Source of the DNA: a virus | Lineage: Duplodnaviria > Caudoviricetes | Direction: 5' to 3' (one strand) | IMG/VR virus record: IMGVR_UViG_3300028886_001681 | Span: 64,001-128,000 of that record | DNA length: 64,000 nucleotides | Shown here: one piece after another, positions 1 through 64,000 of the stretch | How positions within the stretch are numbered: the stretch's first letter is position 1 | Layout: every line of letters starts with the position of its first letter | Translations under genes and position numbers: made by a program | Notes under the pieces: model-generated | What the model was told of the DNA's origin: nothing | Database searches by the model: none | What the model saw: the letters and a program-made list of their open reading frames with translations, nothing else

Positions 1-406
1 ATTTGTAGTCGGATTCTAGTCCGTCAAGTTTCGCCAATTTTTTCTCTATTGAATTTTTGGACTTGTCGAACGAAGCCTTCGCTTTCTTGGTTTTGTTTTT
101 CGTGGATTCGTCAATTTTTTCGTTTTGCTCTTTGGTTAGCGTTTTCTTATGGTTGAGTTTAATCGTGACCACTTTAGCGCAATCCATGTATTGATTCTTG
201 AACTGTTTGTCGGTCAGATTGCTCCAATCTCTCTTTTGAATTTCTTCCGCAAGCAAAGATGTGCCGAAATAAGTTCTGAATGTTTTTGCTGTTGCGAACT
301 CATATTTATTTTTTATTGTTTCCAATAACGAATCGTCAATTTCAAATTTATCGACCGATAGCAAGTTCTTCAAGCGTTTTGGTAATTTTGTCATAATTAT
401 AAGCAT
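1..406 (-). CDS. DNA topoisomerase IB, C-terminal part (runs off window start; absent from ORF track)
   Basis: SD TAAGGAGG (420-413), 6 nt, then ATG at 406. The open frame reads MLIIMTKLPKRLKNLL...KYEFATAKTFRTYFGTS...VTIKLNHKKT then a Lys-rich coiled coil. This matches the eukaryotic Topo IB motifs TAKVFRTY and ILCNHQR followed by the linker. Confidence 0.85.
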   Translation of the reverse strand, partial: MLIIMTKLPKRLKNLLSVDKFEIDDSLLETIKNKYEFATAKTFRTYFGTSLLAEEIQKRDWSNLTDKQFKNQYMDCAKVVTIKLNHKKTLTKEQNEKIDESTKNKTKKAKASFDKSKNSIEKKLAKLDGLESDYK

Positions 407-1292
407 ATTTGCCCTCCTTAATATTATTATATACTGTTTGTGTGTATTCGTCAAAATAATTTTTATAAACTTTTATAAAATCATTCCAAGCAATATCAAT
501 GTTAAATTTATTATATAAAAATTGTTGTAATGCTTTATTTGATTTTATTTTTAATTTTACTTTTTCATTTTTAGCGATGTTTTTTTCACCCTTCATGGAA
601 TCACTTCGTATTTTTTTACTTTCTTCAGTGATTCCATTTTTGCGTTTTTCAGAATAAATTTTTTTATCTCCATCGGATAAAGAATCCCAAAACATTTTAT
701 TTTTTTCAGATTTATTTTTCTTTTCTTTTTCATTCCAATGTTTCCCTTTCATTGGATTGATATAATTTTTTTGTTTTGCTAATTTTTTATGAGTTTTGCT
801 TGATTTTTCTTTCAATTCATTTGTCCACATTTCTTTAACTTTTTGTTTATGAAAATCTTTAACTTTTTCAAAGCCATCTCTTTGATGTTGTCTTAATGTA
901 TCGAATTCTTCTTTTGATAAAGATTTATACCATGATTTTGTAGATTGAGATTTTTTTAATTTTTGTTCATCAGTTATATATAAATTATAATTAGATTCCC
1001 CACCTTCGGTCATGTTGTATCCAAAATTTAAATCATTGGAATGAAAAAGTTTAATTAATCTTTTTTCCCAATAATTTAAGTCATAAGTTTCAATTAATAT
1101 TTCAAAAGAAAAATTTTTAACGCCATATTTTCTTATTGCTTTATGAATATAACAATCATCTTTTGAATTTATATGAGAAATCCATCTATTGTGAATATCA
1201 ATTGATTGACCGATATAAACTTTATGATTTATGAGATTTTCAATTTTATAAATTCCACTAATATGATTATTATATATTTTATGTCTACTCAT
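348..1292 (-). CDS. GIY-YIG homing endonuclease (free-standing, Seg-like)
   Basis: SGIYKIENLINHKVYIGQS...R...E...GYN core followed by a basic NUMOD-like tail; very AT-rich. Confidence 0.9.
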   Translation of the reverse strand: MSRHKIYNNHISGIYKIENLINHKVYIGQSIDIHNRWISHINSKDDCYIHKAIRKYGVKNFSFEILIETYDLNYWEKRLIKLFHSNDLNFGYNMTEGGESNYNLYITDEQKLKKSQSTKSWYKSLSKEEFDTLRQHQRDGFEKVKDFHKQKVKEMWTNELKEKSSKTHKKLAKQKNYINPMKGKHWNEKEKKNKSEKNKMFWDSLSDGDKKIYSEKRKNGITEESKKIRSDSMKGEKNIAKNEKVKLKIKSNKALQQFLYNKFNIDIAWNDFIKVYKNYFDEYTQTVYNNIKEGKYAYNYDKITKTLEELAIGR

Positions 1293-2469
1293 TTAAATAA
1301 TCCATTACATTATATTTAACAATCAAACCTATCGCTAATTTAATGTCATTTTCATTTTTAGATAACAATAGTTCGTCAATTTTTATTTTTAAGCATACAT
1401 TATTTAAAAATTCGTTCACATCGTTAGACGATATTTTGTCGAACGCTCTGTCTTTTGGGCTTTTGTCTTTCAAGCATTTTTTCAACGAATCAAAAGCGTC
1501 CTCATCAACTTTCATCGTGTTGTCCATTACCATTGAGTCTTTACCCAAGAAATGCAAACGGACTTTTTTGCTTTCCAACAAAATGATGTTCTCAACTTTA
1601 AGGGTGGACGCTCCGACGACCCCATTGTTCCGTTTGTCCTCGTTGCCCGCTCGTATACCAAATTTAGAGATTATGTAGGCACAACAACCAATTTGCCGTT
1701 TCTTGGCGTTGTCGGACAAGTAAGCGTCTTTTATCGCCTTGGTGACCTTTCTGATGTTTTGTTGCAGAAGCCTAGCATTCTCGAATTTTTCCTCGTCGGA
1801 ATCCGCCTTGAATAAAGACTTGTTGGAAAACCAAATCGCCTTTTGAATCGTGACGCTAGGATTTCCAATCAACCGCTCGGTGTAGGTGGCAATTGAAGAG
1901 GTGTCCTTGAACGACACATCCTTCCATTTGTGAGTTCCGTAATCGCACGGAAACGGATAAGACGAATTGATTGACACATCTTCAGGCATTACATCTTCCA
2001 CAACAAATCCGCTCCATTCGCAAGCACCGCGCCCTATGAATATTCGGCTAGACTCGATTAATGAGTTTCCTATCTCAACCTTCTCTCCGTCAACCAAAGC
2101 GTAGCCGTAGGTTTCCTTCCATTTTTTGTTTTCTTCCGCTATTTCCTTTCTATGTTCTTTATTGTAAAGTTTCTTTTCTTCCGCGTATTTTTCTTTAATC
2201 GCTTTCATTCTTGACAGAACCGTTTCGAAGTCGGACGGAAATTTCAATTCCTTCTGTTCCTTCGTCAGTTCCGTTTTTAATGACTTATAAAAATTCTTTT
2301 GGTAGACATTTTCGCTTTTGTATTTGTCCGCCAAAGTAGACCACATGAAGAGCCATTTCACCGCTCGATATGACAATCTCATTTTATTCTCGTTGGAATA
2401 ATATTCGTCAATGTAGGGTAATTCCTTGGGGAATTTCACGCACCCTTCAATTAATTTGAGTTCTTTCAT
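1285..2469 (-). CDS. DNA topoisomerase IB, N-terminal part (eukaryote-type core)
   Basis: Motifs YGYALVDGEKVEIGN..IE...FIGRG, D.EKFENAR.L, GIRAGNE, VGASTLKVENI and FLGKDS; ends before the TAKxFRTY motif. Confidence 0.9.
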   Translation of the reverse strand: MKELKLIEGCVKFPKELPYIDEYYSNENKMRLSYRAVKWLFMWSTLADKYKSENVYQKNFYKSLKTELTKEQKELKFPSDFETVLSRMKAIKEKYAEEKKLYNKEHRKEIAEENKKWKETYGYALVDGEKVEIGNSLIESSRIFIGRGACEWSGFVVEDVMPEDVSINSSYPFPCDYGTHKWKDVSFKDTSSIATYTERLIGNPSVTIQKAIWFSNKSLFKADSDEEKFENARLLQQNIRKVTKAIKDAYLSDNAKKRQIGCCAYIISKFGIRAGNEDKRNNGVVGASTLKVENIILLESKKVRLHFLGKDSMVMDNTMKVDEDAFDSLKKCLKDKSPKDRAFDKISSNDVNEFLNNVCLKIKIDELLLSKNENDIKLAIGLIVKYNVMDYLNE

Positions 2470-2478
2470 ATGTTTTCC

Positions 2479-2853
2479 TTAAAATTGATTTCCGTTTTCG
2501 TCCAAGAAGTTGGACATGAAGTAAACGACAGGCACCAAATGAACCGAGGCCACGCTCTTCCATTCCGACAACTCGACATTCCAACAGTCCGCGAACCGCA
2601 AGCCTCTGAACACCCACTTCGTTCCGTTGGCGTCTATGGCGAAGACCTCTCCGTTCGACGAGTATAGCCTAGAGAACAACCTCTGAACCAACTCTTCCTT
2701 GGGGCACTCGTCATGGTAACGTTTGTGCTCGATTCTGTCCTTTCCGTTGAAAATCACTCTGTCCAAGTAGTCCGTTCCGCTCTTTATCAAGTTTCCGCAC
2801 TTTAGGCACACATAGTCCTTCTTGGCAGTCCTTACGATGATGGAATCGCTCAT
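2479..2853 (-). CDS. hypothetical protein with N-terminal Zn-ribbon-like motif
   Basis: RTAKKDYVCLKCG...HDEC; SD GAGGGA and a sigma70 promoter upstream. Confidence 0.6.
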   Translation of the reverse strand: MSDSIIVRTAKKDYVCLKCGNLIKSGTDYLDRVIFNGKDRIEHKRYHDECPKEELVQRLFSRLYSSNGEVFAIDANGTKWVFRGLRFADCWNVELSEWKSVASVHLVPVVYFMSNFLDENGNQF

Positions 2854-2889
2854 AATTCTTCCCTCGTTTTTTCTTTGTTCGTTTTAAGA

Positions 2890-2918
2890 ATTATAGCATG
2901 TATTGCTCGCTTTGTCAA
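2890..2918 (-). promoter_or_regulatory. consensus sigma70 promoter
   Basis: TTGACA-17 nt-TATAAT on the minus strand. Confidence 0.85.
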
Positions 2919-2928
2919 GGAAAAAATG

Positions 2929-3216
2929 AAAAAAAAATCCACCCATGTTGTGGGTGGAGTCCGATGTGATTGCGTCACTTTGAGCGTTCGTTTTACACAC
3001 ACTCGCTTGCAAGAAACTAGGTTCTTGGTGGTTCTCCTTTTGTTCAAAGGCATACTTTTGGTAACTACCACTTATGTTTTCTCTTTTGTTCTTATCGCCA
3101 CCACATCCCACAATGCTTGTGATGGCTAAGTCAGAACACACTTCCGCTTTTTCAAGAGCAGTAACTCAGACAAACCCACTTGGGTTAGAACAATGTGAAT
3201 TTGTTATTTCCGACCG
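2929..3216 (-). ncRNA. candidate structured ncRNA (~290 nt)
   Basis: Starts just after the TAACTATT motif (3231-3224), contains many hairpins, and ends in TCCACCCA/TGGGTGGA plus a U-run; no credible ORF. Confidence 0.55.
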
Positions 3217-3232
3217 TTTCTTAAATAGTTAG

Positions 3233-3760
3233 GGTTGGAAACATCGGTTAGTTTATCACGATGGTTTTTATAGAGAATATCAATCGGCAAGAGATGAAAT
3301 AAAATCCTATTTATCTCCATTGCTTCAAGATTTAGCAATAGAACAAAGTTGCCGCATAGATGAATTAAAACTTTATGTGATTGGCTTTTCTTTGGGTGGT
3401 TCAATTGCACCTATCGCTATGGAAGATTTTTATGAAGTTTATGCTATAAAACCAACATCGATTGCTTTTGAAGGTGCGAATCCGTGTGAAAGTTTACATA
3501 CTAGAAATTATCTGATGAATTGTATGAATCTTGATGAATCTATAGCATTTGTATATTCAAACGATTTTGTTCCAAGATGTGCCCCATTCTTCGGTAAAAA
3601 ATTAAAAGATATTATTTATTATTTAGACGACCATAAATGTAAGTTTCCGTTTTATTTTATAAAGAAGATAATCTCATTCATAAAAGATACAGAGTATTAT
3701 CATACTAGTGTGGATGAGGGTATAAGAAAATATATGCCTACAGAATGGGGATTAAATTAA
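3233..3760 (+). pseudogene. 5'-truncated class 3 lipase-like alpha/beta hydrolase
   Basis: GFSLGGS nucleophile elbow and D.VPR. The frame stays open upstream of the annotated TTG through VYHDGF back to an in-frame TAG (3230-3232), with no start codon in that extension. Confidence 0.6.
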
Positions 3761-3911
3761 AAAAAATGTACTCTATTTAATAGGGTACAAATTTTATATA
3801 AATTTGATTTGATTTTTTTATATTTTAACTTATATATTCCAACGCAACGTATGTGCATAAAGGATTGGTTTCTCCCACCCTCTAAAGAGTAGGGAGATTA
3901 ATTTGGTGTGA

Positions 3912-5960
3912 TTACATAGGGTCAATCATCTGTGCCATTGCACAAACAAATCCACCATCATGCAGGAGCGTTCCATATTCTGTTATGCCTTGGATATCTA
4001 TAGTGCCTCCACACTTTACAAATGTAGTAGTAACGTTATTAAATGTTCCAGCTTGTGAAACAGCATTAAATGCATAAACGCCCATCCACGCACCATGGCT
4101 ACTAGATAAGGTCAGTTGTACTCTATAGCGTGTTCCCGCAACACAACCAAACTTCTGTTGAGCGTACCATAACAGACTATCACTCTGTGCAGTCTTAAAG
4201 ACTTTTATTTCATTCTCAGTGACAAGTTTATATATAGGTAGAACAATGCCAGTAGGTTCTACTGTGGTTTTAATTCCCATACCAGTCCATCTACCATACA
4301 CCTTGACATGAGCATAACAATATGACTGCATACCTAGCCATATATGTTTATTATTATCCAACCTAAGTTGTTCAGTAGCCGATGTTTGAGTATCGTTTAA
4401 ATTTACTGCTTTAATATAATTTAAGTCAGCCATAGTTCCACTACAAGAAACTAATATCTTTGACTGACCCCCATCTACTCTACCGTAAGTTATTTCATAG
4501 AATAAAAATGCTTGCGAATTACTTGTAGATGTCGATGTTCCCAAATCAAACCAAGCATAATTATCACCACCAACTGATAATTGATAGTCGCTTAAAGTTA
4601 TATTTGTCAAATTCTCTGTTGTAGTAAGTTTCTGTATAGTCCATGAATCTGATAATGAATAAGTCTTGTATACATAGTATTCTGCTCCTGCTTCAGAACG
4701 TAAATTCCCAATACCATACCAATAGCCTTCTATGCCTATATTAATGCAGATGTCGTAGTCATGCCACAATGCCGTACTTGATAAATAAGCCTTTCCTTTA
4801 TAAAAACCTGTTCCTCTTGTTTTTAAGTCTGCTAAGAGAGCATTCATATCAGTAAAAGTATCTGACGAAAGTATCTTAACACTATTATCCTCTGTAGCAA
4901 GTTTCTTCCAACTAGACCATGTTCCGTTTACCCTTACACGATAATATTGCTCTCCTTCCGTATTAACTGTGTATTGAGCAATGTCGTCAGAAATAGAAGT
5001 TGTGTTTTTACTTTGTACTTGTAAGATGCAGTATGCACTAGGAATGTTAGTACATCCCGTAGTGAGATAATACAATCCTGTAGTGGTGAGTGTATTTGCA
5101 TCAGTATTTGATACTGCGGTGTATGCTTTAATTTTTTCAATATCACTTGTGTTCTGTGCAATAGCACCTTCAACAGTAGAAGCACCTGCAATTGGAGAAG
5201 ATAAATCTTTTTTCTGATAATCAGTAAGGTCAAATGCGTTACCCATGTAGTTGAACAGATAAGTGTCCGCACCTGCCTTGATGATTCCAACGTTATCACC
5301 TATATTGATTGTAAGTCCTGCTCCGTTGATAAACAAAGCACTTGTAGTTCCGCTATCACTCATCGTGTATATATTTCCTACATTATCCTCAATCAATAAA
5401 CTTGATGTAAGTTCTGCACAAGTCAATTCTCCACGAGGAGTGTAGATTGAACTTAAAGCATTATTAATGGCACTGTAAACAGAACCGCTTTCGACCAACT
5501 CATGTGAATTTGGTCTAACCAAGTCAGTAAAATTTTTTCCGCTTGCAGTTCCTAATCCACCTTTAATCTCATCTATAGCATCTTGTACATTAGTTGCAAT
5601 AAGTTCACTTGTAGTGTTATCATAAGAAACATCAGTCGCAGTTGCATTGCTAGGTTGTACGTTCTTTTGAACCCAAGAATATGTCGGTGTAGATTCTCCG
5701 TCAGAAACACATTCATAGAAATAACCATTAACATAAGTTCCCGTACTTCCAATGAATTCGACTATCATGTTTTCATTTTCTGCACTAGCAATAGGCATTG
5801 TGTCAACTTGAATGGAAGAACCACCACTCGAAAGGTCACCATCTTCATAGGCTTGCTGAATGGATTTTGAAGTTCCGTCTATATCTATACCCACATTTTC
5901 TGATTCTACTGCATAGAAATCGTTTGACATGGGTGCGAGAGTGTCTGCAAGTTTAATCAT
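3912..5960 (-). CDS. tail fibre / receptor-binding-like structural protein
   Basis: VSYDN..ATNVQDAIDE motif and a pyocin-knob-like segment (DANTL...GLYY...YYR...WSSWKKL); late-type motif upstream. Confidence 0.6.
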   Translation of the reverse strand: MIKLADTLAPMSNDFYAVESENVGIDIDGTSKSIQQAYEDGDLSSGGSSIQVDTMPIASAENENMIVEFIGSTGTYVNGYFYECVSDGESTPTYSWVQKNVQPSNATATDVSYDNTTSELIATNVQDAIDEIKGGLGTASGKNFTDLVRPNSHELVESGSVYSAINNALSSIYTPRGELTCAELTSSLLIEDNVGNIYTMSDSGTTSALFINGAGLTINIGDNVGIIKAGADTYLFNYMGNAFDLTDYQKKDLSSPIAGASTVEGAIAQNTSDIEKIKAYTAVSNTDANTLTTTGLYYLTTGCTNIPSAYCILQVQSKNTTSISDDIAQYTVNTEGEQYYRVRVNGTWSSWKKLATEDNSVKILSSDTFTDMNALLADLKTRGTGFYKGKAYLSSTALWHDYDICINIGIEGYWYGIGNLRSEAGAEYYVYKTYSLSDSWTIQKLTTTENLTNITLSDYQLSVGGDNYAWFDLGTSTSTSNSQAFLFYEITYGRVDGGQSKILVSCSGTMADLNYIKAVNLNDTQTSATEQLRLDNNKHIWLGMQSYCYAHVKVYGRWTGMGIKTTVEPTGIVLPIYKLVTENEIKVFKTAQSDSLLWYAQQKFGCVAGTRYRVQLTLSSSHGAWMGVYAFNAVSQAGTFNNVTTTFVKCGGTIDIQGITEYGTLLHDGGFVCAMAQMIDPM

Positions 5961-6023
5961 TGTTATTCTCCTATCTATTCAAAATTAAAACAAATCATAA
6001 ATATATCTTATGTAAATAGTTAA

Positions 6024-7205
6024 TTAGTCCGCATATTCAAATCTATATCCAAAATATGTTTTTCTTTTCAAATCACCTCTACATATATTACGAATTGCAT
6101 CTTTTATACTTCTATCTTTAGAATTTGAAATAGTATTTTTTCTTAAATATTCCAACAAATCTTCCATTATGAAAATTCCTACAAATTCATTATGATAAAA
6201 AACTTTAATTTTATGTGCTTTTGCTCTATGTGTTTTGGTTGTTTGTTCGATTCTTAATTTATTTGCTAATTCTTTATCGTAAAAACACAATCCGTATTCC
6301 GTTCCAATATTCAAATATTTTTCAACTGTACTTCTATCTAAATCAAATATTTTAGATATATTTAATGTACTTTTATTTTCATCTTTTGCGTTTTTATAAT
6401 ATTCACAAACTTTAATTAAGAGGTTACTCAACGCCCATTTTCCACAATCTTCCCAATTAACTTTAGATAAATCAAGTATTTCGGATAATTGTGATTTCAA
6501 AATACTTTCTTTTATAAAATCAACAGATGATACATCACAATTTATTCTTATCACTTCAATGTCATGTTCTTTTGCTAATATATCTTTATATCTATCTCGT
6601 TCTAATCCTTCAACATCTTTTTCTTTAGAATTAAATTTCAATTTACCATGACCAATCCCACCATCCATCTCAATTATGTATTTTTGTTCATTAAATTCAA
6701 AATAGCAATCGTATTTATACGGTTTTATCCACGAAGGATGATATTCATATTCTAAATTATTTACATCAAAATGTTTCATAAACGCTCGAAGAAATTTATT
6801 AGGATAACTTAACGAATCGTTAGGGCAATTATAACATTTATATTTAATCACATATCTACCTTGTTCATATTTTTCATCTCCACAGACAGGACATTTGAAC
6901 AAAAATTTATGTCTTGTTCCATAACTGTATGTTTTTGCCAAATCTTTATTTACAATTAAATACATTAAATTAGAATAAGTACTATATAAATCATTCACAC
7001 CTTGAGTTACTTTAAGATTAGTACGAGGATAATTAAGTCTGACAATTTCATATTCTTCTTCATCGTAATTTCTTAAACAATCACCACAAAAAGTATATTG
7101 CCAATTTTTACAAGATTCTGTATTACATATAAAATCTTTATGACAATAATCACACTCACAAACAAATCTGTTTTTATCGTTTCTTAATTGATGTTTAAAT
7201 CCCAT
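6024..7205 (-). CDS. free-standing Zn-finger plus Vsr/DUF559-like endonuclease (putative homing endonuclease)
   Basis: CxxC motifs; YD.YF...IIEMDG..H...D..KD.LA....I.VIRI; HTH-like C-terminus. Confidence 0.7.
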   Translation of the reverse strand: MGFKHQLRNDKNRFVCECDYCHKDFICNTESCKNWQYTFCGDCLRNYDEEEYEIVRLNYPRTNLKVTQGVNDLYSTYSNLMYLIVNKDLAKTYSYGTRHKFLFKCPVCGDEKYEQGRYVIKYKCYNCPNDSLSYPNKFLRAFMKHFDVNNLEYEYHPSWIKPYKYDCYFEFNEQKYIIEMDGGIGHGKLKFNSKEKDVEGLERDRYKDILAKEHDIEVIRINCDVSSVDFIKESILKSQLSEILDLSKVNWEDCGKWALSNLLIKVCEYYKNAKDENKSTLNISKIFDLDRSTVEKYLNIGTEYGLCFYDKELANKLRIEQTTKTHRAKAHKIKVFYHNEFVGIFIMEDLLEYLRKNTISNSKDRSIKDAIRNICRGDLKRKTYFGYRFEYAD

Positions 7206-7348
7206 AATTGCTTTTCTGACAAAATAACTATATAATCATCTTGTCATTCGATAACCTCTTTATCGTTTGATGTTTCAAAAAGGTTGGAATTCACAGTTCT
7301 GACCTTTTTCATTGCATACCGCAACACTAGAATAAATAGTTACAAAAA

Positions 7349-7378
7349 AAAACGACACTGATAAAAAGTGTCGTTTTT
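7349..7378. terminator. intrinsic terminator
   Basis: AAAACGACAC...GTGTCGTTTT inverted repeat with A/T runs. Confidence 0.7.
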
Positions 7379-7402
7379 CAATTAAAATCAGATTATAATG
7401 AA

Positions 7403-9523
7403 TTATTCAAACACCATTGTGATTGAACCTAATCCACTTCGAGTGGTTCTCACAATATCATAAACAACTACACCACCGCTAGAATTAGTAAATGATATAG
7501 CATTTTCTTTAACCAATTCGGTGTCAAATCCGCCTATTTTACATACGGATTTTATATTCCATGACTTAGGGCAACAAACAAATCCATATTCACCGTTGCC
7601 GATTGTGATATTAAAACTTCCTTTATATGTTGAATTGTTGAATTTGTGATTACTCAATCCAAGAATAAAAGCGGAATCATAATCTTGAGGAATACTTGCA
7701 GAACCATAGAATATTTGATTTTGGAACTGTATATTGATACTCTTTTCCGCACTCTCCGTACCATCCGATACAACAAGTTTGAATGATTTATTTGTACTAA
7801 AAGGTGTATCGTATGTGAACGCTCTAATATCGTTGTCAACGCTTGTTCCATTAAAAGTTTGTGTAATCGGTGTCTTATTCAAATTCCATGCAAATTGAAG
7901 TTCTGAAATCTCATTTCCAATTTCATAGATTGTGGTCGATGGAGAAACCGAAAGGCTAGAAATGACAATTTTTTCATAATAAACCTTAGCCAGCAGATTA
8001 TCCAAAGTTTTCTTTACATTATCCAAACTTGGATAAGTAGCATTTTCATAACTTACATCACTTGCGTCATTTCCCATAGAACTAGGGTCTACCAAGGCAA
8101 GATTACCCTCGTCATTCACTTGAAGAATCTTTCCTTCATTCGCAATTCCTTGAGCGGTTGAAACCTTTCCACTTACACTAGTGTCTACTAGAGTCTTCAA
8201 TGCGTCCATAGCACCCAAGTTTGGTATTTTAGTCTTGTCAACTTCTTGTCCACTATAAGTATCAACCACATCATTTGTCTTTGAAACATAATCCGACAAA
8301 TCTATCGTAGATTGTGGGTCTACCAATCCGAGGTTTCCGCTAGAATTAACTTGAAGAATTTTTCCTTCGTTTGCTAAACCTTGGTCAACATCAACTTTCT
8401 TTGCAAATTCTGTATACAATGTCGATGATTTAACAGGATTGTCGCTTGAAGATGATACGCTAGATTCGACATCTGAAACATTTACCTTTTCATCTAATTC
8501 TGTATCAACCAAAGTTTTCAATGCATCCATAGCACCGATGTTAGGAATCTTGGTTTTATCAGCGTCAGAACCACTATATGTGCTTGTTACATCGTTTGTC
8601 TTTGAAACATAATCAGAAAAGTTCACGCTTGCTACAGTATCAGTAAATTCAGTATTTTCAATCCAAATCGTACTGTAATTTACATTATTGTCAGTATAAT
8701 AAAATTTCGTCTTGTTGTCCGAAGTGATGGTCTTTTCAACTCCACCTTGATAGTAAGTGATTGTAGTTCCGCTCAATGTAGGCTTTGCGTCACAAACGAT
8801 AGCAGTTTGTCGAATAGCGTTTTGTATGCTTGTATCCGTATAAGATTTACTGTCGGTCAAGCAAGTGGCAACTTTCTTGTCAACACTTCCGTTTACCGTA
8901 GTGTCGCCATTAAGAACAGTTATTGCGTTTTCATTTGCAGTAACTCTGTTTCCCAAAGCGGTGTCGTCATAGTTTTCAAGATTGTCCAACTTTGTTTTAA
9001 GTTCATCAGTAAAATCGTTTGTTGAAAGTCCTTTTCCGCTAACTTTGTCTACTTTCTTCGCACATTCAGTGTCCGTGTAACTTGTAGCGTTTGAGTAAGC
9101 GGTGGCAACTTTGGAATCAACCGAACCTACAACAGTTGAATCACCGTTGAGGGTGTCTATTGCGGTTTTATTGTCGTCAATCTGTTGTTTGTAAGCGTCA
9201 GTAAAATCGTTTGTTGACAAGTCTTTTCCGCTAACCTTATCCACTTTATTGTTGAGAAGATTGTTTGTTTCAGTTTTAGTGTAGTATGATGATAGGTCTC
9301 CACCACCTTCTCCAATTACTCGCCATTTTCCAGTTATTTCATCTATAGTGTTACTTCTATTAAATCTGTATTTCAATCCTGTTTCATAACAGAAGGAATC
9401 ATACATATCTGGGAGATAATCTTCTCTAAATGCTTTCATATCGGCTATTGTAGAAAAGGCATCTCGTTCATTCGTTTGAGCCTTCATGTTAATTTTCAAA
9501 TTTGAAAGTAAACTGATTGCCAT
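7403..9523 (-). CDS. virion fibre/structural protein with internal repeats
   Basis: Two copies each of KVDKVSGKxLSTNDFTD, DYVSKTNDV...GAMDALKTLVDT and ANEGKILQVN; Ig-like C-terminus. Confidence 0.6.
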   Translation of the reverse strand: MAISLLSNLKINMKAQTNERDAFSTIADMKAFREDYLPDMYDSFCYETGLKYRFNRSNTIDEITGKWRVIGEGGGDLSSYYTKTETNNLLNNKVDKVSGKDLSTNDFTDAYKQQIDDNKTAIDTLNGDSTVVGSVDSKVATAYSNATSYTDTECAKKVDKVSGKGLSTNDFTDELKTKLDNLENYDDTALGNRVTANENAITVLNGDTTVNGSVDKKVATCLTDSKSYTDTSIQNAIRQTAIVCDAKPTLSGTTITYYQGGVEKTITSDNKTKFYYTDNNVNYSTIWIENTEFTDTVASVNFSDYVSKTNDVTSTYSGSDADKTKIPNIGAMDALKTLVDTELDEKVNVSDVESSVSSSSDNPVKSSTLYTEFAKKVDVDQGLANEGKILQVNSSGNLGLVDPQSTIDLSDYVSKTNDVVDTYSGQEVDKTKIPNLGAMDALKTLVDTSVSGKVSTAQGIANEGKILQVNDEGNLALVDPSSMGNDASDVSYENATYPSLDNVKKTLDNLLAKVYYEKIVISSLSVSPSTTIYEIGNEISELQFAWNLNKTPITQTFNGTSVDNDIRAFTYDTPFSTNKSFKLVVSDGTESAEKSINIQFQNQIFYGSASIPQDYDSAFILGLSNHKFNNSTYKGSFNITIGNGEYGFVCCPKSWNIKSVCKIGGFDTELVKENAISFTNSSGGVVVYDIVRTTRSGLGSITMVFE

Positions 9524-9595
9524 ATTTATATTCTCCTATGCTATATTTTCTTTATAATATTTTTGGAATCTATTCCAACCGTCATTAATAATTCC

Positions 9596-10804
9596 TTATT
9601 TGAATACCAATTCTACAGAATCAGCCTGAACAGGCTCATTAAGTGTATAGCAAAAATATGGAATAGAGTCAATCGTCAAACTAGTCTTGGTAAAACTTTC
9701 AAAATAAGAAAAATTATTTTTTTCATCCTTTATATAACTTAATGCTCCAAAACTACTAGGATAAGCATAAACAACCTTACCATAATCCATTGTAATTCCA
9801 CTATAAGTCAAATTCTTTGTATCTTTCAGAACATTGTTTTGCAATGCCTTAATAATTGCTTCCGTAGGTTCACCAACATCTGCACTTACCGTTCCATAAT
9901 AAGATTTTCCTACAAATTTCACGGTTATTGATTTACTTGCACTCATAGGTGTTCCACTCTTGGAATCATAAACAACTGCTTTCAGAGTAAAATCTGTATT
10001 TGTCGGTGTCGTCCAAGTCATGTCATATTGATAAGTTCCACTAGCGGAAATATTCTGTGTATACTTCAAAACATTATCAAGATAAAATTCTACTTTAGAA
10101 AGATTGTATGTGTTCTTTGTACAAGTTGCTTTCATGGTTACTGCAGAAATTACAGTGTCAACAACATCATACAAAGTTGTACTAGGAACAATAGCAAGAG
10201 TAAGACTAGGAGCGACTTCCTTAATAAGCATATCTCTAATTACGGTTTCGATTTTTGTGTCTTTTGGATAAACCTTTCCGTTTGTTGCTGAACCTATAGG
10301 ATTACTTACTGTTAAAGATTGTTCAAGTTTCGCACCGCTAGATAAAGCCGAATCCAACGCTTTCTTCACATTGTCTAAAGTAGGAAAACTAGAATTTGTA
10401 TATGAAACATCGCTCGCATCTTCGACAATATTATTTAATGCTTCATCGAGACCTTGTTTTACATTTGTAATACTAGGTTTACTAGAATTGGTGTATTTTA
10501 CGGTAGATGAATCATCTACAGTTGGAAGAACACCTGCGTCTATAACGTTACCATTTGATAAAGCAAGTAATAGATGATTCCCACTTCCAATTGAAGCACT
10601 TACAACGGAAATTCCGTCCTTTACCTTAATTTTGCGAGTGTTTGTGCTTCCGTCGTCACCTGTCCATTTGAAGGTAATTTCTGTTCCGTCTGATACTGTT
10701 TCAGTCTTTGAAATCGTACATGGAGCGCCTTTCAACGCCCCCAATCCCACAAGCGAATCTCGTGTATATTTTTCGGCAATCGCCAATGTTACAACATCAA
10801 TCAT
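9596..10804 (-). CDS. virion structural protein (Ig-like), related to 7403-9523
   Basis: Shares DASDVSY.N...P.LDNVKK.LD and a similar C-terminal architecture with its neighbour. Confidence 0.5.
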   Translation of the reverse strand: MIDVVTLAIAEKYTRDSLVGLGALKGAPCTISKTETVSDGTEITFKWTGDDGSTNTRKIKVKDGISVVSASIGSGNHLLLALSNGNVIDAGVLPTVDDSSTVKYTNSSKPSITNVKQGLDEALNNIVEDASDVSYTNSSFPTLDNVKKALDSALSSGAKLEQSLTVSNPIGSATNGKVYPKDTKIETVIRDMLIKEVAPSLTLAIVPSTTLYDVVDTVISAVTMKATCTKNTYNLSKVEFYLDNVLKYTQNISASGTYQYDMTWTTPTNTDFTLKAVVYDSKSGTPMSASKSITVKFVGKSYYGTVSADVGEPTEAIIKALQNNVLKDTKNLTYSGITMDYGKVVYAYPSSFGALSYIKDEKNNFSYFESFTKTSLTIDSIPYFCYTLNEPVQADSVELVFK

Positions 10805-10833
10805 ATGGTTATTCTCCTAAAAATGCGAATGAA

Positions 10834-11052
10834 TTAAATCTGATACCAAGTCTTTGAAGTTTCTTCGTAGAACCAAACTTCACCTGTGTCGACGCAGAAA
10901 GCGGTGGAACCTGTGATGGTGTTCTGCATTTCATTAGGAAGAAGAGTGACATCGGAACTCAAGCCCATGAAGAGTTTGTGGTTGCCCTTTATCTCAGTTA
11001 AAACAAAACTACCGTAATGCTCTGTCGTGTCTGGTATATTCGTGTTTGCCAT
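10834..11052 (-). CDS. small structural-type protein
   Basis: GSTAFCVDTGEVWFY...W; late-type motif upstream. Confidence 0.45.
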   Translation of the reverse strand: MANTNIPDTTEHYGSFVLTEIKGNHKLFMGLSSDVTLLPNEMQNTITGSTAFCVDTGEVWFYEETSKTWYQI

Positions 11053-11239
11053 ATCATTACTCCATTCATTGTGATTTTTTAAATAGTTATTCCAACCTTT
11101 CGTAAGTTGGTTTCGTAAAATTTTTCATGAAATTGTTGAAAAGAATTTCGATGTGCGCTAATATGCGAAAAACACTAAATGTTGGGTTGAAAACGATAAC
11201 TATTGTTAGTCCGACACTACATACAGAGAGGTAAAAATC

Positions 11240-12046
11240 ATGAAGGTAAGAAAAAGAGACGGAAGATTTGCGAATTTCAACGAATCAAAAATTGCGAACG
11301 CCATTAAATTGGCGTCTGAAAATTCAAAAAGCGACAACAAAATAACAGACGAACAAATAAAAAACACCCTTACTTTTGTAAAGTTATCTATTGAAGGTAA
11401 AGATGAGGTTAGTGTCGATGACATTCATGACTTGGTTGAAAAATCTTTGAAAAAAGAAAACAAGGATGTCGCCAAGTCATACATCGAATACAGAAAAAAC
11501 CGAGAACTTGACAGATTTAGAAATCTTGAAATTACAAAAAGAATTTTTGAAAAATTGAACGCGACGAATGTCATGAATCAAAACGCAAACCTCGACGAAT
11601 TTTCGTTCGGAGGAAGAAAGGGCGAAGCGGATTCCGCATTGTTGAAGGAGTTAGCCTTGAACTATTTGATTTCTCCCAAATTCGCCAAAAACCACAATAA
11701 CAATAGAATTTATATACACGACCTAGACTCTTATTTTGTCGGAATGCATAACTGTTTATCGCTTCCCATTGACGATTTGTTAAGAAACGGAATGAAAACT
11801 AGACAAGTTTTCATTAGACCCGCCAACAGTTTGTCGACCGCAATGCAACTTGTCGCAGTGGCGATTCAATTACAATCTTTGCAACAGTTCGGAGGTGTGG
11901 CGGTAACTCACATCGATTGGACTATGGTTCCTTACATTCGAAAATCGTTTTTCAAGCATTATAATGATGGCCTTAAATACGCGGAAGGCAAATCGGATAA
12001 AGAAATTGAAAAAATCGACAATGGGATTTTAGAAAAAAGTAAGTGA
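11240..12046 (+). CDS. nrdD: anaerobic ribonucleotide reductase NrdD, N-terminal fragment
   Basis: ATP cone (VRKRDGR...F..SKI), NQNAN, IYIHDLD, HNC, QQFGG. Confidence 0.92.
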   Translation: MKVRKRDGRFANFNESKIANAIKLASENSKSDNKITDEQIKNTLTFVKLSIEGKDEVSVDDIHDLVEKSLKKENKDVAKSYIEYRKNRELDRFRNLEITKRIFEKLNATNVMNQNANLDEFSFGGRKGEADSALLKELALNYLISPKFAKNHNNNRIYIHDLDSYFVGMHNCLSLPIDDLLRNGMKTRQVFIRPANSLSTAMQLVAVAIQLQSLQQFGGVAVTHIDWTMVPYIRKSFFKHYNDGLKYAEGKSDKEIEKIDNGILEKSK

Positions 12047-12074
12047 TTTCCCAATCGGATTAACTATTTGTATT

Positions 12075-13409
12075 ATGAAAGAAACATTGATAGAAATATT
12101 TAAGAAAAAAGGCATTCTCAATAAAAATAACGGACGAAAATTCTGTTATAAAAATTATTGGGACGACGAATGCGAATCGTTGTGGGGAAAATATTCTTCT
12201 AATTATAGAAGTAATGATGAAGCGTGGTATTGCTTGTCTAAAAATGTAGAACCTCCGAAATGTCCATTGTGTGATAAGTTATGTAGATTTGTGGGCGGAA
12301 AGCGAGGTTATAAAATAACTTGCGAAACTTGTGACCCAAATAAAGTTCCGTCTAAATTAAAACATTTTTCCAAGACTATTTCTAAAAGAACAGAAGAAGA
12401 AAAAAGGAAAATCTTTGAAAAAAGAAAACAAACTAATTTAGAATTATACGGAGATGAAAATTTTACATTGTATGGCTCTAAATCTTTCAAAGAAAACATG
12501 TTGAATAAATATGGCAATGAAAATTACTCTAATCACGAAAAAGCAAAAGAAACTAGTATCGAACGATATGGTGTGGATTGCAATTTTAAAAGGGAAGGAT
12601 TTCAACAATATTCTGCGAATAAAAAACGAGAACTATACGGCAACGCCTCTAATTATGAAAAAACCATGAAAACCAACATGAAGAGGTATGGTGTTCCCCA
12701 CATAGGACAATGTAGAGAAATAATAAATAAAAATAATCTCGAAAAACAAGAAAAATATGATAAATTCGAAATTGAAAACGATTGCACATCGAGGAGTAAA
12801 TTAAAAAAATTATACGGTGTAGGATGGTGGTCTCTCGGTATAGAATATCTTGAATACATGGGGCATTATTTTGTACCTAATGAATTTTTAAAAGATATAA
12901 TAGAATATTCTAGCGAAGGTACGCACACCAACAGTTATATTTCTAAACGAGAAGTTGAGCTTAGAAATTACATTAAAGAAATTTATGATGGTGAAATTCT
13001 CAACAATGTGACCAATGTCGTAAAAAATAACAATCATAGATATTTTGAATTAGATTTGTATTTGCCTCGATTAAAAATTGCATTTGATTTTGACGGAATG
13101 TATTGGCATTCCATAAAATTTAAAGATAAATATTATCATCAAAGAAAAAGTGTATGTTGTTTGGAGCAAGGGGTTAGATTGGCTCATATACAAGAAGATG
13201 AATGGGTGAATAATCGTGAGGTTTTGTGCGATAAAATAAGACAATTAATTTTTGAAAACAAAACATTTAATGATGGTTGTTTCCCACCTTCGTTGAACGA
13301 TTATAATTTTTCTGAACCTAGAAAGATTATGATTGATAAATTTGGTAAAAAAACACTTGACGAAAGCCAGTGTAATTTAATATATTATGATACAGGAGTT
13401 ATTTTATGA
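12075..13409 (+). CDS. free-standing Vsr-like endonuclease with (K/R)YG repeats, inserted in nrdD
   Basis: CPLC, repeated T..ERYG units, ELDLY....IAFDFDGMYWHS...IQEDEW. Confidence 0.75.
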   Translation: MKETLIEIFKKKGILNKNNGRKFCYKNYWDDECESLWGKYSSNYRSNDEAWYCLSKNVEPPKCPLCDKLCRFVGGKRGYKITCETCDPNKVPSKLKHFSKTISKRTEEEKRKIFEKRKQTNLELYGDENFTLYGSKSFKENMLNKYGNENYSNHEKAKETSIERYGVDCNFKREGFQQYSANKKRELYGNASNYEKTMKTNMKRYGVPHIGQCREIINKNNLEKQEKYDKFEIENDCTSRSKLKKLYGVGWWSLGIEYLEYMGHYFVPNEFLKDIIEYSSEGTHTNSYISKREVELRNYIKEIYDGEILNNVTNVVKNNNHRYFELDLYLPRLKIAFDFDGMYWHSIKFKDKYYHQRKSVCCLEQGVRLAHIQEDEWVNNREVLCDKIRQLIFENKTFNDGCFPPSLNDYNFSEPRKIMIDKFGKKTLDESQCNLIYYDTGVIL

Positions 13410-13558
13410 GAGATGTGATTGATGTGTCCATTGATGACGAAAAGTACAAAAAGCATAAAAAAGCGTATCAATACGCCATGGATATGCTACAAAAAGAAGT
13501 TCACCAATCGATAGAAGGATTGTTGCACAATTTAAATTCATTGCAAAGCAGGTCGGGT
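13406..13558 (+). CDS. nrdD: NrdD C-terminal fragment, exon 1 (absent from ORF track)
   Basis: SD GGAG and an ATGA overlap with the endonuclease stop; 51 codons MRDVID...AYQYAMDMLQKEVHQSIEGLLHNLNSLQSRSG. Confidence 0.85.
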
Positions 13559-13819
13559 AGACTTTAGATTGCCCCATTCATCAGTAATGATGAATTGATA
13601 ATTCGGTAAAATCGGTGAAGACTAAATCATTAAGATATGTTGATACCGAGATAAGCATTCGAATTGCGAAAGGTCGAATGACATTGTAGAGCATAGAAGG
13701 TGAATAAATATAATCCTTCCACGAGTACCGAACATCCAAATATTTGGATGAAAATGTATGCCGAACTTATGAGAAATCATAAGAAGTATGGATAAAAAGC
13801 CATACGATAACAAATATTG
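13559..13819 (+). ncRNA. group I intron (261 nt, no ORF)
   Basis: 5' exon ends in U (GGGT) and the intron ends in G. IGS GATTGCCC pairs with the 5' exon GGGT and the 3' exon AATC. Splicing restores SRSG|NQLPFSSINYG. Confidence 0.88.
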
Positions 13820-15664
13820 AATCAATTGCCGTTTTCGTCCATAAATTACGGAACTTGCACATTGAAAGAAGGTCGTTTACTAACCAAAGAAATTTTGGAA
13901 TGCACAATCGATGGTGTTGGAAATCACGCGACTTCCATTTTCCCATGCCAGATTTTTCAATTGATGGACGGTGTAAATGTGAAAGAAAGCGACCCTAATT
14001 ATGATTTATTCAGATTAGCAATCGAATGTACATCAAAACGCTTATATCCTAATTATGTAAACTGTGATTGGAGCAACGACCAAGGATATAATAAAGATGA
14101 CCCTAGAACTTATCCTAGTACAATGGGTGCGGTTCGTGGAGACGAAATTGTTTCTATTAAAATCAACGATGTTGAATTTAATGATATTTCGATTAAAAAA
14201 GCAATAGAAATGATTAATGCATATACTTCTAATGTCGAATGGATTAACAATGAATCTGATAAAATTGGATATACAAAACATAAACGAGTAAAAGATTGTC
14301 AGATTAAGTGTCAATCAAAATGGGTTAGAATTCTCAACATCGAATTCAACGACAAATCATCCCCCTTAAAATTATACGAAGTCACTTTTGATAAAAACGA
14401 AACCGAGCAAACTCTCCATATCACGGAAGACCATCCTTTACACACTAGCAGAGGAAGAGTCGAGGCTAGGGATTTGAAGGTCGGAGATGTGATTTATGAC
14501 TCCATTAGCGGTTACGGTTACAAAATCGTTTCCGTAAAAGAAACTAACGAAAAATGCGACACTTACGACTTCACTACAGAAACAGACATGTTTGATTTGA
14601 GCGGAATCGTCTCTCATAACTGTAGGACTTATAGCAGTAGCGACATAAACGCGGAGTCTGCGGAATTGTCGCATATTAAGGACGGACGAGGAAACATAAC
14701 ACCTGCGACTATAGTTTTGCCAACAATAGCCATGGAATCAAAAAAGAAAATGAAAGACGATACTGATGAAAAGGTTTTGATTGAACTTTTCATGAAAAAT
14801 CTCGAAGACGCGATAATCGACTGTAAAGACGAATTGATTGAAAGATTCAATTACATTTGCTCGCAAAATCCAAAATCCGCTTCCTTCATGTATGAAAACG
14901 GAACATTCTACGGATATAAAGAAAGCGAGGGAATTCGTTCAGCGTTGAAACACGGCAGTTTGGCGGTGGGACAAATAGGCTTGGCGGAAACTTTGCAAAT
15001 TTTAATTGGAACAGACCAATGCACGAAAAAAGGAATGGAGTTGGCAAAGAGAATTGAGGAATTATTCAAGCGAAAGTGTTCTGAGTTTAAGAACGAATAT
15101 AAATTGAATTTTGGAGTTTATTACACACCTGCGGAAGGATTATCAAAGACTTCATTCGATAAATTTGTGAAAAAATACGGTCTTATTGAAAATGTCACTG
15201 CATATAAAGATGAAAACGGAAAATTACAACCTAGAGGATATTTCACGAATTCGATTCATGTTCCTGTTTGGAAGGAAATTTCTCCGTTTGAAAAAATAGA
15301 CATAGAATCCCAATTAACGAATTATTCTTCGGCAGGTTGCATTACTTATGTTGAAATCGGAGACAACGCTTCCAACAACTTGAAAGCCCTCGAAGAACTC
15401 GTATTGTACGCCAAGTCGAAAGATGTTCCATATTTCGCATTGAATCTTCCGTTGTCGCATTGCAAAAAATGCGGTTGCGACGAAAACATTGGTTTTGAGG
15501 AAAGTTGTCCTAAATGTGGAGCGGATAAAGATGAAATTGAACATCTCGCTCGCGTGACAGGTTATCTCTCCACGGACTACAAGCATTTTAATTTAGGAAA
15601 GCAACACGAAGTCAAAGACCGATATGTTCATGTGAATAAATTGTCGTCATGGAAACAAAAATGA
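13820..15664 (+). CDS. nrdD: NrdD C-terminal fragment, exon 2 (contains an intein)
   Basis: NQLPFSSINYG, IFP, MG..CRT, GRGN, TPAEGL, YFTNS.H, CxxC...CPKCG and the glycyl-radical motif RVTGYL. Confidence 0.92.
   Translation, partial: NQLPFSSINYGTCTLKEGRLLTKEILECTIDGVGNHATSIFPCQIFQLMDGVNVKESDPNYDLFRLAIECTSKRLYPNYVNCDWSNDQGYNKDDPRTYPSTMGAVRGDEIVSIKINDVEFNDISIKKAIEMINAYTSNVEWINNESDKIGYTKHKRVKDCQIKCQSKWVRILNIEFNDKSSPLKLYEVTFDKNETEQTLHITEDHPLHTSRGRVEARDLKVGDVIYDSISGYGYKIVSVKETNEKCDTYDFTTETDMFDLSGIVSHNCRTYSSSDINAESAELSHIKDGRGNITPATIVLPTIAMESKKKMKDDTDEKVLIELFMKNLEDAIIDCKDELIERFNYICSQNPKSASFMYENGTFYGYKESEGIRSALKHGSLAVGQIGLAETLQILIGTDQCTKKGMELAKRIEELFKRKCSEFKNEYKLNFGVYYTPAEGLSKTSFDKFVKKYGLIENVTAYKDENGKLQPRGYFTNSIHVPVWKEISPFEKIDIESQLTNYSSAGCITYVEIGDNASNNLKALEELVLYAKSKDVPYFALNLPLSHCKKCGCDENIGFEESCPKCGADKDEIEHLARVTGYLSTDYKHFNLGKQHEVKDRYVHVNKLSSWKQK
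14129..14620 (+). mobile_element. mini-intein (164 aa) starting with Ala
   Basis: Interrupts STMG|CRT; block B TEDHP, block F TYDF, C-terminal SHN followed by Cys. Confidence 0.88.
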
Positions 15665-16164
15665 GATACGCGAATATCATAGAAAACGACATAGTTGACT
15701 CCATAAGTGGAATCAATGTGTCGTTTTGGTGTCAAGGTTGCAATTTCCATTGTCCTCATTGTCATAATCCGCAAACATGGAATTTGTGTGGCGGTCAAGA
15801 ACTCCCATCAAATTACAAAGAAATCGTTTTGGAATTGCTTCATAAAAACGGAATCAATCGAGGACTGTCTATTTTAGGCGGAGAACCTTTGATTGAGCAA
15901 AATCGTCAACTTGTTTCTGATTTGGTGAATTATGTCAAAGATAAATCTCCTACCACAATCATATATCTGTGGAGCGGATACACTTTGGAAGAGTTGAGAA
16001 AAATGAACGATGCTAGCGTGAACTTCATTCTGTCAACAATCGATTACCTAATCGACGGTCGCTACGAGGACGGCAAGAAGGACTTGTCGCTAAAGTTGAG
16101 AGGAAGTTCCAACCAAAATGTCTATCGACGAGTGAACGGCAAATTGAAGAAAATCGAAATTTAA
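15661..16164 (+). CDS. nrdG: anaerobic RNR activating enzyme
   Basis: CNFHCPHCHNP, LGGEP, DGRY, LRGSSNQ. Confidence 0.93.
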   Translation: MRYANIIENDIVDSISGINVSFWCQGCNFHCPHCHNPQTWNLCGGQELPSNYKEIVLELLHKNGINRGLSILGGEPLIEQNRQLVSDLVNYVKDKSPTTIIYLWSGYTLEELRKMNDASVNFILSTIDYLIDGRYEDGKKDLSLKLRGSSNQNVYRRVNGKLKKIEI

Positions 16165-16169
16165 ATGAA

Positions 16170-16197
16170 AAAAACGCTCGGAAATTCGAGCGTTTTT
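16170..16197. terminator. bidirectional terminator
   Basis: AAAACGCTCG...CGAGCGTTTT between convergent genes. Confidence 0.75.
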
Positions 16198-16205
16198 ATA
16201 TTCCT

Positions 16206-16865
16206 TTATTTTCTTGAACAAATTTCATCAATATAAACGATTTTGTTCCAATCTTCCATAGACAAGCCTTTCATCTGTATCTTGCGGTTTTGGAAAAACT
16301 TGATTTGCCAACCGCTAAACTTGGTGTCCACCGTGGCTAGGTCAATCCATGAACCGTATCGAATTTGATACTGAAGATATGTTCGAGGGTAGAAATAGGT
16401 TTCGGTGTCGTTGGGATATTTGTCCGCGTAGTCTTGAGCGACATCCATAAGATTATGACCAATTGAGCCGTCGCGGATGAATTCGTTCGTTTTCAAATAC
16501 CAAAGCAAGTCGAAAAACAACATGGAATCGAACGAACGAGAATAATCATGGAATTCACCAATCTTTGATTCTACAGAAAGTTCGCCAAACAAATAATGGA
16601 ACTTATCTTTCAGTTTTGCATCATCAGCACCGTCTCCAATTTTATCCTTAATCATAGAATATAACTGTTTATAATCCTTTACATCTCGGAAATAAACTTT
16701 AAATCCTACAGAATCGCAAATAAAACATCTGTCTCGGAATCCTACATAAATTCCAAATTCTTCTGAAAGTTTACTAGCAATCATCTTGCCATACAAATCT
16801 TCAACGTCATATTGATATTCATATTCTTTAGCGAGTTCTGCAAGCAAATCATAATCAATAATCAT
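16206..16865 (-). CDS. hypothetical protein
   Basis: SD AGGAG and late-type motif; C-terminus resembles that of 52818-53489. Confidence 0.6.
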   Translation of the reverse strand: MIIDYDLLAELAKEYEYQYDVEDLYGKMIASKLSEEFGIYVGFRDRCFICDSVGFKVYFRDVKDYKQLYSMIKDKIGDGADDAKLKDKFHYLFGELSVESKIGEFHDYSRSFDSMLFFDLLWYLKTNEFIRDGSIGHNLMDVAQDYADKYPNDTETYFYPRTYLQYQIRYGSWIDLATVDTKFSGWQIKFFQNRKIQMKGLSMEDWNKIVYIDEICSRK

Positions 16866-16900
16866 AAATTATTTCTCCTAATAATGTTATAAATATATAG

Positions 16901-17269
16901 TTATGCAAAATATTTTTCATATTCAGGGTGACTACTAAGAATCTCTTCCTTTGAAGGATTAGATTCCATAAAATCACGTTCTTCGTATTCTTCCATCCAA
17001 TCGTTTTCGTCTTCGATGAAATCATCGTATTCTTTATCCAAGTCAACCAAAGGATTAAAACCCTCTTTAAGAAGATTACGAAATTCTTCAATGTTTGGAT
17101 TTCCACTGTAAGCGTTCACACACATTGTACGCTCATCTCTTGGACGAAAACCATGAATATCCTTGTACATATCTGAATAATTAGCACAAAGATTTTCAAA
17201 CTTTTCAACATTTTCCGATGTATAAGTTCCATTCAAGATTCTGTTATAAAATTCTGTGTTATTTGCCAT
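16901..17269 (-). CDS. acidic hypothetical protein
   Basis: YSDMYKDIHGFRPR motif; sigma70 promoter at 17322-17294 and SD AAGGAG. Confidence 0.65.
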   Translation of the reverse strand: MANNTEFYNRILNGTYTSENVEKFENLCANYSDMYKDIHGFRPRDERTMCVNAYSGNPNIEEFRNLLKEGFNPLVDLDKEYDDFIEDENDWMEEYEERDFMESNPSKEEILSSHPEYEKYFA

Positions 17270-17357
17270 AAGATTTAATCTCCTTACTCTTATAATATAC
17301 TACGAATAAAATAATTTGTCAAGTAAAATTATCAAAAAATTCAACTATTTTTAATAC

Positions 17358-17837
17358 ATGAGTCTACAAAATTATGCGAATAAAATGCGGAATCATTCTC
17401 ATGAAATGGAATCCAAGTTAGCCTTTTTGAAGGCCAAGAAAAAGAGAGGTAGCAAGGGCGAACAAATCACTAGAGATTTCTTGAAGCGATATGAATTGCC
17501 GTTCAAGGAGCAAGTTTCTTTCAACAACCTTTACTACAAGAGCAAGGACTTTCCACTCCGCTTTGATTTTCAAATATTTTTTAAAGATTCTTGGTTTCTT
17601 CTTGAAGTCCAAGGAGGACAACATTACAAGCCCACCAATTTCGGAGGCCATTTGACCGAAGAAGAAATTCAACAAAACTTCGAGGAAGGCCAAGAGCGCG
17701 ACAGAATGAAAAAAGAATACTGCGAAAAACACAATATCCTTTTAAAATGCGTGGATTGGAACGGCAACAAAAAGAAACTAATCGAGGATTTGGGGAAATT
17801 GTTCAGAAATCAGTTGAGGGATTCCACAGTGTCGTAG
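17358..17837 (+). CDS. Vsr/DUF559-like endonuclease
   Basis: SKGE, LRFDF, LLEVQGGQHY, RD..K..YC. Confidence 0.7.
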   Translation: MSLQNYANKMRNHSHEMESKLAFLKAKKKRGSKGEQITRDFLKRYELPFKEQVSFNNLYYKSKDFPLRFDFQIFFKDSWFLLEVQGGQHYKPTNFGGHLTEEEIQQNFEEGQERDRMKKEYCEKHNILLKCVDWNGNKKKLIEDLGKLFRNQLRDSTVS

Positions 17838-20800
17838 AAAGTTTCCGACGCAAAATACTTTTCCGTAAGGTTAATCAAGTCTTTCTTGAATTCTTCCTTT
17901 GTTTTCTGCCCTTCCATCAATTCCGCCATTTCGTCCGAAATCGCCAAATCGACCGCCAACGAACTTTGAAGGCCTACCGAAGGGTCTCCAACATCAACCA
18001 CTAAAAAATGTTTCATAAAGATTTCCCATTCTAACGGAATTTATCCCAAAGCATTGAATAGACTTGGTCACTAGTTTCGTTCACGAAGCCCATGTAGTCA
18101 AAACTTTCCCCATCCTCATCTTTCCATTGAACGCAAAAAGATTCCTCTTCAATTCTTTCCGTCACTTCTCGCATAGTCGGCATATAGTCGAAACTGTCGG
18201 CTATTCTTTGCGTGTCTGAATCATTCCAATTTCCAATCATTTCAAACCTCGTTCTTTTTTTTTCATTCATCTCTCGTTTTCTTGCTTAATTTGTCAGAAA
18301 TCACATTGATTAAGATTTCGTCGAGAATGAATTCCGCAATCAAAATCGGAAGCGCCACACGAACAAACTCTCCCCACGAAATGCTCGCCATTTTGATTAC
18401 GCAAATTATTGAACTAATCATTTATTTCCTCCTTTAGTTGAACTGAATTATTTTCCAACGACTTCCGCTCATGTGAAGCGTATCTATCCGTCGTTTTATT
18501 ATTATAATAGAAATCCTTAAAAATCTTTACCTTTGGTCATTTTCAACATTCCTCTTGATTCTTTCCCTAACTTCTTCAACCGTCGTGCCATCATTCGCTT
18601 TGTTAAACACTTCTCGGCAAACAATAGGAAAACATCTGTCGCATAAATCTTGTTCCTCATAAGGGAATATTTCCATTTCTTTTCCGCAACAGAGACATTT
18701 CTTTTTAATCTTTGTTATCGGCATAATCATTGAATCGCTTGCCATTTCCCCTCCTTCCGTCTTCGCAAGAACTCTTGGTACAAAGGATACCAAGGCTCTT
18801 TCTGCCCCAGCCTTACGTCCTCGAAGCACTCGTCCACAAAACGCTCGCTCTTTATGTTGAACGCCTTTTCCATTTGTGCCAAGAAAGACTTGAGGGCGAT
18901 GTCATCGTCTTTCATTTCGGCCAACCGCATTATTGAAAGTTTGACGGAGGATGTCATCAAGTCGGAAGAGCAGAAAACGAAAGCCTCATAAGGGTCGTCC
19001 GCGACTGTTTTAAGCCAAAACTCGTATTTCTTGTGGGACTGCCAATAGGCGCAGAACAAAATCCATTCCAAGAAACTCATTCCTTCTCCTCCGTTTCATA
19101 AACCGCGTCAAGACACGCTACGCAATCCTTGTCATAGTGGCCGCAAGTTTTCCAATCTTTCAAACAACCTTCGCAAACATGCTCTTGGTGCCAATTCGGA
19201 TGCTCGTTTCTGTATTGGACTACCCATCTGTCCCACTTGACCAAAGGAACATACTTCAAAGAGCCATAATTCAAATGAAAGTCAATATCTGGTTCCGTGA
19301 AAACCGGCGCCCCGCAGTTGCAAGTCAAACAACCGACAGTATGCTTTCCTGTAGTGGCATCGGTCGTGCAAAGGCTGGGTCGGACTAGACAAAGAGGACA
19401 TCTATAGGGTGATTCATTGTCGTCATACATGTTAAATCTTGCCCTCCCTCCAATCCTTATCGTAGCGCCTCATCTCCAACTCTTGCCTCACTTCATAAAC
19501 TATTGTTCCGGGAAGGACGATGAGCCAAGCGAGGAAGAACGGAAGGATGAACTGGAAATAGCCGTCGTCGTCCCAACCGAACTTATTATAATAGCGCAAC
19601 TCCTTCCAAGTCTTGCGGTGGCTTGTCCACCAATAGTCGAATCCGTAGTCTCCGTCGCCTGCGTAACTGTCGTAGGTTTCCCACAACATTCCGAGTTTTG
19701 GGCGTTTGTCGTAGAACCCCTTTCCTACACCCATTATGCACCAAAATCCGTATTTGAAAGGGTGGATTATGTGGTTGATTTTGTCTTTAAGAAACCAAGT
19801 CATTTCTCTTCCTCCACCTTCTCAAACCACTCGCAACCGTAACCGTCGCAAGTCCAATCAATCCAATCCCAACCTTGCTCGGTTTTGTTGAACAATATCT
19901 GGAAACTTTTTGATTCATGGTTGAAACTGATGAAGCCTTCCGCAAGCCTTGGCAAGTTCTTCATCTTCCAATTATCCTTGTATCCTTTCTCCTCAAAGTA
20001 GAACCGCACTTTGTCGCCTTGGCAACAAGGCGTGTTGTTGCGGTCGAAGATGTAGCCTCCGTGTTGCAACTTCTTTTCGATGTCAGGAATGGAGCGGAGA
20101 AAGGCTTGGACTTTGTCTTGGAGTTCGTTGTATTTCTCCGCTTTTCTAAACTCACTTGCAGGCATATCGTCGTAAATCGCATCTCTTTTATCAAACTTTG
20201 AGATGATATAGTCCAATAATTCTTTCGTCTCTTGCTTCATTTCCGCTCACTCCTTCATCAAGAATGTTTTCGCGACAAATCCGAACTTCTCAAGTTGGTC
20301 TACAGGAATCGCAAGCGTGTCAGCCTTGCTGCAGCTCAAGTCGCCCCAAGACACATTCCCTTTGGGAAACTCCAGCCAAGAAGGGAGTCCTTTCCAATGC
20401 TCCTTCATTTCTGAAAGAGTGTACCGTCCCGCTTTGTTGAAGTCGGTGGTGTAGCCGGAATACTCGTCTTGCCACATAACGAAGTTTGGCATCCAAGACA
20501 AGTCCGTGTGCTTTAAGCTGACTAGAATATATTCTTCTTCCATAGTTTCAATCCTCCTTGCTCGCAATTTCGCCGATTTTGCTTCTCAACAACGAATAAG
20601 CCTTGTTCGCGTCCTCTCTGTAAAGGACAACTTTTTGCCCTTCCTTGATGAATAACTTCAAGCAAGGCAAGTAGTCGCCGTAGCCGTTCGGATAGTCGTG
20701 CTTATATTCCATTCGCTCCAAATAGTCCAAGTTAATTGTATGTTCTACGCATTTTCTTTCATCGAGATGTAGATAAGCACCTGTTATTTCATGCTCATAG

Positions 20801-23800
20801 ATTACGCCAAACATTCTAGTCCTCCTTTATTTTATGGCAACATTTCATATCTGCCACCTTTTCTTATATTCTCTAATAACTTCACATTCTTCATGACAAT
20901 AGAGTCCATCTTTCTCTGTGATTTTCAACCAATCAAGAAAGTCCTTGAAAGAACCGTTATAACATTCACCCCAATCAAGATATGCTTGATATCTTCTTTT
21001 ACTTCTGCTTGGTTTGTTTTCTTTCTTTTTCTTGAGCCACAAATCAACTACATAATCTTTTCCAACATCTGTTACAGAATAAACTTCTTCGTTCCAATCA
21101 GTCGTTCCGTCTTTTTGCATATATCCTTTTTCAACAAGAGATTTAATTGCTTTATAATCTCCGTTATCTTCACTTGGATATATGCCGAACCAATTTCTAT
21201 AACCACCTCTATCATCATTCCAACTCGGCTGATATTCATAACCTAATGTATGAAACATTACCTTTTCTTCTTTTTCAGTAATTTCTGTCATACTCATTCC
21301 TTGTCGGTAAAACTATTCTTCTCCAATAATCAGGTTCATCTACTTTGTTCCAATAATCTCTGTCACCATATACACTATTTTCATCAGCACCAAACCAACG
21401 AACTAATTTTTCGTCTAACTCACCAATTTCGTGATACCAACGAACTTTGAAAACATCCCAATGAACTTTATCTTTATAATAATAAAGATATAAACCTTCT
21501 ATCCATTCACCTTCGTTAGGCAAATCATTTGGATTTTCATTTAAATTATGCCATTCATTAGCCTTGTTATATCCAAACTCCGCACCGTTTCTCCAATCAG
21601 TTTCTTTCGCATATCGTTCATGGTCTGTTGGCTCATACATTCCAAAATCTTTATCTGCATATTCTTCCGCTTCTTTCTCAAACATCATTCAATTTCTCCT
21701 ATGTGGACTTCCAACTTCCAATCATTGAAATTCCCTTGCCTTGAATCTTTCAAGTGAGGCAAGAACTCCCTTGCAATAGTGTCAGCAAGAGAAATGAGCA
21801 GTTCTTTTGTGATGTATTGGAAGTGAAACTTCGACAAGTAGTTGCGAAACCGCATCGCAACTTCACTTGGAAATTCAGGCTCCTCAATTTCAATTCCGTC
21901 AATGAAGAAGCGAACGAACGCTTGGTCGCCGATGTTATGAATTCTCACTTCTTTATTTTCATTTACCGCGGAATACACTTGAACGGTTTTCATAACATTT
22001 TCGCAACACTTCATTGTCCATTCTCTGTAATTCATTTCAAAGCCTCTGCCAAAGCGACCAACCCATTCTTCAGGTATTCTATTTGCATTCTCGCCATAGC
22101 GGACGAAAATGAAAATCTAGTTTGCAATTTGGAGTTGTCCCAAATCTTCAACGCTTTCTCAACCTTGTCCTCTTCGACCAACTTTATGATGTTGTCCGCT
22201 CCATAAATGTAGGACAAGTTCACCAACATATTGTGCTTCAAATGCTTGTAAGACTTTCTCACGCTTCCTCCAACAAAGTCATTTCAACCCAATCTCCTTC
22301 AACAATTCCTCAACCTCGCCCATAAGATTGTGCTTGTCGAGCACCGCTCTCATCGCCACCATTCTGTTGTGGTACTTGAAGTTTTCCTCAAGCAAGTTGC
22401 AAAGATACTTGTTCTTTTCGTAGGATTCGTCCTTCTCCTCGACTTTTATCTCGTAGTTTCCAAGATACTTCGACTGGTCTTGCAACTCAATCCTAACCAT
22501 TCCCTCGCAAGAGCAGTCTTTCTCCAAGCAATACTTCAAGTTCACGGGGTCTAAACTTACGGCCTCTTCAACAATTTTATAGACGTAATCGATATCCGTC
22601 GTTTCTTCAAAAGAAAATCTTCCGTCATATAAAGTGATTATCGCTTTAGTAGCCCCTTCGCAAGAAATCTCGAAGTCGCCAACCGGTTTGGGAGATTCTT
22701 GGGTGAGTTTTGTCTTAATCACATCGCAAGCGTGGGCTAATTTCGGGGTTAGTTGGTTGACGACATCCTCATAGCCTTTCATCTTATTCCTCCATATGTT
22801 CTGAAGCGGTCTTCGCCACGCTCGCCAAATCGCCCATGCATTTCTTGCAAAGAAGAAGCATGCATTTCGTTTTGCGCGAATCAATGTAAATGTTGTGGAG
22901 TTTGCCAAGTTCTCCGCAATTCTCGCAAGCCATAGGATAATCTTTCATGTCGCTTCCTATCATACTTGTTCCTCCGACAAATAATACTCTTCCAACTTTG
23001 AACGGACATAATTCTCGCAATCGTATTTGTCGTTCGAGCCGTAAACCACATCTCCGCTTATTCCGTTGTTGTCAATTCTATAATCCAAATCTCCAAGCCA
23101 ATGAACATACCAATTAGGGAAAAGCATAATTCATTCCTCCCACCCTTTCTCAACGAAAGTCTTGTAGTAAACCCAAAATCGCCCTCCGCTATATCCGCAA
23201 GAAACGATGCTCTCCGGGCGAATCTTTCTCAAGAATTCATTGACAAAGCAAGACGCGCTCTCATATCCTCTGGAGCGGCTCATCGCTTCAAAACTTTCGC
23301 ATTGGACGACTTCCTCAGCCGTTCGCTTGAAGAATTTGTCGCGGTCGGACCTCTTAATCATATAATACTCGTTGTCCCAATCGTAGCGAGGGTCTTGAAC
23401 GACCAACTCGACGAAGTCGTTTGCGCCGATGTTCGTCACTCGGTCTCCAATTTCCACCATCTCGCCTTTATGGAAATCGGCTTCCGCGTTCTCATAGCGG
23501 CCGTTTCCTACTTGCTCCATTAAAAACAATTTGCAATCTTCAATACATGTTCCGTCCATTTCCTATTTCTCATTTGTCGAAAATCAATAAAAGTTTAGCC
23601 ACCGCTAATACTAGACCCACTGAACCAAAAATCAAGCAACCCCAATACCATTCCACCAAGAACGACATCGCCACAGGAATCAAGATTGCGAGAAAAACTC
23701 CAATCATTGTGAATATCCAAATGAATTTTCTATAACGCCAATTCATATATTTCCTCCTACCAATCCTTCATATCGTCATCCATTGCATCGTCCAACTGGT

Positions 23801-24928
23801 CTTCGTCGCAACCGTAATAGTCCGCCCAATCGCTTCTGTTCCAATGAATCTCCCTCCAACCGCACTCGAATTCCTCAAGCGCGTCCTCGAAAGAATCGTC
23901 GTTTATGTTGGAGAAGAAATATCCGTCCGACGAGCGGACTTCTCCGTTGGGGAAGCGGTAGATTAAAACCGACTCCTCTCCGTTGGAGATTGTCTTAATC
24001 AACTCTCCGTCCATTTCCTCAAAATATTCGTTCATGCGAATCTCCTTTTCTATCTTTTGAATAATTCCAATAAAGTGTTCAAGCCGTTGGAATCCCATTC
24101 CTCGTTCACTTTCTTCATCTCTCGGACAACTATGCTTCTAATCATTTCGTCCGCTTGCTCCCTAGTGTTGCCCAAGGACATAAACTCCTTGACTTGTTCC
24201 TCGTACACTTCTTGATAAGGGTTCGGTTTGTATCTGTTTTTATAAAAGGACTTGCAAGCATACATCATGGAGTCAATCATTCCGTAGAATTCCGTCTTGT
24301 TGTCCTCCGACTCCCTAACCCAATCCGCTATGGAGTTTGGAATTGAAACGCTAGTTTCTCCGACAGTAATGACCATTCAATTTTCCTCCCAAAAAAATCA
24401 AACATAGTCGCCCCATTCCCAACCTTCGAGAATTCCGAATGTCTTCATCGCGTCGAGAATGGTGTACAACTTCTTTTGAATTTCCTTCGCGGTTTGAGGG
24501 GCGTCGTCGCCTCGGCTCTGAATCATGTATTGAAAGTCGTAGGGTTGAAGCCACTCGTCGTCCAACACATCAATCTCTCCGACCTCGTCGTCCAAAATTT
24601 TGATGTTCACGCTTACATCGTTCAAGCACTCGCATAGAATCCAAAATCCGTCGGTATGCTCGAATCCGACTTTTCTCATGATGTCCTTGTCGACGATGTG
24701 GAAGCGAAGATTTTTGTTCTGCCCTCGCTCGTCCACTTCCGTGGCCTTGATTTCCCAAACCTTCATTTAAAATACCCTCATTCCGTAGAAGTCCGCGAAC
24801 ACAGAGCGTTCCGTCTCCAACATGTCGAATTTGATGACCAAGACCGTCTTGCCCTTGGTTTCGTAAGTTGACAGAACCTTGCCTTTCCCAAAGTTCTTGT
24901 GGATTACATTTCGGTCGATGTAGTTCAT
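17810..24928 (-). other. cluster of about 20 small, tightly packed hypothetical (early-type) genes
   Basis: Overlapping start/stop codons and SD sites; sigma70 promoter TTGACA-17-TATAGT at 24988-24960. Confidence 0.65.
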
Positions 24929-25143
24929 ATTCTTCCTCCATATTTCTCCCACATCGACTACTATAACACATTTCCTTGAAAATGTCAAGGAAAATTACGA
25001 TTTTTCTCGATTATTTGAAGGTTGTCCATCATGTCCAAAGATTTCTTCCATTCTTCATACGACTCTTTGGAAGTGGGCAATCCTTGCGACTTTTCCTTCT
25101 TTTCTTCTGTTTCCGCTTTTTCTTCCTTCATATTCATTTCTCC

Positions 25144-26382
25144 TTATTTTTCGATTAAATTCCACAAAGGCTCAATTTCTTTTTCCGACATTTCATTCCA
25201 TCTTTTCTTGCCTCGAATTCCCAATTGAAGGAATATTGCGGAAAGGACAGATGTCACTATCGAATTTCCGAACTGTCTTTCGATTTGAGTTTTGGTGTTG
25301 ACGGACTTCATTCTCTCTATGTCGGAGTCCTTCACTCCCATCAACCTTCCCTTTTCCTTTTCGGTGAGTTTTCTTATTTTCGGCTTGTCGCTTCCCTCCA
25401 CAAGCATTGACGCTTCGTAGCAAGTCGTTATCGAGTTGGCGGTCGAACAGTTGCCTATTTCCAAAGTTTGGTTGTAGTTTCCATCGACTTTTCTGCCTCG
25501 TATCGCGCAAGAATAAACCTTGGGGTCTTCGCAAATGAGTATGCCATAACCTCCGCCTTCCGACTTCACCACGGAGGACAACCCGTTGGGGTTCATCACT
25601 CTATACCCTTCTCCGTAGCCCTTGCATTCCAAAGTCCCCATTCTTATTATTTTGTCGGAAACTTCACTGTTCTTGTTTTTAAGCAACAACTTTCTAGTCT
25701 TCTCGTTGTCGATGTAATAACTTTCATCGACATGTCTTTCCAAAATGTCCTTCAAATGGTTTTTCAACTCAATCGGCTTTGGAAATTCATATTCTTCGCT
25801 TTCCGAGAGAATGGACACACAGAAGCAACGAATTCTGTTTTGCGGAATTCCATAATCCTTGGCATTCAAGTCTTGGCAAAAATTCTTGTATCCTTTGGAG
25901 CGAAGAAACGAAAGCCACTTGTCGAATTCCTTGATGTTTTTCTTCGCTCGCACTTGGGGGACATTCTCCATTATTAAAAATTTGGGAAGTTCGCTTTCGT
26001 TCAACTCTTTCATTATTCTTTTCACTTCCCAAAGCAAAGACGACGATGTTCCGCTCCCTTCAACCATTCCTTTTTGTTGACCTGCCGATGAAAGCGATTG
26101 GCAAGGGAAGGAATAAAACATGATGTAGTCGTATTTATCGGTTTCGATTATCCTCAAGTCTTTTCCGCGTACATCTCGTATGTCGATGGGCTTGAAGTTG
26201 GTTCCGTGCAAGATGTTGTACGACTTCATCGCTTTCTCGTCGAACTCAATCGCTTTCCAAATCTCAAAGTCCGCACCTATGTTTTTCATAGCCATTTCTT
26301 GTGACCCGTATCCGCTAAAGAGAGTGATTAATCTAATCGGCTTGTTTAACTCAACCAATTTGTTTCCGAAAAAATCTTCCAT
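25144..26382 (-). CDS. dcm: DNA (cytosine-5) methyltransferase
   Basis: LFSGYG, FPCQ, ENV, Q.R.R, GNS; start placed at the SD-preceded ATG. Confidence 0.92.
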   Translation of the reverse strand: MEDFFGNKLVELNKPIRLITLFSGYGSQEMAMKNIGADFEIWKAIEFDEKAMKSYNILHGTNFKPIDIRDVRGKDLRIIETDKYDYIMFYSFPCQSLSSAGQQKGMVEGSGTSSSLLWEVKRIMKELNESELPKFLIMENVPQVRAKKNIKEFDKWLSFLRSKGYKNFCQDLNAKDYGIPQNRIRCFCVSILSESEEYEFPKPIELKNHLKDILERHVDESYYIDNEKTRKLLLKNKNSEVSDKIIRMGTLECKGYGEGYRVMNPNGLSSVVKSEGGGYGILICEDPKVYSCAIRGRKVDGNYNQTLEIGNCSTANSITTCYEASMLVEGSDKPKIRKLTEKEKGRLMGVKDSDIERMKSVNTKTQIERQFGNSIVTSVLSAIFLQLGIRGKKRWNEMSEKEIEPLWNLIEK

Positions 26383-26396
26383 ATCAAATCGTTTCC

Positions 26397-26825
26397 TTAA
26401 TCGAAGAATCCGTTTTCCTTTAGCCAAAAGTGCCAATTCTTCCACAACCTTTCTATTCCGCCGTTCAAGCCTTCCCATGATTTGTCGTCTATGTACACAT
26501 CCGCGCTAACTTTTCGGCAATTCAATCCGAACTTTTTCAAGTTTCTTTCGCAGTTTTCGTTCACATAGTCAAACTTGACTCCGTAAGCGGAGCAGAAATT
26601 CAAGGCTTCCTCCAATTCCTTCCCTTCTCGGCAACTCCACAAAATCAATGTGCAGTTTGGGTCTTCCGACAAATTCCGCAAGACTTCCATAGCGTAAGGA
26701 ATCGGCTTTATTATGGTCGGCCATTTGGTGTAGGCTATCGTGTTGTCGAAGTCAATGGCGTAGACTCGTTCTTGGTGGACTTTTTTGGGAATGACGATTT
26801 CCCCTTCAATGAAAGCGGACAACAT
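26397..26825 (-). CDS. HAD-superfamily hydrolase
   Basis: AIDFDNTI, LWSCR, K..ADVYIDDK. Confidence 0.8.
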   Translation of the reverse strand: MLSAFIEGEIVIPKKVHQERVYAIDFDNTIAYTKWPTIIKPIPYAMEVLRNLSEDPNCTLILWSCREGKELEEALNFCSAYGVKFDYVNENCERNLKKFGLNCRKVSADVYIDDKSWEGLNGGIERLWKNWHFWLKENGFFD

Positions 26826-27487
26826 TTTACGCTCCTTGTTTTTCTCGTGGCACCACATCAAAAGAAAATAATAGGCCACTAGCAGAAACTTCAACATCAA
26901 TTTCCTCCGAATTCAATATATCTCAATTTTTATTTTCAATCAACAATTTTCAAAAAAAATCGGCCGAAATTCAATCCGACCGATTTTTCGCTTGATTTTA
27001 CGAAAGCCTACTTCTTGTCTTCGTTCAGTTGAACCAAGAACACATGACCGTAACAACAACGATATGTGGCGTAGGCGTTTCCGTTCTTTAGTTTTACCGA
27101 AGTCTCGAAATCCCTATGGGCGATTCCAATCGAGACCATTCTGTCCTTTCTCTTGGTTCTGTCCTCCAAGCATTTGGGGCATTTCATGGCATAGGAATAT
27201 CCGAATCCCAAGGCACATAAAATCAAGGCGACAAATCCTATCAAAACAATCTTTCTCATTTCTTTAAAACCTCTAATTAAATAGTTCAAAAGAAAACGGA
27301 TTTTTTGCGGATTATTCTACTAACAACCTCAACCGCACACATTCCCAAAGCCACGATTCCCAAGACCGTGAACTCGACCCAACAATTCTCTCCGCTTTCC
27401 GATTGAAAGAACTCAACATATTTTTCAAACATATAATATCTCCTTGCTTTAATTCTCGGATTTTAAGGAAAAAACTTTAGGATTTTT

Positions 27488-29728
27488 TTAGAGCGTGATT
27501 ATATTACAATCCGTATCATTTGCTTGAATATACGCAACCATATCTTTTGAATGAGTTACAACAATCATCTGTTCAAACACATCTTTCATTTCTAACAAAG
27601 ATGAGTAGAACATTTCTTTTCTAGTCGCGCTTAACGGAGCGTCAGGTTCATCAAGCAAAATCATATTCAAATTCAAATTCTTATTGAAACTTTCACAGAA
27701 TCCGATATTTGTAATAGCCTTTTCCGCGCCACTCAATCGTTCAACTTTAATGTCATCTCCAAATCTCATTGAAATTCCACCACGAGTCATGTCGAATTTG
27801 ATGTTCAACGGTTTGTAATAAACTTGGTCAATAAACTCATTTATGTCATTTTCGATATTCTTCAAGTTTTGTAGTATTGCCCAAGACGGATAATCGGTTG
27901 TGAGAATCTTCTTACTGTTTTCCAAATCAAACTTTTCTTTCTCAAACTTTTGTTTTCTTTCCTTAAACTTTTCAAGTTCCTTCTTGTCCGCTTTCTTCGT
28001 TTCTTCAAGTCGCTCGTTGTATTCTTTCACGACTTTGTTTTCTACAACAACAGAATTATAAGATTTAAGTTCTTCTTCAAGTTCATTAATTTTATTTTCA
28101 TCAAAAGTTCCGATAGAGAATAATTCAATTTTCTTTGAAAGTTCTTCCATTTCTTTTAATTTAGAACTATGTTGATTTTCCAAATCATTTATCTCTTTTT
28201 TCAAACTTTCAATCTGTGAAGAATATAAATCTGCTTTTTCTTTAATGGAATTTAATTTAGATTCTTTTTCACTATCAACCGATTCGAGAATTCTTTTTTC
28301 ACTTTCAATCTGATTAATATAATTTTCTTTCTTCTGTGAAAGAGAATCATTTAACGATTTCTGTTCGGTTCGTTTGTTTTCAATTAAAGACTGTTTTTTC
28401 AAAAGTTCATTGGAAAGATTGTTTTTCTTTTCTTTCAATTCTTCATTCTTTTTTGATTTCTCTTCAATGTCTTTTTTCTTAGTAAGCAAATCGTCAATCA
28501 CACCTTCGCATTCTATAATTTGTTTATCATAAGAAATCGCTTCATCTACAAATTCTTGATATTTATGTTTACAACTATCACCGCTAGAACCACATGTAGG
28601 GCAAACTCCGCTTTCCAAAGTTTTTGAATTTTTCCATGCAATTGAAGACTTTGTTTTGAGTTCTGTCAAATTATTCCTTGCTTTTGTCAAAGAATCCTCA
28701 TCAAACTTAATCAACTTCATCAAACGAATGGAATCAATCTCTTTCACAAGTTCGTTTCCTTCATCTTCAATTTTTTTAATTTCACAATCGAGATTAAGGG
28801 ATTTCTCGCTTACGGTTTTATCAAGGCTTTCCTTCTGCTCTTCCAACAACTTGATTTTGTTTTCAGATTCAAGTTTCTTGTCTGCGAATTCTTTTTCAAT
28901 CTTTTCTTTTTCACTATCAAAATTAAACTGTTTGGCGTTTATAATTGAAACTTTTTTAGTTGAAATTTTAGAATCAATATTTATACATTCATTATTTAAT
29001 GAAGTTTTTCTTTCTTCCAAATCTTTCAACTGATTCTTCTTTTCTTCTACTAAAGATTTTTCCGCATTTAATTTATCTAACTGTGATTTTTTTAATTTAT
29101 ATTCATCTTCTGTAAACGGAAATTCACTGTATGATTTCATCTCATACTTTTTATTTTCGAGAGCAAAAATATTCTTATCTACTTCAATAATTTTTTCTTT
29201 AGTTTGCTCAATTTTTGGCTCAATAAGAGTCTTGATTTCTTTTGTATAATCGAGGTCTTGAATTTTTTTAAATAAATCTCGTCTTTCACTATCCGAACAA
29301 TGAATGATATCCATATCGGAATTCTGTCTTACAAAAAGAGCATACTTTGATGTTGCAACAGGAAGTCTTTCATTCAACCATTCTTTTACACCCTCACCAT
29401 TAGCAAGGTCTGTATCGATATCAACATCTTTAAGGTTTCGTGTGGTTATGTAAGTTTTTCCTTTTTTACAAGTTAATGTTTCAAGAAGATGTTTACCATC
29501 GAGCATGAATTCCAAAGAGATTGTAAACTCATTGCATTCTCTGTTCATATAATCGGCAAAACTACCCTCATATTCTGACAATAAAAGAATTGAAATTGCA
29601 TTTATTTGTGTAGTTTTTCCACTTCCATTTTCCGCACGGATTATATTGACACCGCTTTCGTACTCGAAAATCTTTTCATCTTTAAAACAACCGAATCCTT
29701 TTAACGAAAGTTTTATAAGTTTAAGCAT
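27488..29728 (-). CDS. Rad50/SbcC/gp46-like ATPase
   Basis: NGSGKTT, coiled coil with CPTCG hook, LSGAE, LLDEPD, VTH. Confidence 0.92.
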   Translation of the reverse strand: MLKLIKLSLKGFGCFKDEKIFEYESGVNIIRAENGSGKTTQINAISILLLSEYEGSFADYMNRECNEFTISLEFMLDGKHLLETLTCKKGKTYITTRNLKDVDIDTDLANGEGVKEWLNERLPVATSKYALFVRQNSDMDIIHCSDSERRDLFKKIQDLDYTKEIKTLIEPKIEQTKEKIIEVDKNIFALENKKYEMKSYSEFPFTEDEYKLKKSQLDKLNAEKSLVEEKKNQLKDLEERKTSLNNECINIDSKISTKKVSIINAKQFNFDSEKEKIEKEFADKKLESENKIKLLEEQKESLDKTVSEKSLNLDCEIKKIEDEGNELVKEIDSIRLMKLIKFDEDSLTKARNNLTELKTKSSIAWKNSKTLESGVCPTCGSSGDSCKHKYQEFVDEAISYDKQIIECEGVIDDLLTKKKDIEEKSKKNEELKEKKNNLSNELLKKQSLIENKRTEQKSLNDSLSQKKENYINQIESEKRILESVDSEKESKLNSIKEKADLYSSQIESLKKEINDLENQHSSKLKEMEELSKKIELFSIGTFDENKINELEEELKSYNSVVVENKVVKEYNERLEETKKADKKELEKFKERKQKFEKEKFDLENSKKILTTDYPSWAILQNLKNIENDINEFIDQVYYKPLNIKFDMTRGGISMRFGDDIKVERLSGAEKAITNIGFCESFNKNLNLNMILLDEPDAPLSATRKEMFYSSLLEMKDVFEQMIVVTHSKDMVAYIQANDTDCNIITL

Positions 29729-30140
29729 AGCATATTACTCCTTACATGTTACAATAAATATAAAATAAATCGAATGACTTGTCAAGTTTATTTATAATTT
29801 TTTTATTTTCTTCTTTTACCTAGCGTGAATTTTGCACCACAATTTATACAAACTCCAACAAAAGAACCTTTTCTTGATTGTTTTAATTCTCCGTTACATT
29901 TCGCACACTTTACTTGGATAATTCGCTTTTCCATAAATTCATCAATTTGTGAAGAATTATTTTTTCTAGGTTTGCGTTTTATTAATCCCAATTGTTTCGC
30001 TATTTGTTTGTATTCTTTTTCTACCCAAGCATCGTAATCTCCATCCCCTAGCATTTCTCCAAGACGAATGAATTGCGACCATAAGAATTCGTTATCATCA
30101 AATGTTTTATCCATAATCTATTCTACCTTTTCAAACTATT

Positions 30141-30500
30141 TTATGGTACTATTTTTACAAAAGATTTAATTTTTGTGAAATCATAATCACCATAAATACT
30201 AGCAATTATAAATCTTGCGTTCTTTTTATCCCATTCTAAAATACCTTCATAAACTTCATCATAAATAACTTTATCGCCATGACAACAAGGTGTTCCGTTT
30301 TTATCTTGAATGTATCCGCCCAAACGTAAATGAGATTCTATTTGTGGAATTGATTTCAAGAACTTACAAATTTTATCTTGATGATAATTATATTTATCAA
30401 TCGATTCATATTCTTCATCACTCAAACCGCTAGGCCTCGCATATCTATTAGAATGCTCCATTATCAATCCATCGAGTATTTTTTTACTTTCTTCTTTCAT
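30141..30500 (-). CDS. YopX-like hypothetical protein (paralogue of 19800-20240)
   Basis: Shared QDK...FL.SIP.IE..L..GGYI.D.N.TPCC.GDKV. Confidence 0.55.
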   Translation of the reverse strand: MKEESKKILDGLIMEHSNRYARPSGLSDEEYESIDKYNYHQDKICKFLKSIPQIESHLRLGGYIQDKNGTPCCHGDKVIYDEVYEGILEWDKKNARFIIASIYGDYDFTKIKSFVKIVP

Positions 30501-31802
30501 ACAAACTCCTTTTGTTTCTTTATTTGTTTCATCATTTGAGTTTCTACATCTTTATTCAAGCAAATGCCAATCAAATGTGAATTAAAAGTTTCCATTACAA
30601 TCTTCATTACAATTAAATAAACAGTTATGTAATTTGAAAATTGTCCCAACATCGCTTTGTCAAATTCTTCATTGAAACTATTCAAATCAAAATCCATAAT
30701 CAACGCAACATCGGACGGAATGAAATAATTAACTTTAATGTTAAAAGTATCAATCGATTCAACCTTGAATGTGACGCAAGAATGAAAAGATTTTTGATAT
30801 TCGTTTAAGGAATATAATTCTGCTATTTCGGTTTGATTTTTAATTTTTGTTTCAACCGTCGGATAACTGCAAGAACAATCATCGTATTCCATAAAAATTC
30901 CTTCTTAAATCTTATTTATTAAGTTTGTTATAATTTCTTCAAGTTCGTCTTTACTTACTTCATAATTTTTAGATTTTAGATATGCGATAAGAGTCATTAA
31001 AACACTTTTACATTTTGCATATTCTATAAAAGTATCCAATGTTCTTTCAAAAGCACTGTCGTTGTCAAACAAATATTCAATCGATTTAATTCTATCCGCT
31101 GTCATATTATTCTCCTCCTTTTGCCAAATCATGATAATAATCTGCTAATCCACTCTGTTTAAGAATGAATCCTAACACCCAAAAAATTCCTAAAATTATA
31201 AGAAAACTTTTCATATTTATCCCTTAAACTAATTTTCTGCCAAAATTACATTTAATATCAGTTCGTCCTTTCATAAGTTCATTGGCAGTAATACCACGAT
31301 TGTCAATGGCATATGGGTTAATATCTGCATAACCACAAAACTCATCCCAATCGTCAAGGTTTCTAACGCTCTTATTCCATTTTACAAGCACCAAATCAAA
31401 TCTTGTGCTTGTTTCATATTCGGTCTTTCTTAACGCATCAAAATTGTCATAAAGGCTTTTGGCAATTTCGTAACATAAAATTTTCTTCTGCTCTTCTTCC
31501 CATATTTCAGTAGGAACCCTACTATAAGATTCGAGGTTTTTCGGAACCGCCAAAGATAAAGTAATCAGTTCTTTATTACCGTCAAGAAATTCCTTTTTAA
31601 GTTGGTCAAAATACTTCTTTTTATATTCTTCTGTCTTTTCTTCTTGTTCTTCTAGTTTCCTAGAACATTTTCGAAAATCAGATAATGCACTATAATACGC
31701 ATTTGTACAACCACGAACTTCATTTTTAAGAGTGTTGATTTCTACATTTTTAGAAACGATTTCATTTCGATATTTATTTCGTTTTGCTTTTCTGTTCATA
31801 TA

Positions 31803-33023
31803 TTATTCTCCATCATTAGCCTTTACATTCCAAATAGGTTTTATGATTTTCAAAACTTCACAAGTATCATCTATAGTTTCAAGAATTTGTTGCATAGGTT
31901 TATAAGCCATTGGAGATTCGTCAATAGTTCCGACACAAACCGAAGTGGTGTAAACTTCCTTCATAGATTTTTTAAAATCTTCCATTTTCAAAGATTCTTT
32001 AGCAACAGAACGACTCATTAAACGACCCGCACCATGAGGACCGCTACAATTCCTATCTTCATTCCCTTTGCCTTTTACAATTAATGAACCGTCCGCCATA
32101 TTCATAGGAATGATTGCGATTTCATCTTTATAAAGAGAAATTGAACCTTTACGAATAATTTTATTTTTAATATCTACATAATTATGAATTGTACAGAATT
32201 CATCAATAATATGTTTCTTCTTAATATTCAATGCTTTACAAATTTCATCTTGCATAGCCTTACGAGACCAATAAGCGAAATTCTGTGCAATTTCCATATC
32301 ATGCAAATATCCTTTCAAATCTTCACCTTCAAGATATGCAAGTTCATTTGGAACATTCGGCATTTCTTTTCTATGTTTATCAAGCAATTCTTCGTAATCT
32401 TTTTCACTTATCGCTTTATTCTGTTTCAAGACTGTAAGAAAACTTTTAGTACATCGAATTGCTTTTTGATATTCAATTGCTTTATTCTGCCAATATTTAC
32501 AAACTTCAATCCCTAAATGCCGAGAACCACTATGAATTACAAGATAATAATTCCCTTCTTCATCGATATCCAATTCACCGAAATGATTTCCACCACCCAA
32601 ACTTCCTAGAGCAAGTAATTCTTTTTCTTTATTGATTGGTGTAATAAGATTGTCAAAATTTACATTTTCACAAAATTTATGTTTTGTAGTTCTATGTGTC
32701 ATTCCCATAGGAATATTTGCTCTCCACACTTTATCTAAATTTTTTAAATCAAAATGAAAATCTTTAGATATTTTAAGAACTTGCATTCCACAACCTATAT
32801 CAACACCAACCAAATTAGGAACTACTTTATCAATGATAGTTTGTGTAAAACCAATTACACAACCACTTCCTGCATGACAATCTTCCATAATTCTAATTTG
32901 AGAATTTTCTGAAAATTTTTGATTTAATAAATTTAAAATCTGCTTATAACATGCTTCTTCTAATTTATCATAATCATCTACGAAAACTTTAGCACTGTTA
33001 TATTTTCCTTTAATTTCAATCAT
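31803..33023 (-). CDS. rtcB: RtcB RNA ligase
   Basis: D.H.G.G..IG, VGVDIGCG, GSLGGGNHF, HSGSR, HNY, HGAGR, DESPMAYK. Confidence 0.93.
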   Translation of the reverse strand: MIEIKGKYNSAKVFVDDYDKLEEACYKQILNLLNQKFSENSQIRIMEDCHAGSGCVIGFTQTIIDKVVPNLVGVDIGCGMQVLKISKDFHFDLKNLDKVWRANIPMGMTHRTTKHKFCENVNFDNLITPINKEKELLALGSLGGGNHFGELDIDEEGNYYLVIHSGSRHLGIEVCKYWQNKAIEYQKAIRCTKSFLTVLKQNKAISEKDYEELLDKHRKEMPNVPNELAYLEGEDLKGYLHDMEIAQNFAYWSRKAMQDEICKALNIKKKHIIDEFCTIHNYVDIKNKIIRKGSISLYKDEIAIIPMNMADGSLIVKGKGNEDRNCSGPHGAGRLMSRSVAKESLKMEDFKKSMKEVYTTSVCVGTIDESPMAYKPMQQILETIDDTCEVLKIIKPIWNVKANDGE

Positions 33024-33064
33024 ATTATTTTCCTCATTCTCCAATATCATCAATGTTTGCTATT

Positions 33065-34087
33065 TTACAAATCTGTTCCATTACTTTTCAGTCGAATAAC
33101 TTCATTACAAATATCAAACACTTCATTTGATAAACTTACTGATTTTGCAAATTTTTCAAAAGTCGGTTTTTCCGATTTTTCTACATCATTAATTTCAACT
33201 TCTGTAACTCTCTGCTTGAGAACCTTGTTAGTATAGAATTCAAATCCCATTTCTTTTGCTTGCTTGGAATATTCTTCAAGAGCCGTATTTTTATCAAGAA
33301 CACCCTTTACTGTGAATATTGCATATTTTGTTTCAATCTTTGGCAACGGATTGGGGTATTCTACAGTGTAGTATTCCATAAACTTTGGAATCTCTTTCAA
33401 TTCATATTCTTTTGTTTCTCCATCAATAATTGCGAGGTATTTTGTATCATTGTGTTCAGATGATGAGTTCATGCAAGCACTTCCTAAGTATCTTCCACCT
33501 TTATGAAGATTGCATGTATGAATATGACCATGCAAAAAATGTTTTACTTTTAATTGAGATAAATCACAATATTTTTTTGAGAAGTGATTTGTTTCATCTT
33601 CAACGTGACCCATACAATAATCAAATTCTACATCTTTAATTTCTTCATTTTCATACAGATGTGAATATGTTTCTACCATTGATTTTTTGGAAGCAACCCC
33701 CTCATGATTATAAAAGGGGAGTGTGAGAATTTTAGTGTTATAAAAATCAATAACTTTCCATTCTTGTATTACTTCCACATTTTTCAATGGCTTAAAAAGC
33801 GACAATACTGTAGACTGATTAATAGCATCATGATTTCCTTGAAGTAGAAATATTTTTGAAAATTTAGACTTATTTACAAAAAAATCAACAAACACCTCGA
33901 AACATTCAAAACTAGAATTGATTTCCACAAGGTCTCCGAGAAATAAAATTTCATTATTTTCATTATTTAAATTTTTATCATTAAAAATAAAATTTAATGT
34001 GTCAATTGCATTATCATACTTGGGATGTTTATCACAAAGATGAATATCACCTACTACAACAAGTTTATGATTTGCATTTTCACTCAT
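33065..34087 (-). CDS. Mre11/SbcD/gp47-like nuclease
   Basis: GDIH, GDL, GNHD, GHIH, YLGS; sigma70 promoter TTGACA-17-TATAAT immediately upstream. Confidence 0.85.
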   Translation of the reverse strand: MSENANHKLVVVGDIHLCDKHPKYDNAIDTLNFIFNDKNLNNENNEILFLGDLVEINSSFECFEVFVDFFVNKSKFSKIFLLQGNHDAINQSTVLSLFKPLKNVEVIQEWKVIDFYNTKILTLPFYNHEGVASKKSMVETYSHLYENEEIKDVEFDYCMGHVEDETNHFSKKYCDLSQLKVKHFLHGHIHTCNLHKGGRYLGSACMNSSSEHNDTKYLAIIDGETKEYELKEIPKFMEYYTVEYPNPLPKIETKYAIFTVKGVLDKNTALEEYSKQAKEMGFEFYTNKVLKQRVTEVEINDVEKSEKPTFEKFAKSVSLSNEVFDICNEVIRLKSNGTDL

Positions 34088-34302
34088 ATTATTCCTCACA
34101 TATAAAAAATCTTTGATGTTCAAATTATAAAACATCAGAGATTTTATGTCAAGTAATTTTGTAAAATATTAAGTTAATTTTGCAAGAAACAATTAAAATT
34201 AAAAACTGTTACTCAAAAAAATATTAACTATTATAACTATATAAATAAAGGTTGGAATGTGACCTCCAACCTTAAAAATATCAAACAATAGGTAAGTATT
34301 GC

Positions 34303-35643
34303 ATGACAGATAAGATAGTTAATAGAGCGTTAAAAGTCAGATTATATCCTTCTCAAGAGCAAAAAGAATTCTTAAATAAATCTTTAGGAACATCTCGTTT
34401 CTTTTATAATTATCTGTTAAATGAAAAAATTGAATTTTATAAGAATGAAATTGAACCAATTAAAGAAGATGTCAAATTAAAATCAGAAAAATATAAAAGT
34501 TTTAAGGCGACCACCAAGAAACAATTCAAGGAAAAATTTGATTTTGCAAAGGAATGTTCCGATGACTGTCTGAATTCGACAGAAAGAAATCTACAATCCG
34601 CTTTCAACAATTTTTTCAAAAGTCTGAACAAATCGAGAAAAGGGAAGATGGGTTTTCCAAAATTCCGTTCAAAGAAAGAGCACAAGGATTCTTACACGGA
34701 ATGTCATGTTAAAAAGAACGCTTTTGACTTCCATAATAGAAAAATAAATATTTCAAAATGCACACCGATTTATTTCAAACATCGCGAAAAATTGCCAAAA
34801 TGGTATAACAAGGAAACTTGTATATTAAAATCAATTACAATAAGCAAAAATTCATGTGGGGAATATTGGGTAAGTTTATTATTTGAACTTCCTAATTTTA
34901 ATTCCAATCAAAAACCAATTGACGAAAATCAAGCGATTGGCTTGGATTGGTCTCCGTCTGAATTTTACATAGACTCCGAGTGTCACTCGGCGAAAGATTA
35001 TGGCTACGAACCGCAAAAGCAAAAACATGCAAAACAACTTGCGAAGTTGCAGAGAAGGTTGGCAAAGAAAACCAAAGGTTCAGTAAATTATGAAAAAGCA
35101 AGAATAAAACTTGCTAAATTAGAGAAACATATTGCAGATTCTCGCAAGTGGTGGATTGAGAATGAATCTTTAAGACTTACTAAAAATTATTCCACAATCG
35201 GAATTGAGGATTTGAATCTTCAAGGAATTGCCAAATTCCTACGAAACGCAAAGAATGTCAATGATTGTGCTTACGGAATTTTTACAACTCGTCTGATTCA
35301 AAAAGGCGAAGAATTAGGAACTTCTGTGATAAAAGTTGACAGATATTATCCTTCATCTCAATTATGCCACGTTTGCGGTTATCAAAACCATAATTTGAAA
35401 CTTTCAGATAGAGAATGGGTTTGTCCTTCTTGTGGTGAACACCACATAAGGGATTACAACGCAAGCATCAATCTGAAAAACGAAGCGATTAGATTATCTG
35501 TACCCATGAGACGTGGGGAATTTAGGTCTGCGGAGGGCGTTGAAAATGTAAATTCGCTTGTTTTACAAGCGTTAAACATTGGAGCGTCCGTTGAAACAGA
35601 AAGAACTACTTGCGAAAGTGTTCAGAAAGCCTACAGTCTTTAG
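34303..35643 (+). CDS. tnpB: TnpB (IS200/IS605-family RNA-guided endonuclease)
   Basis: RLYP..EQ HTH, GFPKFRSK, RuvC residues IGLDW / IEDL / RDYNAS, Zn finger CHVCG...CPSCG. Confidence 0.92.
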   Translation: MTDKIVNRALKVRLYPSQEQKEFLNKSLGTSRFFYNYLLNEKIEFYKNEIEPIKEDVKLKSEKYKSFKATTKKQFKEKFDFAKECSDDCLNSTERNLQSAFNNFFKSLNKSRKGKMGFPKFRSKKEHKDSYTECHVKKNAFDFHNRKINISKCTPIYFKHREKLPKWYNKETCILKSITISKNSCGEYWVSLLFELPNFNSNQKPIDENQAIGLDWSPSEFYIDSECHSAKDYGYEPQKQKHAKQLAKLQRRLAKKTKGSVNYEKARIKLAKLEKHIADSRKWWIENESLRLTKNYSTIGIEDLNLQGIAKFLRNAKNVNDCAYGIFTTRLIQKGEELGTSVIKVDRYYPSSQLCHVCGYQNHNLKLSDREWVCPSCGEHHIRDYNASINLKNEAIRLSVPMRRGEFRSAEGVENVNSLVLQALNIGASVETERTTCESVQKAYSL

Positions 35644-35680
35644 ACTATAGGTAGTTTACATCTCCTTTATATCCTTCAAT
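35500..35680 (+). ncRNA. putative TnpB omega-RNA / right end plus guide
   Basis: Subterminal hairpin CCTACAGTC-TTTA-GACTATAGG followed by TAGTTTAC, resembling IS605/IS1341 right ends; 5' boundary approximate. Confidence 0.55.
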
Positions 35681-35967
35681 CTTTCGATTGTGATTTCATG
35701 ATTTCTCTTTTTTGTGGCGAAATCCCAATCCACCTTAAAAGCGAGGAACTTTCCGTTATGCCATTTGTCTAAGACTTTGCCTTGAATGTTTTCGACCTTC
35801 GTTCCTTTTCCGCTAGACCGAACCAAATCGCCCACTTGAATCGGAGACTCTTCCTTGGGAAGTCTAGCCAATTCCTTTTCAGTTTTGGCAATGATTTTTC
35901 CACCCTCACTAACATCGCTCATGAAAGACGAATGATTATAAAATGTCTGAATGTTCAATCCGTTCAT
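35656..35967 (-). CDS. hypothetical protein (SH3-like), probably leaderless
   Basis: IQVGDLV motif; TTGACA-17-TATATT lies 6 nt before the ATG. Confidence 0.55.
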   Translation of the reverse strand: MNGLNIQTFYNHSSFMSDVSEGGKIIAKTEKELARLPKEESPIQVGDLVRSSGKGTKVENIQGKVLDKWHNGKFLAFKVDWDFATKKRNHEITIERLKDIKEM

Positions 35968-36060
35968 GGCTTAAATATAACGCAAGACGAAAGTTTTGTC
36001 AAGCAAAATTGTTGAAAAAAGCGGAAGATTTTTTAACCTTCCGCCAAACACAAAACCAAT

Positions 36061-36648
36061 TCAAACAAATGTCAATGGAATCAAAACAACTCCAAAGAAA
36101 TACACGCAGTTGGATAAAGTTCTTATCGTCCGCTTGACGCATTCCTTGAATTCCAATCTGCTCACTATCAAACTCACATCTCCGAAAAACAACAAAAGGA
36201 ATCCAATATTTCGGCAAGCGGAGAAAGCGTACAAGCAACTTCCCAATGTTCCGACCGCGTAGACGCAAGCCAAGCATTTGGTCAACAAATCCACTTTCCA
36301 AAACGGAAGAATCGCTCCGCACAAGCACAAGGGAATCGCCAACGAAACGGTCAATTTAATCCAATTGAACTCCCAAGTATGGTACGCCAACCAAGCGGTG
36401 AACGAATAGACAAACGCGAAAGCCAAAGCCCCCATTATGTCATTCTCATCAATCAACACATTAGCCACCACACAACCAATCAACAGAACCGCACACCTAA
36501 TGTCGAAAAAGAAAAACAACAAAAGGCAAGGGGACAAATCCACAAAGTCCTTGCACAACGACTTAATCAAGTCGTTTTTGACCAAGTCGTATTCCCAAAC
36601 GCAATAAAACAAACACGCCAACAAAGCGAAAACAATCGAAACCGCCAT
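36061..36648 (-). CDS. multi-pass membrane protein, YhhN/lysoplasmalogenase-like
   Basis: Multiple TM helices; GALAF, GFLLLFFGD.SL and YFFG patterns resemble YhhN. Confidence 0.45.
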   Translation of the reverse strand: MAVSIVFALLACLFYCVWEYDLVKNDLIKSLCKDFVDLSPCLLLFFFFDIRCAVLLIGCVVANVLIDENDIMGALAFAFVYSFTAWLAYHTWEFNWIKLTVSLAIPLCLCGAILPFWKVDLLTKCLACVYAVGTLGSCLYAFSACRNIGFLLLFFGDVSLIVSRLEFKECVKRTIRTLSNCVYFFGVVLIPLTFV

Positions 36649-36662
36649 AAAATTCTCCTTTT

Positions 36663-36923
36663 TTAATTATGTCCGTTAATCAACTGTTCGACTCGTTGGC
36701 GAGAGATGTTGTAAGCCTTTCCGATTTCTCGATAGGTCTTTCCCTCGCTCCGCATTTTGTTGATTTCAATTAAGCGCTTTTCGTCGCGCTCTTTCTTGGG
36801 TTTCAACCCTCTCATTCTCAAATGGCGGTAAACTGTGGAAACCGAAAGATTGAACTTCTTCATGATTTCTTCAACCACCAAATTGTCCTTGTTGCTTTCA
36901 AGATAATCGCTCAAATAATCCAT
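36663..36923 (-). CDS. HTH DNA-binding protein
   Basis: FNLSVSTVYRHL and TYREIGKAYNISRQRVEQL. Confidence 0.75.
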   Translation of the reverse strand: MDYLSDYLESNKDNLVVEEIMKKFNLSVSTVYRHLRMRGLKPKKERDEKRLIEINKMRSEGKTYREIGKAYNISRQRVEQLINGHN

Positions 36924-36958
36924 ATAAATCCTCCATGTTTTAGCGACTTTATTTTATC

Positions 36959-37840
36959 TCAACAGACTTCAAATTCCAAGTCCTTTTTCGTGTCAAAAAT
37001 TCCTCGGACTTTGTGCTCCCTTGAGTCTGTCAACACAAATAAATTCTCTCCGTGACGAATGTTGTAGTATCCGTCCGTCGAAAAATATCCATCCATTATC
37101 TCAGTGTGTCCCACAACTTGCTTGCTCCAATAAGGTTCGGAAAGCAAAGAGGGAGGTCTAATCCATAAAATTCCTTGTTGAACTTCGTCACCTGTCGGAC
37201 TGCATAGACCATGCCAATCAAGCAACTCATCGAACTCATACGAAAAATTCTCGTCGCCGTTAAAATGGGTCAGTCCGTGCCAAACCTCGTTCAACAAATC
37301 GACCGAGAATTCTTTCTCGTCCCAAAGTTTTGTAGTGGAGTTTATTTTGGCGATGAATTCGTCGTATTCCTCCCTAGAGGCGAATTCCTTTCCGTCCAAC
37401 GCTTCTTTCGGATACTCATCCAACAATCTATGAAGACAAGGCTTTAAATACGCGACCACCCAAGTCTTCGAGAAGCCTGCGTGGGAGAAAACCCAACCGT
37501 CATTCTCGAAAGCCAAGTCAATCAAGTCCAAGTTTGAGTTCAACAACCCTCGTATCTCTCCGACTCTCTTATGTTGGTGTCCGCTACAGTTGGCTCCCTC
37601 GCGAGTTCCACTAATGTATGAGAAGTCATGATTTCCCAAGAGCAACCTCACCTTGTCCTTATTCGCTCGTTTGAATTCGCATATTCCCTTAAAGTTCTCT
37701 CCTTGGCTCGGCCACTTGTTTTCCCAAGAATCGAAGTAGTCGCCCATGAAAACGACGAAATCGACTTCGCCTATTTTCTCCTTGGCGACAAGCCACTCGC
37801 GAGACCCATGAACATCGGGAACAATCAATATTTTAGACAA
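36959..37840 (-). CDS. calcineurin-like metallophosphoesterase
   Basis: DVHG, GDYFD, GNHD, SHAG, GHT; TTG start after SD GAGGAGG. Confidence 0.85.
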   Translation of the reverse strand: MSKILIVPDVHGSREWLVAKEKIGEVDFVVFMGDYFDSWENKWPSQGENFKGICEFKRANKDKVRLLLGNHDFSYISGTREGANCSGHQHKRVGEIRGLLNSNLDLIDLAFENDGWVFSHAGFSKTWVVAYLKPCLHRLLDEYPKEALDGKEFASREEYDEFIAKINSTTKLWDEKEFSVDLLNEVWHGLTHFNGDENFSYEFDELLDWHGLCSPTGDEVQQGILWIRPPSLLSEPYWSKQVVGHTEIMDGYFSTDGYYNIRHGENLFVLTDSREHKVRGIFDTKKDLEFEVC

Positions 37841-38830
37841 TCGAAGCCTCCTCGTTGTATTCTTTCTCAAACTCGCTCGCGTCATGAAAAACGAACTTTC
37901 CGTCTTCCAAAACGACATAATCGCTTTCCTTGGCGATGTACTTGGCGTACATGAAATGGTCGCTATCATTCAACATCGGAAGAAGCAACTTTCCGTCATA
38001 ATCCAACAAGGCCTCCTTGCAGAATTTCTTGATTTCGTCGAAGTTGTCTCCGTTCCATTGAAGAGCCTTCACTTGAATCGGCTTTCTAATATAGGTCTTT
38101 TCCATTCACTCTCCTTATTCCAATCCTCTGATTTCGTGTATAGCAAACTTTCTCATTTTCTCCGCCTTCTTGGGAGATTCGATTTTCTCGGAGTCATCCA
38201 AACACTTCAAGCAAACGCAATCCGCCCAAGTTCCGATTGAGCAAGAGCCAAACCGCACCTCGAAATTGCTCACAGGACTGACACCTTGGTATCCGAAGCC
38301 CTTCTTGTGGAATTTCTTGTTGTGAGATTTCTGCCATTCGTACATTTTGTCAACTTCCTTGTTGGTCAATGAGTAGCAGTAATAAAATTCATTTTCTTCG
38401 TTCATATAATCTCCGTCTCCTCTATGAATTTCTTACTTATGTTCCGCACGAATCCATCCTCCCATTTAATCTTGAAACGACAATCGTCCATGGAATAAAA
38501 AATATTTCCTATGTGCTCGTCAAACTTGATTTTGGAGTTGGACATCAATTCCTTTCCATTCTTGTCCTTTAATCCTAGGTTGTATAACTTGTCCTTTCTC
38601 AAAATCAATCCCCTCCGAAAATCCAATTCGGAGACTTTACGAATCCTTTCCCTAAAAGAAACCGCCAAAGACGCTCCCTCAAGGAAACCTTTATCTCGTC
38701 GTATTCCAATCCATTCAATAATTCTTCCATATATCGCATTTTACAACAAACGAATTGAATTGTCAAGTCTTTTTGCAAAAAAAAAGACCCTCTCATCGAG
38801 GGTCTTATATATATCTTCGGATTTGGAAAG

Positions 38831-39247
38831 TTATTTTCCAATCCGACCAAATTTATAATTGATGATTGAGTCCAACTCGGCATTGAAAGAATCAATTTCG
38901 CTCTCAACAAACCCTTCATATCCTTCCATCTTGTCGCCAAACTCAATGATTTTATTTCCCTTTTCCTTTAATTCGCCAACAATGAAAGCGGTTTTGAAGT
39001 TTTCGCCTTCGACAGTCTTCCAATTAATTTCTTTTTCCAAAAGAATGTCAGTTGGATTGGGAACAACCTCTCCGTGAGCAATCGCCATCTCAGCGAACTT
39101 GTCATAATACTCAAAGCAAACTTCATACAAATCTTGCAATAGTTCGTGGATGCTCAAAAAGTTTTCACCCTCGGTATACAAATGCAAAAGCCTAGCGTCG
39201 TTTCCCAAAAGATAAGCATAACTTGAAAGTTCAGACAATGTACTCAT
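38831..39247 (-). CDS. Dps/ferritin-like protein
   Basis: H...G.NF.S.HE....LY......D.FAE ferroxidase-type pattern. Confidence 0.7.
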   Translation of the reverse strand: MSTLSELSSYAYLLGNDARLLHLYTEGENFLSIHELLQDLYEVCFEYYDKFAEMAIAHGEVVPNPTDILLEKEINWKTVEGENFKTAFIVGELKEKGNKIIEFGDKMEGYEGFVESEIDSFNAELDSIINYKFGRIGK

Positions 39248-39270
39248 AAAATCACCTCTCCTTAATATAG

Positions 39271-40161
39271 TTATTTTTTCAATATATAGTTTATATAGTT
39301 ATGCAATTCATAAAAATATCCGCACATGGCGAAATCGAAACGCATGTCGTCGCCCAACTTTCCATTGCGAAAGTTGCGGTAATTGCAATAATAAGAACTT
39401 ATGGCCATATAAAGATGATACAACGACTTGCCTCCGTTCTTTATATAAATCTCCCTAATCCACTCCTTTTGTTCGGCCATGTGAAGGTTTACGCATTTCG
39501 ATTTTTTCCAATCCAAATCAAACAATGGATTCAATGTTCCATTCAAGTCGATTTCCCTTTCATTCAACTCGTCTACGGTTTTTTGAGCGTATTTTATGTA
39601 TTCCTCGACCTCTTTTTGAATCCGCTCAAACTTGGACTTTATGTCCATTCTCCCCATAGTCCATATTCGCTTATGGCGTTCGTCCGACAATTGAAAAACC
39701 GCGTGGTCTTTTTCTCTTATCAAAGTCAATGCGCAGTTCACAGCGTTCCTTCCGTCAAATCCGTTAGCCACGGTGATGTAAGTCAAAAAATCATCGTTCA
39801 ACAACTTGGTTTTCTTCAACAACATTGTAATGTAGGATTTCTTTTTATTCAATATATCTCCACACGAAACGAACTTTGAACCCTCATACGCTTTTTTGAA
39901 CAAGTCTGTTATTTGGAAGCATTCATCATTGTCCATGAGTTTATATTGCTTTTTGACGACATAAATAGGTTTCATATCGTCGCTTCTTGCAACAACTCTG
40001 TTTTGCGGAATTTCAATGTATTCCCCGTTTATGCAAGTGAAACACGGCAAAGAAACGACTTTCCATAAAAAATTCTTTTCTTTCATGAATTCACATGCAC
40101 ATTCTGTTTTGGAAGGCTCAACATCTAGTCTTTGCCACCAATAAGACAATTTATTCATCAT
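39271..40161 (-). CDS. DUF932-like protein
   Basis: VV...Y....N.E.F and Y....N.FDG pattern. Confidence 0.55.
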   Translation of the reverse strand: MMNKLSYWWQRLDVEPSKTECACEFMKEKNFLWKVVSLPCFTCINGEYIEIPQNRVVARSDDMKPIYVVKKQYKLMDNDECFQITDLFKKAYEGSKFVSCGDILNKKKSYITMLLKKTKLLNDDFLTYITVANGFDGRNAVNCALTLIREKDHAVFQLSDERHKRIWTMGRMDIKSKFERIQKEVEEYIKYAQKTVDELNEREIDLNGTLNPLFDLDWKKSKCVNLHMAEQKEWIREIYIKNGGKSLYHLYMAISSYYCNYRNFRNGKLGDDMRFDFAMCGYFYELHNYINYILKK

Positions 40162-40645
40162 CGTTCAAATTCTTTTGGGCGGAGATTATTCTTGAAAGTT
40201 TCTCAATCGCTTGTCTTTGGGAAGGAGTCAAATCCACGCTTTCTTTTTCCTCGTCTTTTGTAGCGGGTGTGAGAATTGTGTTCGGTGTGGCTTGAGTCGG
40301 AGCAAACAATTTAAACAACGAGTCTATGTTCTTCGACTTTTCGGAAGAAATCGTTGCGTAGAATGCCCTCAACTCGTCATTGCTCAAATCATGGGCAAGA
40401 ACTCTTTTGGCAATCTCAGCCTCAAGCAATCCTTTCAATGTGTTCTGATGCTCCAAGTTGCGCAACTGCGAAGAAACGAACAAGGACACATCGTTCCTTA
40501 AATCGTCTTGAGTCATAACTCGCTTGGCTCCGTTTTCGTCCAAATCATAAAGGCTTTTCAAGAGTTGTTTGCTTTCATCGACCAAAGAGTTCGCGTCTTG
40601 AATTGAAAGTTCCGTGCTTTCGCTTCCCTCATATTCATCAGACAT
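40151..40645 (-). CDS. hypothetical helical protein
   Basis: SD GGAGG; late-type motif upstream. Confidence 0.6.
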   Translation of the reverse strand: MSDEYEGSESTELSIQDANSLVDESKQLLKSLYDLDENGAKRVMTQDDLRNDVSLFVSSQLRNLEHQNTLKGLLEAEIAKRVLAHDLSNDELRAFYATISSEKSKNIDSLFKLFAPTQATPNTILTPATKDEEKESVDLTPSQRQAIEKLSRIISAQKNLNDDE

Positions 40646-41086
40646 ATCGTATCCTCCAAATTCAAAAATAACTATTTAAAATAGTTATGAAGGAAGAAAA
40701 CTCTCAAAACGAACTTCTTAATTCTGTGGAATTCCTCTTTGCCAAGCCTTGTTTTCAAGGACACTACATGTATGCTATGGACGATTTGGATTCCATGAGC
40801 GTCATAGACAAAGATTCTTTAAAAAATCTTTTAGTTCAATTGAAATGCTATGATTTCGTTAAAACGAATTATTTGCTAGACAGAAACCTTCCATTGTTTT
40901 TCAACGCCAAAGAAAAAAAAATTGAAGAATTTCAAGACATCAATGAACTTGACGAAAAGACGCTTAAAAAAATGTTGCATGATGAATTGAATTTAAATTC
41001 GAAACTGCAAGAAAAATCAATTTATGAAAAATTCTTTGGCAAGGACAGTGAATTCTATAAAAATAAATTCGAGGAGATGTTGAATT

Positions 41087-41587
41087 ATGAGCGTAATTAA
41101 CCAATACAAGGCGGTTTATCCGATTGAGAACACGAGATTTGAAAATGAAGATGTTTACATCAATGCCACATCGATGGAAAAGGCGGTGAACTTGATTTCA
41201 ACCGAAAGGGGAGCGGAGCCTATCATAATTTCGAAAGTTCGAGATAATGTTCTCACAGAACCTACAGAAGAAACCATGGTGGAGTTTGAGATAAAGTCAT
41301 ATTACATTGATGAGGAAAGCGGAGAAGAAATCGAAGTTCCAAATTGCGTTGCATACCCAACCTCCATTCCGAATTGCGCGAGGGGAAGTACCCTTTATAT
41401 GCAGACTCCAAATTATTCGTTCGTCGAGGAAATCGAAGGCGAGGAAGTCACCGTGAATTACGCGTTTGAAAAATGGATTTATGGAGAAATTGAATACGCA
41501 AACAATCCGCAGATTTTCACAATTCCGTTGGATGAAGAAATAAGTTCGGTTAGCATAAAGGCCATTTATACTAGAACTACAAACTAA
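41087..41587 (+). CDS. acidic beta-rich hypothetical protein
   Basis: Coupled to 40687-41100; Y.FEKW...IKAIY C-terminus. Confidence 0.5.
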   Translation: MSVINQYKAVYPIENTRFENEDVYINATSMEKAVNLISTERGAEPIIISKVRDNVLTEPTEETMVEFEIKSYYIDEESGEEIEVPNCVAYPTSIPNCARGSTLYMQTPNYSFVEEIEGEEVTVNYAFEKWIYGEIEYANNPQIFTIPLDEEISSVSIKAIYTRTTN

Positions 41588-42353
41588 AAATGTCCTTTCG
41601 GTATTCTTCGATTCTCTTTTTTGCAATTTCGAAATAATTTTCGTCTTTCTCTATTCCAATGAATTTTCGTTTCATTATGAGGGAGGCGACGCATGTGGAA
41701 CCGCTTCCAAGACAGTTGTCCAAAACGACATCACCTTCCTTAGTGTAAAAGCCAATCAACTTTTTCAACAATTCTATCGGCTTTTGGGTCGGATGGAATT
41801 TTTCGGAATCCCTCTTGCATTTCAATATGTTGCTCGGAACATTGGAATGCGACACATATTCCTTATTGGAGTTCAACTTGTTGTTCAAACCGTCATACCC
41901 GCTATTCTTTCTAAATTTGGAGTTGGGATTGTTCCTTTTCATCTTTCCTTCTTCCCTTTCGATGAAAAATTTTATAGGATTCTTGCTCAAACTTCCGACA
42001 GTTGCCTTCGAGAACACGCAGATGTCCTCCGTTTTCTTCAAAGGGGCGTATGCGGAATTCAAGAATCCGTTGGCCGACTCCTTCTCCCATATCCAATTAT
42101 ATCGCCATTCCTCCAAATTTGAGCAAATCAAAGTCGAGGTGAACGGTTGGGTCGCAAACAAGACGACCACTCCATCATCCTTCACGATTCTATGATAATG
42201 TTCCCACAATTTATTATAAGGAATGATTGAATCCCATTTGTGGGCAGTGGTTCCAAAAGGCAAGTCGCACAAAACCAAGTCAACTGAACCGCTTTCAATT
42301 CCGTTCATCACTTCAAGGCAATCACCCTTGAATAATTCGAAGGGTTCGCTCAT
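41577..42353 (-). CDS. DNA N4-C/N6-A methyltransferase (beta class)
   Basis: DLPF, HPTQKP, LDNCLGSGST. Confidence 0.9.
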   Translation of the reverse strand: MSEPFELFKGDCLEVMNGIESGSVDLVLCDLPFGTTAHKWDSIIPYNKLWEHYHRIVKDDGVVVLFATQPFTSTLICSNLEEWRYNWIWEKESANGFLNSAYAPLKKTEDICVFSKATVGSLSKNPIKFFIEREEGKMKRNNPNSKFRKNSGYDGLNNKLNSNKEYVSHSNVPSNILKCKRDSEKFHPTQKPIELLKKLIGFYTKEGDVVLDNCLGSGSTCVASLIMKRKFIGIEKDENYFEIAKKRIEEYRKDIFSL

Positions 42354-43768
42354 TGTCCGAACATCTCCTCATAAACGCTCTCAGAGTATTCATTATTTTT
42401 TACATAATTCAAACTTTCTTCAGTAGCGTGAATATCTTTCATTTGAATAGGTTTTGCTAACCCGAAATCCTTGATAGAACGGAATCTACTTAAAGCAACA
42501 TACAAACCATTATCTGGAACCCAATTACCATAGTCTATATATGCTCTTGCAAGTGTAAGTCCCTGTGTCTTATGTATAGTAGACGCACTACAAACTTTAA
42601 TCGGTATGTTATCATATGAACCTACAATCTTACTCTTTACAACCGTATGTCCATTTTCTTCTACGAGTTCATATTCATAATTATTTATAACCGCCCTTTC
42701 AACTTTAACTTCTCTATCACCTAAATCGACAATAGCGTAATCATCGTTACAAGAAATCAGTGTTCCCATACTACCGTTATAATAATCACGAATTCCTTCT
42801 CCATTAATCGAAGCGTTTCTCGTTATCATTATCGGGCAACCAATCTTCACCCAAATCTTTTCAGCGTAAAATCCGTTCTTAAATTCAGCGGTTTCCCTAA
42901 ATGTTCCTGTAATTTTTGCAGTTAAACAAATGAACTTTCCATCGATAGCGTCCAAAGCAATCTGATTATATTTCTGTACATCTTTATTAGTAGACACAAT
43001 TCTCAAGAAAGATTCATTCTGCATAATATAATCTTCTTCACTCATGACACGCTGATTAAGCCAGTCCAAATCATCTTGAGTCTGTTCACATACACGAATT
43101 CTGTTCAAAACATCCTTAAATCTCTCATCGGTATCGTTCTGACGATATATTTTTGTAAGCAAGAATGTGGCAAATCCCATATCTCTAAATGCAAATGAAG
43201 AAAAGAATTCTACATTTCCATTGTAGTTTATCATATAATAATCTTTTACTTGTGGGTCGTCCATTTTTACAACACATTGAAGTTGCAAGCAGTCTCCGAA
43301 CAAAATAACTCTTGTTGGTTTTCCTCTTCGACATACACGAATAATGGACATTATATAATCGAACATATCACAACTGACCATAGAAACTTCATCAAAAATA
43401 AAGCAATCAATGTTTCCAATCAAATCTTTTTGTGAATAAGAAGAGTTTGTAAATGCACCGAAAATGTCAGTTGGTTTTAATTTAAATAAACTGTGAATTG
43501 TAGTAGCACCAAGATTACTTCCGTTATTCAACAAAGCACTTGCGACACCTGTAGAAGAAGCAATTGCAACATTCATTCTCTTGTTTTCAACATCGTCAGA
43601 AAACATACAATTAATGATTTTAAGTAATGTACTTTTACCACTTCCTGCATTTCCTTGTATGCTTACTTTGGCATTATCATTTTCTCTTATATATTTCAGA
43701 ATTTCCATGTATTTGTCTGAAAATTCAATACCGTCAAAATGTTCCTTCAATTCTTCGATAGATTTCAT
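42350..43768 (-). CDS. Pif1/RecD-like SF1B helicase
   Basis: GNAGSGKS, TIHSLF, DEVSM, GD.LQL, TIHKTQGLT, YVALSR. Confidence 0.9.
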   Translation of the reverse strand: MKSIEELKEHFDGIEFSDKYMEILKYIRENDNAKVSIQGNAGSGKSTLLKIINCMFSDDVENKRMNVAIASSTGVASALLNNGSNLGATTIHSLFKLKPTDIFGAFTNSSYSQKDLIGNIDCFIFDEVSMVSCDMFDYIMSIIRVCRRGKPTRVILFGDCLQLQCVVKMDDPQVKDYYMINYNGNVEFFSSFAFRDMGFATFLLTKIYRQNDTDERFKDVLNRIRVCEQTQDDLDWLNQRVMSEEDYIMQNESFLRIVSTNKDVQKYNQIALDAIDGKFICLTAKITGTFRETAEFKNGFYAEKIWVKIGCPIMITRNASINGEGIRDYYNGSMGTLISCNDDYAIVDLGDREVKVERAVINNYEYELVEENGHTVVKSKIVGSYDNIPIKVCSASTIHKTQGLTLARAYIDYGNWVPDNGLYVALSRFRSIKDFGLAKPIQMKDIHATEESLNYVKNNEYSESVYEEMFGQ

Positions 43769-43856
43769 TTTGTTCTTCCATTTATAAAAAATCCGCAAGA
43801 AAAACTCTCGCGGATTGTAGTTTACAGACTTTCGTTAGATTTGTCTAGCCTTTTTC

Positions 43857-44510
43857 TTAAAATTGTTCAGTTACTTCTCTAATAGCGTCTGTGATGAACT
43901 CTTCCAAATCATCGGCATCTTCCTGCAAAAGAACAGTATTAGACTTGTAATCTTTTACTAAAGCATGTCCATATTCATCTTGTACTGTCATAGAAACTGT
44001 AAGTTCAATTCCTTCATCAGTTTCCTCAAGTTCACAATAAACATCAGTGTACAAATCTGTTCCTTCCATATCCATTTCGTATTCTGAAAGTTCTTCGGCT
44101 AAATCACTTGCTCCCATATCATACAAATCATTATAATTCAACTTTTCATCATCTTTATCTGTAATTCCAAGTTCAATAAGTTCATCTTTGTTTTCATCCC
44201 AAAGTCTTTCTCTTGCCGATTCCATGTTCATATCAATAATATCATCGATGAGTTTTGCAGTCTTTTTATTACTTGGTCTTTCTCCACTAGACCAAAAATA
44301 TGTAGGAAGTGTGATATAATCTATATCAACATTACCATTAGAAGTGATTCTTGCACGACCTTTGTTGTCATAAAGAATCATTCCATCACGCACATCAAAC
44401 AAATCAGAATTATACGATTCAGGGTTTTCCAAGATACTCACGATTGTATCTCTTACCAACTGTTCAAATCCTACTGTACGATATTCTTTTAATGATTTTT
44501 TGCTTTCCAT
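43857..44510 (-). CDS. acidic protein, candidate internal head protein
   Basis: Begins MESKKSLKE; co-transcribed from the late-type motif. Confidence 0.45.
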   Translation of the reverse strand: MESKKSLKEYRTVGFEQLVRDTIVSILENPESYNSDLFDVRDGMILYDNKGRARITSNGNVDIDYITLPTYFWSSGERPSNKKTAKLIDDIIDMNMESARERLWDENKDELIELGITDKDDEKLNYNDLYDMGASDLAEELSEYEMDMEGTDLYTDVYCELEETDEGIELTVSMTVQDEYGHALVKDYKSNTVLLQEDADDLEEFITDAIREVTEQF

Positions 44511-44523
44511 AATTTCCTCCAAA

Positions 44524-45756
44524 TTACATTAAATCAAATCCTATTTCTTTGGCGTCCTCGAAAGAAACATCGTGAACTCCGACTTCATAAATGTGGGCGC
44601 TCAAACGAGCGTTGTAAAGGATAATTTCGTCTTTCTTCCAAGCCTCGATTTCGTCCTTTGTCGGCTCGTCGCCGTTCTTGTTCTGCATGCAATCAGATAC
44701 TATTTCAGAATATCCGTTGTGGTCGCCGAACATATAGTCCTTGGGGTCATCGGAGAATCCGAAATAAGAGAATTCCTTCATCAATTCCTTGAGCGTGTAC
44801 TTCTTGTTCATGCCCAAATCATAAGCGTTGACGAACTTTCCTTCGCCATCCTCATAAGAATCCTCGTAAACGGAAATGTCGCCTTCAACCGCAAACAAAG
44901 TGTCCTTGTCCAAGGCTTCCTTCAATGATTTCTTGCCTTCATTGAGTTTTTCGTATCCGTCCTTTTTCAATATTTTTTCGAGTTCATAATCTCCCAAATG
45001 GGCGGTGTCTCCCTTTTTGCTTCCGAAAGCGTCGTCATCCAACAACTCAAACTCGATAGTTTCGTAAGTGTCTCCATCATATTTTTCTTTGCCGATGATT
45101 TTGATTCTTAATCCGTCTTTGTTGGCGAATACATCTCCGATTTTAAAAGACATTTTCTTTTCCGTGATTTTCTTTCCTTCCTCGAACAAGTAATCCTTCC
45201 AATTCTCGTCGTTAAACAACACATAGTCAGGATTCGCGTCAATCACATCTTGGGTGAAGAAAACGGTGTCGCCGTAGTTCTCCTCCGCATAGTCCAACGC
45301 GTCTTCCATAGTGTCGAATTCTTCAAGCAACACATAAGGTTTTTTGAGTTCGTGTCCGGTGATAAACAACTCGTAGTAGCCAGCGTACAGATAATATTTC
45401 TTCAATTTCTTCGCCATAACTTTATTCTCCTTTTTAGATTCATTATAATCACTAGTGTTCGGAAACGAAATTGTTATCTGCTTCGCATTCCAATCAATCT
45501 TTGTTCCGAAATCCATGTTGTGGAACAACACTCCGTTTTCGCTAAAGAGATAGTCGTCCAAGTCTCCGCTCTTGACCTTCTTCAAGTCCTTTCCTTCGCA
45601 TTGAAATGTGTATTTCACATCCAATCCCTTTCCGAGTCCGTTGTCCGTTATTTTGACATCAAATCCTTTTTCGTCAAAGAAAGACTCAATGTCTTTTTGA
45701 ATCAAATCGGCGGTCAAAATGTCGTATTTTATGCCTTTTTCAACTAGTCTTTTCAT
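44524..45756 (-). CDS. modular acidic protein, candidate internal head protein
   Basis: Modules separated by MKRLVE, GKKITE and KLNEGKKSLKE; late-type motif upstream. Confidence 0.45.
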   Translation of the reverse strand: MKRLVEKGIKYDILTADLIQKDIESFFDEKGFDVKITDNGLGKGLDVKYTFQCEGKDLKKVKSGDLDDYLFSENGVLFHNMDFGTKIDWNAKQITISFPNTSDYNESKKENKVMAKKLKKYYLYAGYYELFITGHELKKPYVLLEEFDTMEDALDYAEENYGDTVFFTQDVIDANPDYVLFNDENWKDYLFEEGKKITEKKMSFKIGDVFANKDGLRIKIIGKEKYDGDTYETIEFELLDDDAFGSKKGDTAHLGDYELEKILKKDGYEKLNEGKKSLKEALDKDTLFAVEGDISVYEDSYEDGEGKFVNAYDLGMNKKYTLKELMKEFSYFGFSDDPKDYMFGDHNGYSEIVSDCMQNKNGDEPTKDEIEAWKKDEIILYNARLSAHIYEVGVHDVSFEDAKEIGFDLM

Positions 45757-46966
45757 AAAAACCTCAAAGAAATTATTTTTATAAAATAGTTAAATGTTTC
45801 CCTTTAAAATTTCGTTCATCGCTCTTTTCTTCAAGAATTCCTCATTTTGAATCTTCGTCAGTTCCGCTCGGTCTTTGGAATTCATGTCTGAAACGAAAAG
45901 CCAAGAGGCCTCCTCGTCGTAATGGACTTTCTTGTTGAAGTCGGACAAAAAGACCTTGTGATTGTCCACTTCGTCCATTCTATCCTTCAAGCCCACGGAA
46001 ACTTCTTCCTCGTACTTGAACAAAAAGTTGTTGAATTCTTGGATTAACGCGAACAAAAGGGCGTAGTTCTCCAATTCCTTGCTTTTATCCTCGTTCTTGG
46101 CCTTCGAAACCGCGAAATTGAAGGCTTTTTCAAATTCTCGCTTCGCTCCGTAAAATGTTTTCGGCAATTCCTTTTCCATGTGATTCCTCCATATTAAAAA
46201 TCCGCTCGCCTTTAGAGCGGATTAAAAAATCATTTCTTTTCTTCCAAATTCTTTTGGATTTCATCGGTCTTGTTCTCGTTGGGAACGATTCCGAAGTCCG
46301 TTTCGTTCTGTGGTTCGCTCGGAGTTTCGTTCACAGTCTCTTTCTCTCCGTCAGAGGCGATTACCAACTCGGTTCCTTCCTCCAAGATTTGGCCTTCCAA
46401 AATATAGGGCTTCGTCAACTTTATAGTTTTCATCCTTTTCCTCCATAAATTAAAAAATCGTCCGTTTCAAGCGGACGATTAAAATAGTTAAGATTCCGTC
46501 TTTTTCTTCACGACAATCACTCGCTTTTTCTCTCCACTAGAAGAAATCGGTTGGGATTGACCTAGTGAATGCAATTTGTCCAATTGTTGTTGAAGTTGAA
46601 CTGCCTTGCTTCCAAGTTCGGAGTTCTTCTCCCTAAACTTGTCCAACTTGGCGGATTGAATTTTAGCCTCTTCAAGCAATCTTTCGATTTCCTTGTCCTT
46701 TTCCTTGATTACCTTGTTCAAATGGGGAATTGAATTTTCAGCCTTGGTCGCCCTTTTTTTCAAAGCGTGAATATATTCCATTCCGTTTCTCTGCAAAATG
46801 ACCCCAAGAAGAAACAACTTTTGCTCGTCGTTGAAGTTTTCCTCGGACACGATTTTGTTGATTGATTCCATCACCTTTCTTGTGTCAATGATGTTTTCAC
46901 CCAAGCATTCCAAATATTCATCGTATCGCTTTTGAATTTTCAAATCTCCCATTTCATCCTCCGAAT

Positions 46967-47293
46967 TTATCCGTTCTTGACCGCATTCTCAATCTTTTCA
47001 GAAAATTTGGTCAAGATTTTTTCAATTGACTTCAAGAATGTTTCATAGCCAAACACTGAAAAACCGAAAAGGCTAGCCTCCACGAAAATCATCAAGAACC
47101 AATCGATTTTGAAGATGAATTTTAAGGCCACCGAAAATCCACAAGAAAAAAGGAACGGAAGCCAAACTTTGTAGCCCTTCAAGATATCCTTCTTATCGAA
47201 CTTTTTCACGATTTCAGTGAACATTATTACGCATAAAATAGAAACGATGTAAAGAACCGAAAACAACTTTGCGTTTTGCATTAAATATTCCAT
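46967..47293 (-). CDS. holin-like small membrane protein
   Basis: Three hydrophobic segments, TEIVKK, charged C-terminal tail. Confidence 0.45.
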   Translation of the reverse strand: MEYLMQNAKLFSVLYIVSILCVIMFTEIVKKFDKKDILKGYKVWLPFLFSCGFSVALKFIFKIDWFLMIFVEASLFGFSVFGYETFLKSIEKILTKFSEKIENAVKNG

Positions 47294-47358
47294 AAATCCT
47301 CCGATAACACAAAACTCCCTCGATTGCAAAACCGAGGGAGTTAATGTTTAATTAAAAA

Positions 47359-48708
47359 TCAACCAAAAATGCTACCGCACTTGGGGCATGATGTGAAAGC
47401 GTCCGCTATAGTGCAAGAGCAAGGGCATTCTGCCAAATCAGTTCCTTCCTTGAAAGTCAATTCTTCTTTTTCGGAATCATACCCTGTAATTAAGGTTCTC
47501 TCTTCTTCCGTCAATTTGTCGATGTAAGGGAACACCGATTTCAACGCGAGGGCGTCAAACTTGGCGGTCTTCACAACCTTCTTCGCTACAGTGGGAGTTG
47601 GCTCTTCCACTTCACTAGGAAGTTCGCTAGACATTTCGCTCTCAACTTCAATTTGCTCTTCCGCAACTTCTTCCTTCGGCTCTTTAGCGACCGCAGTTTC
47701 GTTAGAAGCAGTCTCTCCGTTCTTCGCCTTGAGTTCGGCAAGTTCCTTTTCCTTCCATTCTACGAAAGCGTTGTAAAGGATAGGTTCTCCGTTGTTAAAG
47801 TCCATGTCTGTTTGTTTTATTAGGCGAGAAAATTTGCTCAAGAAGAATCCGCAATTTGTTGCCCTAGAAATAAAAGGCAAGTCCTCCAACTTGTACATCT
47901 CGTAATTTTCCTCTTCGTCGGTCAAATACTCCATTGTGACTTTCGAGGGGTCAAGTCCAAGATTGCTAATGGCGGTCTTCTGCTCAGGCGTCAAAATGGT
48001 GAGGTAAGAGTCGCCCTTCTTTTCCTTCAATCGCATGGCAACGATGTCGAATTGGTCATACATTCTGTTCAATTCTGTGCACTTGATGTCGAACACTTCG
48101 TTATAGAAAGACGGTTTAACTCCGTATGTGAAGTATGTCCTCATCTCTCCGTCAACTTCCTTTGATGTGGAGTCCCAACACAAAATTTTCGTGTGTTTGT
48201 TTTCCTTGCACCAATCATCCGTCTTGTCGATGCAGTTGAACAAGTAGTATGTGTCAGGTTGCATTCCTTTCTCGATGGCCGTGCACTTTTCCTTCGGCTT
48301 TCCGTTTCTCATGAATCTCTCGAAAGACGGCTTGCCGACATTGTCGTAAGTGCGAGTCTTAGTTTCCTTGTCGTACTTGTATTTTCCGATGATTGTGCGG
48401 AACAGTCTGTTGATTGGATGCTCTCGGTCGTCGGACAAAATGACCGTAGCCCAATGTCCTTCGTCGTCCACGCACATCGAGCGCTTGACGATGATTGGGT
48501 CTGTCGGTTTCTCTCTCATCAACGGTGAATTTCCCATAAGTCGAAGAATCTTTGGTTTGTCCTTATTTAGGACGCACGCCTTAAATTCAGGCAAGTCTTC
48601 TTTTGGGAACGAACTGTGCGAAGCCTTCTCCGCTTCAGCCTTTGCCTTCGCTTGTTGGAATTTCAACAAACGTTCCTTCGCTTTCTGCTCAGGTGACATC
48701 TCTTCCAT
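47359..48708 (-). CDS. putative ssDNA-binding protein (gp32-like)
   Basis: Size, acidic C-terminal region, terminal CxxC, own promoter and terminator, replication context; no firm motif match. Confidence 0.4.
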   Translation of the reverse strand: MEEMSPEQKAKERLLKFQQAKAKAEAEKASHSSFPKEDLPEFKACVLNKDKPKILRLMGNSPLMREKPTDPIIVKRSMCVDDEGHWATVILSDDREHPINRLFRTIIGKYKYDKETKTRTYDNVGKPSFERFMRNGKPKEKCTAIEKGMQPDTYYLFNCIDKTDDWCKENKHTKILCWDSTSKEVDGEMRTYFTYGVKPSFYNEVFDIKCTELNRMYDQFDIVAMRLKEKKGDSYLTILTPEQKTAISNLGLDPSKVTMEYLTDEEENYEMYKLEDLPFISRATNCGFFLSKFSRLIKQTDMDFNNGEPILYNAFVEWKEKELAELKAKNGETASNETAVAKEPKEEVAEEQIEVESEMSSELPSEVEEPTPTVAKKVVKTAKFDALALKSVFPYIDKLTEEERTLITGYDSEKEELTFKEGTDLAECPCSCTIADAFTSCPKCGSIFG

Positions 48709-48842
48709 AATCACTTCTCCTCGTCCGTTATTCACGGCACTATAAAAGGTAATTTATTTTTCGCTCTACGAGCAAACTCTAATTAAAGAGTGTATAACAT
48801 AGTTAAATATTTTTGTCAACAAAATTTGAAAAATATTTCAAA

Positions 48843-49271
48843 TTATTTCGACCCTGTGCTTCCACAACCCCCTCGATTTTCGTTACCCAAAACATCGACA
48901 GTTTCAAACTCAATCAGAGGCATTTTCTCCACCAACCTAAATTGGCAAATTCTGTCGTTTTTCTCAATCACTTCGTCTCTAGTTGCGTAAATCGGCATGA
49001 ACCACCAGTCATCGTCGCCTTTATAACTTTCATCAATTACACCCATATGGTTGGTTTGGATTATTCCCCACTTCTTGAAAGTAGACGACCTAGGAACGAC
49101 ATGGGCTTCGTAGCCTTGGGGAAGTTCCATAGCCACTCCGAGAGGAATCAACTTGAAATCGCCCTTCTTCAACTCGACTCTTTCCGCGCTATGCAAGTCA
49201 ATCCAGTCGCCTTTTTCTATCTTTTCAAGATGTGCGATTGAATCGTTAAGATATTTAATTTTGATTTTCAT
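48843..49271 (-). CDS. dut: dUTPase
   Basis: [24 protein letters not shown]. Confidence 0.92.
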
Positions 49272-49586
49272 TCATTTCCTCCATATTTTATCCGCAATAT
49301 TCGTTATCATACCATATCCCGTCACTCAATTCAAACAATCTAGCAATTTGAACGCAATCGGAATTTCCGTAGCCTTTCTTCAACTCCGACAAAAATTCAT
49401 CATATGAGATGTTCGGTTTGCCATAAATCTCTTCGTTTTTAATAAAATCGTTATAAGCGGATTCATAGTCGTCCGCTATTTTCACGATTTCTTGATTTTC
49501 AATCATGCTCTCGAAGTCTTCGTCATATTCATAGCCTTTGAAAATCACCCTCAATTTCGTCAAATCATTTTCGTTAAATTTCATAA

Positions 49587-50364
49587 TCAACTCCAAATGT
49601 CAAAAGAATCATTCTCCTTGGCTTCGCTCGATTTCCCAATCACAAACAACTTTTCCACCGCAACATCCCCTTTCTCTCTGTCAGATTTTTGTAACACCAT
49701 TCTTTCTTTGCTCCAAACACACTTGAAGTCGGAAGGCATGTAATATTCCGATACGAACACCCAATTGTTCTTTCCTAACTCCTTGCACCAACGATAAAAC
49801 TTTTCATAATCGAACTTGTTTTCATACTCTTTGGTGTTGTAATACGGAGGGTCGAGATAAAACAAAGCGTTTTTAAAATCATTCGGATTATAACTGTCAA
49901 ACGATTTCGCGTCAAATTCTATTTCTTTTAAAAGTATGGCTTGCTCTTTGGCATTTCTTAACCTTTCATTGTAAATACATCTTCCGCCTTTGGAATCTCG
50001 CCCATACCCGCCTTGGAAATACCTTCCACCAAAACTAGCGAAATAACCGATTCCGCTCGTATAAACCACAGAATACTTGTTCGTCTTGTTCTTTCTGTTT
50101 TCCCTCACATCGGAATAATGTTCAAAAGAACAATCTTGAGGAAAAATATCAAGATTAGGATTATCTCTCATATATTTTAAGAGTTCAATCAATTCTGAAT
50201 TTATATCTGAACCAATTCGATTCTTGCATCGAATATGGTCTATCATGTTGCCCCCCCCCCACGAAAGGCTCGATATATGTTTTAACATGATTTTTGTCTA
50301 TGCAATTCTGCAAAATCGGCAAAATCCATTTTCTCAACTTCGCCTTGCTTCCTTGGTACACCAT
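49587..50364 (-). pseudogene. dam: Dam-like adenine methyltransferase, frameshifted at a G10 tract
   Basis: MVYQGSK...YIEPFVGG lies in one frame and NMID...LDPPY in another; C10 on the + strand at 50251-50260. Confidence 0.85.
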
Positions 50365-50370
50365 ATATCG

Positions 50371-51153
50371 TTAGTCCTCCCAAATATTCTTCATTTTCTG
50401 CTCAATCTCTTCCTTAGTTATGTAGTTCGAGAACTTGTCCTTGAATTCAAACATTCCATATCGACACTCGCGCTCAAGCATATCACCGAACAACTCTCCG
50501 AACTTGCTAGCCTTTTGCCCCTCCATCGAGTCGTTGGAAATGAACCATGTGCTTTTGCGAACCACCTCTAGTCGGTCTTTTAGCCAAACAATCAAGAGCC
50601 TTTCCTTGTAACCGCTTGCCCACAAACAACATCTGTTTTCCTCGAATTCATCGATTACCAAAACATCAACATTTTTGATATAGTCCAACTTTTCCCTCAA
50701 TTCGTCGTCTCGCTCCGAGTCGTGCAACAAAGAAATCAAGTCCTTGGCGAAGATGTAATGAACGCTCTTCCCCTTACAAGCGAGTTTGGCAAGCATCCCT
50801 TTCAATGTGTACGATTTTTGAGTTCCTTGCCCTCCCCACACATAGCAGTGAAGGCGGTCGAATGGCTTATTTGGATTGTCGAACTCGTCCACATATTTGC
50901 GTAATTTTTTAATGTTTCCGCCTTCATCCTCGCCTCGATAGTCAGACCAATCGAAATCCATCAACTTTTTGAAGTCTTCGTAATTCGAGTTCTCGTCCAA
51001 CAGGCCGCTCTTGCACAAGATGCCGCTAGCCTTGAGTTCGTACTCATATTTCTTTCTGCAATTGCATTTTGTGGCAATATTACTTGCTATAATAAATCCA
51101 TTCGAGTCACAGTTATCACATTTATATAAATTAAATTCTCCTAATATTCCCAT
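50371..51153 (-). CDS. DnaC/IstB-like ATPase (helicase loader-like)
   Basis: CxxC...CxC, GGQGTQKS, VLVIDE, DR...KST.FISN. Confidence 0.7.
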   Translation of the reverse strand: MGILGEFNLYKCDNCDSNGFIIASNIATKCNCRKKYEYELKASGILCKSGLLDENSNYEDFKKLMDFDWSDYRGEDEGGNIKKLRKYVDEFDNPNKPFDRLHCYVWGGQGTQKSYTLKGMLAKLACKGKSVHYIFAKDLISLLHDSERDDELREKLDYIKNVDVLVIDEFEENRCCLWASGYKERLLIVWLKDRLEVVRKSTWFISNDSMEGQKASKFGELFGDMLERECRYGMFEFKDKFSNYITKEEIEQKMKNIWED

Positions 51154-51230
51154 ATAATTCTCACATTTGTTAAAAAAATAAACCCTAGTACAAAATAATA
51201 GCAAAATATTAAAAATCTGTCAAGCCTTTT

Positions 51231-52535
51231 TTATAAATTTTGAAAATATTTGCTTAATTCTTCAACCGCTTTAAGATTATTAACTCTCAATAAAATTATT
51301 CCGTTCTTTTTACAATAATCATTTTTGATTTTATCTCGGAATTGATTTGATTTTAAAAGTTTTTCCATTTCTTCATCAGTCATTTTTCCATTCCAATTTA
51401 CTTTTTCAAAATGTGGAATACCGTCAGATTCTATACATAAATTATATTTTGGAATATAAAAATCAAATCTTAATTGTTGTTTATATTTACAACCTTCAAA
51501 TTTTTTCTGTTCTTCAAATTCTATTTCTTTTTCATTTAAAAATTTCCTAATTGCTTCTTCGCCTTTATTTTTATTACATTTTCTACAACCTTCCCCAATT
51601 AAATGATTGGCAGGTTTTTGTGGAAAATCACCATGTTTCGGACAAGTTATAATTACATCAATTCGATTCGTTATATAATTTACTTTAGAATAACCATAAG
51701 TTCCAACTCCATGAATTTCGTTCGCTTTTTCGATAAATTCTTCAGTTGTTAATTTTTTAGTTCCGCCACAAATAGGACATCCGCTACCACCCAAATGATG
51801 AGATGGCGTTTGAGGGAATTCATAAAGAATGTTATGATTTGGGCAAATTATAATTACTTCGGTTCTCATATCAATATAATTTACTTTAGAATAATCATAA
51901 GTTCCTTCTCCGTGAACTTCATTTGCTCGCTCTATAAATTCTTCAGTGTTAAATTTAAGAAGTTCTGATAATTTTTTATATTGACATTTTCTACAACCTT
52001 CACCTTTCAAATGATTTAATGGGGTTTGAAGAAAATCACCATGTTTTAGGCAAATTATTATCACCTCAGTATTGATATTTATATATTTTACTTTTGAATA
52101 ATCGTATCTTCCTATACCGTGAATTATATTTGCTCTTTCTATAAATTCTGTTGTCGTTAATTTTTTACTGCCTCCACAAATAGGACAACCTCGACCGATT
52201 AAATGTTTATTCGGTGTTTGTGGAAATGATTCGTGACCTTCAACTCTACAAATGATTTCCACATGTTTTGATGATTTTATATAAACTACATTAGAATAAT
52301 CATATCTATTACCATGTTTTCTTAAAGCCTTTCTGATAAAAGTTTTCGTCTTTTCGTCTTTGTTGGAATATCTTTCGGAAATTATCTTTTCGATTTCCTC
52401 CTCCGACAATTTTGAGTATTCAATAATTTGATTTTTCGATTCTACATTTTCGATAGAAACGCAATTCTTACAATCACAATTTTCTTGTTTTGATTTGCCT
52501 TTGTCATACGACATAATGTGAGTTAATAAATTCAT
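51231..52535 (-). CDS. free-standing endonuclease with DUF723-like Zn repeats and a Vsr-like domain
   Basis: Four YDYS.V.Y...V.I.C..H..F.Q.P..HL.G.GC..C repeats; LRFDFY...IE.DG..H. Confidence 0.8.
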   Translation of the reverse strand: MNLLTHIMSYDKGKSKQENCDCKNCVSIENVESKNQIIEYSKLSEEEIEKIISERYSNKDEKTKTFIRKALRKHGNRYDYSNVVYIKSSKHVEIICRVEGHESFPQTPNKHLIGRGCPICGGSKKLTTTEFIERANIIHGIGRYDYSKVKYININTEVIIICLKHGDFLQTPLNHLKGEGCRKCQYKKLSELLKFNTEEFIERANEVHGEGTYDYSKVNYIDMRTEVIIICPNHNILYEFPQTPSHHLGGSGCPICGGTKKLTTEEFIEKANEIHGVGTYGYSKVNYITNRIDVIITCPKHGDFPQKPANHLIGEGCRKCNKNKGEEAIRKFLNEKEIEFEEQKKFEGCKYKQQLRFDFYIPKYNLCIESDGIPHFEKVNWNGKMTDEEMEKLLKSNQFRDKIKNDYCKKNGIILLRVNNLKAVEELSKYFQNL

Positions 52536-54046
52536 AACTCGCCTCCTAATAATTTTAGTTTTTAAGTCATTGCTAGTGACTGTGCATTAAATAGTTAATG
52601 CTCACGTAAATAGTTAAAAAAAGATTGAGAGGTTAGATAGAACTAGGAATAATTCTACCAATAGGCTAGCAACCTACTGTCCCTTTCAATCAATGTGATT
52701 ATACTAAATTTATTTTATTTTATCTAGCGTGGTTTTTGAATTTGGGATTGCAAACATCGTTGATTACATCCCAAGCACGTTTCATAATTTTCCTCTCTTA
52801 AAAATGTATTTATATACTTATTTTTCGTGATTCTTGAACTTCTCGTCGAGCGTGTCGTACCAAAAGTTGATTCTGTCCCAAAATTCTTTGTCTTTAGTCT
52901 TTACCGAAATGTTGCCGTTCTTGGCGAACGAAACTTCAAGACCCTTCAACTCGTCAATCGGCCCACGATAATGGCCTTGTTCTCGCCAAGAATCTTGCAC
53001 GAGGTACTTCTTTTTCATGTCATTGATGAATTCTGCGTCTTTATGATATTTTTCAAAAGTTCCGAAATATAAGGCCTCAAAAACTTTCGGTTGCTCAAAT
53101 TCCGAATACGATTTCCATTTATGTTCGGTTGTCAAGAAGTATGGACTCATACTCGTTTCAGAGAATGTATAACCCCATTCATTCTTCATCTTGTTGGTGT
53201 CCACTCCGTAAGGATTCTCCTTCGATGTTTCGCCCAAGGATTTTTCAATTATTTTTAGAATGTTGTCGTAAGAAGTGCATTCCGTGGAAGGAATGGAAAT
53301 GCCCAATTGCTCATTCACAATGTTGTAGTCAACCACTCTAAAATGAAGGTCTGTGTCTTTCTTTAGTTTTTCAACAATCATATATAGATAATCGCTCACT
53401 ATATGGAGCGACCAATCGTCCACGATTCCACTATTCGCCAAATCCCAAAACAATTTCTCATCAATGTCTTTAATTTCAAGCCTTGCCATAATTTATTTCT
53501 CCTATTCAACAATCATCATCTGTAATCTGTTTTTCAATGTATTTAATTTATTGGTTGATTCAGACAACGCCATCAAAATCACATCTTTATTTTCATAATC
53601 ATATTTTTTTATTTCAATGTAATCTTTCGCAACATCATTTAAACTAGCGTCAATTTCTTCAAGAAGATTATCTCTGACTGTGGCGTTGAAATTGTAATCT
53701 AAATTAAGATTGATTCTATCCCAAGTTTTTTCGATTTTATCGATTCTATGAAGTGTATCGGAATTGTCTAAAACTTTTTCCACAACATGTTCTTGCAATT
53801 TTATTCCGCTTAAATGCAAACTGAATAAAGTCACTTCTTCGAGAAAAGCCAAAATATTGTTATAGTTTCGTTTATCCATAATTCCGTTCCTCCTACATAT
53901 AATATAACACAATTATATGCGGATTGTCAAGTAAAATTATTAAAAAATGCGAGCGACAACATAAATGATTCTCGCGAGAAATTAACTTGAATTTCAATAC
54001 AAACAGAGGTTGTCGCCGACAAAAATAGTTATAACTATTTACATTT

Positions 54047-54835
54047 ATGGATATAAATACAACATCTACGACAAATTCAAATCCTCATTTTATGACTAGA
54101 AGCCAACCGTTTTACTACGGAGAGCAGATGAAATCTTGGGCGAACACTCCGATGTCCTACGCCATAGACATCGCCATAGAAAACCATTTGGGAAAAACCC
54201 TTGAATTTCCACTAGATAGAATAATATACGCCTCCAACGAATATTGCTTTAGGGAAAGGACTAGAAGAAACGAGGGGGAGTTGAACCTTCCTTTCTTGAA
54301 TTATTACCGAGTGGGATTTGACGATGCGGACAGACCTTGGAAAAACGACTTTTCAAACAGATTCGGATTGATAGACCGCGAAAACAAATTCACATCGTTA
54401 ATGGGCGGAAAGATGAGAATTTATCCCATAACCATAAGTTACGAGGCCACCGCCTTCTTTGGACAGAACAAGGACTGCGAATACGCCATGAATAAACTTT
54501 TATTCGACAGTTCCAACGAAACGATAATCAAGCCCCAAGTGGAAACCAATGACGGAGACATTATTGAAAACGCAGGCGTCATGAATTTCGACATAGAGTA
54601 CAACCCCAACTACCAAGAGAGTGATTGGCTTGAACAGAATAGAATATGGACAATAGGTTTGGATTTCACTGTGACCACATATATGATTGGCAAGTTCGAC
54701 CAAAATCCTGACGGACTGCATGTGGCGAAGAAAGTGCTTTTGGAGTTTTTCACGGCCAAGAAACTCAACTATGAGAACTACAAGGAAAGTGAGAGAATGG
54801 AAATTCTTTTGTCCGAGTATTTCGGAACGAACTAG
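54047..54835 (+). CDS. putative tail completion/terminator protein (gp15-like)
   Basis: Position before the sheath gene, late-type motif, P..I.YE pattern. Confidence 0.4.
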   Translation: MDINTTSTTNSNPHFMTRSQPFYYGEQMKSWANTPMSYAIDIAIENHLGKTLEFPLDRIIYASNEYCFRERTRRNEGELNLPFLNYYRVGFDDADRPWKNDFSNRFGLIDRENKFTSLMGGKMRIYPITISYEATAFFGQNKDCEYAMNKLLFDSSNETIIKPQVETNDGDIIENAGVMNFDIEYNPNYQESDWLEQNRIWTIGLDFTVTTYMIGKFDQNPDGLHVAKKVLLEFFTAKKLNYENYKESERMEILLSEYFGTN

Positions 54836-54906
54836 TCTGAAAATTTTTAACTATTTTAAGCATTGTGAACGCAAAAAATTTTAATTTTTTATAGGAGAAT
54901 GAAGAT

Positions 54907-56769
54907 ATGGCTCAATCTTGGAGAATAAAGACTGTCGAAAAAGACAACACGGAAAAGGCTTTAACTAGCACTGCTACAATGGGCGCGACCGTAATCGTGG
55001 CTCCGAAAGGCCCAAAGGATTTTGTTAGGTTCAACAAGGGCGACACCCAAGGAATCTTGAATACATTCGGATATCCGTCAAAGGATTACCCTACAATCCA
55101 AGACGCTTTGGATGTAGTTCAAAAATGCACGATGTATGTGGCGAGTCCATACAAAGGCGGAACTTATGGAGGAGCGTTCGTGACCAAAGATTTGGGAACG
55201 ATACCGTTCAACCAAGGAGTGCAGACGAAGGAGATAAGTGATTACGCTTCGGTCGCTTTCGTGGAGCAAATCGGAATCGGAGACGGAACGACGATTTCTT
55301 ACGCTTACACAATAAAGAACATCGCCAAATACAACTCGGAAAGTTTGACGCTATCCATAGGGGGAGTCGACCATCCAATCACAATCACAAGTTCAGAAGG
55401 GATTGAAACCATAACGGACGACCCCACTGAAGGAATTTTGGACTCAGGTTCTTCTCTCAACACATCGAACGGAGAGTTGACATTGAAATTTAAAACTCCT
55501 TTGGTTAGCGGAACAACAATCTCCATCGGATATTCAATGGATTTGTCAGACACATATTTCGTAATTTTCGACAAGAACATGCAAGAAGACGACCTTCAAG
55601 TGAAAGTCGTGGCCTCCGATGATGTGGAAGGCGCGTTCGAAATGACTGTCGAAAGATGGAATCCTGTTGATTTGGCTTACGAGGGGGTGAACGGAAGCCC
55701 ATTCTTGTTCGGACTTTCGGAAACATCAAAAGACACCTACGGAGACAACATTTACATCGAGAATGTGTTCAACGACAAGCAACAGTTGTTCGATGTTCAT
55801 GTGGTGAATTCAATCGTAAATACATTCGTCGACGACACCAACATGGTGAAATTGAGCGGAGGGTCGAGAGGCGACGAGCCTAGCGGAGCGGACATAGCGT
55901 CAATCTACGACCAACTCCAAGACACGAACAAATATCAATTGAAGTTCTGCTTTGACGGAACTAACGAGAGCGAGGTAATCGCTAAATATGTGTCGTTGAG
56001 GAACAACTATCAAAAAAGATGTCGTTTTGTTTATTGCGCGGCTGATGTGGACGGAGAGACGATTGTCAACGACCCCACTACATATAATTTCGGAGTGACC
56101 GCCAACAGAGGATTGTACCAATATTGCTTGAATTGGGGAATCCACATCGATATCTACCAAGGAAACAACTTCAAGTGCTCCAACATGGGTTTGATAGCAG
56201 GAAGATTGGTTGACTACTTGGACAACGAGGCCAACACGACTTCCGCTCCCGCTTGGATTGATGAAAATGGTGTGGGCGGAATTCTTGGCTCTAGTATCAC
56301 CAAACTTTCGCAAGAAGGAACCGCCGAGGACATCCTTCATCAGTTGGACGACCTCAACTTCAACGCGATTGTGAACGACTTCAACTACGGTCCAATGATT
56401 GTAGGTTGGAGAACTCGCCAAGTGAAGAAGAGCGACTTCTCGAACATTCCGATTTCTTCTCTCGCGGACACAATCATCGAGTTGATTGAGAAGAATGTCT
56501 TGCCTAGCAGAATCGGCAAGATGATTGACGAAGCCTCTTACTCCGTGGTGAGAAGCGGTTGCAACTCAATCTTGGGGACATACTCCAACCGCTTGGAGGA
56601 CTACTACACTTGGTGCGACTCGGACAACAACACCGCCGAGACAAGAAACCAAGAGGAGTTGATTGTGGCGGTAGGAATTGTTCCGAAGAAGTTCGCTCGA
56701 ACGATTTTGTTTGTGTTCAATTTGTTCAAGTCAGGCGATATCTCGGTTGAAGAAATGTTGAAAAAATAA
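54907..56769 (+). CDS. contractile tail sheath protein
   Basis: APKGP...FGYP, LSGG, APAW...G, G.RT, Y..CD..NNT.E. Confidence 0.85.
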   Translation: MAQSWRIKTVEKDNTEKALTSTATMGATVIVAPKGPKDFVRFNKGDTQGILNTFGYPSKDYPTIQDALDVVQKCTMYVASPYKGGTYGGAFVTKDLGTIPFNQGVQTKEISDYASVAFVEQIGIGDGTTISYAYTIKNIAKYNSESLTLSIGGVDHPITITSSEGIETITDDPTEGILDSGSSLNTSNGELTLKFKTPLVSGTTISIGYSMDLSDTYFVIFDKNMQEDDLQVKVVASDDVEGAFEMTVERWNPVDLAYEGVNGSPFLFGLSETSKDTYGDNIYIENVFNDKQQLFDVHVVNSIVNTFVDDTNMVKLSGGSRGDEPSGADIASIYDQLQDTNKYQLKFCFDGTNESEVIAKYVSLRNNYQKRCRFVYCAADVDGETIVNDPTTYNFGVTANRGLYQYCLNWGIHIDIYQGNNFKCSNMGLIAGRLVDYLDNEANTTSAPAWIDENGVGGILGSSITKLSQEGTAEDILHQLDDLNFNAIVNDFNYGPMIVGWRTRQVKKSDFSNIPISSLADTIIELIEKNVLPSRIGKMIDEASYSVVRSGCNSILGTYSNRLEDYYTWCDSDNNTAETRNQEELIVAVGIVPKKFARTILFVFNLFKSGDISVEEMLKK

Positions 56770-56788
56770 AAATTAAAAAAAAATAACG

Positions 56789-56821
56789 AAAGCGTCCGAC
56801 AAAAAATCGGACGCTTTTTTT
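56789..56821. terminator. bidirectional terminator
   Basis: AAAGCGTCCGA...TCGGACGCTTTTT. Confidence 0.8.
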
Positions 56822-56952
56822 ATTCATAAACAACCTTGATTGTTCCGCAATTCTATATATTTTGTTCTCTCTCATCATTTCTCGCTCTTGGATGAGTCGT
56901 AGAACCTCAATTCCCCTCGTTCGAAAGTTTTTTTAATGGAAATATAATCCAT
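56820..56952 (-). pseudogene. deleted remnant of a Hef-like endonuclease gene
   Basis: SD AGGAGG and ATG; fragments IKKTFERGELRFYD..SE, MRENKIYRI and CGTIKVVYE match the C-termini of 57120-58742 and 61468-63027. Confidence 0.65.
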
Positions 56953-57119
56953 TTCCTCCTACAGTACGCTAAGTTCCGCTAAGAAACGCACCATAGGTTT
57001 TAGCGGAACTTACGGATTATTTCTTATATATAATATAGTTGATTTTGATAATTTTGTCAAGCGAAAATGTTTGGTAATTTTCCTTGACATTCCGTTGAAA
57101 TCATGGCATAATCCAAGAC

Positions 57120-58742
57120 ATGAAAGAAACTGAAAGTAAGAAAAAGGAATTGTACTCGCTCAAGGAACTGCACAAGATGAAAGTGTATCCTACTCTCTTG
57201 GAATACCTTGGAATTGAAACTGTGAAGAAAGGCCGAGCGACATATATAACCCAAGAGTCCTTGGATAAAGCGTTAAAATTCAAGGAGGAGAATCCTAACA
57301 CGAGAGTTTTGTTGCAAAAATTCGCCTTCATGAAAAAATACGGAGTCGAGAACCCCCAACAAGCCAAAGAAATCCGAGAAAAGACGCTCTCCACAGTCAA
57401 GGAAAGGTACGGAGTCGAGAACACTTCGCAATCCCAAGAGGTCAAGGACAAGAAGGCTGACACTCTACGAAAGCGTTACGGAGAAAATGTGTCCAACCCC
57501 ATGGATTGCGAGGAATTCGTTTTTAAAGTGAAGGAGAATTGGAAAAACAAGAGTCGAGAGGAGATGAATGCTCTGACCGAAAAGACGAAGAGGACATCGA
57601 TGCTCAAATACGGTTTCGACAACGCTATGAAAAACAAAAATGTAGCAGACAAGTCGAAAAACAATAAAAAGGAAAACAAACTCAAGGAACTTGAAAAATA
57701 CAAAGATTATGTTCCCATAAAAGAAATTTGCATGATTGTCTCAAGGTGTTATGACAGAGTCTTGGATGTAATCAAACTTTTGGGATTGGAGATTATAGAA
57801 GTCAAGGATTCCCACTTAGTGAAAAAATCCGATTTAGATAAAATCAAAAAATATTTTGAAGTTGCGTCGGATTACGCTACTTCAAACGAAGAAAAAGAGT
57901 TGTTGGAATTCATCGAAACATTAACCGACGAAAAAATTATCTCCAACGATAAATTGACGATAAATCCATACGAATTAGACATTTTCATTCCTTCAAAAAA
58001 TTTGGCGTTCGAATTTGACGGAATTTACTACCACTCCAACCAATTCAAAGACAAATTTTACCATTACGACAAAACCAAGTTGTGCGAGAAAAAAGGAATT
58101 AGATTAATTCATGTCTTTGAGGACGACTGGCGATTCAAGCGGAACATAGTGAAATCGATGATAAATGCTTCGTTGGGAATTTACGAACGGAAAATATTCG
58201 CTCGCGAATGTGAAGTCAAAAACATTTTCAATTTTGAATACCGAGATTTTATGAACGAAAACCATCTGCAAGGATACGCTTCCGCTAGTCGTTATTTAGG
58301 ATTGTATTATCGCGGAGAATTGGTTCAGTGCGTGGGAATAAAATATAACGGAATCAACAAGACTTGGGAATTGAACCGCATGGCCACTAAACTCAACAAT
58401 CAAGTCGTGGGAGGCTTTAGCAAACTATTGAAACACGCGATAGAGCGATTCAACATCAAGGAAATGACTTCCTATGTCTTCAAGTCTTGGTTCGACGGAA
58501 AATCTTACGAGGCTTGCGGATTCAAATTCGACAAGGAATGCCCTCCGACTTATTGGTATGTCGTGAATGGAATGAAAACAAACCGAATGAATTGGCAAAA
58601 GAAATTCATCAAGGAGAAATTCAACAAGGGTGAATTGAGGCATTACGACGAATTAGAAAGCGAGTTTGACAACATGGCGAAAAACGGATTCAATTGGATT
58701 TGGGATAGCGGTAAAATAAGATTAAGGTATAAATCGGAATGA
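57120..58742 (+). CDS. Hef-like putative homing endonuclease
   Basis: YGVEN repeats, ELDI....AFEFDGIYYHS, IFAR.CEV, NHLQG, VVGGFSKL, WDSG. Confidence 0.75.
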   Translation: MKETESKKKELYSLKELHKMKVYPTLLEYLGIETVKKGRATYITQESLDKALKFKEENPNTRVLLQKFAFMKKYGVENPQQAKEIREKTLSTVKERYGVENTSQSQEVKDKKADTLRKRYGENVSNPMDCEEFVFKVKENWKNKSREEMNALTEKTKRTSMLKYGFDNAMKNKNVADKSKNNKKENKLKELEKYKDYVPIKEICMIVSRCYDRVLDVIKLLGLEIIEVKDSHLVKKSDLDKIKKYFEVASDYATSNEEKELLEFIETLTDEKIISNDKLTINPYELDIFIPSKNLAFEFDGIYYHSNQFKDKFYHYDKTKLCEKKGIRLIHVFEDDWRFKRNIVKSMINASLGIYERKIFARECEVKNIFNFEYRDFMNENHLQGYASASRYLGLYYRGELVQCVGIKYNGINKTWELNRMATKLNNQVVGGFSKLLKHAIERFNIKEMTSYVFKSWFDGKSYEACGFKFDKECPPTYWYVVNGMKTNRMNWQKKFIKEKFNKGELRHYDELESEFDNMAKNGFNWIWDSGKIRLRYKSE

Positions 58743-58772
58743 TGTAATTTTTCAAGAAATTGATTTCATAGA

Positions 58773-58802
58773 AAAAGACCCTAGATTTCTCTAGGGTCTT
58801 TT
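58773..58802. terminator. bidirectional terminator
   Basis: AAAAGACCCTAG...CTAGGGTCTTTT. Confidence 0.8.
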
Positions 58803-58838
58803 CATCTATTTATGTCTTGTTAGATTTCAAGTCGCCGA

Positions 58839-60392
58839 TTACGAGTTGCTAGAAAGGTTCTGCAATGTAACGACTGTGGCGAAGTGCTTGTTGTTAATCT
58901 TGCTGTCGGCATAAACACCCAAGCCCATCTGTGAGTTGAAGTTCTTCAATTCTACGGGGTTTGTGGTGATACCTGTTCCATAAGTTCCGACAGAAACAGG
59001 AGCGTCAACATTTTGAGCCTCTGTGCTCTTGCCGAACAAGTACAACTTGCCTTCGTTCTGAGCGGGGTTGATGATGCTCTTGGGAGCCATGTAAACTCCG
59101 CGTCCGTCCAACTCGCCTACCTTGAAGATTCCAACTCTGCTTGTCGGCTTTTCTCCAACAAACTTGTTGTGCTTCGTGAGGTAAGAGTATGAGGCCGAGT
59201 CGCACACGATGTTTGTCGTGTCGGCAAGACGGCCAATCGCGTCATACGGAAGGTTCTCGCCGTTGATGATGGCGGAAAGAACCGACTGCGCGTGGGCGTA
59301 AGAACTGTCCGCGCCAGCGGTGGCGAAGTCAGTGTCGAATGTAACAGGAGCGTGCCATGAAGCGGCCTTGATTCCCTTGGCAATGCATCGCTCGTCGAAA
59401 GCCTTGCGGAACTCGTCGCCAGCGCCAGCGATAAGCATATCTTTGGCAGAAAGTCCGAGTTTTGAGTTCATCAAATCCTCGGAGAAGCGAGTCCATTCAA
59501 CTTCGAGCGGATACAAGATGGCAGAGAACTGATACTCAACCAAGTTCAAGAGAACTGAACCTGTGCGAGGGAACAAAGTGGGGTCTTCGAAGTCGTAGGC
59601 GTACTGAACGATTACTTCAGCGGAAGCGCCACCGCTAACGGCAGAGGCGAATACGACTGAAACCGCACCTGTCGTATAGTTGATTGTAGACGGTGTGGCG
59701 GGGTCGAGGTCGGCTCCGACGAGAACACCCGCTCCGTTGTCAACGGCAACTTGAGCGCCGTCGAGGAAAACGCTTACCTTGAAAGGAATCAAGGGTTTGT
59801 ATGAAAGAGTGGCAGTCCAAGTAACGCCAGCGTCGCCGCTAATCAAGGCTTCTTGCTCGAATGTTGAAGGATAGCGTCCTTCGCCGTAGTTCTCGTAAAC
59901 TACATCGCCAGCGGTGGCGCCGCGAGCGGTTGAGCCGTAAGTAGTCTCCAACTTGTAGAGGCTGTCTTTCATTGAACTCATTCCCCATACATCGAATACA
60001 TCTTGGGCGATTGAGTTAGAATAGCCGATGCGAGAAATCTTAACGATGTCTGTCGGCAACATAAGAGCCATGGCACCGCCACTCTGCATCGCTTCCGTCA
60101 ACTGAGCGCCATTCATAGATTTGATGGCTTGCTCTTGAAGAACATTCTGAGCGATTGTCGGATTGCGACGAGCCTGAATTTCAGAGTTCTCAAGGAACAA
60201 GATGAGGTTTTCCGCCTTCTTCGCGTCCTTTTCGAACATCTCGTCAAGTTTGCCTTTTCCGAGAGCCAATCCCTTAGACTTGCTATACTTCTCCTTCAAC
60301 TTGAGAACCTTGTTCTCGCGCTCGGAGAGTTTTTCATTGTAAATTGAACGAGCCTTGTCTTCGCTCATTCTCATAACTTTTCCGAAACCCAT
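58839..60392 (-). CDS. major capsid protein (T4 gp23-like)
   Basis: Charged N-terminal delta domain ending LTE|A, W.....EDL, G.LDGR.VY, highly biased codons, late-type motifs upstream. Confidence 0.75.
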   Translation of the reverse strand: MGFGKVMRMSEDKARSIYNEKLSERENKVLKLKEKYSKSKGLALGKGKLDEMFEKDAKKAENLILFLENSEIQARRNPTIAQNVLQEQAIKSMNGAQLTEAMQSGGAMALMLPTDIVKISRIGYSNSIAQDVFDVWGMSSMKDSLYKLETTYGSTARGATAGDVVYENYGEGRYPSTFEQEALISGDAGVTWTATLSYKPLIPFKVSVFLDGAQVAVDNGAGVLVGADLDPATPSTINYTTGAVSVVFASAVSGGASAEVIVQYAYDFEDPTLFPRTGSVLLNLVEYQFSAILYPLEVEWTRFSEDLMNSKLGLSAKDMLIAGAGDEFRKAFDERCIAKGIKAASWHAPVTFDTDFATAGADSSYAHAQSVLSAIINGENLPYDAIGRLADTTNIVCDSASYSYLTKHNKFVGEKPTSRVGIFKVGELDGRGVYMAPKSIINPAQNEGKLYLFGKSTEAQNVDAPVSVGTYGTGITTNPVELKNFNSQMGLGVYADSKINNKHFATVVTLQNLSSNS

Positions 60393-61467
60393 AGTTTTTC
60401 ACCTTTTGTTTCATCGATTGAGGTTTTTAGTTTGCTTTGCACGAAAGAATTACTAAAATACCTATAAAATATATAGTTATCGGCATGAACAAAAGATTTT
60501 CCAAATTTCTTAAAATCTCGCGGACACATTTTTAAAAATCAAAGCATATGGTTTCGACTTCGTATCCAACCGCCATTCATATAACCCTAGGCGGTTTATC
60601 GCCAATTAAACTTTCACAATAAAATAGTTAATGTTTTTTACATCAACATCCAACAGAATAAAATAGTTAATATTTTTTCACCTTCACATTTAAATTAGAA
60701 CCATCTTTGATTAAATTTAAAATATATTGATAATCTTCATCAGTTCCATCGTCTATTTTAAATTCTATATAATCTTCGTTTTTATTTGATATTATAATCT
60801 CAACATCGTCTTCATAGCCATCAATAAAACCTATTTTAGAAAATGATAAAAATTTATCTGCGATTTCCAATGTATCAAGAAGGGAATTTTCACCGAAAAT
60901 TTCATAATTTTTTAAACCTTGCATAAAAGGTTCTAAACTTCGACCAAAACCCACACTTGTTATTTTAAATCTCATAAATATACACCTCTCGTTTTAATAG
61001 TTATAAAAATCCACCCTCAATTATAAACTAGATGTAATGTCGTCCAATTTAACTTGCAGATTTTTTGACAAATAAAACGCTTTGGTGATGTCGTTGTAAA
61101 AATTTTCGTAATCCTCGACATCCAACGCTCCGAAACTTGTGGTTTGAACTGTAACTGTCACCACATTGATGTTTTTCAAAACTTCGTTGCTCACTCTGAT
61201 GATGGGCGAATATTCCGACTTTGAAGATATTTCCTCGTCATTGAGAATCGCACCTTTGCCGTAGTCTATGTAAAAGTCGCTTCTATATCCGTATTCGTCG
61301 CAAGCGTCGTTCAATTTATTCACTTTAAATTCCAAGTCTTTCAACGCTCGTTCGTCGTCCATGACTGCATCGCTTATCGTCAATTTAAACATAAATAATC
61401 CTCCTAAATGTTTATGATTAAGATAGTTAAAAAAAATAACCTAGGAAATCTCCTAGGTCTTTAATTT

Positions 61468-63027
61468 TTAATCCGATTCATATCTTACTTTAATCGTTCC
61501 GCAATCATATATCCTATAATATCCCAATTTTTCCATATTTCGCTCTTCAGTCAAAGATTCGTCGAATTCCTTTGGAAACTTTTTAGCGATATTCTTCTTG
61601 GTGAAATTCATTCTATAAAACCTTTCAAACTTTTTTGTATAATAATAATTCGGTTTGTTTGCCGATATTTTTTTAAATCCGCTAGACAAATAGCCATCGC
61701 CGTTGAACAACCGTCTATCGACATAAGAAATGCAATCTTTGCCATAATGTTTCATCAATTTACTAAATCCGCCGACAACTTGAGTGTTTAATTTCGTGAC
61801 CATTCTAATTAACTCGTTTTCATTTTTAGTAAATCTCGACTTTCCGAAACCAACGCATTGAACCAATTCTCCTTCATAAAACAATCCCAATCTTTCAGAA
61901 GAATTACACTCTCCTTGAATATGATTTTCGTCACAGAAGTTTCTAAATTCACGGTCGCCAATTTCTTTCACCTCGCATTTTCTAGCGAATATTTTCCGCT
62001 CGTAAATTCCCAATGACGAACTTATTATCGATTTGACGATATTTTGCTTGCATTTCCATTCGTCCTCAAATACATGAATCAATCTTATTCCTTTTTTCTC
62101 ACACATGATTGTTTTGTCGAGATGATAATTTTTATTTTTCTGATGTTCCGTGGAGTGCCAATATAATCCGTCAAATTCTATGGCGACCTTTTTATTAGGA
62201 ATATAAACATCCAATTCTTTCGGAAAAATCGTTTTTCTGTCGTTTTCTATAATTTCGTCACAATAAATGGATTTTACAAATTTTACCAAATCTCGCTCGT
62301 CTTTTGAACTGTGCGAATAATTTTTACCGATTTTATCCAATTGTTCATTTATTAAAGAAATGTCGCGATTTTTAATATATGGAACATTTTCAAACATAAG
62401 CAATTTTACATTCGTTTGTTCCAAACAATAATTCAATGTGCTCGCGGAATGCTTTACGCTCGGTTCAAATATTTCCGAAAACATGGAACAATCGTTTTCT
62501 TCGCAAAATTTTTCGGAAGCGTTTTTAAATCTTTCCTTCCTTCGCCTTCCCATTTCCACATTATAATCTTCTATGCTCTTGTATCTTTCGACGATTGTTT
62601 CCTTCGCCTTGTCGGAATTTATGAAATCGCAAGTTCCGTAGCGCTTCATGTTGGTTTTGTTTCTTTTCTCAATCCGTTCCGCAGAATTTGCCTTGCTCGT
62701 CTCCGACAATTTCTTTCTAATTTCTTCAAGTTGGGATTTGTTTTCCACTCCGTATTTTAATAACGAGATTGCCTTTGATTTCTCGGCTTTGGACAAGTTC
62801 GCGTATTTCACGATTTTATCCGCCGTTTCTTGGGAGTACATTGCGACTTCTTTTTTCGCCTTGGGATGGTAGGCTTTCTTCGATTCCAAAAAAGCGGAGT
62901 ATTTCCTTATGGACTTAATTTGCGAGCGAGGAATGTTGTTATCGCCTAATATTTCATTGAGAGTTTCATAGTTTTGAGAAATTAAATTGTCATATTTTTC
63001 CGATTTATTGTTTTCCATAAGAAGCAC
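61468..63027 (-). CDS. Hef-like putative homing endonuclease (paralogue of 57120-58742)
   Basis: Same motif set: AIEFDGLYWHS, IFARKCEV, VVGGFSKL, YDCG. Confidence 0.75.
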   Translation of the reverse strand: MLLMENNKSEKYDNLISQNYETLNEILGDNNIPRSQIKSIRKYSAFLESKKAYHPKAKKEVAMYSQETADKIVKYANLSKAEKSKAISLLKYGVENKSQLEEIRKKLSETSKANSAERIEKRNKTNMKRYGTCDFINSDKAKETIVERYKSIEDYNVEMGRRRKERFKNASEKFCEENDCSMFSEIFEPSVKHSASTLNYCLEQTNVKLLMFENVPYIKNRDISLINEQLDKIGKNYSHSSKDERDLVKFVKSIYCDEIIENDRKTIFPKELDVYIPNKKVAIEFDGLYWHSTEHQKNKNYHLDKTIMCEKKGIRLIHVFEDEWKCKQNIVKSIISSSLGIYERKIFARKCEVKEIGDREFRNFCDENHIQGECNSSERLGLFYEGELVQCVGFGKSRFTKNENELIRMVTKLNTQVVGGFSKLMKHYGKDCISYVDRRLFNGDGYLSSGFKKISANKPNYYYTKKFERFYRMNFTKKNIAKKFPKEFDESLTEERNMEKLGYYRIYDCGTIKVRYESD

Positions 63028-63615
63028 CCCTTTAAATAAAAAAAGAGGAGCAAGTGTGGACTTCCATTATTTTAAAAGTTTGTATCTCTGTACAACTTGG
63101 CCACTCTCCGATGATGTAATAACGACATTGTAAATAGTTAAATCATTCGTTTAATATTTTAAAACAAATGTCGTAATTTGTCAATCATTTTTCGAGAAAA
63201 AATTAACCATTTTATAAAATTAATGGAAGGATAATATGTTTTATAAAATAATTAATTGTCAACCGTTCTTTAACTCACACCTCTCTATTAATTTTCAACT
63301 GTGAACGAAACCTCAAACTTGGACAAATCGTAGCCGAAAGCGTAGTCGGAGTAATTCAACCAAACATAGTCGTCGCCGACCGTGACCTTGGGAGTTTCCT
63401 CCGTCCATTCTGAAACGATGTCCAACAGTTCCCAAAGAGAGTCGCAAGAAAGCAACTCGTCCTTTATCTCCAAGCCGACCTCGCTCCAATCCTCGACCTC
63501 ATGCAAGCGAGCGTCCAAGATTTCGCGGATTTTAATGTGACCGAATATCTCGGTTTTGTTCAAGTTGAATTTCATGTTTCACCTCAATGACAATCGATAT
63601 ATAATAGTTAAAAAT

Positions 63616-64000
63616 TTATTGGTATTTCTCCACCCATTTTCTCAATATTTCGGTCTTGGACAAACTTCTCGCTCCCACAACATTGTCGAAATCAAATTTC
63701 AAAGCCAAATATTTTTCTTTCGCATAATCGTCGTTCCATTTTACAAAATAATGCGAGGATTCGGAAACATTCAAGCCTTCAATTCGTCCGCTATAAAAGC
63801 CGACTCGCCTTATCGAACAGTCCGCAGCTTCCCTTTTCACGAACGAAAAATCATCGACTTTGGGAATCGGAATTTTCTTTCTAAGTTCGTTTTTCATTTC
63901 AAAGACAAAAAATGAGCAAGGAATTTCCGTTTTCATTCCGCATTCGATGAATTCACAAGACGGCAGTTCATAGACTTCATTTATCCAAAGAAATGGATTC
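63616..64000 (-). CDS. C-terminal part of a possible DNA methyltransferase (frame open to the window end)
   Basis: ELP..F......PC.F..E, IRRVG, SHYF.K and VG.RSLSK resemble the C-termini of small phage adenine MTases; no catalytic motifs in the window. Confidence 0.4.
   Translation of the reverse strand, partial: NPFLWINEVYELPSCEFIECGMKTEIPCSFFVFEMKNELRKKIPIPKVDDFSFVKREAADCSIRRVGFYSGRIEGLNVSESSHYFVKWNDDYAKEKYLALKFDFDNVVGARSLSKTEILRKWVEKYQ

Follow-up and report, generated by a model that had tools for sequence, protein, structure and literature searches.

A topoisomerase IB gene of a large contractile-tailed phage carries a mobile element in its catalytic core. The best account of the locus, to which we give a probability of about 80%, is that an intron-less mobile GIY-YIG cassette splits a topoisomerase IB of the long type and that the halves reassemble as a two-chain enzyme. 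Judging from the sequence of the window (the whole stretch of DNA analysed, 64,000 nucleotides) and of related contigs, the topoisomerase is most likely made as two chains with element-encoded tails; its function as a two-chain enzyme is something that we infer from conservation alone.

All features at the locus lie on the minus strand. The N-part of the topoisomerase is an ORF at 1285..2469 that encodes 394 aa, of which residues 1-360 are native. Between ...VNEFLNNVC and the end of this ORF there are 34 codons, and they form a cassette-encoded C-terminal tail (residues 361-394; 1288-1392) followed by the stop at 1285-1287. The ATG of a free-standing GIY-YIG endonuclease gene (348..1292, 314 aa) overlaps the last codons and the stop of the N-part (...AATGAGTAG). 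Within the endonuclease CDS, at 413-420, lies a Shine-Dalgarno (SD) sequence, TAAGGAGG, 6 nt before the ATG of the C-part (404-406), and the last 59 nt of the endonuclease gene overlap the start of that part. The frame from this ATG runs through 35 codons, which constitute a cassette-encoded N-terminal head (residues 1-35; 302-406), and then reads EFATAKTFRTY. The C-part ORF occupies 1..406 within the window, and the whole ORF, of 240 aa, lies at L001:1184-1906. The earlier note had described a topoisomerase IB split by a GIY-YIG ORF, with this stop, this overlapping endonuclease start and this SD and ATG opening a 35-codon frame, and every one of these elements stands, the Pfam identities of all three ORFs being in agreement with it.

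The identity of the two topoisomerase parts is well defined. The N-part matches Topoisom_I_N (8.5e-26) and positions 2-143 of the 228 of Topoisom_I (5.9e-33), the C-part matches positions 140-225 of the same model, and human topoisomerase I structures match the N-part (E 6e-40). The protein belongs to the long class (eukaryote/archaeal/giant-virus type), with the N-terminal DNA-binding fragment and the catalytic core domains present, and its intact relatives are single 568-aa proteins in which Topo_C_assoc is found as well. The catalytic pentad is divided between the parts: R273 (1651-1653) and K310 (1540-1542) of the N-part, and R44 (275-277), H86 (149-151) and Y193 of the C-part, align to human R488, K532, R590, H632 and Y723. 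In the 37-sequence alignments of the N-part and the C-part, R273 and K310 are invariant, as are K41, R44, H86 and Y193. Y193, in the motif NTAMTNYSNP, is encoded at L001 1328-1330, 170 nt past the window edge, where the catalytic tyrosine had been presumed to lie; the proposed distribution of the R488/K532 and R590/H632 equivalents over separate chains is likewise borne out. A single polypeptide is absent: in the window and at 13 other loci there are two ORFs with the endonuclease gene between them. AlphaFold2 predictions are confident for the native parts of each half and low for the tails, with a pLDDT of 87.5 for the N-part (tail below 55) and 84 for the C-part (head residues 1-20 below 50).

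This long, eukaryote-like form of topoisomerase IB is present in a clade of large tailed phages. It is missing from the INPHARED phage records and the PHROG families searched: the N-part has no counterpart in a tblastn search of INPHARED phages, and no match to a topoisomerase IB family was found among PHROGs. Literature searches turned up no account of a phage topoisomerase IB that is split.

The borders of the foreign segment are given by a near-isogenic empty allele, which had been suggested as a comparison. In this allele (L002, a 7.6 kb contig that is 97-98% identical), 36 bp stand in place of the 1,118 bp of the cassette, which spans 287..1404 and not about 302-1392 as first estimated. 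The cassette has about 22% GC, and GC content falls from about 43% outside to 20-25% over positions of about 300-1400. It contains the endonuclease gene, both tails, the stop, the SD and start signals, and substitute exon codons, namely NNVC on the 5' side and EFATA(K) on the 3' side. A direct VC|EF join reproduces the spacing of the human enzyme, as had been claimed, but not the native spacing, since the spacer (the residues between EFL and KTFRT, counted in the phage's own intact relatives) is 12 residues and not 9. The insertion point is in an inter-helix loop, 8 residues ahead of the arginine equivalent to R590.

The endonuclease matches PF01541 (GIY-YIG) over residues 13-88 with 2.3e-07 and PHROG homing-endonuclease families with 1.6e-19. 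Its sequence shows the GIY, YIG, Arg, Glu and Asn motifs, as assigned by analogy with I-TevI. Its relatives are phage homing endonucleases. The members of the 84%-identical cluster occur only in topoisomerase IB genes, one near relative, the sole one whose context was examined, is an ordinary intergenic free-standing gene, and this genome record holds one copy of the gene.

The same cassette is found at the same site, with the same three-ORF layout, in 13 further contigs, and the 14 contigs carry four cassette haplotypes. In six of them (L007, L008, L010, L012, L017 and L018), the cassettes are 100% identical while the exons are 89-99% identical; between L003 and L014, the cassette is 99% identical and the exons are 88-93% identical. 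Cassettes that are 99-100% identical sit in alleles whose flanking exons differ by 5-12%. Between the window and the other occupied alleles, identity is 89-90% in the cassette and 58-77% in the exons, and synonymous sites have diverged by 0.29-0.33 in the endonuclease as against 0.82-0.94 in the exons. Both presence/absence polymorphism at one site and discordance between the histories of element and host gene are therefore found for the endonuclease cassette. The discordance between cassette and exon identity points to a recent, horizontal spread of the cassette among diverged topoisomerase alleles.

The cassette brings all that is required to make two genes out of one. It gives the upstream half its 34-codon tail and stop; the endonuclease ORF follows, its start overlapping that stop; and the 3' end of the endonuclease supplies the SD, the ATG and the 35-codon head, which leads into six substitute exon codons (EFATAK). 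In the mechanism that we propose, the endonuclease would cut the empty site, and repair would copy the cassette in. Without a covalent link, the two polypeptides would come together as an active enzyme whose active site is composite, chain 1 contributing R273 and K310 and chain 2 contributing R44, H86 and Y193. By analogy with Aeh1 NrdA, the tails may mediate the association of the two halves and so help their assembly.

Several observations bear on the tails. They are AT-rich, they are present in all occupied alleles and in none of the empty ones, and their divergence tracks the endonuclease and not the exons, in line with the proposal that they arrived with the cassette. Outside the gene overlap, tail substitutions are 11 synonymous to 8 non-synonymous (binomial P about 1e-4, a small sample of 19 substitution events in four haplotypes), whereas the other two frames of the same sequence give 0-2 synonymous to 7-9 non-synonymous. 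With a pN/pS of 0.13-0.19, the substitution pattern of the tails shows purifying selection that is confined to the topoisomerase frame, and such frame-specific selection implies that they are translated. The tails have no match to an intein model, a solved structure or another protein, and the N-tail has zero relatives among 1.84 billion representatives. Their charges are weakly complementary (pI 5.2 versus 9.2; net -1 versus +2). A complex prediction for the two tails alone, run without controls, scored 0.02, which weighs neither for nor against their docking. KIDELLL of the N-tail and EIDDSLL of the head look like a repeat, but the resemblance is not significant and was discounted: an equal score is reached by 974 of 5000 shuffles of the protein and by 424 of 2000 of the DNA.

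The strongest rival, which we consider unlikely, is that the insertion killed the gene and that the halves are inert remnants, undecayed as the spread of the cassette was recent; topoisomerase IB would be dispensable to the phage, and its loss would thus be tolerated. A recent arrival is indeed suggested by the 99-100% identity of cassettes across diverged alleles, and a very recent spread means that much of the purifying selection on the exons may predate the insertion. That the gene can be lost is hinted at by two empty-site alleles, L002 and L019, which are broken by indels in the N-terminal domain, though these indels could be assembly errors. On the other hand, the cassette lineage is old, with a synonymous divergence of about 0.3 between the window copy and the others, and neither half has a stop or frameshift at any of the 14 occupied loci. 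The N-part frame is open at every one of them. In the contigs that cover the C-part, its frame either comes to the full 240 aa or stays open as far as the contig reaches, and the catalytic pentad is intact. The SD and ATG of the C-part are kept in every haplotype (the other haplotypes read TAAGGAAGG with the same ATG). The tails, too, exist in the split state only and yet are under frame-specific purifying selection.

It is less probable that the tails are split-intein relics of a fractured gene, either still trans-splicing or decayed to a non-covalent clip. Fractured genes, in which split inteins accompany a free-standing endonuclease and which reportedly were described by Dassa et al. in 2009, have the same order (an extended N-half, then the endonuclease, then a C-half preceded by its extension) and the same architecture of N-intein, free-standing endonuclease and C-intein. 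Moreover, 35 aa is a typical C-intein size for the head, and a Cys precedes the N-tail, in which an IG-x-IV-K stretch seems to resemble intein block A. But that Cys is a native topoisomerase residue found in intact alleles too, and the two tails together make up 69 aa, below the size of a Hint fold. At E up to 10, neither tail is matched by a Pfam or NCBIfam intein/Hint model, the PDB matches of the tails include no intein, and the N-tail, as noted, is an orphan. The head ends in KNKY followed by E, or KNKC followed by E in other haplotypes, with no terminal HN ahead of a C, S or T; the absence of such an end had been remarked before and is upheld. Whereas fractured genes have split inteins, the extensions here are without a detectable Hint or intein signature, so covalent re-joining is not expected.

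A cryptic, AT-rich self-splicing intron, whose core would overlap the endonuclease and tail coding sequences and whose splicing would restore a single mRNA, seems slightly more improbable still. Divergent ORF-carrying phage introns can escape Rfam, and some conserved U...G pairs are in frame, for example one that leaves a 13-residue spacer against the native 12. The Rfam Intron_gpI model gave no match at the locus at E up to 10 and none over the whole window at the gathering score; this silence is weak evidence against an intron, as Rfam finds none in the nrdD region either, the site of a proposed group I intron. In RNA folding, the parts outside the endonuclease have no advantage over shuffled sequences (z = -1.25, +0.27 and -0.02). 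When all conserved U...G pairs were enumerated, many in-frame joins were obtained, none of them with an 8-12-residue spacer, an enumeration that is not decisive alone; contrary to the earlier note, U...G junctions that keep the frame do exist. In phase 0 there is a single 3' G, with which GAG closes in the window, and the other haplotypes have A at this position. The insert is without non-coding bases, leaving no room for an intron core, as had been pointed out, and its tail substitutions are codon-patterned in one frame only. A strong SD and ATG are also conserved exactly where the second protein is expected to start. The lack of a splicing element, of either RNA or intein type, is thereby supported as far as these searches go.

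An assembly artefact, in which unrelated AT-rich DNA was joined into the gene of a chimeric contig, would fit the abrupt composition change at both borders but is scarcely credible, since 14 contigs, which were assembled independently and come from different projects and samples, share the junctions and keep the reading frames.

The two-chain reading has precedents. To our knowledge, few natural cases of tail-rescued split genes are documented. The nrdA-a / mobE / nrdA-b system of Aeromonas phage Aeh1, which reportedly was characterised by Friedrich et al. in 2007, resembles the present locus in its free-standing endonuclease without intron or intein, in active-site residues borne on two chains, and in an endonuclease gene that overlaps the downstream half. 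The two differ in endonuclease type (HNH for mobE, GIY-YIG here), in target (ribonucleotide reductase, topoisomerase IB here) and in the tails, which here are longer and weakly charge-complementary, whereas the charge contrast in Aeh1 is strong. The evidence also differs, being biochemical for Aeh1 and population-level here, with an empty site and many occupied alleles. As at the present locus, the insertion in Aeh1 brought C- and N-terminal tails that are AT-rich and orphans in the databases, and the tails that arose with mobE are essential for the split NrdA enzyme (PMC3045599). Crona et al. (2011) proposed insertion-derived tails as a general third route, besides introns and inteins, by which the breaking up of genes by mobile elements is neutralised, and in T4, where the MobA element separates genes 39 and 60, the products of the two have tail-like extensions and reassemble (PMC3045599). 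There, as here, a phage topoisomerase gene has been divided in two by a mobile cassette with an endonuclease, but the T4 enzyme is of type IIA, with a fold unrelated to that of type IB, and the T4 cassette carries a 50-nt translational bypass where here there is no coding gap. The T4 topoisomerase II 39/mobA/60 split is said to have been treated by Bonocora et al. in 2011 and by Manning and Atkins.

The kinetoplastid enzyme (Leishmania, PDB 2b9s) is likewise a two-chain topoisomerase IB with a composite active site, which for the phage is proposed from sequence. Its subunits are separate nuclear genes, without a resident mobile element as the cause. The kinetoplastid break follows the R-K-R-H core and leaves the Tyr alone on the small subunit, while the phage break lies between K310 and R44, the equivalents of K532 and R590. 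In agreement with an earlier statement that the split points differ, residues 41-375 of the Leishmania large subunit (2b9s_A, 432 aa) align to N-part residues 20-357, and the subunit then runs about 57 residues further, which presumably carry the R590 and H632 equivalents.

A bolder reading is possible, to which we would give somewhat less than even odds: that the tails are a co-evolved, portable docking pair strictly required for activity, and the element a self-neutralising gene-splitter. If so, a 1.1-kb package would deliver a stop, a start, substitute exon codons and a heterodimerisation module, a nuclease gene would have colonised the catalytic core of an enzyme without RNA or protein splicing, and this would be the first natural type IB topoisomerase split in its core, between the K532 and R590 equivalents. 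A type IB topoisomerase can apparently withstand being broken between the second and the third of its catalytic residues, and the locus is a well-documented addition to the known but rare cases in which a gene survives invasion without splicing. Its value as a test case lies in the near-isogenic empty site, the four haplotypes in 14 contigs, the recent spread and the selection on the tails. The target enzyme is very well understood, and fragment complementation and relaxation assays are routine.

Two promoter-like sites accompany the genes, in a region where the counts of such sites show no excess over shuffled expectation. A candidate sigma-70-like promoter (TTGACG, 17 nt, TATAAT; 11/12 consensus match) lies at 426..454, inside the endonuclease 3' end and directly upstream of the C-part SD. 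Another site, at 2890..2918, matches the consensus at 12/12 with TG; it precedes orf124 (2479-2853) and the topoisomerase N-part and is likely the start of the operon.

The topoisomerase IB gene at the start of the window is interrupted by a mobile element, and its two halves and a GIY-YIG endonuclease gene form three overlapping ORFs that lie head to tail on the minus strand. The upstream half (N-part) is a 394-aa ORF at 1285-2469 that matches Pfam Topoisom_I_N and positions 2-143 of 228 in Topoisom_I; the endonuclease is a 314-aa ORF at 348-1292 (Pfam GIY-YIG); and the downstream half (C-part) is a 240-aa ORF that starts at 406, matches core positions 140-225 of the 228 in Topoisom_I and ends 317 nt past the window edge (L001:1184-1906, in the contig stretch that holds it whole). 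The endonuclease start overlaps the N-part stop (AATGAGTAG), and TAAGGAGG stands six bases ahead of the C-part ATG, within the 59 nt at the 3' end of the endonuclease gene. GC content falls from about 43% to 20-25% across window positions of about 300-1400. What an earlier note, made from the sequence alone, had stated about the ORFs, their overlap and the SD with its ATG all holds in ORF, Pfam and GC checks; its interpretation, a topoisomerase IB split by a free-standing endonuclease, is supported with three small corrections, concerning the borders, the native spacing and the splice junctions.

A protein search returned intact single-chain relatives of 568 aa at 70-78% identity. The cassette-free allele L002 lies on a 7.6-kb contig whose colinear blocks match this genome at 97-98% identity, and its sole difference at the site is 36 bp where the window has 287-1404 (1,118 bp). 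The insertion claimed earlier at about 302-1392 is therefore real, with borders that move outward to 287-1404. The intact allele reads EFL-GSICKDIPHLSN-KTFRTY, whereas the occupied allele reads EFL-NNVC, continues for 34 tail residues to a stop, and resumes with a head of 35 residues and EFATA-KTFRTY; the cassette thus replaces four exon codons upstream and six downstream with versions of its own, and the stretch coding for KDIPHLSN is lost. This stretch presumably contains or adjoins the nuclease target. Both cassette-free alleles examined as DNA are also broken in the N-terminal DNA-binding domain, through real decay or assembly errors: L002:643-2321 lacks 25 nt that the window has, and gene calling gives it as 136 + 411 aa; in L019:3537-5137 the calls are 157 + 378 aa, and about 33 residues are gone.

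The same layout occurs at the same site in 13 further contigs from several projects. In identity matrices, six alleles have cassettes that are 100% identical and flanking exons that are 89-99% identical; the corresponding values are 99% and 88-93% between two other occupied alleles (L003 and L014), and 89-90% and 58-77% between the window copy and the others. At synonymous sites the exons diverge by 0.82-0.94, the endonuclease gene by 0.29-0.33. Such discordance, as far as sequence comparison tells, is what homing leaves behind: the cassette has entered one fixed site repeatedly and recently by horizontal transfer. In PHROG the endonuclease hits homing-endonuclease families of phages, and this genome record has a single copy of it; its nearest relatives outside the cluster have only the catalytic domain in common with it, and one of them, whose context was checked, is an ordinary intergenic free-standing gene. 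We propose that the GIY-YIG enzyme would cut cassette-free alleles and that repair would copy the cassette in with a very short co-conversion tract, as suggested by window flanks that match L002 right up to the cassette. One occupied contig (L017:316-1929) lacks a single base of an A-run close to the 3' end of the endonuclease gene, at the equivalent of window position about 464, so that endonuclease and C-part share a frame and form a 537-aa fusion ORF; this deletion may be a homopolymer sequencing error.

One alternative is that the insert is an intron. In-frame conserved U...G junction pairs do exist, where the earlier note had held that none restores the frame, and with none of them does the spacer come to 8-12 residues. 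This spacer has 12 residues in the native enzyme and 9 in the human one; the VC|EF join reproduces the human spacing, as the earlier note had it, and not the native one. Rfam returned no intron in the locus at E up to 10 and none in the whole window at the gathering score, which is weak evidence, because in the nrdD region (window 11000-16000), for which a 261-nt intron has been proposed, a scan at E up to 10 likewise gave no group I intron. Stronger points against an intron are these junction spacers, the zero non-coding bases of the insert, and the folding of its non-endonuclease parts, which is no better than that of shuffles (z = -1.25, +0.27, -0.02). An intein is dismissed by a C-part head that ends in KNKY or KNKC followed by Glu, by a total of 69 aa for the two tails (the N-part tail and the C-part head), by the lack of a match of any kind for either tail in Pfam and NCBIfam at E up to 10, and by the absence of inteins among the PDB hits of the tails. 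These searches agree with the earlier view that there is no splicing element. No relatives of the N-part tail were found among 1.84 billion representative proteins.

Selection on the tails was assessed on the 50 of their codons that lie outside the endonuclease overlap, with four haplotypes of the cassette compared. Of 19 events, 11 were synonymous and 8 non-synonymous, where synonymous sites make up 17.8% (binomial P about 1e-4); the other two frames have 0-2 synonymous versus 7-9 non-synonymous events. Pairwise pN/pS of the tails is 0.13-0.19, similar to the endonuclease's own 0.21, and all the haplotypes retain the SD and ATG of the C-part (TAAGGAGG or TAAGGAAGG). By this substitution pattern the tails are translated and conserved; since only split genes carry them, the selection that they show speaks for use of the split products.

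The catalytic residues are distributed as had been predicted, with the presumed Tyr located as well. Structure alignment with human topoisomerase I and 37-sequence alignments place the invariant R273 and K310 on the N-part and R44, H86 and Y193 on the C-part, equivalent to human R488, K532, R590, H632 and Y723; Y193 lies at NTAMTNYSNP, 170 nt past the window edge. The enzyme is thus, on alignment, complete but divided over two chains. In every occupied locus the N-part frame is open; where a contig covers the C-part, its frame either has the full 240 aa or stays open until the contig stops. AF2 models of the native parts are confident (mean pLDDT 87.5 for the N-part and 84.1 for the C-part) and place the break between the helix ending at residue 358 and the R44-bearing helix; the tails are low-confidence predicted helices. 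The tail charges are only weakly complementary. An apparent repeat between the tails was not significant. This long, eukaryote-like topoisomerase IB has no match in INPHARED phage records or PHROGs; IMG/VR holds an intact 568-aa gene at 77% identity in one 218-kb phage contig (L021), and among the matches listed the other 79 relatives are at 28-38% identity, mostly in giant-virus MAG records. Among cellular organisms, the named hits come from archaea (about 30% identity).

We give a probability of about 0.8 to the reading in which a mobile cassette has split the gene and the two chains would reassemble non-covalently into an active enzyme; that the tails serve this assembly is a tentative suggestion, somewhat less than an even chance. 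There are two promoter-like sites, each a consensus match only: that at 2890-2918 could drive orf124 and the three ORFs as a single operon, and that at 426-454 (11 of 12) could drive the C-part independently. The overlap of the N-part stop with the endonuclease start may couple endonuclease translation to that of the topoisomerase.

The closest known case is Aeromonas phage Aeh1, in which mobE splits nrdA as the GIY-YIG gene here splits topoisomerase IB. Activity of the Aeh1 enzyme depends on AT-rich orphan tails that date from the insertion, and there is an overlap between the endonuclease and the downstream half; the authors of that study expected more such cases and drew attention to T4 genes 39 and 60, which are split by mobA (PMC3045599). 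The present locus differs in its nuclease family, in its target, which is new, and in evidence that is population-level rather than biochemical. The split point, as the earlier note had it, is unlike that of the kinetoplastid two-subunit enzyme, whose solved large subunit runs about 57 residues past the phage N-part end in structure alignment. We found no description of a split phage topoisomerase IB in the literature. The locus joins the Aeh1-type split genes as a clean case that can be tested; the solution it shows is rare but already known, and no new principle is involved.

The virus record is 160 kb long (completeness estimate 77%; the window is its bases 64001-128000), and its genes for a tail sheath, a Dda-like helicase, an SbcC-like protein and large HNH homing endonucleases identify the source as a large contractile-tailed phage. 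The genome is rich in selfish nucleases: two paralogous HNH homing-endonuclease-like genes lie near each other at window 57120-58742 (plus strand, 540 aa; phrog_3339, E 1e-102) and 61468-63027 (minus strand, 519 aa; phrog_3339, E 1e-112). Adjoining the topoisomerase operon is a Lipase_3-like ORF (window 3320-3760, plus strand, 146 aa), which at 90% identity corresponds to residues 119-264 of the homologue in L003 (264 aa); in this phage the first 118 residues are missing or replaced. A second AT-rich island of about 24-28% GC lies about 1.4-2.9 kb before the window start (G000:C1:61133-62582), where L002 has 236 bp; its 407-aa ORF (L102:564-1787; DUF7487 match, E 8e-29) is probably another mobile gene.

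Follow-up and report, generated by a model that had tools for sequence, protein, structure and literature searches.

A eukaryote-type topoisomerase IB gene of a rumen phage, interrupted by a mobile GIY-YIG endonuclease cassette and probably made as a two-part enzyme

Type IB topoisomerases (Topo IB) occur in a short and a long form. The short enzymes measure about 310-390 aa, have a small N domain (about 80 aa) and lack the linker, and their catalytic Tyr follows the His after a few residues. TOP1, an enzyme of the long form, relaxes positive as well as negative supercoils with no need of ATP or Mg and is poisoned by camptothecin. It can be split, as in trypanosomatid TOP1 and in reconstituted human TOP1, where the chain is cut in or near the linker and the Tyr domain stands alone on the small piece. 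Phage genes with a free-standing homing endonuclease between their halves were reportedly described by Friedrich et al. 2007 and Bonocora et al. 2011, namely nrdA-a/mobE/nrdA-b of Aeromonas phage Aeh1 and the topoisomerase II gene 39/60 of T4 with mobA. In the literature searched, the long form of Topo IB is placed in eukaryotes and BAT archaea alone, and bacteria and viruses are given the short form (PMC2621148, PMC8748870, PMC8371274, PMC8185306). From this distribution it has been argued that TOP1 was already present in the common ancestor of Archaea and Eukarya (PMC2621148). A preliminary description of the locus presented here, which gave the long form as known from eukaryotes and some archaea, agrees with this literature (PMC2621148, PMC8748870). 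The kind of enzyme is a known one, while its phage-borne branch and its split form are variants without a description that we could find: the literature searched held none of a long Topo IB in tailed phages, a tblastn search against 50,697 deposited phage genomes gave no match, and the N-terminal fragment described below matched no PHROG family.

The window, by which we mean the whole stretch of DNA analysed (64 kb), comprises bases 64001-128000 of a 160-kb IMG/VR virus record, and the adjoining DNA was read as L001. The contig is that of a tailed phage of the rumen, with a contractile tail and a genome of about 210 kb. Among the window genes are those for a tail sheath, a Dda-like helicase, an SbcC-like protein, a DNA methyltransferase and several HNH homing endonucleases, and PHROG homing endonucleases were found among the window genes as well. 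A tail sheath is also present in the records of two related contigs, L002 (92% complete) and L018; Terminase_6C had no match in the five viral records searched, a blank that carries no information. Judging by its sigma-70-type promoters and Shine-Dalgarno sites, the phage probably infects a bacterium. The features of the locus, in window positions, are as follows.

1 to 406, minus strand: start part of the Topo IB C fragment, with the ATG at window position 406 and the rest beyond the left window edge.
284 to 1404, minus strand: mobile cassette of 1,121 bp and 22.9% GC, which replaces the 39 bp encoding GSICKDIPHLSNK in the intact allele.
348 to 1292, minus strand: GIY-YIG homing endonuclease gene, 314 aa (Pfam GIY-YIG 2.3e-7; PHROG phrog_314, 7168, 5123).
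413 to 419, minus strand: candidate Shine-Dalgarno sequence AAGGAGG; the C fragment's ATG follows after 6 nt.
426 to 454, minus strand: candidate sigma-70-like promoter TTGACG-17-TATAAT (11/12), inside the 3' end of the endonuclease ORF.
1285 to 2469, minus strand: Topo IB N fragment, 394 aa, comprising the Topoisom_I_N cap and the beginning of the catalytic core.
2890 to 2918, minus strand: candidate promoter with a perfect sigma-70-like match, TTGACA-17-TATAAT with TG, upstream of a 124-aa ORF (2479-2853) and the N fragment.

The ORF at 1285-2469 had been read as a long, eukaryote-type Topo IB, and both profile and structure-database searches bore this reading out, far beyond what chance would give. 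The HMM search proposed for it gave a clear match of Topoisom_I_N (PF02919) to residues 24-202 (E 8.5e-26; 91.3 bits, cut-off 25), and Topoisom_I matched with an E of 5.9e-33 over core profile positions 2-143 of 228. In a phmmer comparison with the PDB, human TOP1 was the best match, covering residues 17-358 with an E of 6.4e-40; the TOP1 enzymes of Leishmania and Caldiarchaeum were also among the top matches, the latter (6Z01) with an E of 4e-31, whereas the short variola enzyme reached only 5e-4. The cap motifs quoted in the preliminary description, YQKNFYK, EENKKWKETYGYALVDGEKVEIGNSLIESSRIFIGRG and HKWKDV, were all found in the translation, and the first Arg (IRAGNE) and the Lys (LGKDS) of the active site both lie in this fragment. 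The cap is therefore where it had been placed, but the coordinates cover the N-terminal fragment only, with the core broken off at profile position 143 of 228. Homology with intact relatives extends over codons 1-355 (window 1405-2469), and the last 39 codons with the stop (1285-1404) are derived from the cassette.

The rest of the enzyme was found in a second ORF on the far side of the GIY-YIG gene. This C fragment has 240 aa from its ATG (L001:1184-1906) and extends 316 bases past the left window edge. It begins with a 41-aa N-terminal extension borne by the cassette, followed in order by TFRTY with the second Arg, LNHKK with the His, the linker, TNYSNP with the Tyr, and the Topo_C_assoc domain. 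LNHKK and a coiled-coil linker had been attributed to 1285-2469; both exist in this Topo IB, but it is here that they sit, and the linker has about 105 aa, with 106 Lys/Glu-rich residues separating His86 from Tyr193 in the C fragment. In the alignment TNYSNP falls on LNYLDP of the human enzyme, with its catalytic Tyr723. Pfam matched positions 140-225 of the catalytic core (PF01028) and Topo_C_assoc (PF14370, E 5.2e-12), so that the core, with its pattern of Arg, Lys, Arg and His, is complete only across both ORFs. Topoisom_I_N, Topoisom_I and Topo_C_assoc all exceed the Pfam cut-offs, and the five catalytic residues, which are invariant in 18 family members, are all present across the two pieces. 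Conserved in the HMMER alignments are also the equivalents of human F361, G363, R364, D533, T718 and N722, which are camptothecin contacts; the camptothecin sensitivity suggested earlier for the phage enzyme is plausible from these conserved residues.

The endonuclease between the two ORFs was not part of the preliminary reading and is a new addition: the Topo IB gene is interrupted, between the Lys and the second Arg, by a mobile GIY-YIG homing-endonuclease cassette. The insert stands out by its composition, 22.9% GC against 41% in the flanking Topo IB sequence, and the ATG of the endonuclease overlaps the stop of the N fragment in ATGAGTAG. We compared contigs of public bovine-gut runs with the locus, and the runs in which it occurs are bovine and goat gut metagenomes. 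In a contig of run X4, from an independent rumen study, position 1783 of L001 is joined to position 2905 via 39 other letters, which in reverse complement encode GSICKDIPHLSNK, exactly the intact allele, and the interrupted form with the cassette is also present in contigs of another study. The intact allele (P0008) is near-identical in the flanks, with 197/199 and 199/199 identical residues, and a 77%-identical, uninterrupted gene of 568 aa is found in a 218-kb viral contig (L002).

The cassette has apparently not stayed with one backbone. A second N fragment (P0007, 395 aa) ends in the same 39-aa cassette tail (36/39 identical) on a backbone that is only 78% identical, which points to horizontal spread, as homing predicts. 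In IMG/VR the endonuclease has relatives at no more than 27-31% identity, and among these relatives no further insertion contexts were found. The likeness of the N-tail to the C-extension (a 10-nt direct repeat, AAATTGACGA, and KIDELLL vs EIDDSLL) was not significant by shuffling, as it was equalled in 406/5000 protein and 141/2000 DNA shuffles. Other lineages contain complementary pieces that are cut elsewhere, one (P0130) with core positions 5-83 and two (P0088 and P0091) from position 89 onwards, so two-piece forms are not unique to this phage. A 387-aa N fragment with the same end site (P0041) was set aside, since it scores as eukaryotic/giant-virus-like and may be an exon.

We then considered how the downstream half could be expressed. 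The ATG that follows AAGGAGG is in frame with the remaining Topo IB, and the 11/12 promoter match sits just upstream of this candidate ribosome-binding site of the C fragment; the frame differs from that of the endonuclease. Sigma-70-like matches of at least 11/12 number 15 in both strands of the 64-kb window (128 kb), 14 of them on the gene-rich strand, and AAGGAGG occurs nine times in the window, in six cases with an ATG after it. In the AT-rich ORFs of the window, off-frame stretches with 38-41 open codons occur at a frequency of 1-1.5%. For the upstream half, the perfect match at 2890-2918 likely drives a unit of the 124-aa ORF and the N fragment. The promoter and ribosome-binding calls are consensus matches only, and at this level the cassette appears to supply a promoter, an AAGGAGG and an ATG of its own for the downstream half.

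Taken together, our results make it likely that the locus encodes a long-form Topo IB of a rumen phage which is split by the cassette and made as two proteins that must reassemble. The enzyme as a whole has the clamp-forming cap, the core, the two-helix linker and the Tyr domain. The insertion point would be a surface loop of the core that separates the Lys from the second Arg; the upstream half would be closed by the 39-aa tail that the cassette provides, and the downstream half would be restarted from the promoter, ribosome-binding site and ATG in the cassette. We infer that the resulting proteins of 394 aa and 240 aa could reassemble into one active site, to which the N piece would contribute Arg and Lys and the C piece Arg, His and Tyr. 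An enzyme active in this form would probably be the phage's own swivel, relaxing supercoils in replication and transcription. Neither Topo IIA nor Topo IA was detected in the record of the window or in the 92%-complete relative L002, and a Topo IB that is the only recognisable topoisomerase fits such a role, with the reservation that the record is only 77% complete and another topoisomerase could lie in the missing part.

Structure prediction is in line with a two-part enzyme. The fold was modelled with AlphaFold2 from an 18-row alignment, for the intact 77%-identical relative (L002 type) and not for the split protein, and reached a mean pLDDT of 90.6. Two long helices (420-465 and 468-508) lie between the His and the Tyr of the model. 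Foldseek placed human Topo70 first (1RRJ and 1K4T, TM 0.81/0.82, 583 columns, whole length), whereas the short variola and Deinococcus enzymes gave a TM of 0.27-0.31 over only about 230 columns. The split site corresponds to a loop, residues 360-367 of this intact relative, between two helices of the modelled core, and as modelled this loop is a tolerant place to cut. A complex prediction on the two fragments scored 0.73 with one control at 0.56, and counts neither for nor against their association.

The most serious alternative is that invasion by the endonuclease killed the gene and that both ORFs are fresh debris from which no working enzyme is made. The flanks are 99-100% identical to the intact P0008, which would have left no time for decay to show; the invasion is thus recent, and the absence of decay says little about function. 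Intact and interrupted forms also coexist in rumen samples, so the Topo IB gene may be dispensable. A dead gene nevertheless has to account for an in-frame ATG, an AAGGAGG and an 11/12 promoter match exactly at the restart that is needed, and for the N fragment of P0007, which carries the same tail on its diverged backbone and is still open. The complementary pieces at another cut site (P0130 with P0088 and P0091) and the lack of any other topoisomerase in the phage record or in its 92%-complete relative argue in the same direction, and we regard a dead gene as unlikely.

The main rival as to mechanism is a group I intron: one protein instead of two would result if such an intron carried the endonuclease and splicing restored a one-piece mRNA, for example with ...EFLNN joined to ETIKNK.... 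Phage group I introns often carry GIY-YIG genes, and an in-frame join would be possible after U (AATAAT) and after G (TTATTG). The sequence around the endonuclease leaves little place for such an intron: about 100 nt of non-ORF sequence with 23% GC precede the endonuclease ORF and about 20 nt follow it before the candidate 3' splice site, so that a P3-P9 core would hardly fit outside the ORF. With Rfam, Intron_gpI had no match in window positions 1-2600 even at E up to 10, and at the gathering score there was no match anywhere in the window; Rfam is insensitive to AT-rich, ORF-bearing phage introns, and this blank result is weak evidence. An intron would further require that the promoter, the ribosome-binding site, the ATG and the two long open frames are all a coincidence, which makes this reading quite improbable. 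A split intein was considered as well and rejected, as there was no intein/Hint Pfam match and the junction residues (EFL|NN and AK|TF) are unsuitable, an intein calling for Cys/Ser at the N-junction and His-Asn plus Cys/Ser/Thr at the C-junction.

The two-part reading concerns a gene whose lineage is itself unusual. A full scan of 1.84 billion representatives returned 1,323 homologues. We built a 196-row FastTree, a 79-row IQ-TREE and a careful 53-row IQ-TREE in which seven short proteobacterial enzymes served as outgroup. In all three trees the window protein fell within a clade of 490-600-aa proteins, which holds three further viral contigs (L002, L008 and L018). A second viral group (contigs L007, L009, L010 and L011, with PHROG-type neighbours) joins the archaeal and the eukaryote/giant-virus clades on a 100/100 branch. 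The archaeal sequences P0036 (Bathyarchaeota) and P0129 (Nitrososphaeraceae) form a 100/98 clade of their own beside the eukaryotes, and the clade of eukaryotes and giant viruses includes sequences from turtle (P0084) and Iris (P0097). The clusters that we looked up, eight of the window clade and two of the second viral group, were all metagenome-only. In a profile scan of genome contigs a single locus was found, on a 2.2-kb contig binned as Rickettsiales, and it clusters with giant-virus sequences.

Short and long forms were split by a 100/100 branch, and the outgroup branch measured about 3.9 changes per site. The phage enzyme thereby separates from the short bacterial Topo IB, so that the clustering which would have spoken against the preliminary description did not occur, and the unusual lineage proposed there is now specified as a phage-borne, metagenome-only clade outside the archaeal and eukaryotic clade. 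An identity as a short bacterial or poxviral Topo IB was rejected, since the architecture differs and the seven proteobacterial enzymes lie on the opposite side of the 100/100 branch. It is very improbable that this is not truly a phage gene and was instead captured recently from a eukaryote, giant virus or archaeon or stems from contamination by one of these: the Pfam families are named 'eukaryotic' and giant-virus MAGs carry long forms (L012, L015 and L017), but phage genes flank the gene on either side within a 160-kb contig, the same contig recurs in several rumen studies, the clade is metagenome-only and shared with other tail-sheath viral contigs, and a 100/100 branch parts it from the group of second viral (V2), archaeal, eukaryotic and NCLDV sequences. 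We regard it as solid that the phage Topo IB is not of the short form and that it was not captured recently from either eukaryotes or archaea.

The outgroup root was placed among lineages of the first phage clade in 200/200 bootstrap trees, with basal branches that are weak (87/80 and 89/70). It is possible, although we would sooner doubt it, that long TOP1 is an old and widespread gene of large tailed phages and that the archaeal, eukaryotic and giant-virus enzymes descend from within this diversity. If true, eukaryotic TOP1 would be of viral ancestry, as has already been proposed for Topo IIA (PMC9752973). With a large and diverse set of long forms in phages, the taxon sampling behind the common-ancestor argument for TOP1 is altered, and a viral-origin scenario becomes open to testing. 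Small TOP1-like enzymes from bacterial viruses, without the N-terminal extension, could also be of use in work on mechanism and on camptothecin, and a split allele beside a near-identical intact allele amounts to a natural experiment on whether fragments can complement each other across the catalytic core.

Compared with known systems, the phage enzyme resembles human and eukaryotic nuclear TOP1 (Topo70; 1K4T, 1RRJ and 1A36) in its three Pfam domains, catalytic pentad and coiled-coil linker. Identity to the human enzyme is only about 25%, however, and the phage enzyme is without the long charged N-terminal extension, is encoded by a phage, belongs to a separate clade and is here in two pieces. 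The archaeal long Topo IB of Thaumarchaeota/Aigarchaeota (CsTOP1, 6Z01) resembles it in size (about 540-600 aa), cap and linker and as a long form on the prokaryote side, but the phage clade lies outside the archaeal one. The short Topo IB of vaccinia, variola (2H7F) and Deinococcus (2F4Q) shares the chemistry of the catalytic domain and a weak sequence match (5e-4), and unlike the phage enzyme it has neither the Topoisom_I_N cap nor the linker.

Precedents for two polypeptides that form one active site are the heterodimeric TOP1 of Leishmania donovani (2B9S) and reconstituted human TOP1 (1A31), and both were among our sequence and fold matches. In the phage the cut differs from that of these two enzymes: it falls within core subdomain III, past the Lys and ahead of the second Arg, and was caused by a mobile endonuclease cassette. 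The locus also resembles the Aeh1 and T4 genes in pieces, with which it shares an endonuclease between the halves of an essential DNA-metabolism gene, uninterrupted relatives, and a translation start of its own for the downstream half, here a predicted one. It differs from them in the host gene, which is a Topo IB, and in the endonuclease family, which is GIY-YIG, and in that the phage cassette also carries a putative promoter and adds tails of 39 aa and 41 aa to the two halves of the enzyme.

Besides the GIY-YIG cassette that splits the long topoisomerase IB (Topo IB), three large homing endonuclease genes are present in the window:

57120-58742, plus strand, large HNH-type homing endonuclease gene
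61468-63027, minus strand, large HNH-type homing endonuclease gene
6024-7205, minus strand, large HNH-type homing endonuclease gene

Their PHROG matches are to phrog_3339 and phrog_559 (best E 1e-112). Several large HNH-type genes together with the GIY-YIG cassette show that selfish nucleases heavily colonise this phage genome. Pieces of the enzyme were also found in other phage-type long Topo IB lineages, where the N piece P0130 (306 aa) has its C-terminal end just past STLKVENI, at position 83 of the core profile (Pfam Topoisom_I), and the C pieces P0088 and P0091 (265-266 aa) begin with M..F..I.MIGKDS at position 89. P0130 and P0088/P0091 appear to be complementary pieces, with a cut site unlike that in the window; they may be encoded next to each other, or may owe their ends to truncation at a contig edge.

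The 'viral' contig L014 (IMGVR_UViG_3300031999_007842, 156 kb) may be an archaeal virus or a fragment of an archaeal genome, because the Topo IB it encodes is placed among the archaeal sequences, within their clade. L009, a contig of the second phage group, is recorded as a provirus by IMG/VR classification. A long Topo IB is also encoded on L020 (CAIKLL010000067.1, 2,263 bp), which is binned as an uncultured Rickettsiales MAG, and this protein clusters tightly with the giant-virus MAG sequences L012 and L013. No long Topo IB was found in the other 400 Pseudomonadota genomes searched, and L020 is probably a binning contaminant rather than a source of a bacterial long Topo IB.

In the whole window 15 sigma-70-type promoters matched at 11/12 or better, 14 of them on the minus strand, and these near-perfect sites (e.g. 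at 34152, 2918, 49915 and 454, mainly minus) look like a real promoter class in the phage. The features near Topo IB include:

2890-2918, minus strand, perfect promoter, consensus match TTGACA-17-TGnTATAAT
2479-2853, minus strand, 124-aa ORF with Cys pairs CLKCG ... HDEC
3320-3760, plus strand, 146-aa ORF, weakly similar to class-3 lipases (Pfam Lipase_3, 3.3e-5)

The 124-aa ORF, without a match in Pfam or PHROG, is probably co-transcribed with Topo IB, since it is placed between the perfect promoter and the Topo IB start. The genes around the 146-aa ORF are on the other strand. In L002, the 218-kb relative with an intact Topo IB, the gene content just upstream of Topo IB differs from that of the window; this region (L002:183-3780) holds three consecutive ORFs with CxxxCxxC motifs, putatively radical-SAM-like as judged by eye.

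What the first reader, a model, noticed from the sequence alone, without database searches (positions are those of the whole stretch)
11240..15664. nrdD carries three kinds of intervening element and is probably made as two chains
Seen: (i) the N-fragment ends ...ILEKSK-stop; (ii) a free-standing endonuclease follows with its own late motif; (iii) the C-fragment restarts at 13406 with an SD and an ATGA overlap; (iv) a 261-nt group I intron sits at SRSG|NQ; (v) a mini-intein sits at MG|CR. Only 28 nt separate the N-fragment from the endonuclease, so no intron surrounds it. Known: class III RNR needs the HNC cysteine, the MGCR cysteine and the glycyl radical; here the first lies on chain A and the other two on chain B. 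Inference: active enzyme requires RNA splicing, protein splicing and heterodimer assembly. With Topo IB, two enzymes in this window are fractured in the same way.
Basis: partly seen in the sequence, partly recalled or inferred. Interest (0 to 1): 0.85.

Follow-up and report, generated by a model that had tools for sequence, protein, structure and literature searches.

The report
Phage nrdD split, intron, intein
A phage gene for the anaerobic ribonucleotide reductase is interrupted three different ways (a nuclease gene that cuts it into two proteins, a self-splicing RNA intron and a protein intein) yet is still under strong selection, and the same two-protein split turns out to be common in gut-phage metagenomes.

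Summary
All five observations are confirmed at the stated coordinates. nrdD consists of:
- chain A, 11240-12046;
- a free-standing PD-(D/E)XK-type homing endonuclease gene (HEG), 12075-13409;
- chain B exon 1, 13406-13558;
- a 261-nt ORF-less group I intron, 13559-13819;
- exon 2, 13820-15664, holding a 164-aa Ala1 mini-intein at 14129-14620.

Alleles lacking the intron or the intein give exact boundaries. The intron fold, including the P3/P7 pseudoknot, is supported by covariation.

No splicing element can surround the HEG. The insert is fully coding, and the two fragment ends together reproduce the native linker of unsplit homologues, so there is no split intein.

The two-chain reading is well supported:
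- The same linker split recurs in many metagenomic phages (52-98% identity), with the HEG and without it.
- Between the window and a relative that shares all three insertions, dN/dS is 0.025-0.076 for every part.

New lead: all six HEG-bearing alleles have the SRSG|NQ site altered, four by this intron and two by an Asn-to-Asp/Cys change. This suggests the HEG targets that site and the intron gives immunity (collaborative homing).

Each element type is known, and fragmented phage nrdD genes are published. This is a new variant of a known kind.

The parts
11197..11203 (+). TAACTAT motif 36 nt upstream of the nrdD start (candidate phage promoter element)
   Evidence: YAACTAT occurs 38 times in the window against 14.8+-3.5 expected. 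Function untested.
11240..12046 (+). nrdD chain A: ATP-cone plus the N-terminal part of the NrdD barrel, including the HNC cysteine; 268 aa plus stop
   Evidence: Pfam ATP-cone 1.4e-19 and NRDD 9.7e-29. Aligns to solved NrdD 8p23 residues 9-244. The tail is conserved among 22 similar fragments.
12061..12067 (+). TAACTAT motif 7 nt before the HEG start codon
   Evidence: Conserved in L020.
12075..13409 (+). Free-standing homing endonuclease gene (444 aa): Zn-ribbon/DUF7487 repeats plus a C-terminal PD-(D/E)XK (Vsr/DUF559-like) nuclease domain
   Evidence: PHROG 3339 at 2e-36. DUF7487. REase_MTES_1575 at 0.0065 here and 5e-11 in the L003 paralogue. dN/dS 0.071 against L020.
13394..13398 (+). Shine-Dalgarno AGGAG for chain B, embedded in the HEG's last codons (the YDTGV motif)
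   Evidence: Sequence. The same arrangement occurs in L022 and L025.
13406..13558 (+). nrdD chain B, exon 1 (51 codons, M...LNSLQSRSG); its ATG overlaps the HEG stop (ATGA)
13559..13819 (+). ORF-less group I intron (IA-like), 261 nt: P1 with U.G, P2-P9.1, P3/P7 pseudoknot, P10, terminal G
   Evidence: Intron-less allele in L003. Same family as the Lactobacillus phage JCL1032 terL intron, whose CDS is annotated as joined. Covariation: 45 of 68 pairs carry double-sided changes against 28.8+-2.7 in shuffles. Fold z-score -4.3.
13820..14128 (+). Chain B exon 2, N-extein part (NQLPF...PSTMG)
14129..14620 (+). Mini-intein, 164 aa: Ala1, block B T-E-D-H, C-terminal HN, +1 Cys (the MGCR active-site cysteine)
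   Evidence: Exactly absent from L022 and L026. Best PDB hit is the NrdJ-1 intein at E=0.0035. Weak NCBIfam and Pfam hits are to intein models only. Relatives carry a GIY-YIG domain in the same insert. dN/dS 0.058-0.076.
14621..15664 (+). Chain B C-extein: CRTY..., Zn-ribbon cysteines and the glycyl-radical motif RVTGY; includes the stop
   Evidence: Pfam NRDD 2.7e-92 and Gly_radical 9.7e-11. NCBIfam NrdD models.
15649..16164 (+). nrdG activase (radical SAM), overlapping the nrdD end by 16 nt
   Evidence: Pfam Fer4_12 9.3e-36 and Radical_SAM.
16170..16197 (.). Bidirectional terminator-like hairpin. It is the first such site after nrdD-A, so the HEG, nrdD-B and nrdG are probably co-transcribed.

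Best explanation
This phage's class III ribonucleotide reductase gene is intact in function but needs three separate repair mechanisms.

1. A free-standing PD-(D/E)XK-type homing endonuclease gene sits in a variable surface linker. It cuts nrdD into two cistrons. Chain A (268 aa) carries the ATP-cone and the HNC cysteine. Chain B is translated from its own SD/ATG, which overlaps the HEG stop. Nothing rejoins the two chains. They assemble non-covalently into the NrdD barrel, so the active site is shared between two polypeptides.
2. The chain B mRNA must lose a 261-nt ORF-less group I intron between the SRSG and NQ codons.
3. The chain B precursor (665 aa) must excise a 164-aa mini-intein that begins with Ala. 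This probably follows the class-2 mechanism, with direct attack by Cys+1. That cysteine is the thiyl-radical cysteine of the MGCR loop. The mature chain B is 501 aa.

Shown here: the anatomy, the exact boundaries, family memberships, covariation in the intron, purifying selection on every part, and recurrence of the split elsewhere.

Inferred: splicing activity, assembly and enzyme function.

Secondary hypothesis, about 50% likely: the HEG cleaves HEG-less nrdD alleles at or near the SRSG|NQ site, 153 nt downstream of its own position. The intron, or in other phages a substitution of the Asn codon, protects the carrier genome. HEG and intron would then be inherited as one unit (collaborative homing).
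For: Boundaries:
- L003 (86% identical) is continuous across both the HEG site and the intron site.
- L022 and L026 lack the intein exactly.

Intron:
- It belongs to the same family as the JCL1032 terL intron.
- 89.2% of pair cells are paired against 71.7% in shuffles. 45 of 68 pairs carry compensatory changes. P3 and P6 each show 7 of 7.

No joining element around the HEG:
- The insert is coding, with dN/dS 0.071.
- In L022 and L025 the chain A stop overlaps the HEG start as TAATG.
- Unsplit homologues such as P0009, P0029 and P0032 show that tail plus head equals the native linker, with no extra residues.

Selection after the split:
- Window against L020, which has the same three insertions: dN/dS is N 0.025, C1 0.055, N-extein 0.046, intein 0.076, C-extein 0.046, with dS 0.9-2.9.

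Recurrence:
- About 28 of the 120 best N-terminal hits end in the same linker.
- With a HEG: L020/L021, L022/L023, L025, L029, L031.
- Split without a HEG: L024 (16-nt spacer with GAGG and an ATG) and L026 (the protein is seen on 14 contigs).

Assembly model:
- The natural L026 pair scores ipSAE 0.90 against a best control of 0.00. That mark was reached by 51 of 78 solved complexes and 2 of 108 mismatched pairs. Runs agree in at least 86% of contacts and the partner pLDDT is 87.
- Single-chain NrdD structures are solved, so this pass shows likeness to them, not that these chains bind.

HEG-target lead:
- The 4 HEG+ alleles with the intron, plus L029 (SRAG-D-QLPF) and L031 (SRSG-C-QLPF), make 6 of 6 with an altered site.
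- 42 of 43 HEG-less read-through ORFs have NQ.
- L003 carries a second, independent pair: a HEG followed 99 nt later by an ORF-less intron, at another nrdD site.
Against: - No RNA or protein data exist.
- Rfam models did not detect the intron.
- The intein lacks an N-terminal Cys/Ser. Its family matches are weak, and its AlphaFold model was poor (pLDDT 51.8). Its splicing competence therefore rests on conserved blocks and on selection.
- dS is close to saturation, so the dN/dS values are approximate.
- For the HEG-target hypothesis, only about five independent lineages are available.
- Roughly a third of HEG-less alleles also carry an intron within 3 codons of this site, so adjacency alone is weak evidence.
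Confidence: 0.8

Rival explanations
1. The HEG insertion killed nrdD. The fragments are a decaying pseudogene carried along with still-selfish elements.
For: The gene is interrupted three times and there is no expression evidence. Some published phage RNR genes are thought to be degenerating (Dwivedi 2013, PMC3653736).
Against: - No frameshift or stop occurs in any piece.
- dN/dS is 0.025-0.055 for both halves between two lineages that both carry the split.
- All catalytic motifs are retained: HNC, MGCR, the Zn-ribbon and RVTGY.
- nrdG is retained and overlaps the nrdD end.
- The same split persists down to 52% identity, including after HEG loss.
Confidence: 0.07
2. Chains A and B are covalently joined after all. 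The route would be an unrecognised intron around the HEG, a split intein that trans-splices, or ribosomal bypassing or frameshifting.
For: - Chain A and chain B are in the same reading frame (11240 and 13406 both leave remainder 2 on division by 3).
- 'Fractured genes' with a Vsr-like HEG between split-intein halves exist (PMC2677866).
- Rfam also missed the genuine intron, so a negative Rfam scan is weak evidence.
Against: - The 1335-nt insert is a selected ORF with only a 28-nt spacer here, and no spacer at all in L022 and L025. That leaves no room for a ribozyme core.
- The tail and head are native linker sequence with no intein blocks.
- HEG-less splits have their own SD and ATG.
- No repeats flank the insert.
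Confidence: 0.04
3. On the origin only: the linker split came first, as a stable two-gene nrdD, and the HEG later settled in the intergenic gap. In that case the HEG did not create the split.
For: - HEG-less two-ORF forms exist (L024, L026).
- Free-standing HEGs usually occupy intergenic sites.
- The split and read-through states are interleaved on the tree, needing at least 14 changes among 104 rows (quick tree).
Against: - Unsplit alleles with the same conserved linker exist (P0009, P0029, P0032).
- The cut is clean: stop codon, HEG, then start codon.
- In L003 the same HEG family creates an identical architecture at a second site, where the window is continuous. So this HEG family does split genes.
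Confidence: 0.25
4. The HEG and the intron are independent neighbours in a hot spot. The HEG's target lies elsewhere, for example at its own insertion site, and the intron is not its immunity.
For: - The stretch YHNLNTLQSRSGNQLPF holds at least three intron insertion points in HEG-less alleles.
- T4's nrdD intron lies about 10 codons upstream of the equivalent site.
- The sample of HEG+ alleles is small.
Against: - 6 of 6 HEG+ alleles have the SRSG|NQ site altered, and 2 of 2 intron-less HEG+ alleles replace the Asn. Only 1 of 43 HEG-less alleles does so, which is about p=0.003 by my own Fisher count.
- A second HEG-plus-ORF-less-intron pair occurs in L003.
- There is precedent in T4 mobE / nrdB intron trans-homing (PMC2790892).
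Confidence: 0.45

Closest known systems
Aeromonas phage Aeh1 nrdA split by mobE ('genes-in-pieces' RNR; Crona et al. 2010, PMC3045599; Friedrich et al. 2007, from my own knowledge)
   Same: An RNR large-subunit gene is cut into two ORFs by a free-standing homing endonuclease. There is no RNA or protein splicing at the cut. The active site is shared between two chains that assemble non-covalently.
   Different: Aeh1 is class Ia with an HNH MobE. This case is class III (a glycyl-radical enzyme) with a PD-(D/E)XK/Vsr-like HEG. In Aeh1, new tails created by the insertion are essential. Here the cut is clean, in the native linker, with no new tails. This gene also carries an intron and an intein.
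Phage T4 nrdD (sunY) group IA intron with I-TevII
   Same: Same host gene, and a group I intron in the same conserved stretch of the barrel.
   Different: T4's intron carries a GIY-YIG ORF. Its exon-1 frame closes at codon 181, about 10 codons upstream of the equivalent of SRSG|NQ. The window's intron is ORF-less and belongs to a family seen in Gram-positive phages.
Intron plus intein in one phage RNR gene: SPbeta bnrdE and Lactococcus phage 949 nrdD; Clostridium phage c-st nrdD intein (Dwivedi et al. 2013, PMC3653736)
   Same: An RNA-splicing element and a protein-splicing element in the same RNR gene. nrdD is the most often interrupted phage RNR gene.
   Different: None of those cases adds a HEG-made two-chain split. 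I did not compare the intein insertion sites.
Jug (jumbo gut) phage nrdD fragmentation (Sci Adv 2026, PMC12880540)
   Same: nrdD is fragmented in 95 of 104 genomes by group I introns, endonucleases and intein-like inserts. One junction (230-aa and 91-aa fragments) shows no RNA-splicing evidence.
   Different: That phage lineage is different (360-402 kb, Bacteroides hosts). The paper does not interpret the unspliced junction as a two-chain enzyme and reports no HEG/intron target relationship.
Collaborative or trans homing: T4 mobE mobilising the nrdB intron (Wilson & Edgell 2009, PMC2790892); cyanophage F-CphI / psbA intron (Zeng et al. 2009, from my own knowledge)
   Same: A free-standing HEG sits next to an intron that has no working HEG of its own. 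The intron site is the presumed cleavage target, and the two are co-inherited.
   Different: Here the HEG sits inside the target gene and splits it. Cleavage has not been tested.
'Fractured genes' (Dassa et al. 2009, PMC2677866)
   Same: A phage DNA-metabolism gene is broken in two with a free-standing Vsr-related HEG between the halves.
   Different: Fractured genes are defined by split-intein halves flanking the HEG. None is present here.
Class 2 inteins (Methanocaldococcus KlbA type; from my own knowledge)
   Same: Ala at position 1, Asp at F:4, C-terminal HN and Cys+1.
   Different: The mechanism is not tested here, and sequence similarity to characterised inteins is weak.

Membership tests
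Group I intron | P1 helix in which the last exon base, U, pairs with G; the internal guide sequence also pairs with the 3' exon (P10); terminal G | tested here: met
   Exon GGGU pairs with intron GCCC (U.G at the splice site). GAUU pairs with 3'-exon AAUC. The intron ends in G. Conserved in L020, L022 and L025.
Group I intron | Conserved core P3-P9 with the P3/P7 pseudoknot, supported by covariation | tested here: met
   P3, P7 and P7.1 are 100% paired and P4/5 is 98.9% paired. 45 of 68 pairs carry double-sided changes against 28.8+-2.7 in shuffles and 11-19 when the partner is slid.
Group I intron | Removal restores an uninterrupted conserved reading frame | tested here: met
   The intron-less alleles L003, L024, L026 and L001 read SRSGNQLPF.
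Group I intron | Match to the curated Rfam group I model | tested here: not met
   No hit at E<=10. The td-like intron of L003 also gave no hit, so the scan is insensitive to these phage introns.
Group I intron | GTP-dependent self-splicing | not testable with these tools
   Requires in vitro transcription and a splicing assay.
Intein | In-frame insertion absent from orthologues, at a conserved site, followed by Cys, Ser or Thr | tested here: met
   STMG|164 aa|CRT in the window, against STMGCRT in L022 and L026.
Intein | Splicing blocks: block B TxxH, block F Asp, block G His-Asn | tested here: met
   ITEDHPL, TYDF and IVSHN are present and invariant among the window, L003 and L020. They align to the NrdJ-1 intein 8ubs.
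Intein | N-terminal Cys or Ser nucleophile (class 1) | tested here: not met
   Residue 1 is Ala in the window and in all relatives seen, including the GIY-YIG-bearing forms. This fits class 2. The class 3 cysteine at F:4 is absent.
Intein | Hint fold | tested here: inconclusive
   The AlphaFold model has pLDDT 51.8 and was not searched. Pfam PT-HINT (1.2e-4) and Intein_splicing (7e-3) are below their cut-offs. TIGR01443 scores 14.1 bits against a cut-off of 15.6.
Class III RNR (NrdD) | NRDD barrel, ATP-cone, two active-site cysteines, C-terminal Zn site, glycyl-radical motif and an adjacent NrdG activase | tested here: met
   HNC is on chain A; MGCR, CxxC...CxxC and RVTGY are on chain B; nrdG is at 15649-16164.
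Free-standing homing endonuclease (PD-(D/E)XK / Vsr-like) | Nuclease family membership and a retained catalytic motif | tested here: met
   PHROG 3339 at 2e-36. The ELD...DFDG.YWH motif is shared with the L003 paralogue, which matches REase_MTES_1575 at 5e-11. The window copy alone reaches only E=0.0065.
Free-standing homing endonuclease (PD-(D/E)XK / Vsr-like) | Present or absent among close relatives at a fixed site | tested here: met
   The window has it and L003 does not. P0008 is split and P0017 is not. At least 14 state changes are needed on the tree.
Free-standing homing endonuclease (PD-(D/E)XK / Vsr-like) | Site-specific cleavage of the HEG-less allele | not testable with these tools
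   Requires a biochemical assay.
Fractured gene (split intein + HEG) | N- and C-terminal split-intein halves on the two fragments | tested here: not met
   The fragment ends equal the native linker of unsplit homologues, with no extra residues.
Genes-in-pieces RNR (Aeh1 type) | Two ORFs separated by a HEG with no splicing element, and an active enzyme made from two chains | tested here: inconclusive
   The architecture is met. Activity is not testable here. Support comes from selection and from the complex model, 0.90 against 0.00.
Collaborative homing | The HEG's target is the intron insertion site, and the intron protects the carrier genome | tested here: inconclusive
   6 of 6 HEG+ alleles have the site altered against 1 of 43 substitutions in HEG-less alleles. 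Cleavage is not testable here.

The most novel reading that the evidence does not exclude
A two-chain glycyl-radical ribonucleotide reductase is a stable and widespread enzyme form in animal-gut phages. It would be created by a PD-(D/E)XK homing endonuclease that inserts in a surface linker, and it would persist after the endonuclease is lost. The endonuclease and the ORF-less group I intron 153 nt downstream would form one composite mobile module. In that module the endonuclease cuts the intron-less SRSG|NQ site. The intron, or an Asn-to-Asp/Cys change, would be the immunity determinant. This would be a natural intermediate on the route from a free-standing HEG to a mobile intron.
Probability: 0.4. 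Interest if true: 0.7.

Novelty: new variant of a known kind. Interest (0 to 1): 0.55.

Why it matters
- One essential gene displays, side by side, three known ways to tolerate selfish insertions: RNA splicing, protein splicing and subunit assembly. Purifying selection acts on all parts.
- It extends the 'genes-in-pieces' solution from class Ia to a class III glycyl-radical RNR, and the split proves to be common and long-lived in metagenomic phages.
- It offers a compact experimental system. Alleles exist that are HEG+ with the intron, HEG+ with a target substitution, HEG-less but split, and unsplit. These could test collaborative homing and how mobile introns arise.
- It is also a caution for annotation. 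These nrdD pieces are called as separate or 'fragment' genes in databases.

Tried and rejected
- Rfam scans of the region, of the intron alone and of the L003 intron gave no group I hit. I judged the scan insensitive rather than the result negative.
- Megablast of the locus against phage records gave no match.
- tblastn of the intein against phage records gave no match.
- The PDB sequence search for the HEG gave nothing meaningful.
- The search for related loci with the HEG in viral contigs gave no confirmed relative.
- The AlphaFold model of the intein, built from a 3-row alignment, had pLDDT 51.8. It was too poor for a fold search and I dropped it.
- My first hand assignment of the intron paired P3 with the CCGAA after the UAUGC strand, and I looked for P7 after P9.1. 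Three different registers were needed across the sequences, so I rejected it. The correct P3' (UACCGAA) lies between P7.1 and P8, and GCAUA/UAUGC is P7. One search confirms this.
- There are no direct or inverted repeats bracketing the HEG, so there is no sign of transposition or site-specific excision.
- nhmmer with the intron-family profile found no second copy in the 160-kb genome.
- blastn of the L003 second intron found only short matches in unannotated phage regions.
- The careful tree did not finish, so the quick tree was used.

Full report
**Observation.**

- An ORF at 11240-12046 (268 aa) ends ...ILEKSK-TGA.
- After a 28-nt spacer, a 444-aa ORF runs from 12075 to 13409.
- An ATG at 13406 overlaps that ORF's stop (ATGA). 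AGGAG lies 7 nt upstream of it.
- The new frame runs to ...LNSLQSRSG at 13558.
- After 261 nt, the frame NQLPFSS... resumes at 13820 and runs to 15664.
- nrdG overlaps the end of it (15649-16164).

Pfam places an ATP-cone and NRDD profile positions 2-136 on the first ORF. It places NRDD 124-154 on the 51-codon piece. It places NRDD up to position 562 (the best stretch covers 258-562), plus Gly_radical, on the last ORF. That last ORF also gives two sub-threshold Hint/intein hits in its middle.

**What the pieces are: comparators.**

A 218-kb viral contig (L003, 86% protein identity) carries the same nrdD as one frame across both the HEG site and the intron site (...SRSGNQLPF...). It has the same 164-aa insert at STMG|...|CRT. 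This fixes the intron at 13559-13819.

Two more distant relatives (L022, L026) read STMGCRT. This fixes the intein at 14129-14620.

**The intron.**

Rfam gave no hit. Other evidence is strong.
- The RNA folds far better than shuffles (z = -4.3).
- blastn finds a family of related elements in phages of Gram-positive hosts. One is the intron inside the joined terL CDS of Lactobacillus phage JCL1032.
- The same intron sits at the same codon boundary in L020, L022 and L025.

I counted pairs on a 10-sequence alignment using a hand-built structure. The structure has these elements:
- P1 with U.G at the splice site;
- P2 with a GNRA loop;
- P3 UUCGGUA/UACCGAA;
- P4-P6;
- P7 GCAUA/UAUGC;
- P7.1, P8, P9, P9.1;
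- P10 GAUU/AAUC;
- a terminal G.

The results were:
- 89.2% of pair cells are paired, against 71.7% in shuffles.
- 45 of 68 pairs show changes on both sides, against 28.8+-2.7 in shuffles and 11-19 when the partner is slid.
- P3 and P6 are compensatory at every pair.

The element has no ORF of note. It is a genuine ORF-less group I intron with an IA-like P7.1.

T4's own nrdD intron, which carries I-TevII, lies about 10 codons upstream of the equivalent position. Metagenomic relatives show at least three insertion points within YHNLNTLQSRSGNQLPF.

**The intein.**

The insert starts with Ala. It has T-E-D-H (block B), TYDF (block F, Asp at F:4) and IVSHN, followed by Cys. That cysteine is the MGCR active-site cysteine.
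- The best PDB sequence match is the NrdJ-1 intein (E=0.0035, blocks B to G).
- The only NCBIfam hits are intein-containing models, and they are weak.
- Eighty-two database proteins, all NrdDs, carry a homologous insert at the same site.
- Many of them are 1011-aa NrdDs. In these the insert is about 285 aa and encloses a GIY-YIG domain, with the same AVRGDE start and the same ...SGIVSHN|CRT end.

So the window's element is the mini form of that intein family. The Ala1 is a family trait, not a lesion.

The intein evolves under purifying selection (dN/dS 0.058-0.076). The AlphaFold model was too poor to use.

**The endonuclease and the split.**

The 444-aa ORF matches PHROG 3339 'homing endonuclease' (2e-36), DUF7487 and F-LimIII-type HEGs. 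It ends in a Vsr/DUF559-like PD-(D/E)XK domain. It is in a different frame from nrdD.

There is no room for an intron core.
- The whole insert is coding and under selection (dN/dS 0.071 against L020).
- In L022 and L025 the chain A stop and the HEG start overlap as TAATG.

There is no split intein either.
- Chain A's tail (GLKY.E..SDKEIEKI...) is conserved among 22 independent N-fragments.
- In unsplit homologues such as P0009, P0029 and P0032 that tail runs straight into ...IDISI.D..YKK..KAY..., which is chain B's head.
- The length is the same to within one residue.

The cut is therefore clean: stop codon, HEG, start codon, inside a linker that HMMER leaves unaligned between residues 244 and 277 of the solved Prevotella NrdD. 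No repeats flank the insert. No terminator-like site occurs before 16170.

**Is the two-chain enzyme real?**

Three lines of evidence support it.

(a) Selection. L020/L021 (87% identity) share the HEG, the intron and the intein with the window. Between the two, synonymous sites are near saturation (dS 0.9-2.9). dN/dS is 0.025 for chain A, 0.055 for exon 1, 0.046 for the N-extein and 0.046 for the C-extein.

(b) Recurrence. About 28 of the 120 best N-terminal hits end in this linker, at 52-98% identity.
- Loci with a HEG of the same family: L022/L023, L025, L029, L031.
- Loci split without any HEG: L024 (16-nt spacer, GAGG, ATG) and L026 (278-aa and 487-aa ORFs overlapping by 26 nt, the protein seen on 14 contigs).
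- HEG divergence tracks host-gene divergence: 86%, 52% and 40% for the HEG against 87%, 61% and 61% for chain A.
- On a quick tree the split and unsplit states are interleaved, needing at least 14 changes. The element is therefore both old and still turning over.

(c) Complex model. The natural L026 pair scores 0.90 against a best control of 0.00. That mark was reached by 51 of 78 solved complexes and 2 of 108 mismatched pairs. Runs agree in at least 86% of contacts and the partner pLDDT is 87. Single-chain NrdD structures exist, so this shows only that the halves look like a normal NrdD barrel.

No RNA data could be obtained.

**A further lead: the HEG and the intron as one unit.**

L003's nrdD has a second interruption where the window is continuous. 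In order it contains:
- a read-on tail;
- a HEG of the same PHROG family;
- a restart ATG overlapping the HEG stop;
- a 33-codon exon;
- a 292-nt ORF-less intron, bounded by U| and G|, with P1 CACCU/GGGUG and P7 GACUAU/AUAGUC.

This is the same architecture, built from a different HEG copy (27% identity) and a different intron.

At the window's own site the pattern is as follows.
- All four HEG-bearing alleles that have an intron have it at SRSG|NQ.
- The two HEG-bearing alleles without the intron have Asp or Cys in place of the Asn at that exact junction (L029, L031).
- 42 of 43 HEG-less read-through ORFs keep Asn.
- By my own Fisher count this gives about p=0.003.

This fits a HEG that cuts the conserved SRSG|NQ sequence 153 nt from its own insertion site. 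The intron or a substitution would give immunity, as in T4 mobE with the nrdB intron (PMC2790892) and in collaborative homing.

The caveats are:
- only about five independent lineages are available;
- introns are frequent in this hot spot without the HEG;
- there is no cleavage assay.

**Comparison with what is known.**

Each element type is known.
- T4 has an nrdD intron.
- Intron-plus-intein RNR genes are reported for SPbeta and phage 949, and an nrdD intein for c-st (PMC3653736).
- Aeh1 has a HEG-split but active class Ia RNR (PMC3045599).
- Jug phages show widespread nrdD fragmentation, including one junction without splicing evidence (PMC12880540).
- 'Fractured genes' (PMC2677866) differ, because they require split inteins.

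What is new here:
- all three elements in one class III gene;
- a clean, conserved, long-lived linker split of NrdD, with and without the HEG;
- the HEG/intron/target-substitution pattern.

**Verdict.**

This is a new variant of a known kind, of moderate interest.

Noticed in passing
window 2-2469 (- strand): Topoisomerase IB is split by a GIY-YIG ORF. Topoisom_I_N and Topoisom_I profile 2-143 lie on 1285-2469. The GIY-YIG ORF is at 348-1292. Topoisom_I profile 140-225 lies on 2-454. This is a second enzyme in the same phage cut by a free-standing HEG.
   Followed up: partly
L003 8207-9582: The relative's nrdD has a second interruption where the window is continuous: a PHROG 3339 HEG, a restart ATG overlapping its stop, a 33-codon exon and a 292-nt ORF-less td-like group I intron at YYTP|AEGL. 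The architecture matches the window's site, but the HEG copy and the intron family are different.
   Followed up: partly
P0160 and about 40 similar 1011-aa NrdD proteins: The full-size form of this NrdD intein (Ala1 ... SHN|C, about 285 aa) encloses a GIY-YIG nuclease domain. As far as I recall, intein-borne endonucleases are normally LAGLIDADG or HNH, so a GIY-YIG intein may be unusual.
   Followed up: partly
L029 7601-7633; L031 5486-5518: HEG-bearing but intron-less nrdD alleles replace the otherwise near-invariant Asn of SRSG-N-QLPF with Asp or Cys, exactly at the intron insertion site.
   Followed up: partly
window 57120-58742 (+), 61468-63027 (-); genome 61969-62403 (-): Further paralogues of the DUF7487 / PD-(D/E)XK HEG are present in the same genome (tblastn at about 1e-21 for the two window copies and about 1e-9 for the one outside the window; DUF7487). 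Their targets are unknown.
   Followed up: no
window, 38 sites, e.g. 11197, 12061, 34225, 54032: YAACTAT is 2.6-fold over-represented (38 sites against 14.8+-3.5 expected) and often lies just upstream of genes. It is a candidate phage promoter element.
   Followed up: partly
Metagenomic N-terminal NrdD ORFs: The stretch YHNLNTLQSRSGNQLPF is a hot spot. ORFs break after HNL, after SRSG and after SRSGNQL in different phages, so there are at least three intron insertion points within 12 codons. T4's intron lies in the same stretch.
   Followed up: partly
L025 and the Logan contig carrying P0018: Some relatives have nrdD in five or six pieces, with further gaps and a DUF7487 HEG between nrdD and nrdG. 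L026 has an IS605-type OrfB/TnpB gene immediately upstream of nrdD.
   Followed up: no
L003 6760-6850, compared with window 11985-12046 and 13406-13480: Unsplit alleles closest to the split ones (L003 against the window, P0017 against P0008) have a completely different linker sequence, while the rest of the protein is 86-95% identical. This suggests linker replacement by recombination or co-conversion when the HEG is gained or lost.
   Followed up: no
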